A stretch of 60,041 bases of DNA, filler included, from Basidiobolus ranarum (lineage: Eukaryota): NCBI GenBank assembly GCA_040143965.1. It is 6 parts of 6 records of this genome, joined end to end, with 100 filler letters (N's around TTAATTAATTAA, not from the genome) between each part and the next. Parts side by side here need not be neighbours in the genome. Positions count along the whole stretch, not along the records: positions 50,152 to 60,041 come from JASJQH010000767.1; 5 more parts are not named here. The stretch is one strand, 5' to 3'. The position numbers and the translations under genes are program-made. The notes under the pieces were generated by a model. It did no database searches, was not told the DNA's origin, and was given only the letters and a program-made list of their open reading frames with translations. Shown one piece after another: positions 1 to 60,041 of the stretch (positions are counted from its first letter, which is position 1; each line of letters opens with the position of its first letter).

Positions 1-105
1 AGAAGACATGCGGGGTTCTTTGTTAAGCATAGAGGGAAGCCCTAAATTAGATAATGTTGGGAGTGCTGTGGGGAAACCTACTGGATAAGACATTGGATGT
101 GACAT
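1..105 (-). CDS. Possible 5' end of an unidentified gene running off the left edge (MSHPMSYPVGFPTALPTLSNLGLPSMLNKEPRMSS...)
   Basis: ATG at 105-103 in an ACAATG context, open for 35 codons to the window edge and preceded on the minus strand by pyrimidine-rich UTR-like sequence. No domain recognised. Confidence 0.3.
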   Translation of the reverse strand, partial: MSHPMSYPVGFPTALPTLSNLGLPSMLNKEPRMSS

Positions 106-3100
106 TGTTTCAGGTAAGTGTTGAACTGTCAGTTCACGAAGTGAATAGAATCTGGTGAAGCAATCTGCTGTATTGAATATTTTCAGAAAATAGAAGATAT
201 TGCTATGGGGAATACGTTGACACTAACTGCAATCAACACAATGTAGTGATAAAAGGTTCAAAAGAGAAAAATGATAATTATGGAGGGAACAGACAGAGAG
301 AAACTCAAAAGCAGGAACAAGTTTGAAGAATAAAAAATCGGTGTATCAAAATTAGGGGGGTAGGCATGTCTTCAAATAGAATGATCAAGGGAAGAGAAAA
401 AATAAATGATTCTAATTATGCATCATTTGATTGTATTCATGAACCTAGCGAATAGAATACCAGAGCCAACCATAGATTCCTCCCAATTGAGTCTCCTGGT
501 CAATAGCTGATATTTTTATGTATCAAATCCACGTAATATGAGGGGCCACAGTATATTATTGAAATACGAGATTAATAATTTGGAGATCACTATCATGATT
601 GCCCCTAGCTAATCGAACAATCGATCCTCCCAAGATGTTCATTCAGATTTCTTGACCAGTCTGATCAAGTTGGGGTTGTAGCGTAGATACCCCGTGATGT
701 CCGTCACTGCATCTCTAGTTCAAGACAAGTAATGGATGATAACAGAAGTGAGCTTTAACATTATATCTGGGTAGGATGTTTCTCAGAGCTCTAACCAAGA
801 ATTCAACCAGCACCAAGGCTGAATTCCAACATAACATCACACTATGGTTGAATTCATGCCGTTTTGAGGCTGGCTGGTACACTTCACAAACCTCAAAAGA
901 TGTTCTGGCTCATAGTTGATCTGGAATTATCCTGTGGCTGGAATGCGAGCTTATGAAACCCACATATGAACTAATACAGGCATTGTAATGATTGGTAATG
1001 TGAAGAAAGTGTGCTTATCTATCAATACAGGAAATGGAATCGCGATTTGGGATGTCCCAGGATCATAATTGTCGCTTATTTGGGTTCATTTTCCATCAAT
1101 CTAGAGATTTATAATCTTGCACATCATGTCCATTTATCATATATCCGACTAGCCAATGGCTGCAAGCTCTGCTGGTATCGCAAAGTCTATTATTAGCCTG
1201 TATAAATCACAGTGGGACTGTAGGGAGAGCCGTTAAACATGGGAGTAGTAATGTACAGTCATTGAGATTTTGATTTCGTGCGAGGGAACAGATGGCTCTT
1301 CGCTATTTTAGCGTATTACCTTCATGCCCTGTTTCCCATTATGGTGGAGTTTGGGAATCTTGGCAAATATGGGCGAATCAGCATCGTCGACACCTGGGGC
1401 CAATGGAAAGGACGCCGGAGCATTTCGTATGACCCTGTGACATTGGTAGGGTTTCTAGACCATGTATCGACGATTTGTAAGATTGGGTTTGGGGTGTGTG
1501 ACCTTTGTCCTGATTTCAAATTGATCATGTACCGTGGTTCTTGAATTGAATCTAGATTAATCTATCGAACCCACCACTCCTGCGAAATAGGAGTGAGTGT
1601 CACTTTCGGGCCAGATTCGAGTGTGTCCGCCATTGAGGATCTCGATTAATCGGAGATTTTTGTCTATCCGTGATGTCTTAAGTAGGACAGTAAGTGGCGA
1701 TGGCTACCTATGGTTTGAGATAAATCGTAACCATTGGTTGCTGAGCAATCCAATGCACTAGTCATTTCATCACCTAATACCCATGCAGGAGCAGCCATTG
1801 GCCGTTGATGATCACCCTGATATTATGTATATATCTGTTTGTACTCTATGTGAGTCTTTGACCAGCCACAGTGTAATTTGAGTGATGGTGGACTATGAAA
1901 GGCCTGATGTGAGATTTTGTTTCTCCACGTTGTTCCATTTCCACGTAGAATGGTCAAATTCTATCTATGAGTGGTGGAAGAGATACCGATTTTGTTTGAG
2001 GATCGATGGGCGATGACACACACGTAGCATCTGATTGTATGAATCTTAGAGCAAGCAGATTGAGCATAGCTGAGATGTCTAAATCTTTTGATGATTTGTT
2101 TGGGTCTGTTTCTTATGCCATTTGCTGCCAATTGTCAACGGTCCGTTAATGATGAGACACACCTCTTTCAGATAGGGCTTTGGGTATTTCCCACACACTC
2201 TCCAGTGTTTATCGATTGAAACGACTGAGCTTTGGTAATCTGAATGTACATTCATCCATGTGTAAGTTACTGACCTACTTAAGCTATCAAGACTTACGTA
2301 ATATGTTGCAATTCAACCTTATACAATAATCGCATCCATTTAAATAGAAATATCCCCAATTAAGTCGACTTGGCTTATATAAGTTTATCTAAAATGCTTG
2401 ATTAGAACACTCCACCAATGCTGTATTCAGGGTTTGGTTTTAGTTACTAGTATATATTCATAGTACTGATGTCAGTATATCATCTTGTTTCCAAACTCAA
2501 AATTATTTACGGCTGATATCACCTGTATTTTGAATCTCTCCTACATGTAGTTAGACTGGTATTTAGCTTAGCCGGGCACTTATTTCGGTAATTAGTGCAT
2601 TAAAGCCTTATCTTGCTCATACACTAAGTATTGTCCTTGAAGCATCTGCAGTCATAGTATAGCATGATCATGTTACAGAGCCAATTCGCATCTTAGTGGC
2701 ACAGACTTGTGTTGGAATCAGTGCCTCTTAATTCTGGGCAATCGACAGTGTCCGATTTGAGGCTCTGAAATTTTCTTAAATAACTCACGTATTTTAGGGT
2801 GCCAAAAGTGTGCAAGTAGACATGTATCAAATGAGGATGGGCGAAATAATAACCAATTTACACATATATACGTCCAAACAACTCGGGCGCTGAACAATGA
2901 AGCGGCATTTCAGAATCGACAAATACTGACTGTAATCCATCGCACAATGTGATCTTCAGATTCATCAAACCCAGTACCAAAGCCATTTGCATAGTAAAAC
3001 TAGATTGCCAGCAAAAATGATTGTTTCATCGAGGCTGAAAAAGAGCTGCACTCTCTCCTTTTATGATGCAAAATAATTACTTCCATAAACGTATTTAAGA

Positions 3101-4467
3101 TACTACTTTATATCTTATTATAGGATATGTGGTGGTAGCCTTTCAGACCTTAGTTAAAGCGTCGAGTAAAAGCTGGTTGATGATCTGTTGCACTCCGCTC
3201 AAATTATAGCGTATTCTATTCGGTAAATCTGATATCCTGTTTAGCTTGCTAGAAGCCTGGATAGAAAATATCTACTCGGCATTAATTAACGAGCTTGTAG
3301 CACCATTCATGAATATCATATTGTCTTGTTATTGTTATGGAGTCCCTAGATGATATCTGAAAAATCATGTATTACTTGTTCCACTTTACAGTGCCACATA
3401 GTACTTCATACTTGATGTTGGTGGAAATAATGTAAAACATGATTCAGTTCAGTACCCTTAGTTCGATCTATTTCCATATAGCCCCTGATCCAATCAAACA
3501 AACTTTATGTCACACTATCTCTCAAGTCAACTAACATACTGTTTTGAGCTTTGAGTGTCTGAAGCCTACTATTTTCTATTATATGATGGTAAAGCAATTT
3601 TAAAAGCTACTGCAGTCTCGGATATCGATTTCTTGAAAACAGGTTTCTCAAGGTTTATGATATTCCTTGTATATATTCAGAATGTAGCTTATTCTATTAT
3701 TCCACACTCATTTTGAATGCAAATTGTTTACCATGTTAGTTTAATTGATCTCAAAAACAAGCAATGATACCTCTTATAAGATAGTTTTAATTTTCAGAGC
3801 AGTTATCTCAAGAATACTATACAGCTATGAATCTGACACTACAAAAATTATGTTGACAAATGGCCTCCGGACTTCACCCTATTACAGACAGGTATAGTTC
3901 AACTTACTAGTTTTTTTGAAAAGTTTAAGGATTTGAAAGAACTTGAGGTTTTGGGGCAATTGCATCTACACTAAGATAACTAAAGTCATACGGATTTTTA
4001 TATGATTAGCGCTTGTGTTATGTATGTTTTTACTGTTTTTAGTGAGATGTTTCTATTCAATAAGATGAAATAAGCTAATTTAAATGAGTTCATTTATTTC
4101 AGAATTTTGTATCGCACAGGTTTTGGGTTAGAGATGTCATCATCTGTCCAAGCTTAATATGGTTTCCAGCGGTATTACCACTCTTTTTTATTCTGATATA
4201 TTTATAATTTTTTACATAGCTTGAGGGAGCTTAGAAATAACCAACACGCAAAGAAAAGTATTTAACTGAATAGAAGGAAACTAGATTTTAACATGAAATC
4301 ATAAACAAAATAAAGAGGACTATAGTAAAGTATGTAATATATATTCAAGTTATGCTAAAATGATAAGCCTGTATATAGAGAAGTTATCGATGCAGTAAAT
4401 ACCATGTCGTCATGAGAACGAAGAGCTGAAAGTTTGTTCAGTGTTCCTGTAGACTTAAAGAGTTCTT

Positions 4468-7400
4468 TTAACTGGCGCTTTTCCGAGTTCTTAGCTTCCT
4501 TTGGGGCTTCGTTTCACCATTATCATTGACCTCGTCGCAAACCCGTTTTGAAGTATTACTTCTCGTCTGCCTAGTAACTCGTGAACTCGCATGATTGATC
4601 TCCGCTTCTGCTTCTTCTATATCGATAGGCTTGTGTCGTGTTGAGTTACGAGTACGCAAACTGTGTCTCTTATTTGATGGAGGAGATTTATCTATTGAAG
4701 ATATTGGAAGTTTGTCCTCAGTGTCCGATTCCTGATCATCAGCAATAACTCTTTTTGATCGACGTGTCGGCTTTGTTTTAGAAGTAGCTTCATTCTCGGT
4801 CTCACTGTTGTTGGCTTCTTCTATGATGACCTTTTTTCGAGATTTTCGATCTCGCAGATTTACTTGACGTTCTAGTTTTGTGTTTGAGAAGTCTGTCACT
4901 TCTTCTGCAAGTTTTTCGATGGGTGGTTTATAACCTTCGATATCCCTGATACACATATCTATGTTCACATTAAGCGAGGAAAAGGTGCAAATGTTATCGT
5001 CAAAATCCTCTTGAAAATTGGTTGTACGCAACCAACGAGCTCGTTTCTCTATATCTACTGGAAGTTTTGATAAGTCACCATCTTCGATTTCATTTACTTG
5101 CGTAAATAGTAATTTTATATAAGAAAGATGCTCAGCTACTGTAGAGTCTATTTCAATTTTCGGCAATTGAACGTTTTCCAGTATCGAAGATAAGATAGAT
5201 GTTAGTTGCTCAATTTGTTTGTGAATAGTATTTTTGAGATCCTGTATGAATACAATTGGCTCTATCGAATTCGGCTTTTGTAAATCTTCTTCAATAGCCG
5301 TATTCAGAGGTGTATTAGCGTTCACAGGCAACGTTTGATTTGGACTTGCAAGTTCTAGATTGTCAGCTTGAGACTTAGTTGCCTCAGCCTTTGGTAATAT
5401 GATTGCTGGCGAAAATAGCTGCATATTTGAATCTTTTGAAGAATCTGTGGGAACGGCGTTAGAGGCAGGCATGGTTGAAATTTGATTATAGGATTGCCCA
5501 ATCTCTCTGCTTAACCAACTACGGAATCTCTCCAGGGAATTTATAAACTGCGGCCTCATTGATGTTAGCATGGAGCGGAGACTCTTTTCACGAATTCCAC
5601 GACTATTCAAAGGTCTGAGTAAAAGTAACAGTTGCCTACTATCGTCCATATAATACCATTTAGTTATCGGGCTCCTGTGGTTATACATTACCTTTTGTGC
5701 TTTCGTTGTGTGGCCATCGATCTGGAACGAATTATCAACCTCGCGCTTTGAAGAGTCAAGTGGGTACTCGACTGCTTCGGGGTACTGGTGTTCTTCTATA
5801 AGAATTCCACCAATAGGTTTCCAGTGCCAGTAAGCTCGTGCGTAACGGTCATAACCGATAAGTAAGATTTCCTGCGAAGTGGGATCGATGCCTCGACTGG
5901 GCACTATTCCACCACGATATTTGGAGGATATAGATTCTACTTGTGATTGATATGAAAGGTCTTTAGTGCTAAGGTCGGAAATGGACTTCCTCTTATTCTC
6001 ACGTTGACGTGTCAACTTTTCGCTATCCTTGGCCAATTTCGTGCACTTTCCTTTCAATGTAGCCACGAGTTTCTTTCTGGACATTTCCTCTGCCAATATC
6101 TTTTGACGTGGTGTCCGTTTGTCATGTTGCTTCTGTTTCTCCTGTTTCTCCGGCACTTCGTAGGTTCCCTCGTCAAATGAAACCGATGGTGATTCATTGT
6201 CAACACCCTCATCTCCTTCATCGTCTGATGAACGAACTCTGGCCAACCTTTTTAGCTCTTCTTGAGTATCGGTGACACACTTTTCGATGGCTTGAATATT
6301 TCTAGTGAGATCGGCGATTTGATTTTCAAGCTGACGTCGAATATCAGTACGTTCTCTCTTTTCTCTTCTCAACTGAGACATCCGCTCATCCACTCCGGTG
6401 TGCAAATACTGACTAAACTGATCCGTATCCATGGCAAGATCTATCAAATAACTAAGAGCTCTTAATCGATCTCTGGGTAGAATGTTTGGAAATTCAGTTG
6501 TAGCAAAGGCATTGCTTTTCTCTGGAAGAATCTCTCCAATGTACCATTGAAAATTGACAGGATTCACCGAGGGTAATTGAAGTGAATCCTGATAATCCTC
6601 TTCAGACTCGATAAACTCGATCAAGTTACAAATCAACCGAAGGCCATCTTTGTTGATGGTAGCTGTATTACAAATCAAGTCCTCCAAAATCTCTACAACA
6701 TCCAAAATCTATTAGGATCCCCATGGGTTTTCAGAGGTAATAATAAATGGTAATTACTGTAAGAGTAATCTTCCGTCTTCATATTCAAGACGTCTGATGA
6801 AAACTTACAAAAGAAGTCATGAGCCATCATCAATTGCGCCCATTCATCCATCATTAAATGAAGTCCGTCATTAGGTATATTGAGCTCTTCGAACTTCGGA
6901 AGCGGTGTGCTATGAAGCAATAGAATAGGATCCAAATCATCACTAATCGGTGGCAGTTTGAGAACTCCAGGCTGTAAACAATCGCGTAGATCAGGCCTTT
7001 TTTCAATCATACCTTTCACCTTAGACATTCTATTAATATATGATGGATAGCATTCTCTAGAGTGTCAGTATAAATACCGTAGGACCTGGCGATGAGTACG
7101 TTGAGCCTGTTGAATTATTAGGTCGTTCGGGAATAGGTGATGATGTTACAGAAGCGGTAGATACAAGAGAAATAGCCTGTTGATAAGAACCAAGACGAAA
7201 GTATGAATTACTACATAAGACAATATAAGTAAATCAATATTGCATTTTTGAAATAATGTACCTCATCTTCGGAGGAATCTATAATTTCAATTAGCTGAGG
7301 GATGGTAGGATTTATTCCTGGTTGCTCAATCGAGGTCTGTCGTTTAGATAGCCATTAGTTAATCATTAAGGGTGAATTGTAAAAGGAAAGCTAAAATTAG

Positions 7401-7709
7401 CAAAAAAAAACATTCTCGTGTTTCCTCAAAATGAATTCATTAATATAACAACATTGAACCAACCTTAGTCGATGGGGTATGTTCTTTGGGATAGAGGTGA
7501 GTTTGGAAGTAATTATTTAAAGGATTTCTCTGTGTAGTAGCCGGATATAGATCTACTGTATTAGAGTGTGAAGATACGTGTTTGCTTTTCTTTATCGAGG
7601 TAGTTGTAGTTCCGTTCAAATTTTGTCCAATTGGTAAAGATACAATTCTCTCAGTTAAATCGTCGTCTTCAAGGTCAATCACAGTCACATTTCTACTTGG
7701 TGCACTCAT
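4468..7709 (-). CDS. Multi-exon DDT / WHIM1 / WSD domain chromatin-remodelling accessory protein (ISWI partner type)
   Basis: DDT-like EWAQLMMAHDFFCKF, WHIM1-like LPRDRLRALSYLIDLAMDT, WSD-like IGYDRYARAYWHW and WYYMDD...LNSRGIREKSL, and a basic C-terminal tail. The ORFs at 7440-7709, 6693-7028 and 4468-6705 join through GT-AG introns (for example 6758-6693 gives YSY-K-ILEDL). Confidence 0.75.
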
Positions 7710-9003
7710 TTATTACGAAACAAGTGGTGATATGAATAAATGAAGTTAAGTTGGTGAGTTCAAAGGAGAATCGGCCATAAATAAACAGTGGTTTTTTGAG
7801 ACTAGGTTGGCTTGAGACACCCACCTGTTTTTGCTCACCAAAGTGCTTGAGTATGAATAAATCAATTTCTGATTAGAGTTGAATTTTAATTTAGTTCAAT
7901 GACTATCCCTCAATGTCGCGAAATGGCTTAAACTTTGAATGAGTTTTTGGGTTGAATCACATTTGTTTGTATTCAAACAATTTTACGGCTGTTCATTGGC
8001 CTTGTTATGTTTTGCTTGCCTAAAATTGGGACATAGCAGTATGATCAACTTTGGCCAAGTCAATTGCTTTTTTAGGGAGAGATTGCATCATGCAAGGTTA
8101 AATACACCCTGAATCTTGCTCCCTACTCGCGTTTGGACTGCATGCATTTCTGACTGCAATATTTTACAGCGAGAATTATTGGTACTATTACCATCTACAA
8201 AGATCTTCACCGTGTAAGACTGTAACCAGTCTTTCTTGCATAAGACTAACAACAGCTAAGCGTTTGGAGAGTATAGTATTGAGTATCTATATTATTAATT
8301 GTGTGATTAAAACAATGTATCCGGTACCGATTACACTCAAACGGCGGTATGGTTTTCTCTTCATTGCAATATGGGCTAAGGAGCACTAGAAGCTAATCCA
8401 GGCTATCATAGCAGGTGATCCAACAACCCCAGACATCAATCCATATGTCAATGTTAAACGTATGTAAATAGCTCAATTATCTGCATAATTCATTTAGTAG
8501 TTTCTCGAAAACTGGCTTGAACGTACATGTCCATCGCTGACCGGTATTCCAGAAACCGATGACTTATTTGCGTTCAAAGACACCGAAATTCCAGATATAA
8601 GAAGGTCTAGTTGCACAGCATAAGTTAAATACCGGCTGATAATGGGATGAATTTGGTGACTGAAACAGTTTGTAATTGCTGACTTCATCAATTTCAAAGT
8701 AATGGTCATCACACGTTAGATTATTTTAACATTATTTCTAACATTCAATATTTCCACAAATACTTGTGACCGTTCCACTGACCACAACTTCAGAGCGCCA
8801 TCATTTCGGCGCATAGAAATTTCCCATTCCAGATAAACATATAAAAACAGTTGTTCATTCAACAGAAATTAATCAACAACAACTTACTGGGCCAATCATA
8901 CGAAAGTCTACTCTGTACCCCAAGTATTAACTTGTCAATACGACAGTGAATGCTTCTTGATTACCTTTGTTCGTAGCAAGCCAGTACGGATTAGTTCAAA
9001 CAC

Positions 9004-9960
9004 ATGGCTACTGAATCTAGAAAAAGCGCTCCTTTACTTAGTCCCAAAGCTGAATCCCAATTTCCAATCTCTCACAGAAAATTCAAACCTTTACCAAATA
9101 TCCCTAAAGGTCCTCGTGGACTCCTTTCACCACAAATCCCCCACGCTGAATCTTATCACCTCGAAACCGAATCAGCCCATGATTTTGATGCGGAACGAGC
9201 GAAAAAAATAGTTTCTGTTCAACAATTCCACACCAACTCACAAGCAAAAATATTGGATACTTCGATTAATCCTATCACTAAAATATATAACAAAGACCTA
9301 CCCAATGCGTTGAGTAGACTACATGTAACTTCTGATTCGTCTAAAAGCCCCTTCAAGCTGTCTTTCGAGAAGCATATCAATGGTAACTACTTTACTTTCA
9401 AATTGACAAAATTCAATAGTTAAACAATTTTTTTCAAAGCCGATAGAAGTATAGTACCAAGTAAAACCGAAGTTTTGTTACCATCTCCGAAATTAGCGCG
9501 GGTTAACTTACAAAATGAAGTATTATTTCAACCATCATTTCTGAATAATAAGGTAAATCAATCAATATTTACGCGACTTGATATCAATTCCCGCGTATTA
9601 AATATTACTTTCACAGCCTTATAAATCAAAAACTACGACTGTTGTTCAACAAATAGACTCTCACGAAAACTCATCGTTGAATGAGCCCAGGGAATTAAAT
9701 ATTAAAAGCTCTTACGTGGTTGAAAAGCATCAAAAAAAGGCAGCGTTATTCACTAAAAATGAAAAAAATCTCACATCAATTAAGTCTGAAGTCCACTCCT
9801 TCCAAGAAAGTGCTTTGTCGAAGTTGTCAAAATCTGAAATAGTAGGTGAAAGAGAGATTCCTGTTTCTAACGCTAAAGTACCAACTCCTCTCGTTATATC
9901 AAACCAACATCCGCCTGCCATAATGGAGCTTAAACCAGCCCTACATTTGAACACCCCAGT
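9004..9960 (+). CDS. 5' portion of an intron-containing gene encoding a low-complexity protein of unknown function, cut by the spacer
   Basis: ORFs at 9004-9423 and 9677-9960 with GT..AG introns near 9383-9439 and 9553-9616. No domain recognised. Confidence 0.5.
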
Positions 9961-10060
9961 NNNNNNNNNNNNNNNNNNNNNNNNNNNNNNNNNNNNNNNN
10001 NNNNTTAATTAATTAANNNNNNNNNNNNNNNNNNNNNNNNNNNNNNNNNNNNNNNNNNNN
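9961..10060. other. Artificial contig-joining spacer N44-TTAATTAATTAA-N44
   Basis: Exactly 100 nt; the central 12-mer gives stops in all six frames; repeated identically five times in the window. Confidence 0.98.
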
Positions 10061-10071
10061 ACTTCCCTCAG

Positions 10072-10455
10072 CTTCTATCCACTTTTCCCGGCAACTAACA
10101 ATGAGAGCAACGTAGACTTCCAACATTTGGAAAGTACTCTCTCCATCAATCCAGCACCTGATGTCTTAATCCTCCCGTCTCAACTACGCTATTTTGTAAA
10201 GGTAATTAGTTATTGTTGATTTGCGATTATAGCAAAGCGTCGATTTAAAAAAATATTTTTCCATTTCAATCATAGAATGTTGAAAATGTCGTGTGTGTTA
10301 ATCCAGGACAACTCACACGTAAACAAATAGGCGGAACGTTTGCGAAGATAAGCATTCATCCGTTGCCTAAAGAGACTCTGTCCTCAGAACCTATAGATTC
10401 ATTGAAATTCCACGAAATCCATAACAGAACCAAAGTAGAAATAGTTAGAATTTAA
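10072..10455 (+). CDS. POL12: 3' exons of DNA polymerase alpha-primase B subunit
   Basis: Exons 10072-10201 and 10276-10455 translate to FYPLFP...PDVLILPSQLRYFVK|NVENVVCVNPGQL...GGTFAKISI...RTKVEIVRI*, the characteristic POLA2/Pol12 C-terminus. Not shown in the ORF track. Confidence 0.9.
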
Positions 10456-13400
10456 ATAATTCCAATGTATAGTTTATTATTGCTTTGCCATTTATTCATT
10501 TATTCCATTTCAATCTACCAACTATTCTCTTTTAGATAAAGTTTACTTTCTTTACTCAATCATCTATTTTTCCAAACTGAGCCTCAGTTTTTTCACCAAG
10601 TAGGATTCAATATCATTGATCTTAGTCTATTCTTGTTAATCGTATTTGAGAAATGTTGAATATGCAGTATGTTGATCGGGTTAAGCCTGATTAGCGTACA
10701 ACCCTGGTGATGGGTGTATACTCCAATCTTGAGTTGAGTTTATGTATCACCATCCAACTTGGATGAACATATCTTACATACCGGTAGGTAGAGCCGAGTT
10801 GCTGCATGGTTTCACAAAATCTCAAGACTTGTGTATCTACAATTGTGACTCATCAAACTGCTTGTATGCCTGTAGCATCCTAGATTTGGTCGATCTGGCT
10901 TAACTTTTTAAACCATGTCTGATATACTGGAAGGTTTACACTGACTATACGCTACGTAATTTAAGATTTGGCCTTTGGGGATTCGATGCGCTACAAGGTA
11001 AGCAAACGACACTTACATCCGAGGTGGATATTTGAACACTGATTGATTCTAGAAGTACTGCCTCATAAACGAAGAATATCCAGTTCCAAACCATGACAAC
11101 TTTGATGTGAGATTCTTTTGTCTTGACTCGACTACCTAATCCCTGCCATACGCAACAAGACACCGCCCGTTTATTACTACCTAGCCACTTTCCCCCTGTC
11201 TACATTCGTTCAACTAATACCCCGTCAGTAATATAACTAGCCCATTTTCCGTCAAGTGTCGCCTAACGCTCATCGAGTTCTGTTCTACTCGTTTCTCAGA
11301 AACACACCAACTTGTTGTGACAATCAAAACCTAATTCTTCATTTGTAGAGATATGAAAGTAGCATTTCCTTAGTTGATATAGTAATATTGTTATAACTTC
11401 CATGAAATCAACTTCCAATAAACTCACCCTTAGAAGTTGAACTCCGTACGTGGATTAATCCAGCAACACAAAGATACTCTAGTCTTCAGCATGATGTTCT
11501 TGGCTAAAGAAGAGCATCTTTATCAAAGCTGAAGCTACATCATATAGTGAACAGTCATGTCAAACACCTTATGAGAACTCTATTTTCTTAAGACCTTGTG
11601 CAATAGGCCTCAAACAATAAAAGATAATGATTTTTACTAATATTTTTGAGGAGTTAGTAAACGGGGTGCTTTGCTCACGGCTACCAGCCTCAGAGTGTTT
11701 TCTAAATGTCGCTGCCACCCTCCATGCTATTCTTAGGGTATTTCAGAGGACTGTCGAATTGGATTAACTCATGGAGTGCTTCATCCATCTAAATGATTTG
11801 TCATACGTAAATATGGTCCACAGTAGCATTATTGACTTGACTACGTGACTTACACGTAATCTCTGAGCCATCAGGCGGATCCAGAATTATTTACTAGATC
11901 GCTTTCTATTCGTGAGTCTATTTCCATATTGTTGAACACTGGGCCATACATCATTTCATCAATGCTTCCAACCCCTCACTGTCGCCGTTGTAATAGAAAT
12001 TCAACGTGCGGCTGAATGGTTAGTATTCTTTTAAGCTTGATCTCATCTTGACCTCAGGTTCCATATATGGCAATCTATCTAGTGCGGCCAATGTTGCTAC
12101 AACCACTTTTGCCAATGATTACTGAATAAGGGTCCTGTGCGACTGACAAGACATTCCAAGACCCTAAACCTCCGTAGATTTCACCAAAAACCTGAGATAT
12201 ACTGGAACTTTCTTTTGATCACCAAGACATTTAAGTACATATCACTGGAGGGCTGAGGAATCCATTCCCGAAAACCTGTCAACCATATGATGTGCCTGTT
12301 TGGCTTTAGTCGATTGTGTTAGATCATTGACTGCACAAGCCTAACCTCATAATGGCAGAATAATAGAGACGCCAAACAATTTCACAATCCTGAACAAAAC
12401 GGACACCTGGGTGTACATGAAACAAGAACAGAACTCGGGCTTTGTCTCAGAATCAGGTTTTCTAACCTCGATAAATCTCTGGTGCATTTACAATCTACCA
12501 ACACTCCCACATCCACACTCAGCAACCTTGGCTGAGCATTAGCCAAACATCATTGGAGTCCGATATTTCAATCTAAATCCACGCCAATACTCAATCAATC
12601 CAATCTTCCAGAAAATTTAGAGCAATATACACTCCTTCTGGTTGGTCAATATTTTTATTTTATATGGAGATCTATTTTTATCTATCAAGAGATCTTTCCC
12701 CTATTTTTAAACAGGCACAACGGCTCCGATGCATCTTTTCATATTGAGACTGTTGACTTTTTTTTGCGGTTATTTTGGGTGATTTCTAACTTTCCTAGTA
12801 GTCGGAAAATATCTTTGATTTGATGTCAAAGTTTTACATGCAAAGCAGCGCCTAACTGAAAGTAGATCAACGAAGATTGGCTGAGTAGTTGTGAGATACC
12901 CTTCAAATATCATGATGAGGTAATGAATCTTTCCAGCTGGATCGCACGTGTAACATCAGTACTTGTGAGACCATCATCGTGCAGCGTCAAAGTCGTTTCA
13001 GCAGCCAATTCCATTCCAACCTCAAATGGTCTCAACGTATATTGGCGTTTATCTCCACAAGTTCATACGCTCTTGACGGAAACGAGCAATGGAATCGCTT
13101 CGGAGTGTGGGCCACCAATACACGAGAAACCTCTATTTTAAGACTTTGTGAATGCATTTCCAGGTGTGCCCTTGTGTCACCATCCTTGATTATTACTGTA
13201 ACAGGTGTGGCAACCGTTCAGAATTCTGCACGAAATGTAGAGCTTATTTCCTAGTCATTGGCCTTCATCGACATCAGCACAGCCAAACAGGAATAAACTC
13301 TGAAATGATAAGCGCCGACCTTTGATCCCTCCAGCTGCGCATGAATCAAGCTGCCTCTCGGGTAAAAGCAATGAATTCGAAGATCATGCCCAAGTGGGGT

Positions 13401-13614
13401 GGAATGATCGTATAGAGCGGAGTTGTGGAGGAAAATACTTAAATAGGTGCACTTCCCACCTATTCCAAACATCATCTTCGGTGCTCTTGAGTATAGATAC
13501 TTGATTTTACTAATTTCTGGTTAACCTCTGTCCTCTCTTTCTATTTTGTCTATTGCTATTGTACTATCAACGTAAATATCTCGTGATATATACTTCATTC
13601 ACCTGGATTCAAAC

Positions 13615-14629
13615 ATGCTAAGAGACTCTTACCCGCCGTTACACCTCTACAAAATTGCTGGCTATGACACCGTCCCTCGTAGAGTGAAAATCACTCGTAT
13701 ACAAATGATATTTTTCATTGTGACAGGGATGCTCTTGATCTCAGGATTTCTTCGGTTTGCTGATGATAATTTTCAGCTTTCACAAGGTAAATTTTGGTCT
13801 TAGTTCATGGTTTTAGGAAATATTTACTGATCTATCTAATCCATCTATAGAGCCTCCACTGAAATTTACCATTGTAACTGCCGCAAGTGAAAATCATTGG
13901 TGCCCGTTGCAGGGATTTCTATTCTCCTTGAAAAATACTTTGGATTTTCTTCCTGCCAACCTGAAGCCTCAGATAATAGTCTACGACCTTGGACTGAATC
14001 AAGGTCAACGTCAAGAGTTGCGAAATATTAGAGACAATGAGGGATTACTGGATCAACTGGTAACCTTTAACTATTCGATGTATCCATCATTTTGGAATTT
14101 GAAAGAGAATCGTGGAGAATATGCTTGGAAAGCTGGAATCATCAGCGAAGTGAGTAAATCAAATCCAGGCATCGTGTTATGGATGGATTCCGGTAACCGA
14201 GTGTTCCCAAATTTCTTGGTAGATATTGTAGATTTCATCAAGAAACACGGATTTTACAGCCCTACCAGTTCCGGGAATGTCCGGAAATGGACGCACCCCG
14301 GGCTTTTCGATTTCTTCCAAGATGATTTCGAGAGTTATGCTGAAGAGGTTAACTGCAATGGGGCCTTTATCGGGGTCGATTCCAACAATCCAGAAGTAAG
14401 AGATACTTTAATAGAGCCATTTGTTGAGTGCGCGAGAAACAAGGAATGCATTGCCCCGGAAGGCTCATCCCGCGCTAATCACCGCCAAGATCAATCAGTG
14501 CTCACGTATCTGGTTCTTAAGAGCAAGTTCCGGTGCTCTGCGGAACGTTTAACTGGCCTTATGATCCACCAAGATAGTGATTGCAAATCACAGATTGAGG
14601 GGCACCTTCGAAAACTGGAATATTCATGA
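13615..14629 (+). CDS. DUF1647-like type II membrane protein (putative glycosyltransferase fold), paralog 1
   Basis: N-terminal TM helix, intron 13787-13850, then TIVTAASENHW, IIVYDLGL, FNYSMYP, YAWKAGII, LWMDSG and NHRQDQSVL motifs. Confidence 0.75.
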
Positions 14630-15602
14630 GCGTAGATGGTCAAGAATCAATCATAATACCATAAAAGGGTCGACAGGATTGCCTCCAACCCAAATGAGCA
14701 GTTGGCCATTTTCGATAGTTCTTATGCTAACAGATCGATGACTGTGAGAGGTTTTGAAGGAACCATCCTCTTATTCCTAACTCCGAATACATAGCATAAA
14801 TATACATACCAAACCTTAGTATTCCTTAATCCATTTCAAACTATATTTGATTAAACGTGTGAATAAATAACCATTTTATCCGTAACTGAGTTGCGATCTT
14901 AGCTGATCCTTCTCCTTAGTCAAGAAAAGTTGGTGTTTGGATTGGCTGTGGATATGATTTCAAGCCACTACATCTAATTGGATTCAAAGATCTGGAATGG
15001 CAAACCATAAACTGGTTGAACAAGATAAATATTTGCGCCTCAAGTAACGGCGTGCTACTTTACCAGAGCAACATCATATGTTAAGGCGGAGAATACGCAA
15101 CAGTTACACTAACATAGGAGGCTGGAACATTAAACTAAACTAACCCAATATGAAATGCGAATCTGAACATTATAGGCTGAATTTTAAAAATAATTTCGAT
15201 TTAGAAAACGGCGGTGATTATTGTGTCTCAATCGGTTTTAAGGAGTATCAAGGTTGATAGGAATGATGCGAAGTTGGCTGTTGATTTACTGATTCAATCA
15301 TTACGCCGTTCCGCTTAATTTATGGCTAGCTATTCGCCTTCTAAGGAGTAGAAACAGGAATTTTCTGGCTACCTCTCCTCTTTATTGGAGTGTCAAGCGA
15401 TATATCTAAGCAGTCAATAATATACTCCGTAGCATTACAATACATGTAGGGTAAAAAATAATCATTAATTTACTTTTAATACTTAGAGTGAAGGCTTCGT
15501 AGAAGATACTTAAAGAGTCCGATATTCCCAAGGAATAGCTCACCCATCTTAAATCCAGATAGCCTGCGTATTAATTTTAACATCCTCCATTCTAAATTAG
15601 TG

Positions 15603-16592
15603 ATGGCAATGAAGCTCGGTCATATTGGATACGTATCGATTGTTTCCGCTGACAACTCTTATGTTGAAGAGAAAGGACGCATTCTAAAAGTAGTCTCATC
15701 TAACCTTTCTGTACGTTTGCAGCGCGCTCTTTTCGTACTGGCTGTTTTTTTACTCGGTGTGGTTACCCTGGGTATTTCTTCCATCTCTGTCAATAATCCT
15801 CAGATTGAATTTACTATAGTTACAGCTGCTAGCGGGAATCATTTTTGCCCTCTCCAGGCGTTTATTTACTCGTTGAATAGGTCTTTACAGTTGCTTCCGT
15901 TGAACATGAAACCCCGGATATTGGTTTATGATTTGGGTCTCAATGAGGAGCAGCATACGTCTATTTTCAGTTTGGCTTCAGAGGGGATGATAGATGAGCT
16001 TTTAAGCTTCAATTACTCCATGTATCCAAGTTTTTGGGATATCAAAGCTAGTAGAGGAGAGTATGCATGGAAGGTTGGAATTATCCATGAAGTAGCTCAA
16101 AAGTATCCTGGAGTGGTGCTATGGATGGACTCTGGTAATCGAGTATTTCCAAAGTTCCTTGCTGATGTGGTAGAGCATGTTGAACTTCAAGGGTTTTACA
16201 GTCCACCTAGTTCTGGTAATGTTGGCCAATGGATGCATCCAGGAATGCCACAATATTTTGGTGATAATATCGAAAGGTATGCAGAAGAGACTAACTGTAA
16301 TGGAGCATTTGTCGGGGTCAACTCTAATAATCATCAGGTGATGCAGTCTCTAATCGAACCCTGGTTCGATTGCGCTATGAACAAAGAATGTATAGCTCCT
16401 GTGGGCTCTAGTCGTGTTAACCATCGGCAGGATCAAGCAGCTTTGACGTATTTGACATTAAACAGTCGGTATCGATGCTCCTATGAGAGTTTCAAGGGTT
16501 TACTAATACATCAAGATAAGGACTGTGAAAGACAAATCGCATCTTATAGGACACGCCAACAAAAGCTGAGTCGTAACAGCTATTGGTCATAG
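15603..16592 (+). CDS. DUF1647-like type II membrane protein, paralog 2 (single exon)
   Basis: The same motif series (TAASGNHF, VYDLGL, YAWKVGII, LWMDSG, NHRQDQAAL) in one uninterrupted ORF with an N-terminal TM helix. Confidence 0.75.
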   Translation: MAMKLGHIGYVSIVSADNSYVEEKGRILKVVSSNLSVRLQRALFVLAVFLLGVVTLGISSISVNNPQIEFTIVTAASGNHFCPLQAFIYSLNRSLQLLPLNMKPRILVYDLGLNEEQHTSIFSLASEGMIDELLSFNYSMYPSFWDIKASRGEYAWKVGIIHEVAQKYPGVVLWMDSGNRVFPKFLADVVEHVELQGFYSPPSSGNVGQWMHPGMPQYFGDNIERYAEETNCNGAFVGVNSNNHQVMQSLIEPWFDCAMNKECIAPVGSSRVNHRQDQAALTYLTLNSRYRCSYESFKGLLIHQDKDCERQIASYRTRQQKLSRNSYWS

Positions 16593-17637
16593 GATTTTTG
16601 TCATTGTAAATTGACTTTCTTATATAAGTCGTGGAAACAAACCCACATTACATATATGTCCATACTTTGTAATTGCCTTGCAACATGGTAGAACACTCGT
16701 TGTTATCAGTATGTTGCTCTATCCAGTTGTTTACTTTACATACCATTCTTATTTCAAAATCTCTCTTTAAAATACCGATTCTAATTTTTGTAGTTGAAAA
16801 GAGGTGCATATTAATTGACAAGGCTGAACATAATAAATAATGCTATGATACGTGCTATTTTAGAAGTTCAGTGAGGAATTTTGAATGCTACAGTAATAGC
16901 ATGAAAAAATACAAGGCTACATATATACAAAAGTCGAGTATTCACTGCGAAGTTTGTCTAACCAATGTATTCCTTCGAAAAACTATCAATAAACGTATAT
17001 TGCAGAATATCTATTTTCCCAAATGTTACTGCGTATAAATCAAAACATCACCCAAACCTCGTCGAAAGTTTAGATTAAACTATAGATCTATAGTACCATT
17101 CAATTTCAGAATATACCAAGTCGCATGTTAAATGGAAAATTGTCTCAAGGTACTAGGTTGTAAATTGATTAATTTTATTGCCGAGTTAAGTGTGAAAACT
17201 CGAGGTAGTGTGCGGATTATGCTGACCTCAACAAAAAGAATTTCAATAGTAATGAAGATACATTAACAAATATACAAGTGGGATATGGGTTACAGTGTTT
17301 TAGCCTAAAATGAGACAATTTAAAAAAATTAGACGCTTCATAAAATATATGGGACGATTGCAAAAAAACTTTGAGACAAGTGAATGCAAAGAAAAATAGG
17401 CAATGTAGTTTTTTTGTAGACGAAGCGCATTAATGTTCAAAGACTTACACTGTATCTTGGATTAGTGTAGCGGTAACTACAAAGGATGGGTTGGTTTTTT
17501 GGTGGGTCGACTATGACTAGCTAATGAGACCCCCTTTCTTTTATAGCTTGTGGAGGGAGCTGCCTTCAGTCTGCAAAATCGCTTTTTTTTTGAGACACAT
17601 AATTGGGTGTGTACGATCAAAGTATATGAGGATACTT

Positions 17638-19906
17638 CTAATTGTTAGTTGAAAAGAATTTCGGTAGATTACTGTCCAAAGAAGATGAGGTAGATTCCTT
17701 GTAGGGATACTCCTTTAGCCCGGAAGTGGCCTGGCTGCCGGTAGAGTTTTGAGCCAAAAGTGATAATTGGGTGTCATAACTCTCATTTGTACTCGACTGG
17801 TATCGTAATTCTGTGCTTCCGTACAACCCGGACCTGTGACTTGGGTAAGAGAGCATTTGGTTAGAAGCCTGTAAAGAGCTGCAGGTACGATTGTTGTTAT
17901 TGAAGCCAGGATAATAAGCACCATCATGAGGAAATTCAACTGATTCCAAGTATTCAAATCTACAGGTGGTGTTACTCTCGATGCTCGGTGACTTGGCTTG
18001 GTTGGGAAGCCAAGCGGACTCTTCTTTGAAATTATCAGATGTATGATCGACTATGCTCTTACATTTTTGAGCAACCATAGTGAGAATATTACTCAAAATT
18101 TTGACTATCCATGCGAGCTGAAACGACAGGATCAAAAGAATAATGATTAACCCGCACCATTCCTTTGCAATATCGCTAGCGTATACTGGAGGTACGAAGG
18201 CAAATAGTAAACTTACAACAACAATCTTTAGAGTTTGACGAGTAATTTCCCATCTATTCACTGTTGAGCTAATCCAAGGACGCACTCTCACTAAACCATA
18301 GAGAACACCGACCTCCAGGCATAGCAACAAAATTAACTGGATGAGGCCACTCTTCTGTCCAAAGGCCACGATCGCCGCTAAAGCAATATGATATCCAATA
18401 TCAATAATTGCGAAACGACACGTATCAGAAGTGTACCCGTTGTATAGCGGCCCATAGAGAAGCATGTAAAACGAATCAATGAAAACTATTGACTGTGGAG
18501 CGATTCGTAGTATATGACCAAGTATGGTTCCAACAAATCCCAAGGATAGTATTGCAACAACAATAGCAGCGACGACAGTTAACCACAATGACTTATTGAG
18601 ATAAATCTGATGGAACGCAAATAGTGTGAGAGGCAAGTGAAATAAGAGTTGTACTCTAAGAGTATTCCCTTGAAAGAATAGTGACAGTTTAGTCTACTTG
18701 TTGGAATTCACAATTAGAATGCCGAAACTACCTGCTACAAAAGCAATGATCTTCTTTCTTGAGTAAGGGAATCCATCCCAGTGTGTTTTAATTAATAGGG
18801 CCACAAAGCTGGCTAGAACCGATAGTACCAGGGTAAATCCAAGTACTATAGCCAATACAATCAGAGTTGACGCAAGCAAATCCTCTTCATCCAGTCCGAC
18901 GTAATGGGCAAAATATGAGAAACCATGCTGATCTGGGGATATAGTTGGAGCAGGAATAACTGCTAAGTTTCGAATTTGACGAGCAGCTTGGTTTAAAACT
19001 GAGTTGCCAAGCACGAACATGGTCGAATGAAAAGAGCTAATAAAGCTCTGGTAAAAGTACGGATAGTTCAAGTTTAATAGTGCAGTAATAACCGCGTACT
19101 GAAGATAATAGACCATACCAAAGGGTCCCGGATATTGTAGATTTTGAGACATTTCACTTATCTCCATCTTGGAGCTAAATGCAAATATATCCCACTTCTT
19201 GCCAAGAAAAAACCCAATGAGCGTCACAAGTACACTAAATAGCACGGAGTAAAGAACCACAATATTTATGATACGAAAGTACGTCTGATCCGTTTGGTCC
19301 CGTTCCAAGTAGAAGCATCCATATTCGCCGCCACGCTCATCTTGAAGATACGACGTGATCTTTACATTAACAAATGGGACTAGTTTCGATAGCTTCAGGC
19401 TCTACAGGAGAATATTTAGAGGTTTGTAAGTGAAAATAGTGAAGTGAAGTTTAGAAGAGAGCTTACTCTGGCGAAAGTTACGTGGCCAGGACCCTGAATA
19501 GGACAATTGCCTAACTCTTCACAAAGTTGATCATCATAATATTTAAAGACTTGAAAATTAAGCATAGAAACAAAAAATACTGCGCTTGCACGATCTATCG
19601 AGATGTTAGTATAGAGAAATTAAAGGTCATAATACGGCAGAGTTACATACATGGCGGAACATTACTCACCCCCACTAAAGTACTGCTATCACTCATTCCC
19701 GTAACATTAAAAGTTATGGATTTTTTAGAAGCACATAGTTGTGATGATCCAAATATGGGATTCCACGAATGGCCACTATTTCCGCATCTTCCAAGTTGTG
19801 TAAAAGCTGTTTGAGCCTTAACGGCTGTAATCAAAGAGAGACAACAAATAAGACATAGAAGCGAAGGAAAGAAATATTTGGGGTGTCGCGGTGGGTGATT
19901 AGTCAT
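17638..19906 (-). CDS. Fungal FLC/Pkd2-type TRP-like membrane protein (signal peptide, Cys-containing ML-like domain, multi-TM domain)
   Basis: Signal peptide at 19906, LCEELGNCPIQGPG luminal segment, YLQYAVITALLNLNYPYFYQSF and LYGPLYNGY motifs typical of this family, many TM helices and a Ser-rich tail. Several GT-AG introns. Confidence 0.7.
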
Positions 19907-20012
19907 AGAATTTATAAATAGATAGATAAGGCTCGAAGGATGGAATTTAGGTACGTTGCAATAGGACCCACAGTCTTAATACGATAGATTAAAGTGTATG
20001 AGACGCTTGAGA

Positions 20013-20112
20013 NNNNNNNNNNNNNNNNNNNNNNNNNNNNNNNNNNNNNNNNNNNNTTAATTAATTAANNNNNNNNNNNNNNNNNNNNNNNNNNNNNNNN
20101 NNNNNNNNNNNN
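20013..20112. other. Artificial contig-joining spacer
   Basis: N44-TTAATTAATTAA-N44. Confidence 0.98.
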
Positions 20113-20882
20113 TCATGCAGATGCAAAAAGGGGGTTCCATTCCCCAGTGGGTGGCCATGAAAAGATAGCAATTGATCGATGGTCATGTTGCTGATTAATA
20201 CACAATTATCTCCAATTTAGGAAATATAATGGCCGCATAACCTCATTGAAGAGAGTTCTATTTTTAGCAATGAATTGTCTTGGCTTCATAACCAGTATAA
20301 TATAGCACATCATATCATCAAAAAGATGATTGGCTGGTGACTGAATTCTAGAGAGAGATTGTATCATATGGGCATATCTAATTCCATGTAGTGTTCCATA
20401 CTAGCTAATCTCGTAAGGTTTACCGCGAACCCAAATGGGTTAGCTCCTTGAGAACTAAATTGGTCATGGTACCTGTTTGTTGTCACTGCTAATATTCAAC
20501 GGAATTTAACGATACGACTTGTACGACACCATATTCCAGTCGTATTGGTGATTTTATTCAAAGTAAATAAAACAATAATCTCCCAAAGATGGATCGAGGT
20601 GAGGTACAGACTGTTGGTTAGATCGATAGTATAGGAGAACCAATGGGCCAGCCAGCTTAACCGAACAGACAAAGCCTTTTCCCCTTCATTCAATATGGTT
20701 CAATGGTGTATCCGGTTTCCTGACAAATAAATGAAAATTGACAGGAAGAGTATATGATATATAGTAAAATGAGATATTTTCACTAGTAAATGGAGTGTGT
20801 GTAGGTAGAGAATTCAACTTCTAATACAAGAAAAAAAGGGAAGCAACAAAATTATACCAAGTAAATAAAAATTAATGGGAAA

Positions 20883-23800
20883 TTAAAAACATAAGAATTT
20901 GCTCTTTTTTCTTGCTTCTACAAGTAGTTCTTCAATTCTGGCCTCCAGCATAGTATTTCTTTGGGCTAGACTATCTCCTTTGGCACGTTCTTGTTCCAAT
21001 TCTTTACGAGCACTCTCCACTTTGATCTTTAATTCTTCGATTGATCTACCTAGTTTCTCATTCTTGGCGACATGGTCTCCAACATTTTTGCGCAAGTCGT
21101 TTACCGTGGTTTGAAGTTCATTTTGACGTGCTTCGCTTTCGGATAAGGAGTTTTCCAGGGATCCTATGGCTGTCACATGGTTCTCCAAATCCTTTTCTAA
21201 ATTGACTACCTTGGAGCGAAGGGCGATTGTCTCACTTTTATCTTGGGCAACTGGTGGTGATTGCGCACGTGAGGGTGTTGGAGAGGGTGGAGTTGAAGAG
21301 ACGACTGCTGCTTCGTTCTGAAGAACATCAGCAGATAGTATAGGTGGTGGAATGGATGGGGGAGGGGCCGGCGGAGGAGAAACAGCTGCTGAATTAATAT
21401 TCTTATTATAAGAGGGGCGTTCTGAGAGATCTTGACCACGCTTCAATTCAGAATTAACTTCCTGGATTTTACGTTCAAGCTCACCAATCTTCTCATCTTG
21501 CTTCTTGATTAATTTGGTTTGCTGTTCAATGATACTTTCATTTTCAGAAAGTTTCATACGAAGGTTCACAACCATTTGATCAACGTCACTGCCGGTTTGT
21601 TGACTTTGATCAAAGGTCGCCTCCGAGAAAAAAGACCGGGGGGATGGTGTAGGAGGGGATTTGGATGGATCTTCACTCTCGGATAAAGTGGCTTGCCGCT
21701 GACTCTGATCACGGTCTGTTTCTTTTGGGTTGCTTCGAGACAAATTAGTGACTTGGGCTTCGAGCTCAGCGATGTTTTGGCTGTATTTAACATTTCCAGC
21801 GCTTAGTTCTTTGTTTTCTTTTTCCAACTGATTAATGAGGTCGGTAAGGTTTTTTACCTCACCACTAAGCTTGATATAATTAGTGTTCTGTTCACCAGTA
21901 AGTGATAGACGCTGATGCAGAGCTTCATTTGTCAAGTTCAACTCTTCAATCTGAGCCACCAAAATATTGGCTTCTTCCTCACTAACTCCGCTTTCAGATT
22001 TGTATTCTTGGAACTGCATAATTTGCTCAGCAAGATTCCGATTTTTTACATCAAGTTCTTCAATAAATTGCTCCATTGTCTTGATGTCGTCGGTATAGGC
22101 CTTATTGCTTAGCTCGAGAATTGTTTGAGTATTTTCAAGCTCTGCTATACGGTCAGTCAGCGTGGTTTGCCTTGCATCAAATTCAATTTGTTTGGACTCT
22201 ACATTCTTGTTCAAATCTTCTTCCAATGTCCTTTTAGAATCTTCTAACTGTGCGATGGTCTTTAGATGCATCTCCTTTTCGACGTCAGCTGAAGCAATCA
22301 AAGTTTCCAAAGATTCAACTCGAATATTCAGTTCTTCGATTTGTTTAGAACTATCGTCTCTCGCCTGGGAAAGGTTATTTTCCATCAGATGCCTTAACTC
22401 TTCATTCGTCTTTTCTAAAGTGTCAATAGAGTTTCGATAGTCCTCATTTTGTTTCGTAAGCGAGTTAACGGTGCTTTCCAGCGTTTCAATTTGTCCAGTT
22501 AGTGCTTCAATCCTCTGATTATCAGAGCAAACTTGGATTTCCTTCAACTCAGTTAAATCCTTTTTCAATGTTAGTTTGGCCTCTTCTAACTGTGATTTCT
22601 CATCTCCTAACGATGTAATCATTGATTCCAGGCTGGCGATTTTTTGATCGTATATCTGACGATCCTCTGCAAACAAATCATCAACGTTTTGCGTATCTTT
22701 GGTGGAGTTCAAGTCTTGAATGACTGTGTTAAGCTCAATTTTGTCTTTTTGAAGAGAGTCAATTGTCGCTTTAAGACCTGATACTTCGTTTTCCAACTCT
22801 TCCACATGGGATGAACCCTCCATCGCACGGGTTGTTTCGTTTTGAGCTTGGGCTAGAGCTTCTTCAAGTTCTTTCACTTGCTTAGCATAGGTTTGATTAC
22901 GAAGCTCCGATTCTTCAAGCTCTTTGTAGGCCTGTTCAAGTTTTTCAGGCTGATCGACAGTCACTTGAGCAAGTCGTTCTTGATGTACATCGGAAAGATC
23001 TTTCTCTAGAGATTCAATACGACTGTTGGATTCTGCTAGTTCTTTTAGCAGTGATTCGGCCAATCGAGCACTCTCCTGTGCTTGTCTGATGGATTGGTCC
23101 AATTTCTCTTCAAGCTCATTAACCTTCTCCAAATGTTTTCTTTCAGCGATTTCAGATTGCTCCAATTGAATCTTCAGTTCCTCCACCATTTTTAGATACT
23201 CTTGAACACCTTTTGTTCCTTCTGACTGAATATTTCTGGTTTCCATGATTTGATGTTGTAATTCTTCAATTTGTAGTACAGCATCGGAATATTCATCCTC
23301 TACATGGGATAGTTGAGCTTTCAACTCAGCCACGGTAACTTCATTCAATTCGTTTTCAGATTGAGCAGCTTTGAGTTTCGTAAGACTAAGACGAACGTTG
23401 ATCTCAGCATTTTCGGCAGTATACCTAGCATCTTGGAGTTGTCCTTCCAAGGTTTCAATGTATTTCTCATACTCTTCGATGATTGGTTCCACATCTTTTT
23501 GAAAATCTTCCGACGCCTCTTTCTCACGTGCTATGCGCTTCTTGAGTTGTTGATGTTCAGCACGTAACTTGGCCAAATCAAAACAAGCTTGATTGTAATG
23601 TTGTAACAAACTATTATAATTATTATCCACTTGTAGCAAATCCTGTTCAAGCGTTTCGGTACGTAATTTAAGGGCAGCAATAACATTTTCTTGTTCTGGA
23701 GAAACCACTGGAATATCTATCATGAAATGAATGAGTAATTTCATTAAAATCTTGTCAAATGATTATACACTCATATCTATAAACCCTCATTACCGTCAGA

Positions 23801-25556
23801 AATCCGACTTTCTCCTTTGATGGCTCGGAGCTCTTCTTTAAGTTTTTTAACTAAAGTTCGAAGATAATCGACATCTCCTGAGAGTTCAGAATTAAGAACA
23901 ACTTGGTTCTTAATATTCCTCGCACGATTGGCATATTGAAGCGTATTCTATAGGTTATATTGTATCAGCGTATGAACAAAGAATAGTCCTACATCCAAAC
24001 ATAAAAAAATCTATACATACAAGGGTCTCGTTAAGATTGGATTCTACTGGAGAAACACAAGCAATCATAAGAGTGTAACTGTTCCCTCCAAGAGAATCTT
24101 GAAGCAACCTGGTAAGCTTAGAATCTAAATTCCAATTGATTAGAAATTTAGTACATTTAAGAGACCAACTAAGAGTCCTGTGACTTACCTCGATAAGGAA
24201 CATGAGCATTCTTCTTGGATTGATCACCTAACGCAGAGATTACATTTCCTAGTGCTAACAATCCAGCATTAATACTAATCCCCTCTTTTGCACGTTCTCC
24301 GATAGCGTTGGTCCTCTTCAACTATAAAACAATAAAGTTCAGATGAGTCTTTCTATAGAATACACAAATATTGGTCCAAGTGGATCTATACCCTTTCAGA
24401 ACCAGCCAAATCAACAAAATGAAATTTGGAATTCAGTATCAGTTTGTCACCCTCATTTAAAGATTTTTTGGTAAATGTAGGTGAAGTAGGAGTTGAAGGA
24501 CCCATCGTATCAGTATCAACCATCTTTTCTTGACGTAAACTAATTGAAAAGATCGCATGAGAACGGGAAGATTTCTCGTTCATCTCTGTGGCACCAGTTT
24601 GTCGAGCAAGGGAACCACATTCAAGGTAACTAGAGTCATTTCAAGTGTTAAATTCAATCAAGTCGTCTTGAATGAAATAAATGAAAAATTACTTGAGAAC
24701 ATCATCTAGAGAGTAAACAACAGCCTCTTTGACTCCTGTCCAGTAGATATTGCCTCGAGGGTCCTCACGAATATTGACTTGAGAACGCATACCTTCGTAT
24801 GCAGCCAACAAATCAATCAATTCTTCGTTGTAAATTTCTAGATAAGATACACGAACTTGGAAATTCCCGGGTGAATTTTTCAAAAGATCAAAAAGCGTGC
24901 TTACCGCACGAGGAATAATTCCTAACAGCGAAATTCGATGAGTAAATGTATCAGTGGAATTTGAAATCAAAGTCTCTTTACAAACCTTGTGCTTCCAAAG
25001 GTATATGCTTACGAGAACCAGTTCCCATAGTAAAGGTTTTTCCAGAAGAAGTTTGTCCCTAAAATAGTTTTTCAATCAACGTTTCGTTTAGTTTTATCGT
25101 GCTTCATAAAGGAGAAGTAATTGGCTTGTATGGGCAACTTACATAAGCCAAGATAGTGGCGTTAAATCCTGAAAAGACAGGACAGTTAATACTATAAGTA
25201 GAATCGAGTGGAATAATATGTATAAAAACCTTGAGTAAACTTGTCCATAAGTTGTAGGACACTTTGCGAATAAATATCATTTTGTCCAGCATCTGGGCCG
25301 AATACATGATCATAGGTGAACTGTCGGTTATGTGGAACAACACTTATGATTGGAGCCTCTGGTGTATATCCCAGAACTTCAGTATTTCCACGAGTGCCCT
25401 TTAGACGCTCATTGGGCTGAATAGGTCTAACTCGGACAGCTGTTAAAGACTGAAAGTTAGCCCATGTCTTGGCGTATATTTAAACTAGAGGTATATATAT
25501 AAGTACGTGCCTACTTGGACCGTTAGTGGTCCTTGCGTAGAGTTAAGGTTTGGCAT
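20883..25556 (-). CDS. Kinesin-4 family (KIF4/KIF21-like) motor with a long coiled-coil tail
   Basis: Spliced motor motifs [26 protein letters not shown] (P-loop), [28 protein letters not shown] and [21 protein letters not shown] tail exon of about 940 aa is coiled coil and ends KKSKFLCF. Confidence 0.92.
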
Positions 25557-26709
25557 TATAGTTTCATGCAAATCTAAACTCGTGTTCGTGTTAATTAAAG
25601 ATTATGATATGTGACTTATAAAGAGGAGAAATATAAGAGAATGAAAAGGTGAACAAAATAGAAGTTAAAAGGTAGAGTAAGTTAACAAGTGGTACAAAAT
25701 ATATATTAGACTAGCTAAGTATTATATTTTAATAGTAAATACCGAAGCAATTATGAAAAATGGATTTATAGAGGAATATGGAAGGTTACACCAATAAGTA
25801 AAAAGAATCGAGTTGATTGAAAGGAAATATGACTAAACGGGCAGGGGCTGAACAATGTTAACAAGGGAGATTGAGGTGTGGAACTGCTAGAATGTACATA
25901 CAACTACAGCATCCTTAACTAATGAAACTCGGAAATATACGAAATTGTGATGGATAAACCCCGGCTAGACAAGCAGAGACGTACGAGCAACAACTGTGTC
26001 CTTCTAACCAACTTGTTTCCTGCGACCAATGTTGCGCTCCTTTGTTGTTTACTAATTTCTAATAGACCTTAGTTGATTAAAGAAAAGTAAACAACCATGA
26101 TTATATATATTATGAATAGTATTGCTGTTGTTTCAATTTAATCCAAATTCGACCACTTTAAGCCAAAAGGATTGACACTATATGCCATTTTAATGTTTGG
26201 GCTAATCGATGAATTGTGATGATGATTTAATCGGTAAAACATTGATTACCTCACTCGGGTGAAATCAAGAATACTCAAGTTTCTCGACTAGGAAGCATCA
26301 CTGAGCACTACTTACCACTGGCACTATCAAAAACAAACCAGATTAATGAAACAGACCACTCACTACGACTCATGGTTCAAGCGTGCATCCAATGAAACAA
26401 CAATCAGCACCAGTGACAATATTATTACATGCAACTCTTTGTGCTTAGAATATAATCAGAGAACAACATAAAATGCTCTGTTATTGGTGAGTTTTATCGT
26501 GAAAATGTCAAAACTAAAAGCTAATTGGTTATAAGTTTAAATGCTTAGTATTACACCCATAGAAATCCGATCTGAGAGGATACACAATCAGATGTACAAA
26601 TCTCATTACAAAACAAAGGAATCAAGGGAACAGAGGATTAGGTAGTTCACATCATATGGTAAAGAACGTATCTCCATTTAGCTGTTGTTCATGAAGAAAA
26701 ACGAAAGTC

Positions 26710-27186
26710 TCATTTTTGGAAATGCAAGACAGTGGGCACTAAATTGTAGCAGAAGGTTATTAATCAGTGGCAAAATATGAAACACTACAAAAAAGATTTA
26801 CCAATAATAGCGATCAGTATAATAACCACAATGGCAGCAATGATCAGCTTTAATTTCATGTTCTTCCACCACATTGCTTTACGAACCTTGTTGGTTCCTT
26901 GTTTAAACCGCAAAGCACCCGCTTCAAGTTGATCTAGTAAAAAGAATAACAATGTTAATATATTGATTACCGTTGAACATAGTATTCGAAGTGAGTAGTA
27001 CCGGCTTTGTTATTGAGCGAATCTAATTTCTCTCCACGTTCCATGACACGCTCAATGTTGTTTTGCATAATTCCAACGACATCATCTACTTGCTTCTGAA
27101 TTCCCTGAGTTTTATTTTGTGACCTGTTAAGGTGAATTTGTAAATGACCTGTTTAACACAACTGACACAAACATGAGATCTTACAT
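26710..27186 (-). CDS. Synaptobrevin / VAMP R-SNARE (Snc1/2-like), four exons
   Basis: Spliced product [94 protein letters not shown], with R-SNARE ERGEKL, WWKN and a C-terminal TM helix. Absent from the ORF track. Confidence 0.93.
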
Positions 27187-27535
27187 GTTAAGTTTGGCTA
27201 CGGTTTAAAGGAGAGTTTGTTAAAAAAAAATGCAACTTGAAAAGAAGATATTAAGTCTTTACTTATGTGGAGAGAGAGGGAATAGAGGTTAACCAAACGC
27301 ACAGTTTAACAAACCAAGATTAGTGCGAGTTGAGCTCAGCCGAAAACTGGTTTCTGAGGTCTATCAAGCTGAAACTTTCATTTTATGTGGTTGCCACTGA
27401 ATTTGGACAATCACAATCTACTTCTAACCAATAAACACAATACCTCATTCTCAATAAGGATTAAGGTTTTTGATAACATATATAGGTAAAACGCAACATG
27501 TATCAGCCATTCACAATATATTGTATGGCACACGC

Positions 27536-27585
27536 TGTTGTCTATGATACTCTGGATTGTTGTCTATGATACTCTGGATTGTTGT
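27536..27585. repeat. Tandem duplication of a 22-bp unit (TGTTGTCTATGATACTCTGGAT, two copies plus a partial)
   Basis: Directly visible exact copies at 27536-27557 and 27558-27579. Confidence 0.9.
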
Positions 27586-28747
27586 AGATGCTATACATAG
27601 AAGGTCATTACTCTGCCTCTTCATACAAATATAATTGTTAGTCTCAATGGATGTCTTGTTTAACACACCTTTGTTTGATCAATCTGTATAATATTGATAC
27701 TTGCCCCTGAACTTACATGTCAGTGCATTAGGATCGTAGCCAACCAAAAGCCACCATCGACGGAAAGTTACTCCTAAATAGTCGACAACCAGAGATTGGC
27801 ACCGGAAATGAGGATAATTGTAAATATGGTATTTTCATGTCAGTGGCACAAATCTTAGACAAGCTCAGGACATGTTGGGGTATGCATGGGGCCTGCTATT
27901 TCGGAGTATATTACGGGGAAATTAAGAAAAAATCACCCTGCCAGTCAGCTTAAATTGATCTTTTGCAATATAAGCAGCCTAACTTTGCTAATGTTGACCG
28001 AGTTAACCAACTTCAACAGATCAGTAAAATTTTCTATTAACATTTCTGCAATATTACGAGTCAAGTGCTTCATAAATCGAGACTGCTTGAGTCATAGGTT
28101 TCATCAAATACTCCGTGATAACATTCAATACCAAGGCCCCATATATATCTCTCAAGATTTAAGTAGAACCTCTCTTAAACGAAGGATGAACGGAGGTAAA
28201 GCCTAGCTTAATGCAGTTACCTACAGCATGGAGGATGAGAGCTATAGGATGTGTTCAAGAACATGTACTGAGACTAACGAGTAAAAAATGGCCTCCTGCT
28301 GCGACACCTAGTGTTGCACAATTGCTAAATTACTATATTAGGTACTATGCAGTCCACGCTAGATAGAGTAGAAAAGAACTCCAAAGCACCTCATAGATTA
28401 GAGCATATAATATGAGCTTCATAGATTAGCGCACGGCAACTGGATATATAAATATCTATGATCTAGAAAATGCATTCGTATAGTTCACTAGTTTATAGCT
28501 TGGATTCTAATTGCTTGGAACACTTTATAATTCGTATTATGAAGATCCAATATGTGCCCCTAAATCGAAAAGTTGGAAATATGCTAAGTAGGGAATGGAT
28601 ATTGTGATTGTCGGATTATTGGTATATATACCAGCTCCCCCATCAATTGCTTCTAGAGAATCGACTTATCTTAGTTCTCAACACATTATTTCATTTTTAT
28701 TGAGTAAATCGCTGTATTTTATTTTAACTTCATAAGCCTAACACACA

Positions 28748-30001
28748 ATGAGTGTACCCCTTCGATATGGTGCGTTTGACAATATCCACGAAGATGTTGA
28801 TATGGAGGTGATTAACGCTCAAAACCATCAATTTTTGCCTGACATTGGAATGGACCCATCCTTTCAATTTCAATTTTCTCCTCGTCCAGTCAACAGTAGT
28901 CTTTATTCAATGCCAATGAGCCCAACAGATCCCAAGGTTCTTGCTACTAAGACAGGCGGTTTTGCACCTCTGGTGTATGATCTTCCTTATGCAAACCCTT
29001 TAAGTAGTTATCCACCATTATTTAGTCAAGAGACGCCTGACTTATATTCTAGTCCGGATTTCTCCGACTTTGTCAAACCTCAAGCTGGCTCTTTATCACC
29101 ACTTAATTCCAATACTGACGGTTCCAAACCTGGCTCACCACCTACTGCCAATTCCACGATAAACAGCTTCCCTGGACTTTACTCAAATTCCGGCTTTGAT
29201 ATGATCGGTATACTGGCGAAAGTTGCCTTGCGTGCTAACCCTCAAATTAATGTTGGATCTGTGGACATGAGCTGTGCCTTTCTTGTTGTTGATGCACGTC
29301 GCTTTGATTTTCCTATCGTCTATGCTAGCGCTTCATTTGAAAAACTTTCTGGTTATTCTGGGCCGGAAATCATTGGTAGAAACTGTAGATTTCTTCAATC
29401 CCCAGATGGTCAAGTGACCCTTGGCTCACGTCGTAAATTTACTGATAATTCCGCAGTACATAACATCAAATCAACTATGATTCAAGGAAAGGAATCGCAA
29501 AATTCGTTGGTCAACTACAAGAAAAATGGCCAACCTTTTATCAATCTGATTACAGTCATTCCTATCGCTTATGATGGTGATGAAATCACTCATTTCGTTG
29601 GTCTTCAGGTTGATTTGGTAGAACAACCCAACAGTATCTTAGAGCGGATGAAGGATGGCACTTATATTGTTAATTACAATTTACTAAGTATTCCTCCTTT
29701 GATCACTACGGAGTTGTTCCATCGCCCCTTCGATGATTTCTTCCAAGCACCCAATAACAACACAAGCTGTTCTATATCCTCGGAGGTATATGATCTTGTT
29801 GGATTGGAGCCTTCTACGGATGATCAAGTAACAAATCGCCTATGGAACCGGATGCTTTTAGAACACTCTGAGGATGTTATTCATGTCTTATCATTGAAGG
29901 GGATTTTCCTCTATTGCTCCCCAAGCTGTAAAAAAGTATTGGAATATGATCCGGATGAATTGGTTGGACAGAACATATCTAGGTCCACGTACCTTACGTA
30001 A
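28748..30001 (+). CDS. wc-1: White Collar-1/MadA-like blue-light photoreceptor with an intact LOV domain; ORF ends early inside PAS-B
   Basis: LYSNSGFDMIGILAKVALRANPQINVGSVDMSCAF N-cap, GRNCRFLQ with the photoactive Cys, NYKKNGQPFINLIT, GLQVDLVEQP, then the start of PAS-B (LSLKGIFLYCSPS...YDPDELVG) and a stop at 29999-30001. Confidence 0.9.
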   Translation: MSVPLRYGAFDNIHEDVDMEVINAQNHQFLPDIGMDPSFQFQFSPRPVNSSLYSMPMSPTDPKVLATKTGGFAPLVYDLPYANPLSSYPPLFSQETPDLYSSPDFSDFVKPQAGSLSPLNSNTDGSKPGSPPTANSTINSFPGLYSNSGFDMIGILAKVALRANPQINVGSVDMSCAFLVVDARRFDFPIVYASASFEKLSGYSGPEIIGRNCRFLQSPDGQVTLGSRRKFTDNSAVHNIKSTMIQGKESQNSLVNYKKNGQPFINLITVIPIAYDGDEITHFVGLQVDLVEQPNSILERMKDGTYIVNYNLLSIPPLITTELFHRPFDDFFQAPNNNTSCSISSEVYDLVGLEPSTDDQVTNRLWNRMLLEHSEDVIHVLSLKGIFLYCSPSCKKVLEYDPDELVGQNISRSTYLT

Positions 30002-30053
30002 GGCAACATCAACTAACTCTCTATCAGCCGCAGCGGCAGCAGAAGATCCAGAC

Positions 30054-30153
30054 NNNNNNNNNNNNNNNNNNNNNNNNNNNNNNNNNNNNNNNNNNNNTTA
30101 ATTAATTAANNNNNNNNNNNNNNNNNNNNNNNNNNNNNNNNNNNNNNNNNNNN
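30054..30153. other. Artificial contig-joining spacer
   Basis: N44-TTAATTAATTAA-N44. Confidence 0.98.
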
Positions 30154-30716
30154 AGTGTTGTTATGATAGAGACTCAAGATTTACTAATACAAGTGAACTG
30201 AGACATTAATGGAAGCACCTATTTGTGTATATATATATATACAGCTCTAATCTAATTGCCAACTGATGCGATGTGAGTACGATTTACTTTTTAGAACCGG
30301 AAATGAATGATGCCAATACTAGGAAATGCCCAACGAAGAACTGAACATAGTGAATTCTACGCTAATTTACACACTAATCATGTTATTGAAACATTACTAA
30401 TTTACTTACCAATGTTTGTGATGACTGGACAGCATTCATCGACTTTAGATCATCTTCATCATTAAATTCATCTGGAAACTTGTAATCTATTGTACAAGAC
30501 AATCGTTTCATCGGACTTGGGAGTTGATGAACACCACTGAATCAGTACGTAAAAGATGTACTGCACAAGAGGAGGTGTGGATCTATCTGATTTTCCTACT
30601 GATACTGGTAATTATTCCGGTATCAAATTATATTTAGGTTCCTTCCATTCGAGAATGGTGATATTAGTTATACTTGATTTATCCCGTGAATTAAGACTCA
30701 TAGCACTTCAACCATT

Positions 30717-32287
30717 ATGAGTAAAAATATTGACCGACGTGATTCAGATAGAGATCGTCATCGTAGTGATTCTACTAGTAGAAGAAGTGACGAGCGTCGT
30801 TATGACGACAGGGATCGTAAACACGGAGATCGTAAATCGTACTCATCTCATTCTAAGTACTCAGACGATGAAGATACACGTGAAAGGAATAATAAAAGAT
30901 ACTCGGAAGAAGGAGAAAGGAAAGGAGAGAAATCGGAAAAGCGTAAGAAACACAAAAAAAAGAGTCGGTCGGACGATTCTGATGAAGAAGATAAAGCTAA
31001 ACTATCAGCTGAATGTTAGTTCATAACTCTTATAGCACGACACTTAGTTTAGTAACTAAACTTCATTCTCTTCCGTTTATCAGTAGCTATTTCCGAAGAC
31101 GACTACTTTTTGAAAGCCACAGAGTTCAAAATCTGGTTGAAAGAAGAAAAAGGAAAGTATATCGACGAGTTGAGTTCCGACAAAAGTCGCTCTTATTTCA
31201 AAAAGTTTGTGAAGGATTGGAACAGGGGAAAGCTATCTAGTCAGTGTTATATTCTACTCTTTACATTCCGCATGTTTTGTTTGCTTACTAAAGAAAACTT
31301 CAGAAAAATATTACGATGGAATAAGGCCCTCTCAAGTTGCTAGCTCTGATGGTACTAGATACAAGTGGAGCTTCGCAAAGAAAATGGTAGATAGAATAAG
31401 ATCTAAAATTTCAGAGTTATTGATCTAATTGTTTTCACCTTCATAGAATCAGTACGAATTGGATTCCGTTCGTGATTCTATTGATACAGCAACTAATGTC
31501 AAGTTCCCAACTGAGGTGACACGTCGTACTGGTGTGGATAGTAGTAAAATGGTCGCCCAGCCTGAAAAGAGGGTGATAGGTATGAATATGCAAGTATACC
31601 AGGCCATATGTACAATTGATTAAATTTATCAATGTGATAGGGCCAAGTATGCCTTCAAAGGAGCAATTCAAGCAATACGATGAAGGTGACGAAAGAACAC
31701 AAAAAGTTATTTTTATTGAAAGTTGCTAACTATTTTCTAAATATAAAGAAATGGACGAAGAAGATAGAACAAGATACGAGAGAGCTCTACGAAAGAAAGA
31801 TCAAAAGCGTTTCAGCAAAAGTCGTGATGCAGACTTGGAAGAGCTGGTCCCCAAAGCAACCGGAAGGTTAGTTCTCATTATGAGATTGCTATTTGTATAT
31901 CCTATATTTATTAACACTGATGTTGAAGAGAGGCAATGCTCGAGAAAAAGCGAGCAATCACCGCATTTCACCGGCGTGAAGCCAGTCCAGACGTGGAGCT
32001 ACCTGATTCTGAACTAATGGGTGGTGATGATTTCCAAAGCAGGTATGCGAGTTGTTTCATACTAGTACCTAGTGGATGAATTTCCCTACTAAATTATTCC
32101 CAGACTTGCAGCAGAAAAGAGAAGGAACGAGGGCCGTAATTCACGGAAGCAACAGATCCAAGCTGAGAAAGCAGCACTCAACGAAGATAAGTTAAAAGCT
32201 TATCAAGCCAAAGAAAGCGCCACCATCGAAATGTTCCGCCAGATGGCTCAGCACAACCAGCTGATGCAGCATCGTCCACCTCAATAA
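30717..32287 (+). CDS. Multi-exon RD/RS-rich nuclear protein similar to plant style cell-cycle inhibitor 1 (SCI1)-like proteins
   Basis: Arg/Asp/Lys-rich N-terminus, ISEDDYFLKATEFKIWLKEEKGKY...YFKKFVKDWNRGKL, LEELVPKATGREAMLEKK and LMGGDDF, ending ...HRPPQ* at 32287. Confidence 0.7.
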
Positions 32288-32874
32288 TTTCGTATTTTTC
32301 ACTTTTACGATCCACCCCATATAGGTTAGGATCGCAGTTAGTATCTTGGCCAAACTGAGCATTTTCGAAATATCCGATCATTTTTTGTTCGAAAAGTAAC
32401 CAGCGAACACAACGCTACAGCTCGTTCGTTCGCAATTGAATAAAATATATAGAATATATGCATGGTAAGATGACCAGAATAGAATGTATGCGTGAGATAA
32501 GGTATATTAATCTATCAAGTAGCCAGTATTTCAAATCTATTATTAATAAATGATTTAGTATTATATTATATTCGATTATAAATTCATTTTTCATTTCGCT
32601 GTCATCGAGATTTTTATTTCGCTTTTTCCTTTGCTACTGTTATTCATCTTGATATTTCATTCGGAGCGCTTTGTAAAATAAAGTTACTTTTGTTTCTTTC
32701 GCAAAGTGATTTCACATTTTGACTATACCAAGTCTTTGTATTTTTAAGACATATAGATCCAACTTTTTCAACCAATATATAAGCACTTTATTTGAAGTTC
32801 AATTGTCGAATTGGTTCATTTCCAATATCTTCAATTGTTAGAACCGTTTTCTTTTTTATCACGAAGTTATCAAA

Positions 32875-34075
32875 ATGCTTGAGACGTCTCCAATTACAAA
32901 CATCAACAATAGCACAGGTGTTTCCACTGCAACAGCCTTAACACCTGTTGCCTCCAGTGAACCAGCATCAGTAGCATCTTCGAAAAGTAAGATAATTTCG
33001 AATTTCTTTTTGTTTACTTTGATAATTCTTTTATAAACCCTCTTTTTTTCTCGAAGATACACCATTAAATATTTGATTAGAATTAAAGCCATTAACAGGT
33101 ACATCTTCCTCCGTCAAAGAAACCAAATCTGGCTCATTTTTTTCAAGACTATTTCTTCGACTTTGTGGAGCTCCTAACGCTTTAAAAGAAGAGGAAAATA
33201 CTACCCCTAATCCCTCTGATAACTCTTCTAAAATCACTGCTAAAGAAATGGAAACTACTGAACCTCAACTCAATTTGAAGGATCAACGTGAAGGTCCTAC
33301 TGAAATGCAGAAGGTAGCTCTTTCTGTATAAAACCAGTCAATTTGGCATCATGCTAATACTATTATATTACTTAAGACTTCTATCAGTTCGTTGTTACCT
33401 CCATTAGACCCTCGGGATATAGGAAAGAAATGCTTGGTATTAGATCTTGACGAAACGTTAGTTCATAGTTCATTTCAACCAGTTCAACCAGTAGACTATG
33501 TCATACCGGTAGAAATTGATGGTCAAATGCAAAATGTCTATGTGCTGAAAAGGCCTGGAGTTGACGAATTCCTGGCCCAGGTTGGTAAATGGTATGAAGT
33601 GGTGGTATTTACTGCCAGTCTATCTAAGGTAATCATAATACTTCTGGTTGGAATTAACTATGAGCAATCTGGCTGACATTATTTATCGTTACGAATCTCT
33701 GTAGTATGCCGATCCAGTCATGGACCTACTGGACGTTGACCGGGTAGTTAGGCATCGTCTCTTTCGAGAGGCATGCTCCAATCACGGTGGAAGCTTTGTT
33801 AAAGTAATCAATTTGTCAAAAGAGCGTTATCATTATTGAGGGAAGTTATTAACTGGAATTTTTAGGACCTTTCCTTACTAGGTCGTGATTTAGCAAATGT
33901 TATTATTGTAGATAACTCACCAACCAGCTACATTCTACATCCAACCAACGCGGCACCAGTTAGCTCTTGGTTTAATGATTTACACGACTCCGAGCTTTTG
34001 GACCTGGGCCACTTTCTGGAAGATATTCGCGATGTAGATGATGTTACAGTAATCTTGAACTCCAGCTTACATTAA
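32875..34075 (+). CDS. Psr1/Psr2-like small CTD (NIF/FCP1 HAD-family) phosphatase
   Basis: [15 protein letters not shown] catalytic motif, [53 protein letters not shown] and SSWFND across GT-AG introns. Confidence 0.92.
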
Positions 34076-34825
34076 ACTGAATGAATGAACTTGGGTGAAA
34101 TCTCACTTGTTAAACCTACTCTTACTTAATCTCCCATATTTCTGTTAGTTCCCCTCCTTACGTTTTATCTGCTCATTTGCCTTTCCCATCTTTAAACAAC
34201 TCTATCGTTTCCCCCTTCTGTCATAAGAGCTTTATCAGATTTTGTACACTACGCCACCATTCTCGTTAGCAATTCTTATGTTCTTTTCCAATTTCATCTT
34301 TTATACATCATCCCTGTTTCCTAAAATTTGGAGATACTTTGATTATCTCTTAATCTTGTTTCACATCATGATCCAAAATCTACTTTGAAATTAAACACGT
34401 AGAATAGATAAACCATATTCCACTACATCCACCACATCCACACTCACCTATCCGATGTGTCTCGAATTGAATACAACCACCATAGAAAATCCTAGGATTA
34501 TAGAAGATCGTATCTACATCATCAAAAATGGAAAGATTTATCTCGGTTTGAAGAGTGTTCGATACGTGTATAATGTGAGTGGAATACAAGAGAGGTAAGT
34601 GGGATTGGGTGCTTGTAAGGAGAGGCGACTGGAGGCACTTGTATGGAGAGGTCATATATATGGCTTTTGTGAGGGAATTTCGTCTAAAGTGGAGATCGAT
34701 GAGAAGGGGGAGGGTATACGATAATAATCACAAATGTGGTGGGTGATGGGAGAGTATATTTATATGGGTATACCAATAAAATGGATTAAGAATGCTGTAT
34801 ACGTGGCATGTATCAATCTAATAAA

Positions 34826-37800
34826 CTACTTGAGGTTTCCGACATTTCTCATACGATAGCCTGAATGTGGATTAGAGTCGAATCCTTCGTCTTCTCCCTC
34901 CAACTGAGAGTCACCATCATAATAGGAACTTCCTAAACTTTCGGCATCGTTCACCATAAGTCCTTGAACCGAATCATGATCTTCGCTTCCAAACACAGTA
35001 TGGTTGAGATGGGTGGGGGTCATGTTCTTTAAACGTCTGCGTTCTTTACGCTTCATTGTTCGGATATGGCGACGTTCATAGTCCTCCCATCTTCTTAGAG
35101 TAATCTTCGAGGAATCAAACACTCCTTCTTTCTTACTGTGGTCATCACCTTTGCTTTCTCCATCAACACGTCTGTAAGTCGAAATTCAAGAAAATGGGAT
35201 TAATTCGATGAAGATTGAAGAGATGGATTCTAGAGAAATTACTTACCGTGTTTCTCCCCAAGAGAAATCATCAAAATGCCAATAAGCATAGACGGGTAGA
35301 ATAAAATTCCATACCGGAAGTGCCACCAGGTAAATAAGCATCCAAGCAATATAAACTAGCTTACGAGTGGTAAGAAGAATCAATACAGCCGGTAAGAAGA
35401 GAATCAACAGCAAAAGAATCAATGGTAGATAACTTGAAGCGTCTACGAATTCCGTTTGTGCTAAATTCACAATCAACACAAATGTCATGATAATGGCAAT
35501 TGGTAGTGATACGGTACCAAGTAATTCCATCACTACAACAAATTGCATGGAAAAACAGAAAGTCCCACACAAGTTACGCACCAAAGATAATTCAAGAAGA
35601 TTGTGAATCGTGGAGTTGATCCAGCGACGACGTTGTGATAGTAATACACTGAATTCATCTGGTACTACCGTCTTACAAACTGCCTGAGGTACAAACATCA
35701 TCTTACGGTTCGGGAAATTACGTAACATCAATGTGGTCAGGAATCGGTCCTCTCCCAGCAATAACAGATTCTTCTGGTGGAGGGTTTCCACCACATTCTG
35801 CGAATACTCCTGGACAATTTCAGGCTTAGTGATAATCGGAACCCAGTCATTGTCACCTTTGCGCGCCTTCAAACGGTACATACAGAAGCAACCAGGAAGA
35901 CACGTAACACCACCGAAAACCGACTCGAACCCTTTACCAAGATGGTGAGAGATGTAGTATTCGAATACTTGAATGGCCGTAACCCATGAGTCTCGCTTAT
36001 TGGCGATTCTAGTCTCACCACAAAGTCCCATGATTAGAGGATCGTTTTGAACGCAATTGATCAATAAACGTAGGGAATCTGGGTAGACTTTAGTATCAGC
36101 ATCAACCATTAACACGATTTCGAAATAATCCGGCGTCACTCCCATCAGATATTGGGTTTTCTTGAAGAGATCGTAGTCCAATGGAGACATGCGATCATTG
36201 TAGGTAACTCGACTATAAAAGTTCATCAAAATAATCTGTGAATCACGTTTTCCCCTGTTTCCGGGTTTGGGGCCACTTTGTTCTTCGGGAGTACCACATT
36301 TAACTACAACTATGGTGGGTACACGGTGTCCCTTGTGATTGAAGTGTCCCGCATACACTTTCGCCATGTTGTGTTGCTTGGAGCCTGCAGCAACTGCCAT
36401 ATAACTCATAGGCTCAGGGTTCGCAAAGGCAGGTTCAATCTCCAAGAGGTCCACACAGATATCAGGTGTACTACGGTCATTTCCACTACCGGTGATGATT
36501 CCGTCAGCAATGATAAAGAGAAGTTTATGATCGTCGCCGTATTCGGTGGCAGCTAAACTTTCAATGGTGCAACGGATAGAACTCTCTCCCTCAGAATAAC
36601 ATGTAACCAATAGGATGGTGAATAATTCACTGGATTCCAAGTTAACATTCACTTCGGGTAAACTAACGCTACTTGCCCCAAAGCTTGACATGCTAGAGTT
36701 TTGGTGAATTGCCCAAGGAGAAGAACGAGAAACCACAATGGGCTGGGTTTTACTCTTCGGTGGAGGTCTGGCAAGTTTGAACGAGATCAACCAATCGAAG
36801 ACCACCGCCATCAAAAATCTACTCAATACAAGGCCTAAGATAACTACCATGGAAACAATGAAGAATAACTTCACTCCAAAGCATCCGGTAGTGGCTTTGC
36901 TTAGATGGCCAGCCTTGTACTTCTTTTGAAGACATGGTACTGAATCCTTAAGTTGTTGATGACGTACGAATAATCGAGTAGCGTCGACAATCTTATTTTT
37001 AGTGGCTTCACGAATGGTCAAATCAACCATATCGTTAGGAATTGGATTAGGGTTGGCTTGCATATAAGCGTTGAAGTTCAAAACCAATCCATCAATTACG
37101 AAATAATTTTCAGTAAGATCGGACCACTCGTATCCAACAGATTTACGGAGGTTCACAAGGCCAAAAGCAACTTGAACAGCCTCGATGGGCTGTAGAGGAC
37201 ATCCATTACCAGCACAAGGGTCATTAGCAACCGCAGCAAAACCTTGCAAACTAGGTATTTGACACTCTGGAATTCCAGTACCATGTTGGAAAAGATTCGT
37301 CAGATCTGAGGCTTTTGAAATACCAGTTAACTGTGGAGGGGCGGACTGAGAATTGGCTGCACTCCACATTATTCCGCCTACACCAAAAGTACCTAGAAAG
37401 TAGAGTAAATTTAGTAAGCGTTTGGGAAAAGTTCACTATGGTTAGAAATAAATTCATACCAGGAACACCATCCCCAATCGAGATGAAATTTTTAGAATCG
37501 ACTAAACTAGATTGTGGGCAAAATACATATGGTAGACCCAGCGTTAAGAAGGCTACTATGGCACAGATAAATCCAACTAAAATACACAAGGCAACTTTCT
37601 CTCTCCAAGCCTGACGAACAGCTTTATCGGGAAGACCACATTTACTTATTAGGAAACTAGGGGCCCAAAATGTTATGATTCTTGAAAACAGCACCCATGC
37701 GTCGAAAGGCTTTCGACTGTCTTTACCACTCAACATAGGAGCTGGTGCCTGATTTCTATCAGGCCTAGTCAGTGTTCGACCACGTCGAAGGGTGGCCCCT

Positions 37801-37826
37801 CGTTGTGCATTTCCACTTTCTGGCAT
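34826..37826 (-). CDS. Chitin synthase, class IV (Chs3-like), no myosin motor domain
   Basis: TCYSEG, GNRGKRDSQ, MVDADT, CLPGCF, LGEDRFLT, QRRRWINST, LCGTFCFSMQF and HFDDFSWGETR motifs. Introns near 37395-37459 and 35173-35246. Confidence 0.93.
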
Positions 37827-39578
37827 TTTTTCTTACTATAAAGAAAGCTCAGCAATACTGATCAGGTCTATGTCTACTGTAGTGTATGCTAAAGAGACAA
37901 GAAGTATAACTATTGAGGACTCAACTATATGTATTGGTATGAGTATGAGTATGATTGAGAGGTTGTAATGACAAGAATGGTCGAGAAATAAACAAAAATA
38001 AAAAAGGAACACTTGAAGGAACTGTTTATGATGCACCCAACCGTGAGACCATAAGTAGGTAACTATGGGGGAACCTCAGCCAGTTTTAAGAGAAAAGATA
38101 TTCGATTGAGTACAACCCCAATCTTTTTCTTTCCTACAACCATGTTGGTATGCACCCATCCTCCCAATTAGCAGTAACGGGAAATTACAAATAGTAAATT
38201 ATTCCCTAAGACAACCAATTATTTTCTCTTCCAAAAGCATCGCAGTACTATGCAGGCGACCAATTGAACGTAGCATTCGAAACCTGTAATGAACTCTTTT
38301 AGTAAAAGAACTAAAAAAAAGAAATATACCTGTGTGACATTGCTATTCAAAGCTTATCTGGCCAGCCCGCAATCATTGAACTAAGTATAGATGCTTAAAC
38401 TATCTATAGAAAAGCTGGATACTGAGCATAGTGATATGTACGCTTGTCCTCAACAACGCAATGTCACACGAAGAGAAATCACCATGGAGACCATTTGCAA
38501 GCCTGGCCTAGAAGTATATTCTAGATTCTAACTAGCAAAGCAGAGCAATGTCAGATTTGAGAATCTACAACTGACTGCTATGATCAAAGTGGAATGCTTC
38601 TCCCACAACATTGAATGAAGTGTAAAATCCATTAAGCAGTCAACATAACAACGTATTGAGTGATAGATTCCATAATGATACAATGGAAAGTGACACGGAG
38701 ATGCACATGTTTGCTTTTCCATCTGGATGACATCGTTGATGAGTAGGGTTAGGGTTCAATATCTTGATACAAGCTCGTTTGTTAATTAAAGCAATTTAAA
38801 TAATTTATAGTCTTTCTTGGCATTCTATATTATATTGAGCCGTTGAGTCGCTGTTCCGCTGGTAGATTCCGCTAATATTATATTTGGAGTTGATTGAGCC
38901 ACTTGATTGGTTGTACTCCTTTCCTTTTGGAGTGAAATTTAGGATCGTGTATGTTGATACTTAATCTGAGCCATCAACCATCAATCATCTGCTATTAAAT
39001 CCAGATATCAATAGCATATGATAATGCATTGGCGCTGGACATTGATGTGTTTTATTATGTTTCTACGTCGAGCTGAAGTGTTATTGGATGTTCAAATATG
39101 GAAAAAGGTAATTAGTCTGAATCGGAATATCATTGGTCAGCGCTCAAATTAATGCCCACTTCATGGATCTATAGATGGTGTTCTTTGTTATAAATGAAAA
39201 TCATCTTTCCTACAGTTTAAAGGGATTTGTACAAATATTTGGAATATTGGATTATAGCAGAATTCAAAAGCAGAGTAGGATGACGTATATTTAGTCCAAC
39301 TCATAGAATTCCATCAGCACGGAGATGTCTCTCTGCCACTTAAAAGTACACAGACACCCAGAATTCGGCCATTTGATAAATTAAATTGGAGTAATATTTG
39401 ATGTTTAGGGTGGGCAATGAGAGCATTAGGTGGTACGAATTTAATGTCAAGTGTTCAAGTAGTTATTAGAGATGGAGTGAAAAGAAGTGAAAACAGTTTA
39501 AACAGAAAGCATTCGATTGTTTGCTCGCATTTATAAGAAGGCGCTTAATTTTACACTACATAATTTAATGGTGTTTCC

Positions 39579-39836
39579 TCAAGGTATAAAAACTTCGTCG
39601 TACATGTCATACCAGTTAATTCCTTTTAATCTACTTGCATTCCCATTACTCCAGAAATCGAGGCAGTTCGAGTAACATCCAAAGTCAAATGGATTATGGT
39701 TGGGGTTAATTCGGCGATTGCGATGGCTATGTTCAGTCACTTCGGTGGCCATTAAGTGAACGGGTGCGGCTAAATAGCTGTACCGGTGTGAATTAAAGTT
39801 CTCATTTGTAGTAATGGCTATTGTGATTTGATAAAT
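39579..39836 (-). CDS. Terminal exon of a DHHC palmitoyltransferase (Akr1-like); upstream exons lie beyond the contig edge
   Basis: After a polypyrimidine/CAG acceptor at 39839-39837: IYQITIAITTNENFN (TTxE motif) ... NPFDFGCYSNCLDFW (PaCCT motif). Confidence 0.75.
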   Translation of the reverse strand: MYQITIAITTNENFNSHRYSYLAAPVHLMATEVTEHSHRNRRINPNHNPFDFGCYSNCLDFWSNGNASRLKGINWYDMYDEVFIP

Positions 39837-40058
39837 CTGAAGTATGGATAGAAAAGTAAGAAACATTCTAACTTAGTTTCCGAATTGAAGGTTGACCCCG
39901 TTCCGATAAGTAGTGACAATTTTTGCTACTTCATAAGAAGCTATCTAATGAGCATACTTCATGTTGACTGGTTCGTAAGAGCAGCACTGAAAGTACTTAT
40001 CCCGATACTTGAGTATTAAATCTTTATAGGCTCTTGATTCTGTCGAAGCTTTCTGTTT

Positions 40059-40158
40059 NNNNNNNNNNNNNNNNNNNNNNNNNNNNNNNNNNNNNNNNNN
40101 NNTTAATTAATTAANNNNNNNNNNNNNNNNNNNNNNNNNNNNNNNNNNNNNNNNNNNN
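40059..40158. other. Artificial contig-joining spacer
   Basis: N44-TTAATTAATTAA-N44. Confidence 0.98.
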
Positions 40159-40607
40159 TGTCAATATTCCAAGTAAATTCCAACTGAGAATAATGGGTCA
40201 TATCTTAGTTCAATATAAGATAACTAAGTACTAAGCTATATATGACTATATAAGTGTTTAGGCAATGCTAATTTCAACAGAGCAATCACTTTTTGAGATA
40301 TATATGTTGTGTGAAAATCATACATAGTAAGGCTTTTTAGGGAAAGTCAAGGATGGTATTGGAATTTGCTCAATTTTACTTCAGGGTCTGTAAAATGGTA
40401 TATATCCATGTTTTGTAGACTTTCAATTATCAAATAATCATATATTGATTGGGATCCAATCAAGTTTATTATGAACAGAGTAATCTGTAAAGTAAGCTTG
40501 CTTGGAATGAATAGCAGAACTGCTTGATACTCCAGTCTAACCTACAAAAGTTGATGATGATACAAAAGTGAAGACTCTCTAGGAGATGTGGGGGATATAT
40601 TCCAAGA

Positions 40608-42208
40608 TTATTGGTCCTCCTCATCAATCTCTGGGAGTGGGAAACTAAGAATGGCTGCCACACCGGTCAATTGCTCAAGTTCTAATATAAAAGAGGTTAA
40701 GGTGATATAACAATAAAATAGCACTAAGGGAATTTGTACTAACGTTCACCAGTAACATGTAAACTCGAGAATATATGAACCTTTCCGCCCATTGCTCTGA
40801 CTGATTCCACAAGATTAATGTATCGTTTACGGGTTGGGATATCGGCAGCTCTATTGTGAGCGATTTAGTGGATGTAGAGGGGAGATTGTTATTGAATATA
40901 CTATACCTGAACAGCCCATCGGTCAATAGTAACGTATCTATCGCACCCATCTCTTCAGCTCTTTTGATATGATCATAACCGTAATATGCTCTATCAGGGT
41001 CTTGATTGAGCATGACGTAGAAACGATCCAGTGCTTTGATCTCTTGGGCGGCTTTAGTGTCTGCGAGCTTTGCCTGGATTGATGGATCCTGCATTACTTC
41101 TTGCAGCGAGTGCTTGTGGCCACTAGAACTGTGTATCAACAAGAACTTGGGTTTATTTTCAAGTAAGACCTTGTTTTCACTTTTCTAATAAGAAAACCAG
41201 TGTTATTAGGCGAAGGAAAAGGTGTAATGTCCAAGAAATAATTTACCACAGCCTCAGCAAATATATACTGATAGAGTTGATCCTATATCGAGAAAATTCA
41301 AAGTTTCTTCAGCTCACCAGTTTATGTTCAAAATATTGCCTGGTTATACCTTAACGAACCCAGGACTAGCTATGATCACAGTCTTCACCACCGAAAAATC
41401 TACGTGTCTGATGATACCTTCCATGACCTGTTGATAAAACTTCTGCAACCCTTTTTCATAATTGGTAGTGGAGCCTTTGCGCTTCCTAGGTACGGGTGTT
41501 TCGATTCTCTGGCGTACAATAGTCATATGTTGAGTAAGTAAACATATATTTGCTAAGCCTAAAACAAACGACACGAAAGAGGATGAGAATCATAGAAAAG
41601 GTATTATTCGAACTAAAGCAAATAACTATGAACCTTCTTGTAGAACAACTGCTGCAACATCCGCTTTTTTAGTAATGTCACAAGCTTCTTCAACACGCTC
41701 CAAGGAAATAGTGTCCCATTCAGGCTTTAGTAGCGTAAAATTACGGTTTAATTCCAAGTCAATCGTATGATAAGCTCCCAGCTAAGTACAATACGTATGT
41801 TAGCATAAGGAAAATTTACTTCCCCGAGTATCAACATAATTTTCCGGAAGGGCAGGATATATACCTTAACATGTTTGTTCTCACTAATATTTTGACCGTT
41901 AATTCTTAACAAACCAGCTTGAGGATCGAAATTCACATCTGAAACAGTGATGGTCAAAGTCAACCGAACTCTTGTACTATCCACTGAACCGGTGTTACTC
42001 TCAGATTGAACTCGTCTATAGGGTAAAGTCAACAGAGAAACGACTTGAGCGAGGATAACAAACTTTTCACAAACCTAATGGTCACTGCTCGTAATTGATC
42101 CCCTTTCTGAATCAAATTATAGACGTGCCACATGTCTTCCAACTCTTCCGGATACAACGTAACATAGCCTGTCTTGTCTTTCTCTATATGCTTTTTGATA
42201 AGTTTCAT
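40608..42208 (-). CDS. DOM34: Dom34/Pelota ribosome rescue factor, multi-exon
   Basis: [49 protein letters not shown]-type [36 protein letters not shown] and [16 protein letters not shown]; stop at 40610-40608. Confidence 0.95.
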
Positions 42209-42577
42209 GACTTTGTACTAACAAAAAAATATACCAACTATCAATGATGGTTTATAACCAAGCACGAAAGCTATATAGATTATGATGAATCTTTTATGAC
42301 GTCAACCGAACACCATCCAACAAATTTTTTGATCAAGTTTTGGGAAATTTAAATGAACTGCTGAAGAATCTTGTCACGGACTCTCAAATAGAACAAATCC
42401 GGATATATAAATGATGGGAATTATATTATCGACCTGATGTTCCGTAGAATATTATGGCTATTATTAAAGATGCCTTTGGGCAAGCAATGTTGGATATTGA
42501 GCGGGATAAAGAAATAGGTGAAGAGGATTAAATTACATCTATACAAATAGTGATATAGTGGATAGGAATTGAGTGTT

Positions 42578-44192
42578 TTAGAGGGCTGCTCCATCTGGCC
42601 CACGATAAATAGCTATGACCACTGCCATGGAAAGAAAGAATAAGAATCGACACCACTTTAATATACTCTTGACTAGATACTTTACTAGTCTTCCGACCCA
42701 ACCAAAAAGTCCTCTTCTTGGCATCACCTCTTCTGAGTCCTCCTCTTCGGATGATTCTTCGAGGAGTTCCTTGGATTCATCGCCATTGAATATACTTCTT
42801 AGATAATCGTTGTGAAACGGTATAGGAGATGTAGGGCTCTGATAAGAACCGAGTGGAGTTCGTCCAGCAATGGGTGTAGAGGCAATGTATCCGCTATGGG
42901 CGATGGTACGTGGGGTCATTACGGTATTAGATATACTGTGTGTAGGGGTGGTTTGAATAAACCACTCAGATTCAAGCTCATTTAATAAGGTTCCCTTTCT
43001 TCTAATACTGGGGGAAGGGGTGTATCCCGAACTTCCAAGGAAGCTACTTCTGTTCGGACTTCGAAGCATGGACCCTAAGGGACTAGCAGTGGGTGATAAA
43101 ACTCCAGACACCGAACGAGGCGAAAATTGACCAAAGATATTTTGGATCCAGGACCTTTGATCCTCAACTGATTGTGATAGTTCGGCAACGTGCATTGATT
43201 GTCTTTCAAATGCGCTTTGTAACTCATTATAATCTCTAGCGGTGTCTTCCAAATCTTTAACCTGCATAGCGGCATCCTCAAGCTGATACATTGCTGATTC
43301 TAGTTTCTGCTCAAGATGTGACTTGAGTGAGAAAATGTTATCATTCAGCTTCTCTAATTCGGTAATCTTAGTAATTAATATGTCAACGACCTCATCTTCA
43401 GTTTGCTGATGTGTTTCTTTAGGAGAGTTTGACCTGTTGGATTGTTGCGAAGATGATCGACTACGCTGATCTTCACGACTGCGTGACGAAAGATTGTGAT
43501 TTTGATTTTCTAAATCTTGAACGGATTGACAAGCATGTTCTAACTCAAGACGTAGCTGCTCGACCTCATGTTCAAGTTTACGGATTCTACGATTTCCATT
43601 CTTTCGTATGTGATCATTTTCGTGCAAAGCATTATCGAATTTTTGTTGTAAATCTTGATTCATTTGTTCAAGAGAGATGATGGTATCTTGTTCATCATAT
43701 CGACTATTATTACGTTTAGGAGTGGAACGAAGCCGTGGTGGGAGTGAAGCTGGTGATAGCTCATATTTTGTACTTAACATAGTACCATTATCATTGTCTT
43801 GAATAAGTTTTTCATTGAGTGAATTTAATTGTTGGACATATTCAACTAGCTCTGAATATTTCTCTTGCAAGATGTCGTTTTCTTCAATTACATGGTTACG
43901 GAGTTTGGCAGCAAGTGTTAGTTCTATTCAACGTTAAAGCAATAATATCAATAACGTTTGATTTTTCAAGAGGTTGTTCTTGACCCAAACCTCTGTCTTT
44001 TTCCATTATCAAAGCGTAAGCCTCTCGAAGTAGTTTTTGAATCTCATTTTTAGTAAATCTACCTAAGGAGGCACGATGGCTGTGCTTACTAGGAGAGGCG
44101 GGAGACATCATTGGAGCAATAGAGTTCTCTACCGGAAGAGCCAAAAGAGCATCTACGGTAGATTCAGGAGAAGCCACAGGAAAAGTGTTCAT
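42578..44192 (-). CDS. Coiled-coil protein with an N-terminal CC1-box-like segment and a C-terminal membrane anchor
   Basis: Intron 43990-43924 joins EKDR|ELTLAAKLRNHVIEEN. This is followed by long heptad repeats, a Ser/Pro-rich region, TLLNELE and the hydrophobic tail WCRFLFFLSMAVVIAIYRGPDGAAL*. Confidence 0.75.
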
Positions 44193-45185
44193 ACAAGAAA
44201 GCAGGGTTCTCTAGGTTGTAACCCGCTATTACTTTCAGATGTAAAGACAAATGAGGAATGTATTAGCTTAATAGGATTGGGAGAAAAAGTAAGTCAGCTT
44301 ATGCATGTACCAAATGGGATGAGTTCTCTTAATTCAAGATATATTGATATTATAGAAAGTTGCATGGATTGGCTCAGGAGAGTAAGATAGATGATACTTG
44401 CCCCCAAATTGGAATAAAAATCTAAACTAAGGAATACAAATAAAATTACTTTAGTGACTTGGTTTGACGATTTCCCAGGGCCCTACGTATTTGTTATTTC
44501 AATTATCCCATAATAGATTGTTGATAAAAAGCGATACTTGAAACTTTGAATATTTAGCACTTTGTTAAGCTAACTTAACTAAGCTTAGTCAAACAGGCTT
44601 AACATTGTGCCACGGCGGCCCATTTCTTGTATCGCTCTAGATCTCAACTATCTCCACGTGAAATCACCACTTGACTGGTTATTACAAATTAGGGCTGTCC
44701 ATCTATTACTATTAGTTAGAACCTTGACAAATGGGAACTGAAACATCCTAGTTAAGATAAATATTACATTTAAGGACAGGCCGATTGTTCCAAACTTGCC
44801 GTGAATTTGCTATGACTTCCAAAATTTGGTAACGAAACGTGGGTTCCCTTTTATAGCTATTAATCATCCAAATAAGGTATAATCTAGAAAAGGGATATCA
44901 ATGCTTGGGTTACTGGAATACCCAGATATTGAGAAACATACTGGCACATCAAATACCACGCAACTATATTAGGCCAATGGTGATAAACAACTGACTTCAG
45001 ATGTTGCACACATTGGAGAGTTGTGTATATATATGTGTACGATCGAAGTTTGGGCCACTAAATCATCCCTTCCTTTCGCTTGGCCGAGTATTTGTGTCCC
45101 AAACTCAACCTTCAGACAATCTCATCACCTCAAATATCGTTGCAAAGTGCTTGTTCCCGGTTCGTAAACTCGTTGTGTACTGTCG

Positions 45186-48111
45186 ATGATGGAACGCACT
45201 AGTATTATATTTCAGCTAGCTATTATTGAAGGATGCCAACTGCCAGTCAAAGGTAGAGGTGGCAGCTCTGACCCTTTCGTAGTGGTACACTTTAACGGTA
45301 AAAAATATCGAACCGCCGTAGTACGACGCAACTTGAACCCTGTCTGGAATGCAGTGTTCAATTTCTCTGTGGAAGCATCCGATTTTCCCTTTTCTATGAA
45401 GTTACTTTGTTGTAGTAAAGATCGCATTCGTAAGAACTACATTGGCGAAGTCTGCTTGTCCACCCATCACTTGGTATCTGGAGAGCTCCCTAAGACTTGG
45501 GAACGAAGTGAGATTGAAGATCTTCAACTCGTGAATCATAAAAACAAGAATGAGAATCCAGGTTTTATCAAAATTAGATATGGTTTTGTCACGAGTGAGG
45601 ATGATATATGTGATTTCGTTTCTTGGAAGCCTATTTGGGATGCTTTTGCTGCTCAAAGTTTTCCTGTCTACACAAATTTATACCGGTCAAAACAAGAATC
45701 CAATGGATACTTGTCCTCTTCAACAGAGGATTTCAGTGAGACTATGAGAGAGCTTAGTGGTAAGTGATTATTCTTAAGCGTGCTAACGATTGCATACGTC
45801 TAATACAGTTTTGGCCTCTTTGCCTCATTTTTTCATTACTTCGACGCAGAGGCTACCACTGAGCGCTTAATACTTGGTCACGAAGCATCGGATTCTGGTA
45901 CCTTGTTTGAGGGTAGTAGCAGTGACTCTTGTAGTGATTCTACTCCGACTGGAGTTGATACGAAAAATCCACTTCTAGGCGTAGTGTTTATAGATATTCT
46001 ATCCTCTAGTGATCTACCTTATGATAAGAATTTAACGCGTACATCATTTGATATGGATCCATTTGTTGTTATTACTCATGGTAGAGAAACATTCAAAACT
46101 CGATTTCTTCGACACACTCTTAATCCCATTTGGAATGAAAGACTTTGCTTTCACATTCGCCGTTCCTACTTGAATCACGTTGTCAAATTCTCAGTATACG
46201 ACCACGATAAGTTTAGTAATAATGATTTCATTGGGAGTTATACTGTGACGGTCAAGGAGTTGTTGAGTCTCCAGGGGCAAGCCGCTGATAGCCAAAACAC
46301 GGTAATGGTGGAGAAAACGGTTCCTTTAGTTCTGGCTAAAGATAAGTGGAGGGAATCTTTCAAATCCAATTTGACTATCCGTGCTTCTCTGAAGACTACA
46401 GATGAGTTAAGAAGTGCACTTTGGATGGCATTAATCAAGCAGCACGATTCCGATGAAAATGGCTCAATAAATCACTTTGAGATTTTGTCCTTGTTGGAAT
46501 ACTTGAAGACCATGGCCCCGGAGAAATTGGCAGATCAGATTTTTAAAGAATGTGGAAAATCTCCAAATGTTGATGAACTTTCGTTTACCGAACTCATTAC
46601 CGTCTTGGAATCTTATACTAGAGAAGAAGGCTCAAAAGCCAGTATTGAATGTGACGATTCATTAAGGAGTTCAGAATTACTTGAAGATCTAGATCTACGA
46701 AATAACACTATCTCCCACGGCGAAGCTTATCCTAGAGGACAAAAGATGTTTTATATCGATACATGTCCCATTTGTTGTAAATACGACCTTTCGATGTTGA
46801 GTGATGCTGATATTGTAACTCATGTTGCTATTTGTACCATGGAGGATCCTGAGATACGCGTAGAGCGCTTGATGGTGGGCGACTTTGTTACCGAAGCTTA
46901 CGCTCAACGTAAATGGTTTGCTCGTGCTGTAAATAGGTTAGGGTATGGGCGTTACCGAGTTGGACGGAATAACGCCAACATTATTGTTCAGAATAGAGCT
47001 ACTGGACAATTGATGGAAGAGAAAATCCCGGCATATATTCGACTTGGCATTCGTCTTTTGTATAAGAACATTGCTTCTAAATCGACTGTAGATACGAGAG
47101 CAAGTAGGCATTGATTCACTAACTATTTTGAGAATCGTAAAATATGTTACTCATCAGCTTGACTGTTTTTTTAGTTCGTCGACTGCTAAAAGCCACTTCG
47201 TTGAAACAAGGGAGAAAATTTAATGATCCAGCTTCTATTAGTAGCATTCGTCCTTTCATCCAATTTCATCAGATAAACACTGACGAAATTCGAGATCCTA
47301 TCGAATCATTTAAAAACTTTAATGAATTTTTCTATCGCAAACTCAAACCCGAGAGTCGTGTTCTCGTTGCACCAAATGACCCTAGAGTTGTGGTGTCACC
47401 TGCAGATTGTCGATGTACATGCTTCCCTACCACAAATAATGCCACACGTTTGTGGATCAAAGGAGAAGATTTCACGATTGCCCGCCTACTGGGCGAAACA
47501 TCCGAAGAAAATCAGGTTTTGGCTCAAATATTTGAAGATGGCCCACTAGTTATTTGCAGACTGGCTCCTCAAGACTACCATCGATTCCATTTCCCTGTGG
47601 ACGGACGAGTAAGGTCTCACCAGGCACTTGATGGCCAGTACTTTACCGTAAATCCCATGGCTATCCGAAGTGGTCTTGATGTCTACGGAGAAAACAAGAG
47701 AAACGTAACTATTATTGAAAGCGAGCAATTTGGCCTAGTTGCATTTGTATCTATTGGAGCGATGATGGTATGGAATGCTGTGAATACCACTATGAGTCTC
47801 ACTATTAACAAGAGTTTTTTGAACAACAGGTAGGCTCTATCGAACTGACTTGTGAGCCAGGTCAGCGTTATTCTCGCATGGATGAGTTTGGATACTTTGC
47901 ATTCGGTGGATCTACAATAGTTTTACTTTTCCAGCAAGGGATGGTTAAATTTGACACTGATTTGGTGGAGAATTCTCAACGCTCACTTGAAACACTGGTA
48001 TGTTGTGATAGTTGTTTCCGTATTACGTATGTTCTGTTTACTCATATCATTCTACAGATACAAGTGGGTAACTCCATAGGTATTAGACCTGACGCTCTGC
48101 GAATATCATAA
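45186..48111 (+). CDS. PSD2: Phosphatidylserine decarboxylase 2 (two C2 domains, EF-hand-like region, catalytic domain)
   Basis: C2 motifs SDPFVVV..LNPVWN and MDPFVVI..LNPIWN, FVTEAYAQRKW, FNEFFYRKLKP, SPADCR, RLAPQDYHRFHFP, IGAMMVGS and the FGGST self-cleavage motif. Confidence 0.95.
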
Positions 48112-48639
48112 CCCCCTCTTGCTCCTTTTACCAATGCATGTCCGCGACAATATCTTGATTGACCCGAACTGATCATTTAAGATACCTCTAATGACCTTAA
48201 ATAGGAGATTGATTGACACATTTTAGTGATGTATATAGTGCATATATTTATATTTTATTAGATGCATTCAAGGTAGTTTCAAACCTTTGACCTTAAACAT
48301 CTTTCTCGTTTATTTTATATGGATCTTAGTCATAAATATACCAAGATTAACATATTTGGAAATGGACTGCTCAATATAAAATTCAAAGTATTTAGCTATT
48401 TCAACGAATCATCAATTTGCTATACAGCTGGCATTCCATATCTTTACATTATTACATGATATCCTAGGAAAAAGCGGTATTTAGTTTAAGTAACTATCTT
48501 TCATAGATACCGTGGGGGAAATTACTGAAGCAGTACACTATTACAATATTGTAACGAAAGAGTGCAGTTCAAGTTATTTACTACTTCGTGTTTCTCCACA
48601 TATCCTGATTTCATTCCTTAGAAAGCAAGCAGGCTCCAA

Positions 48640-50051
48640 ATGAGAAAAGGTAGACGCGGTGGAGCAAAAACTCGCAGTGGTAGAAAGAAAATTCAAGTGG
48701 GAAGTGATATATTTATAAGGTATGAATATCTATAAAGTCTATCCTCCTCCAGCTGCTAATAACCCGAATAAAACTCCAAAGTTCAAATGACAAACTTTCA
48801 TATGAAAATATTGACGGAGAGCTTTCGGCAGCCATATTGGACTACATTGAGGTAAAACAATATCTTTGAAAGTTAAGAATCAGACGGATTTTAAACTACT
48901 TATTCTTTGGAAGAATGTTAGAGAAAATAATGAAATCGATAACATGAAATTTTTAAAATCTCTTTCTTTCGAAGATCCTGAGTTATCTTTATCATTAAAG
49001 TCTGATGCATCAAGCTCGAGTGAATCTGGAGATTTTCATAAAATTGGTTTTGACTACGAATGTACCACCAATCTGGACGAAGTAAAAGAACAAAGTCAAA
49101 CTGTAACTTCAGAGGAGGCAGCTCTCAATAGTGAATTTGACAGTCTTGTACCCAGTATTCAGAAAAGAGGTTTGTTTTACGACCAGTTGAATAGAATTTA
49201 TATATTCAATAATCCAAATGATTATTCTGGTGTTGTTCAGACATTCAAGCTCGATCGAAGGCGAAACAGGAGGCTTATAAGCCTAGCAGAGGCACCAAGC
49301 AAGAGCATCACAAGAGTGTAGACTTTAAAGGAATTGATCGGTATTGTTCTTGTTTTCTAGTTTGAAATGAGATAATTAGACCAAATGTTGACCCTTCGAA
49401 TCCACAGAGAAAACATCAACTCGATCGATGGCTCCAGTCTTATGAGGTTAGATAAACCTCTTGAATCTAGATATTTTAGGATAGTAGTTTGCTGACTTAT
49501 TCGTAAATATCCTCAGTTGTCCATTACCAATAGCACCTAAAATGGCCTCCTCCTATAATATCCATTCACAAGTTGTTGGCTCAGAGAGCGAGAGGTAGGC
49601 AATTGGAATCACCAACAAACGGCGTCTCTCTCACATATATTGAGAATAGGTCCCACATCACACCGAAGACTAGAAGTACTCCAATTCCTAAGCAACGGGA
49701 ACGTGTAGATAAGTTTGTACAGCGCGCGGAATCATGGTTAAATCTACCCACATCCAAAGGCAACAGCAGGAAAACCGGAATGAAAAAATCCTCGAGACAA
49801 CCAATCAAAATTAAACTAGGCAAAGATATTTCTTTTGTTCATTATTAAATTCATCAATATGTTGACTCTTCTCATTTCAGAACCTGTTCTAGCCCCTGCT
49901 CATGGCACAGTAGTCGGAGCGGAGGCTAAGCCACTCCCTGAATCGAATATAGGCCATCAATTGCTTTCCAAAATGGGGTACATACTCCTTTTAGAGAGAT
50001 CGCTTCAAGTCAATTGCTAACATTGTTTCTCGCAGTTGGTCACCTGGTCAG
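48640..50051 (+). CDS. Sqs1-like protein with an R3H-like region and a G-patch, cut by the spacer
   Basis: Basic N-terminus MRKGRRGG, ILDYIE|N, R3H-like MASSYNIHSQVVGSESERSHITPKT and G-patch VGAEAKPLPESNIGHQLLSKMG|WSPGQ, with many short introns. Confidence 0.7.
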
Positions 50052-50151
50052 NNNNNNNNNNNNNNNNNNNNNNNNNNNNNNNNNNNNNNNNNNNNTTAAT
50101 TAATTAANNNNNNNNNNNNNNNNNNNNNNNNNNNNNNNNNNNNNNNNNNNN
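50052..50151. other. Artificial contig-joining spacer
   Basis: N44-TTAATTAATTAA-N44. Confidence 0.98.
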
Positions 50152-52004
50152 TATGTTTCACCTTGCAATATCTATATAAGCCCCATGTATTCCTTGATCA
50201 GACCTCAGTCTGATCAACGCCAGTTATCAATAATGATTCTTGCCAAAGTATCTTCCTTGTCCAGTCTTGTCTTGTCTTGTGGTCTACACCCAAGTACTCT
50301 CCTGCCTTCTAGCCTGTTGTTGTTGTTCCCAGTCCTTGTCCAGTTCCTTATTGTGACAGTAATTTGCCATTTGAAAATTATATTTTTGCAAAAATTGCCA
50401 GATATTGAATAACACATGCCAAATTTGAGGATCAATATTTTAACATGTATGAATACCATCAAAATACCATCAAGAAACTGCCATCACACCATCAAAATCC
50501 CTGGCAGAATGCAAGCCACTGATATTGTGACAGTTCTTCAATGGTTGTGCTATTTCAGAGGGTGGATCCAATCCAGATCAAATGGATTTTATTTTTGTTA
50601 AGGCTAGCTATACAGCAAAAGAAACCATACCACCTCAGTCCAAAAACCAAACTCAACTATGCCAGGCAGCCAAAGGAACATCCCAAGCTAGGTCACAGTT
50701 TTCTCCAATTTTGCAAACCACTTTCAACAACCTTCCAAATAATTCAGCACAGCTGGCAGTAAATCAAAAGCAACTATCAATGGTGTTAGCTTCAAAGACA
50801 GCAATAAGTACTCAGAAGCTATTCAAGAGTATTTCACTTCCAAAGTAGATCAGTGAGCACAACCAGCCTGTTTTGCTTTTTTGCAGAAACTAGCAAGACT
50901 TGTGCCAAGTACAGCCAATGAAGAGAACTTTAAGGAGAAACTAAATCAGTGGTGACACAGTATTGTAGTATTACCTCTGCTTTGAAAAAGAACCCCAGCA
51001 GGAGTGTGCTGATTAAATGGTGGATTCTTTTTGCACTCATAATATAACATAACAAGGGAGATATTACTCTTCATGCCATAACTCAATGTAATATATAAGT
51101 GTGGTTAAATTTGGTCAGAATATCATGAATAAAAGTCAAATTATTTTAATGTGTGCTGTGAAGTTCATCCTAATATAAGTGAGAAGTTTTTACAAAGAAT
51201 TTTAGCCAAAAATAGATGGACAATCTAATAGAGTGATAAATTGGGTAAGCTGCCAATCAATTTTTCATAGTTGGAAATCAGTTTTCATTGAAATTGTGAT
51301 GGAATTCTGACAGCAAATCAGGATCAAGTGGCATTTTTGCCAATTTCTCTCTGGGATTTCAACTTGCATTTTTCATGGGGCAAGTTAGTCAATTGTTTGA
51401 GATATTCTGGAGTATTTGTAATAAGATGTAATAGATAAGTGGGGGTAATAAGACATGCTGGTTATATAGTTATAGACATATTACTAATTAGAATATAGGG
51501 GCCATGGACATGTTGCTTTCTGTTTCTGATATATGTAACATAGCTAAAGTTAACCAAGTTGTTGAATAAAGATTATCTATCTAACAATTGGATATCATTT
51601 TATTAGAGAGACAATTAGAAAATAAGTTTATTGACTAGACTTGTGGTACTATAGAGAACATGGTTGCTGATATATCAACTAAACCATTAGCTAGGCAGAA
51701 ATTTTAAAGACCTTCTTTAACATTAGTTTGTATGACTATTTAGTTGTGGGAGAGTATTGAGACATTACATCTTGACAAAACTATCAATTAGTGAAATCAA
51801 CCAATTCTTCTAGGTCTCCAAACCACTTCCAACAAACTCCAAAAATACTTTATCAATGTTTAAGGATTAGGTTTTCTGTATTTACACCAAAATATATAAA
51901 AACATTATCTCAAGTCAATATATAATTATATTGTGGATAGTATTATAGTCAGTTTTCATTCAACTGAAACCTGAGAAGAATCTAGTAAAAAAGAGATTGT
52001 CACA
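50152..52004 (+). mobile_element. Decayed, internally deleted Ty1/copia LTR retrotransposon
   Basis: Protease relic *MVDSFCTHNIT at 51014 (compare copia WxxDSGCxxHMT). RNase H C-terminal relics YHFIRETI and CGTIENMVADISTKPLARQKF at about 51592-51706 (compare ADxxTKPL). Polypurine tract GTGGGAGAG at 51746-51754. Many stops and frameshifts. Both boundaries are approximate. Confidence 0.75.
51755..52004 (+). repeat. Putative 3' LTR of the copia relic (right end uncertain)
   Basis: Starts TATTGAGACA right after the PPT and contains TATATAAA near 51893. Candidate ends are TCAATA (51920), TCAAC (51964) or TGTCACA (52004). No second copy in the window to confirm. Confidence 0.4.
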
Positions 52005-52078
52005 TGTGACCTCATTTATTAAGACTATTTACAGCATAATTTTACATGGAGTGGCTGTTGACCATAATTTGGAGCTCC

Positions 52079-52976
52079 TTAAAGCTCGTCATGATTATGC
52101 TCAAACTGAGCAAAGCTTTTCATAGCTAGTTCATATTCTTCATCACGAAATACACTAAAAGCTTCCCAGAAAGCAAGATCACATTCTTTCTTCAATACAC
52201 CACCGATTATTTCTGGTACACGGGTATCTAGTCTATTTCCACCTAAACGTGCAGACTTCACCACTTCCTCCCTGTTTAGAGTGAACGGTTAGAATAATGA
52301 AAAGGAAATATCGTCCTGAGTGAAAGGGTATTTACATGCGAAGCATCAATTGTTGACGACCACTCTTGTTAATGTCGGGAATGGAAGTTCCCCATACAAC
52401 TCTGGCAACTCCACGATAGATACTTTGTGAGGCACACATAGGACACTTTTGGATAATATTAATATTTAAGCTTAAGACGTGGATAAGAAATGAAAATTCT
52501 TACTGGTTCACCGGTTGTGTAGAGAGTCTGATGGGACCAATCGAGTCCAGGGTTATTCATGTCGTCATTAGTGGGAGAAGGATACATCTGTGTACAACTA
52601 AGAGAGCAAGAAGAGTGAGAATATGTCTTATGTAAAATATTAATCAATGGTAATTACTTCCAAAAAGCAGCAGTCTCTCCTAAAATGAGAAAGGATGTTT
52701 AGAGGTGTTTGTGCAGATACAACTTAGTGTACATAACATACCGTGCATAAGCTTATTTTGCTTGTTACTGTTGGCACCGTAGCAAGAGATTTCGTTCTTT
52801 AGGTGATCTACAATTAGTGCACCAAAAGGAAACCCAGGATTATGCACTTTAGCAAAATCGAGAGCAATACGCATGTAGCATTCGTCGTTCTCTTGTTGAT
52901 TGGCAAATTTACAGGAGGATTCCGAACTACCAACGGCTAAGATAGTAAGAATGGCAACACGTAAGATTGATAACAT
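52079..52976 (-). CDS. Cytidine/dCMP-deaminase-fold zinc-dependent nucleobase/nucleoside deaminase (GuaD/TadA-like) with signal peptide and C-terminal HDEL
   Basis: Five exons: 52976-52742, 52679-52658, 52597-52504, 52445-52337 and 52271-52079. Spliced protein has YMRIAL..PFGALIV, HGETAA, LYTTGEPCPMC and RVVWGTSI, and ends HNHDEL*. Confidence 0.85.
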
Positions 52977-53253
52977 CGGAAGGAGGAATTGCTAGAAAGA
53001 TATGGAGCAATAGATAAGAGGGAACTTTTATATAGTTTTACATTTCCGGTTTAGGTAATTCATCGCCTAGCACAGATTTCATTTATCGGACTTAATTTGC
53101 GGGAGTTCATTCTCTATCACCACCACAAACACCACCATAAACCTGCTTGAGTGATACAAATACACCGTAACACTTGACTGGGAAGATAAGAGACTCTCGA
53201 ATATAAGCGGCTGATTTGAAAGTTACATTCCACAATTTCTTTTCGCTGCACAA
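52977..53253. promoter_or_regulatory. Putative bidirectional promoter between the deaminase and the purine permease, with four HGATAR sites
   Basis: 277 bp between divergent ATGs. HGATAR at 53012-53017 (+), 53083-53088 (-), 53114-53119 (-) and 53184-53189 (+). TATA-like elements near 53026-53034 (-) and 53201 (+). Confidence 0.55.
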
Positions 53254-55431
53254 ATGGAGGATCATAACAAAACCATTTGCGCTGCAGAAAAAAAGCTGGA
53301 GACCCCTATGTATCGCCCACTGCCTCCCTTGACACTGGCTGAAAAGTTCACCACCACAAGGGGATGGATTGGAGAGTACGATTACAAATCTCTTTGGTAA
53401 TGCTACCTCTGCTGTTCACTGTTGGTGATTGATATCTTACTAACGAATGGTCATATTCCTGCAGTATGCCCCGTATTCCATTCTTGAATCGTAGCCAAGT
53501 CAACAGATCGCCTTTCTATGGCCCTGATGATGAGATTCCTATTTCTGTGGCGCTTCTGATGGGCATTCAGCGTAAGTGCATGTTACATTTCAGTCTACAT
53601 CGAACTCCACCTAATATAGATCACCAAACCAGATTTCCTGGCTGTCATTGGTGGTATTATTAGTCCTACCATCATGATCAGTGGTGCTGGTGATACGTTT
53701 CTGAACTTGGACCAGGAAACGCGGTCTTATATGATATCTGCTTCACTTATTGTAAGTTTCCAACTATTCCCTACCATGTTTGTGCTGTATTAACCAAGAC
53801 CCTAACCCTAATGATTATCATTTAGATGTCTGGATTGATGAGGTAATCCATAACTCAATCGCATATACTTCCCACTGTACTGAATGTAGAGTAACCCTAA
53901 CTTTCCCACCAATTAGTATCGTTCAAATCGTTCGAATTCCCATTCCAAAAACTAAGTATTTCATTGGGGCTGGGTATGGAATTCCGACATACTTCTTCTA
54001 GAGTCCTGCTGGTACTAACCCATATTTTTGAACAAGGCTTCTTCAAATTACTGGTGTTGCCTTCTCCAATATCCCTGCTGCACAAGCAATGATTGGGACC
54101 ATGTATAAGAGTGGCACCTGTTCACGTGACCTTCAAGCAGATGGCTCATACCTCTATAATCCATGTCCTGATGCATTCGGTGCTATCCTTGGAACTCAGG
54201 TACATTCTATCGAAAAGAGGTTCAGCAATTTCCTTAAGCTAATGCTATTTCATAGATGCTTTGCGCTTCCATCGCCATTCTTATTAGTTTTTTACCTGCA
54301 CGCATTATGCGACGTATCTTTCCCAAAATGGTCACCGGTATTGTACTTACAGTTATCGGCGCTTCTCTCATCATTTCGGGTATGAAGAATTGGGCTGGTG
54401 GTACCGGTCCTTGTTCCGCTCGTCCTGATACCGGACTCTTCAGTAAATGCCCAACTATCAATGCACCTAACGCTTTTGAGTGGGGATCACCGGTGTATAT
54501 TGGCCTTGGAGCAAGTGTATTTTTGACCATCATAGTGATTGAGATGGTTGGGTCCATCTTTCTAAAGAACATATCAGTAGTTATTGGTCTTGCTGTTGGT
54601 AAGAAACCCTTTTTTATAGAACGATCAACTAGTTATTCATCCTCCACTTTAGGATGTATTTTAGGTGGAGTAACTGGGATGTTTGACTCATCCAGTATAC
54701 AGAGTGCACCAACCATCACCTTTCTGTGGACCAAAAGTTTCAAGCTTTCGGTGTATGGCCCTGGGATTATTCCCCTTCTGTTTGTCTACATTGACTTTCT
54801 CATCGAATGTATAGGTGATCTTACAGCTAACTGTGATGTTTCTGGAATTCCGGTGGAAGGACCTGACTTTGACTCTCGTATGCAAGGTGGTTTATTAGCG
54901 GACGGACTCTCAGGAGTTTTGAGTGGTGCGGCTACCTCCATGGGAGTAGTGACTTTTAGTCAAAATAATGGAGTGATTGCGGTGACACGATGCGCCTCAC
55001 GTATAGCCGGCTACGTTTGTGCGGGATTACTTATTATCTGCGGAATTTTCGCCAAAATCTCCGGTGCATTCTTGGCAATTCCATCACCGATCATGGGTGG
55101 TATGACAACATTTTTATTTGCATCAGTTGCAACCTCAGGTATTCGTATCCTTGGCTACTTGGATTGGACTCGACGTGATCGAATTATAGTAGCAGCTTCC
55201 CTTGCCATGGCTCTAGGGGTTGAGCTGGTTCCTGGGTGGTTCAGTCATGTTCTACCATCAACTTACAATGTAGCATTAGCTGGCCTCTATGAAGCCATTG
55301 AAACCATTGCTTCCACAGGGTATATTCTAGCAGGAATTATATCGATCTTTTTAAACTTAACCCTACCTGAAGACGAACCCATATACAAACCCGATGCTAA
55401 AAGAACCTTTTTCGACACGGAAAGTGCATGA
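53254..55431 (+). CDS. NAT/NCS2 family xanthine/uric acid permease (UapA/UapC-like), multi-exon
   Basis: N-terminal KFTTTRGWIGEYDY, TMS1 GIQH, YLYNPCPDAFGA, FPKMVTG, ECIGD, GGLLADG, NAT signature TFSQNNGVIAVTRCASR and GGMTTFLFASVATSG. Confidence 0.93.
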
Positions 55432-55996
55432 TGAGTAGAGTATAATACCTTGGAGTGAATCACTTTAATTCATCCGCGGTTCCAGAAACTCCGCGTTAAC
55501 AAATCCTGTACATATTCGTTTGTTTTTTTATTCATTTTATGATATAAATTGATTTCCTAAAATCATCCCTTAAAACTCCACTACTCCCTTGGTTTAACCC
55601 AAAATCAATGGTATTATAGCCTGGATATCCGAACCAATTTGGCCTAGTTTAGGGTTAAACAGTAAGATAAAATTGCCAAACAAGTTCAAAAAACACCTCT
55701 ACTCGACCATTACCCAAAATGGAGTTGGGTCATCTGATCCAAGAAAGTTTGGGTGAATTCATCTATATAGAATATTTGTATACATGTTGGTCAATCAATG
55801 AGAATTCCAGGCTTCGAAAAGTGAGCCAAGAGATTTTATATTCTTCCAGATAGCGAGAATGGGACCCAATATACTTGCCTAATTTGTAAGCTTCAGGTGA
55901 AATGATATCATTGGTCCTTAAAATTCCCGGTATAGGATAACTGGATATTACATATATACTTGTAATGGCTTCGTTTGACGTTAAAAGTTTGCTTTC

Positions 55997-57542
55997 ATGC
56001 TTGAAGATATGGCTTCCGTAACTCCCCCTAACCAGACATTAAAAAAGGGTAAGCCTAAGAAAATGTGGCACGTACTAGGGCTTGACCCCATGTCCAAAGA
56101 TTTTCGTCACGAATTGAAACTTGCTCAAGGTATAGAAATTAGAGAACTCACAAGTCAACAATTGTCTAACCAAGTTTACCACTCACTTTTAGTTAGTGAA
56201 TATTTAAATAATAACGGACATACACTTCCAACCAAAGAATTGGAAAGAGTACTGACGAAATGTCGTTGGGATGTTGAAGACGCCATTTCCTTTCTAAAAG
56301 AATATGCAAAAGCTTCGGATGGGATTATAGTAGAAGTTCCAAAAAAGAACCAATTTAGAGGACCAAAGAACTCCCTTGGGACTAGTTGTTATATTGGTAA
56401 GTTGGACTACTCTCATTATGGATTTTTCTATTTTATTTACTTTGTGCTACATAGACAGTCTATTGTTCGCCATGTTTGGGACACATTCTTGTTACGATGG
56501 TTTGCTACGTCGACGTCATATTACCTCGGAACCAGCGCTCCATCTTCAAACGATTTGCCGATTGTATGTCAATCTACTTCGTTCTGGTACACATATTAGT
56601 AAAATTGTGGTGGAGATGATTCGCAGTGATTTGGACGCGTGTGGATGGAAAGGTGGGATATCCGAAGAATTTGGAGGATCTTTCGAAACCACACCTACTC
56701 AAGAAGATGCCACAGAACTTTTGCAGTTCTTTATGGAGGTTTTTCAACTACCATTCTTACCTTTGGGAGTAAAGCTTCATCATTACGGCGATATGGACGA
56801 CGATGACGGTAGAATTGTTACCGAACGTATCTTTCAATTGTCAATCAATAGCGAAGATACCTCCCTTGATTCTACCCAGCCCATACCATTGGAGAGTATT
56901 CTGGTCAATTACTTTTTTAACAACAAAGTTACCGGAATTCGTCGAAATGTCGAAAAACTAGGTTCTGAAGAGACTGTTGATGCTTGGTCAGTGATGGAAC
57001 TTCTTCCCTTCTACTCACCACAAAATGAATTAGGTGCTGACTTGGGAGCGCTTTCGACTGACTTTCCAGAACAAAATATCATCGTTCCTCTTTCATTAAA
57101 GCGATATGGAATCGATTCAGATGGAGGTTCAATTCGTATTGATCGTCGTGTAGATATTCCACCTTTAATCGACTTTAGTAGTTTTGTCAGTCATCAGTCA
57201 GATAATTCCAATGCGAAATATACGCTGGTGTTGAAATCAGCGGTTTGCCATTTAGGAACTAGTCTATCATCGGGACATTACATCTCCTACTCGGTTAATC
57301 CTAACGACTCGACCACCTGGTACAAACATGACGATCTTGAACATGGCCATCGACGAATTCGAAAATACCCCGCCAACAAATGCTTCGACGATATGTCCGC
57401 TAATGGATACCTATTCCTCTATCAACTTGTCTGTACCCCAGCTCAAGTGACATCAAGCGACTCCAAACACCAGATTCCCCCACCCGAGTACTACGATTCC
57501 AAGAAAAAATCCAAGGAACCATCCAGCTGCTTTCTGCAGTGA
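55997..57542 (+). CDS. Ubiquitin-specific protease (CYLD-like USP) with a UBA/CUE-like N-terminal helix bundle and a C-terminal CaaX
   Basis: Intron 56397-56454 joins the Cys box NSLGTSCYI|DSLLFAMF. Also QEDATE, His box AVCHLGTSLSSGHYISY, WYKHDD and GYLFLY; ends KKKSKEPSSCFLQ*. Confidence 0.88.
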
Positions 57543-58136
57543 AAGTGGAGTGATCTCCAGTTAATCCATGCATTTTATAGACTTCTTTCTACACTCTTTT
57601 TTGATTTGTAACATCCAAGCTTCTTTCCTTCTAATTTGTACCATCCTCACATCTTCCTCATAAACACTTTCAAACATTGAACTTGATATTCCCATCTATG
57701 GATAAATTTGCCCAATGAAACGCGTCAATTGGTTGATCACTAGGTTACGATCACACACGCGTTACCCAAGAGCAAAAGTAGTCAACAAACACTGATGGTT
57801 GCTATCATATATCCTCCACAACTTTAGAACTAGTACAAATCCATTTTAAGATAACTAGAGAGATAAGGCACAGCAGAAAGCCACAAACAACAACTTGTTG
57901 ATATGAGGCTAGACAGAAAAGCTAGACAGAAAATCGTGAAACATCATCCGCGATCGATTGTTTCGAAAATAGGTAAAGTTATTCTAGATTAACACATCAA
58001 ATAGGTTTGGCAGGATTTCTTTGTTTAGATTCCTAATAGATCATGGATCACAAAGCCCTTGCATAGAAATCAATATTTGGTCAAGTCTTTTCAAAGCAAA
58101 CCTTTTTTTTTACACTACAACTTGTATACTTCCTCC

Positions 58137-59854
58137 ATGGACACACCAGCTCCAGCAACACCTGAACGTAAACGTTTCAGTAAGTCTTTACTTTTATCTC
58201 TCTACCTTGAACGTTTTCCATTTCTCACCATTCAGGCTTTCAAGACCATATAACTGTATCAAACTTGGTCAGTCCTGTAACATCGTTATTTCGTACTTCA
58301 AAGAAGACCAGTCACAAACCGGTAGCTAAAAGTTCCGAGATTTCTTCTATACGTGGACCTAGATATGATAATTATCAAAGTAGACTATCAACTCTTAGTA
58401 GTCCAGAGAAACCTGTGGCAATAACCCTTTCTAGAAATAACCTCGATAAAAACCCTAGACCTTCGATCGGGGCTTTGTTGGAAAGTTTCGTCGATAAAGA
58501 GAGGAAAAGTGAAGAATTGTCACAAGCGGTGGAAGAAACACCCGAAAATAAGGAGAAATTATTGAAGGTAGCCTTAGATGAAATTCAACAATACCCATCT
58601 TTCCCCTGGAATGAATATATGCTATCTAAAGAGGTTTGTCATGTTCAAAGAATTATTCTCATGGAACTTAACTCAACATATAACTTTAATAATAAATATA
58701 TATAGGAATTGGAAAACCAAACCAAAACTATCGAAGATCTCAAGGCCAAGTTAAAAACTGAAATGAGAATGAGAGATGGTGCTGCTACCTTGATTAGAGC
58801 TCAAAAAGATAAGAAACTTTCAAAGCAGGCACGTGGTCAATTCGAAACTTCCGAGAGGCGAGTCGGCCAATTGTCTTCAGAAATCTGGAGACTCTCCCAG
58901 AGTACAAATTATATCCATCAAAGGTTACTCCAACATACTGCGGTTATACTAGGTCGGGCATTCCAGGGAGAGGACATCCCATCCGATTATAACCGTAATG
59001 AACAACGGAATAGTTCAATAGGTGATGACCCTATATCCATTTTAAAGGAACAGTTGTCAGCCATGAGCTCCAAACTAGACTCCATCATAGATTCGAAAGA
59101 AGAGCATGCGAACGGTAACATCAATCCCGAGATCAGTCATGAGCACAAACCTCGATGCTCTATAAATTCGTGGGGGTCAGAAAAAGACGAAACCATACAT
59201 CTGTTAACGGAACAGGTAAGTTCTTTGAAGGCAGAATTGCAATTTGCACAAGAGAAGCTCGTTGATTTCGAAAGAAAGTCTGCATCTCAAGAAGTGGACA
59301 ATCCACGAGTCAACGACCTCGTCCGCACCTCACTCAAAAATGCCATTGTTGAAAAAGAGCGGTACAGGATTGAACTTGAGAAGGAGAAAGCACTTCGTGC
59401 AGACTTAGTACGTCAAATGGAAGAGCTTCAACACAAAGTCGACCAAAACTCAACATCCGGTCACGAGGAGAATTTGCGTACAACATTGGAAGAGTCTATT
59501 CGTGATTTCGACGCATTAAAGGAAGAGAACCAATATTACAATGATGCGTTACGGCAGCTGTTCGCGCTATGTCCTAACTATTCACCAACACACACTTATT
59601 CTGACGACGAAGAAGAGGAGAAATTTACCCTAGATGGGTTTATGGATCGCATTACCTATCTTATCGAGGAGAATCACCATCTCATGGACCGTGTACTAGA
59701 GCTACAGTCAGAGAACGAACAACATCGGTCCAAAGCCCGACAAAGCAGGAACGGGTTAGAGAATGCTTATGAATCACCCATCCCCACACCTAATACTGTG
59801 CAGTCCAGATTATGGCTAGATGATTCCAGCGACGAAGAATATCGCCAGACGTGA
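58137..59854 (+). CDS. Uds1 (up-regulated during septation) domain coiled-coil protein
   Basis: ALDEIQQY...LSKE|ELE...LKTEMRMRDGAATL...RRVGQLSSEIW...QRLLQHTAVILG matches the Uds1 domain pattern, followed by coiled coil and FTLDGFMDRI. Two introns. Confidence 0.7.
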
Positions 59855-60041
59855 TCAACCATGCAAATATCTATCCTACAAGCTTTGTCGTGTCTCTAAT
59901 ACTTTTTGACCATTTTGTATACATGAAATGTACATTCATTGGCATGCTCACCAAATATAAACGATCAGATTCTCCTGATGTCGATAATTGATATATGTAT
60001 TTTGACCTAATTAGAATAAACAACCATCACAAGTGCATTCG

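What the first reader, a model, noticed from the sequence alone, without database searches (positions are those of the whole stretch)
52079..52976. Nucleobase deaminase with a signal peptide and an HDEL ER-retention signal
Seen: hydrophobic N-terminus MLSILRVAILTILAVGSSES and a C-terminus ending exactly HNHDEL-stop, around an intact catalytic core whose HxE motif is split by an intron ahead of a 22-nt microexon (52679-52658). Established: HDEL is the fungal ER retrieval signal read by Erd2, and CDA-fold deaminases are normally cytosolic or nuclear. Inference: an ER-luminal deaminase, implying purine or pyrimidine chemistry in the secretory lumen (for example disposal of nucleosides from nucleotide-sugar turnover) or a retained pool released on demand.
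Basis: partly seen in the sequence, partly recalled or inferred. Interest (0 to 1): 0.78.

Follow-up and report, generated by a model that had tools for sequence, protein, structure and literature searches.

The report
ER-tagged purine-type deaminase beside xanthine permease
A small fungal zinc deaminase gene carries both a secretion signal and an HDEL ER-retention tail, and it sits head-to-head with a xanthine/uric-acid transporter gene, which suggests that purine bases are deaminated outside the cytosol.

Summary
On the minus strand, five exons (52976-52742, 52679-52658, 52597-52504, 52445-52336, 52271-52079) give a 217-aa CDA-fold deaminase with intact HGE and PCPMC motifs. It has a hydrophobic N-terminal leader and ends HNHDEL-stop.

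The spliced protein aligns end to end with annotated proteins of Basidiobolus, Umbelopsis and Mucorales at 64-85% identity. In the fungal clade, 14 of 31 rows end in an xDEL-like tail; 7 of these are strict [KRH]DEL. Leaders, seven cysteines and two N-glycosylation sequons are conserved.

New here: the gene shares a 277-bp divergent promoter with a UapA-type uric acid-xanthine permease. The same linkage recurs on shared contigs in 6 of 16 named species and on 2 unnamed contigs. Amoebozoan relatives are secreted or surface-anchored.

Best reading: a secretory-pathway deaminase of free bases, probably guanine-like, held in the ER by HDEL. Localisation and substrate are untested. No RNA data or SignalP were available. 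My searches found no paper describing this family.

The parts
52079..52976 (-). Whole deaminase gene from ATG to TAA: 5 exons, 4 introns, 654-nt CDS, 217 aa.
   Evidence: Full-length alignment to orthologues.
52917..52976 (-). Codons 1-20, the predicted signal peptide MLSILRVAILTILAVGSSES. It has an n-region with R6, a roughly 10-residue hydrophobic core, and small residues G/S/S/E/S before the conserved Cys22.
   Evidence: Kyte-Doolittle maximum 3.1 over 9 residues. Orthologues have non-conserved but hydrophobic leaders that end just before the invariant Cys.
52742..52976 (-). Exon 1 (235 nt): leader, conserved C22 and C33, the start of the deaminase domain up to His78, and the first base of Gly79.
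   Evidence: PF00383 E 1.8e-4 on this exon alone.
52680..52741 (-). Intron 1 (62 nt, GTATGT..TAG). It splits the HxE motif.
   Evidence: Read-through ORFs of relatives break after 'LLHG'.
52658..52679 (-). 22-nt microexon encoding (G)ETAAFW(N), including catalytic Glu80.
   Evidence: The peptide HGETAAFWNCT is conserved in 16 of 17 aligned orthologue models.
52598..52657 (-). Intron 2 (60 nt, GTAATT..TAG).
   Evidence: Relatives' ORFs that end or continue '..AAFWK' show intron 2 retained at the same position.
52504..52597 (-). Exon 3 (94 nt): N86-C-T sequon, family-specific insert YPSPTNDDMNNPGLDW, and TLYTTGEP.
52446..52503 (-). Intron 3 (58 nt, GTAAGA..AAG), phase 0, between P117 and C118.
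52336..52445 (-). Exon 4 (110 nt): zinc ligands C118 and C121 (CPMC), and the N143-K-S sequon.
52272..52335 (-). Intron 4 (64 nt, GTAAAT..CAG).
52079..52271 (-). Exon 5 (193 nt including TAA): C-terminal helices, the ECD..FW motif, and the tail.
   Evidence: tblastn of P0001 and P0022 covers 52270-52091 and 52270-52103 respectively.
52082..52093 (-). Codons for H-D-E-L, directly followed by TAA (52079-52081).
   Evidence: xDEL-like ends in 14 of 31 fungal rows.
53029..53034 (-). TATAAA box 58 nt upstream of the ATG. The three upstream ATGs all lie beyond it.
52015..52020 (-). AATAAA polyadenylation-like signal 59 nt after the stop.
52977..53253 (.). 277-bp divergent intergenic region shared with the permease gene. 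It holds 4 HGATAR sites.
   Evidence: 4 sites against a window mean of 1.16 per 277 bp; 2.2% of sliding windows reach 4. No CGG-N6-CCG site.
53254..55431 (+). Head-to-head neighbour: a UapA-type uric acid-xanthine permease (NAT/NCS2) gene. Exon 1 runs from ATG 53254. The large last ORF is 54256-55431 and carries the motif FSQNNGVIAVTRCASR.
   Evidence: PF00860 E 6.5e-37. UapA structures E 1.6e-93 to 2.7e-92, with the motif aligned. The N-terminus is identical to P0122 of Basidiobolus ranarum.

Best explanation
The gene encodes a catalytically competent zinc deaminase of the CDA fold, in the TadA / guanine-deaminase / yeast cytosine-deaminase branch.

The protein is made with a cleavable N-terminal signal peptide and enters the ER. 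It folds there, using conserved cysteines and two conserved N-glycosylation sequons. Because it ends in HDEL, the Erd2-type receptor retrieves it from the Golgi, so most of it sits in the ER or early secretory lumen.

It belongs to a compact family of extracytoplasmic deaminases found in early-diverging fungi and Amoebozoa.

It is divergently transcribed from a 277-bp promoter shared with a UapA-type xanthine/uric-acid permease, and that linkage is conserved in distant fungi. From this I infer that it acts on a free base, not on nucleic acid. The most likely substrate is guanine or a guanine-like 2-amino-oxo heterocycle, deaminated to a xanthine-like product that the partner permease carries across the membrane into the cytosol.

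Shown: gene structure, catalytic motifs, fold, conservation of leader and xDEL, and linkage with the permease.
Inferred: signal-peptide cleavage, ER residence, glycosylation and disulfides, substrate identity, and functional coupling to the permease.
For: Gene model and motifs.

Family and fold:
- PF00383 E 3.1e-15 on the closest full-length orthologue P0001.
- AlphaFold model of P0001 with a 97-sequence alignment: pLDDT 90.9, pTM 0.85, disordered tail.
- Foldseek top hits are TadA (E 3.8e-10, TMt 0.79), NE0047 guanine deaminase (4.4e-9), Arabidopsis guanosine deaminase and yeast cytosine deaminase.
- The best PDB sequence hit is yeast cytosine deaminase, E 1.1e-7, over the whole domain.

Secretory features:
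- The leader has a hydrophobicity maximum of 3.1, against about 1.6 for leaderless bacterial relatives.
- Leaders are present in 25 of 30 database fungal models.
- All 7 Cys and both sequons (N-C-T, N-K-S) are invariant or nearly so in 17 orthologues.
- The region upstream of internal Met35 is conserved as coding sequence (C27, D36 and C38 are invariant).
- The mature protein is acidic, pI 5.3, unlike what I recall for RNA-binding TadA.

xDEL-like ends: 14 of 31 fungal rows, including all 4 complete rows of the Basidiobolus+Umbelopsis clade (HDEL, RDEL, KDEL, RQEL). The tails in front of the motif vary in length and sequence.

Permease pairing:
- PF00860 and UapA match with the QNNG..TR motif.
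- ATG-to-ATG distance is 278 bp.
- Deaminase and permease share a contig of identical length in B. meristosporus (41,900), Cunninghamella echinulata (26,478), Chlamydoabsidia (439,900), Fennellomyces (753,873), Gongronella (541,263) and Parasitella (403,333). They also share two unnamed contigs of 4,690 and 12,187 bp.
- 4 GATA sites lie in the shared promoter.

Relatives in dictyostelids and unnamed eukaryote-like metagenome ORFs carry leaders, with Cys/His-rich or hydrophobic GPI-like tails.
Against:
- 17 of 31 fungal rows lack any xDEL-like end. The closest orthologue model, P0022, ends AHEH, although that model is also N-terminally truncated.
- Amoebozoan relatives look secreted or surface-anchored, not ER-retained. 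UapA-type permeases are plasma-membrane importers in the species where they were studied (recalled). Both facts would fit an extracellular site of action better than the ER.
Only the top 120 permease hits were listed.
- Substrate assignment is indirect. By sequence the nearest solved enzyme is a cytosine deaminase, not a guanine deaminase.
- Bacterial relatives give no purine context: CIA30, DUF1499 or DUF2165 neighbours, and no NCS2 permease among 41 ORFs scanned.
- The contig-length argument shows co-location, not orientation.
Confidence: 0.55

Rival explanations
1. The enzyme works mainly outside the cell, in the medium, wall or periplasmic space. It converts an external base into the permease's substrate. 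The HDEL tail is leaky, saturable or only a brake on release.
For: More than half of the fungal orthologues lack xDEL (17 of 31). Amoebozoan relatives have secretion or surface-anchor features. One orthologue is named 'secreted cytidine and deoxycytidylate deaminase' by its annotators (P0032). The paired permease is a UapA-type importer. Linkage to the permease occurs with xDEL (window, P0001, P0021) and without it (P0007, P0012, P0019, P0038).
Against: Strict [KRH]DEL or close variants recur in 14 rows, behind tails of variable sequence. That is hard to explain without selection for retrieval.
Confidence: 0.25
2. The substrate is a pterin or folate, not a purine base. [quoted passage not shown]
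For: Dictyostelid relatives exist in secreted-type and hydrophobic-tail forms (P0041; P0347 of Acytostelium). Folate deaminase is described as secreted and cell-surface (PMC4794234, passages) and as 'yet to be cloned' (PMC8616412, passage). From chemistry I recall, not from a call here: the pterin 2-amino-4-oxo ring is chemically like that of guanine.
Against: No direct evidence. The characterised pterin deaminases in the papers listed are amidohydrolase-fold enzymes (abstract of PMC13197243 in the listing). The reported size of about 40 kDa exceeds the roughly 27 kDa of these proteins unless they are glycosylated. The fungal partner gene is a xanthine/urate permease.
Confidence: 0.1
3. It is a nucleic-acid deaminase, for RNA/DNA editing, defence or a toxin, that is kept in the secretory pathway, like the secreted AID/APOBEC-like SNADs.
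For: The top structural neighbours are tRNA deaminases TadA and ADAT2. There are Pfam side-hits to the toxin-type MafB19 and Bd3614 deaminase families. SNADs set a precedent for deaminases with signal peptides that may act in the ER (PMC5889660, passages).
Against: - The TadA equivalog scores 31.9 bits against a cutoff of 150.
- The Bd3614 hit is below its cutoff.
- The mature protein is acidic (pI 5.3).
- Conservation is very high (64-85% identity across phyla), with no lineage-specific expansion, unlike arms-race deaminases.
- There is conserved linkage to a nucleobase permease.
Confidence: 0.07
4. It is a gene-model artefact. Translation starts at Met35, or a different last exon is used, so the protein is an ordinary cytosolic deaminase and HDEL is a coincidence.
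For: Three public orthologue models start at the equivalent internal Met (P0022, P0029, P0035). No RNA data were available.
Against: - ATG 52976 is the first ATG downstream of the TATA box.
- The segment before Met35 is conserved as protein, including invariant cysteines.
- Leaders recur in 25 of 30 models.
- The xDEL recurrence cannot be chance.
- The last exon is one open frame up to the stop and aligns with orthologues.
Confidence: 0.03

Closest known systems
Yeast cytosine deaminase Fcy1 (PDB 1OX7, 1P6O, 1UAQ, 8VLL)
   Same: Best PDB hit by sequence (E 1.1e-7 to 2.6e-7) over the whole domain. Shared elements are G-x-N, LHGE, the N-C after the catalytic helix, TLYTT and PCxMC. Same fold.
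   Different: Only a distant match. Fcy1 is 158 aa with no leader and no HDEL. The new family has 'EPC' where Fcy1 has 'SPC', a 16-residue insert (YPSPTNDDMxNPGLDW), extra C-terminal helices, extra cysteines and N-glycosylation sequons.
CDA-fold guanine and guanosine deaminases (NE0047: 2G84, 4HRW; Arabidopsis GSDA: 7DBF)
   Same: Structural neighbours with TMt 0.69-0.76 and E 4e-9 to 5e-8. The Asn of G-x-N is conserved. Their product, xanthine, would fit the neighbouring permease. ESM Atlas look-alike clusters carry the automatic name 'guanine deaminase' (a lead only).
   Different: Sequence identity is about 20%. Sequence E-values are only 0.003-0.006 for GSDA. I could not map the substrate-contact residues. 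Those enzymes are cytosolic.
tRNA adenosine deaminases TadA / ADAT2
   Same: Top Foldseek hits (7CPH E 3.8e-10, TMt 0.79). The 'EPCxMC' motif is shared.
   Different: The NCBIfam TadA equivalog scores 31.9 bits against a cutoff of 150. The new protein is acidic, has a leader and HDEL, and pairs with a permease.
[quoted passage not shown]
   Same: These are deaminase-fold proteins with N-terminal signal peptides. Their authors propose that they act in the ER or extracellular space (passages read).
   Different: They belong to a different clade (AID/APOBEC) with presumed nucleic-acid substrates, rapid evolution and lineage-specific expansions. [quoted passage not shown]
Secreted adenosine deaminase ADA2/ADGF (recalled, not tested)
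   Same: An extracellular purine-deaminating enzyme with a signal peptide.
   Different: It has the amidohydrolase (TIM-barrel) fold, acts on adenosine, and has no ER-retention tail. This comparison rests on memory only.
Bacterial 'nucleoside deaminase' relatives (e.g. P0064, P0066, P0071, P0073)
   Same: 34-40% identity to P0001, with the same motifs (HGE, TLYTTGEPCPMC, Q154). Some carry twin-arginine-like leaders by a crude pattern; about 20 of the 66 listed do.
   Different: Many start directly at the domain. Their neighbours are CIA30, DUF1499 or DUF2165 proteins, not permeases. They lack the eukaryote-specific cysteines and sequons.

Membership tests
CDA / dCMP_cyt_deam_1 zinc deaminase superfamily (PF00383) | H-x-E catalytic motif and P-C-x-x-C zinc motif in the alpha/beta deaminase fold. 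| tested here: met
   HGE at residues 78-80 and PCPMC at 117-121 of the spliced protein. PF00383 E 3.1e-15 and 56.4 bits against a cutoff of 25 on orthologue P0001. Exon 1 alone scores 21.8 bits. Model pLDDT 90.9 with deaminase-fold neighbours.
tRNA adenosine(34) deaminase TadA (NCBIfam NF008113 equivalog) | Score above the curated equivalog cutoff. | tested here: not met
   31.9 bits (P0001) and 27 bits (P0013) against a cutoff of 150.
Yeast-type cytosine deaminase (Fcy1) | Close sequence kinship, and the C-terminal helix residues that close the cytosine pocket. | tested here: inconclusive
   It is the best PDB sequence hit, but only at E about 1e-7, and the Foldseek rank is 49. The C-terminal pocket residues were not mapped.
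CDA-fold guanine deaminase (bGD / NE0047 type) | Substrate-orienting Asn plus an acidic residue after strand 4, and a C-terminal tail that caps the site. | tested here: inconclusive
   The Asn of G-A-N is nearly invariant. D146 is invariant in fungi only. Structural similarity is TMt about 0.7. No residue-level superposition was available.
Soluble ER-resident proteins retrieved by the Erd2/KDEL receptor | N-terminal signal peptide. | tested here: met
   By sequence criteria only: a basic n-region, a 10-residue hydrophobic core (Kyte-Doolittle 3.1) and small residues before Cys22. No SignalP run was possible.
Soluble ER-resident proteins retrieved by the Erd2/KDEL receptor | C-terminal [KRH]DEL-type tetrapeptide exposed at the extreme C-terminus. 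| tested here: met
   HDEL is immediately followed by the stop. The tail is disordered in the orthologue model, pLDDT below 50 for the last residues. The motif recurs in 14 of 31 fungal rows.
Soluble ER-resident proteins retrieved by the Erd2/KDEL receptor | Actual steady-state ER localisation that depends on the tail. | not testable with these tools
   This needs tagging with and without HDEL.
NAT/NCS2 uric acid-xanthine permeases, UapA type (the neighbouring gene) | PF00860 domain and the NAT signature Q-N-N-G-x-x-x-x-T-R. | tested here: met
   PF00860 E 6.5e-37. UapA chains E 1.6e-93, with FSQNNGVIAVTRCASR aligned to FAQNNGVIALTRCANR.

The most novel reading that the evidence does not exclude
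Early-diverging fungi and Amoebozoa may possess a previously unrecognised luminal or extracytoplasmic branch of purine metabolism. In it, a CDA-fold deaminase inside the secretory or endomembrane lumen converts guanine-type bases to xanthine-type products, and a dedicated UapA-type permease then moves the products into the cytosol.

That would supply the intravesicular guanine deaminase plus UapA exporter that has been hypothesised for purine-crystal storage vacuoles in algae (PMC12541418, passages read). It could also account for the xanthine crystals reported in Amoebozoa (bioRxiv 10.1101/2022.01.11.475817, passages read).

Probability: 0.15. Interest if true: 0.85.

Novelty: new variant of a known kind. 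Interest (0 to 1): 0.62.

Why it matters
Nucleobase salvage and catabolism are treated as cytosolic processes. A conserved, catalytically intact base deaminase that is routed into the secretory pathway, tagged for ER retrieval in many species, and genetically paired with a xanthine/urate permease would put one purine-handling step on the other side of a membrane.

This gives a concrete, testable candidate for three open questions:
- How filamentous early-diverging fungi use external or compartmentalised guanine as a nitrogen source.
- Which enzymes act inside purine-storage compartments.
- Through the amoebozoan relatives, which gene encodes Dictyostelium folate deaminase, an enzyme central to self-generated chemotactic gradients.

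There is also a practical point. The 22-nt microexon that carries the catalytic glutamate is mishandled in several public gene models.

Tried and rejected
- Whole-genome search of the window's genome: none is held.
Splice junctions and the terminal exon therefore rest on homology and consensus only.
- First structure prediction, with 17 close orthologues: too poor to use (pLDDT 60.9). It was replaced by a 97-sequence alignment.
- Metagenome scan for fungal loci to check gene order: it returned only bacterial-type relatives at 30-45% identity, 21 loci.
  - Their neighbours were CIA30-domain proteins in 7 of 14 loci examined, DUF2165 in 3 and DUF1499 in 2.
  - None of the 41 ORFs scanned was a permease. 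I scanned 41 of the 108 ORFs listed, chosen as those nearest the hit.
  - This gave no substrate clue.
- NCBIfam gave no equivalog.
- UaY-type CGG-N6-CCG sites in the shared promoter: none.
- Literature:
  - 'deaminase + HDEL + signal peptide + fungi' returned 1 irrelevant paper.
  - 'secreted + deaminase + Mucorales + signal peptide' returned 5 irrelevant papers.
  - 'guanine deaminase + signal peptide + secreted' returned 15, none on this family.
  - 'deaminase/KDEL/ER lumen/nucleobase' returned 39, with none relevant among the 15 listed.
  - 'UapA/guanine deaminase/divergently' returned 14, none on this pair.
  - Iyer et al. 2011 (PMC3239186, term search only) does not mention Dictyostelium, Rhizopus or 'endoplasmic'.
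  - One search failed on term syntax and was not repeated.
  - Supplements of these papers were not read.
- Homodimer prediction was not run. I make no binding claim.
- Rejected: read-through of exon 1 without splicing. It stops 23 codons after His78-Gly79, before any catalytic Glu.
Full report
**1. The observation**

The minus strand between 52976 and 52079 holds a five-exon gene.

| Feature | Coordinates | Length |
|---|---|---|
| Exon 1 | 52976-52742 | 235 nt |
| Exon 2 (microexon) | 52679-52658 | 22 nt |
| Exon 3 | 52597-52504 | 94 nt |
| Exon 4 | 52445-52336 | 110 nt |
| Exon 5 (with TAA) | 52271-52079 | 193 nt |
| Introns 1-4 | all GT..AG | 62, 60, 58, 64 nt |

- The CDS is 654 nt, giving 217 aa.
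- ATG 52976 is the first ATG of an open frame that begins just after a stop. It lies 58 nt downstream of a TATAAA box. All three upstream ATGs lie beyond that box. An AATAAA signal follows the stop by 59 nt.
- The product starts MLSILRVAILTILAVGSSES and ends HNHDEL.
- His78 is the last full codon of exon 1, the Gly79 codon is split, and catalytic Glu80 lies in the microexon. The zinc motif is also split, with P117 in exon 3 and C118-P-M-C121 in exon 4.
- Without splicing, exon 1 runs into a stop before any Glu.

**2. Support for the gene model from relatives**

- The spliced protein, computed by coordinates in a script, aligns end to end with annotated proteins:
  - 76.7% identity to P0001 of Basidiobolus meristosporus.
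  - 85.2% to its truncated paralogue model P0022.
  - 64-78% to Umbelopsis and many Mucorales.
- Only one copy is in the window.
- Several unnamed ORFs of relatives break exactly where introns 1 and 2 lie. They read '...LLHG' followed by unrelated residues, or '...HGETAAFWK' followed by a stop or unrelated residues. So the microexon and both flanking intron positions are old.
- Some public models mishandle the microexon. P0020 reads LLHEQSGQL-RCT and P0038 carries an insert there.
- Direct RNA evidence for this organism could not be obtained.

**3. What the protein is**

- Pfam gives PF00383, at E 3.1e-15 on P0001 and E 1.8e-4 on exon 1 alone.
- A first AlphaFold run with 17 close orthologues was poor (pLDDT 60.9). 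With 97 sequences it reached pLDDT 90.9 and pTM 0.85, with a low-confidence C-terminal tail.
- Foldseek places it among TadA/ADAT2, the CDA-fold guanine deaminase NE0047, Arabidopsis guanosine deaminase and yeast cytosine deaminase.
- By sequence the best solved relative is yeast cytosine deaminase, at E about 1e-7.
- The TadA equivalog model is far below its cutoff, 31.9 against 150 bits.
- The protein therefore belongs to the branch of the superfamily that holds both free-base and tRNA deaminases. It is a member of none of the characterised families.
- The mature protein is acidic (pI 5.3, 22.4 kDa).

**4. Secretory features are a family trait**

- In 17 aligned orthologues the N-terminal 20-45 residues are not conserved in sequence but are hydrophobic. 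They end just before an invariant Cys.
- 25 of 30 database fungal models have such a leader. The other 5 start at an internal Met or are otherwise mis-modelled at the N-terminus.
- All seven cysteines of the window protein are invariant in the 17 aligned orthologues. The two sequons (N86-C-T, N143-K-S) are invariant or nearly so.
- Leaderless bacterial relatives lack the N-terminal cysteines and the T/S of the first sequon.

**5. The HDEL end**

- In a tree of 37 rows the fungal proteins form one clade of 31 rows (support 96/90), with amoebozoan sequences next to it.
- Rows left out of the tree: fragmentary ORFs (P0002, P0004, P0005, P0008, P0010, P0015, P0024, P0037, P0040, P0047, P0052-P0054, P0056, P0088) and the fused model P0026, which ends HEEL.
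- 14 of the 31 rows end in [KRH][DETQ]E[LF]: HDEL x3, RDEL x3, KDEL, HEEL x3, HTEL, KTEL, RQEL and HDEF. 7 of these are strict [KRH]DEL.
- The label needs at least 4 and most parsimoniously 7 changes on the tree, so it is labile.
- The window groups with B. meristosporus and then Umbelopsis (100/99). All four complete rows of that group carry such an end.
- The tails in front of the motif differ in length and sequence. P0001 is 22 residues longer. This pattern is expected for a signal, not for a structural element.
- The other 17 rows end differently, often ...CVT[VM]P[FL]xx. These are probably released forms.

**6. The neighbour**

- 278 bp from the deaminase ATG, on the other strand, starts a gene (ATG 53254) whose large ORF 54256-55431 is a PF00860 permease.
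- It matches Aspergillus UapA structures at E 1.6e-93. The NAT signature FSQNNGVIAVTRCASR aligns with UapA's FAQNNGVIALTRCANR.
- Its N-terminus is identical to P0122 of Basidiobolus ranarum. The 95.4% identity of the ORF is accounted for by an 18-residue intron read-through. The window is therefore B. ranarum or a very close relative.
- Using contig lengths reported with the protein hits as contig identifiers, a deaminase and a permease sit on the same contig in:
  - B. meristosporus (41,900 bp).
  - Cunninghamella echinulata (26,478).
  - Chlamydoabsidia padenii (439,900).
  - Fennellomyces sp. (753,873).
  - Gongronella butleri (541,263).
  - Parasitella parasitica (403,333, with paralogue P0038).
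  - Two unnamed contigs of 4,690 and 12,187 bp.
- In 10 other named species the listed lengths differ: Mucor hiemalis, Benjaminiella, Sporodiniella, four Rhizopus species, Mucor saturninus, Helicostylum and Phycomyces. Only the top 120 permease hits were shown.
- Orientation in those genomes could not be checked.
- The shared 277-bp promoter in the window holds 4 HGATAR sites, against 1.16 expected. 2.2% of sliding windows reach 4. This is a weak hint of nitrogen regulation.

**7. The wider family**

- A profile search of 1.84 billion representatives found 16 clusters at E<=1e-30 and 260 at E<=1e-10.
- Beyond fungi, the close relatives are from the dictyostelid Heterostelium (P0041) and from unnamed eukaryote-like ORFs. 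These have leaders and Cys/His-rich tails. More distant ones have a hydrophobic GPI-like tail, one of them from Acytostelium (P0347).
- Bacterial 'nucleoside deaminases' follow at 34-40% identity. Some have twin-arginine-like leaders and many have none.
- Their gene neighbourhoods (CIA30, DUF1499, DUF2165) say nothing about purines.

**8. Mechanism proposed**

- Shown: an intact catalytic core, a conserved leader, a recurrent retrieval motif, and conserved linkage to a xanthine/urate permease.
- Inferred:
  - The protein enters the ER, is glycosylated and disulfide-bonded, and is retrieved by the HDEL receptor.
  - It deaminates a free base on the luminal or extracytoplasmic side.
  - Its product is what the partner permease carries.
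- Guanine to xanthine is the simplest fit. 8-Oxoguanine to urate, cytosine, or pterins remain possible.
- HDEL retrieval is saturable (textbook knowledge, recalled), so the tail may act as a dosage or release control.
- The main rival is an essentially extracellular enzyme.

**9. Comparison with what is known**

- The family is not described in the papers I could search. Searches are listed under Tried and rejected.
- Krishnan et al. 2018 (PMC5889660, passages read) state that SNADs and dictyosteliid AADs are unique among eukaryotic deaminases in being secreted. This suggests the present family had not been noticed as secretory.
- Database names are generic ('cytidine deaminase-like'). One entry is called 'secreted cytidine and deoxycytidylate deaminase' (P0032).
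- Two published ideas make the finding more interesting:
  - An intravacuolar guanine deaminase with UapA exporters has been hypothesised for algal guanine-storage vacuoles (PMC12541418). Xanthine crystals are reported in Amoebozoa (bioRxiv 10.1101/2022.01.11.475817).
  - Dictyostelium folate deaminase is secreted and cell-surface (PMC4794234) and was still uncloned in 2021 (PMC8616412).
- Both links are speculative.

**10. Verdict**

- The ER-lumen reading is plausible and partly supported by conservation.
A purine-permease-coupled role replaces it.
- This is a new variant of a known enzyme kind, of moderate to high interest. It needs cDNA, localisation and substrate assays.

Noticed in passing
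window 53254-55431 (+): A UapA-type uric acid-xanthine permease gene lies head-to-head with the deaminase, 278 bp from ATG to ATG. The linkage recurs on shared contigs in 6 of 16 named fungal species and on 2 unnamed contigs.
   Followed up: yes
window 52977-53253: The shared promoter holds 4 HGATAR (GATA-factor) sites, against 1.16 expected per 277 bp. It has no CGG-N6-CCG site.
   Followed up: partly
P0041-P0046, P0051, P0058, P0244, P0245, P0347, P0348 (protein ids): Amoebozoan-type relatives carry leaders, an extra N-terminal C..PC..C motif, and either Cys/His-rich tails (CGC..H) or a hydrophobic GPI-like tail. [quoted passage not shown]
   Followed up: partly
P0020, P0038, P0022, P0029, P0035, P0034, P0026: Public gene models of orthologues are often wrong around the 22-nt microexon, or start at an internal Met and so lose the leader. 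One model is fused to a Zn2Cys6-type protein (P0026, 981 aa).
   Followed up: partly
P0059 and P0121 of Basidiobolus ranarum: These are two distant paralogues (about 36% identity) that also carry leaders. P0121 ends KLEL. They form a separate long branch with a C-terminal CP.GC...C motif, which is also seen in P0327.
   Followed up: no
L001, L002, L004, L005, L006, L010, L012: In bacterial-type metagenome contigs the related deaminase gene is followed, often with overlapping stop and start, by a gene for a 191-193-aa CIA30-domain protein. Other loci pair it with DUF2165 or DUF1499.
   Followed up: partly
window 45804-48111 (+) and 56334-57542 (+): The neighbouring genes are a C2-domain phosphatidylserine decarboxylase (PSD2-like) and a ubiquitin C-terminal hydrolase.
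   Followed up: no
window 9961-10060, 20013-20112, 30054-30153, 40059-40158, 50052-50151: Paired 44-base runs of N occur about every 10 kb. They look like masking or withheld stretches and not a biological feature.
   Followed up: no
tree: The Basidiobolus proteins group with Umbelopsis (100/99) inside a poorly resolved Mucorales assemblage, not outside it. The cause may be limited resolution or gene transfer between lineages. The tree is midpoint-rooted only.
   Followed up: no
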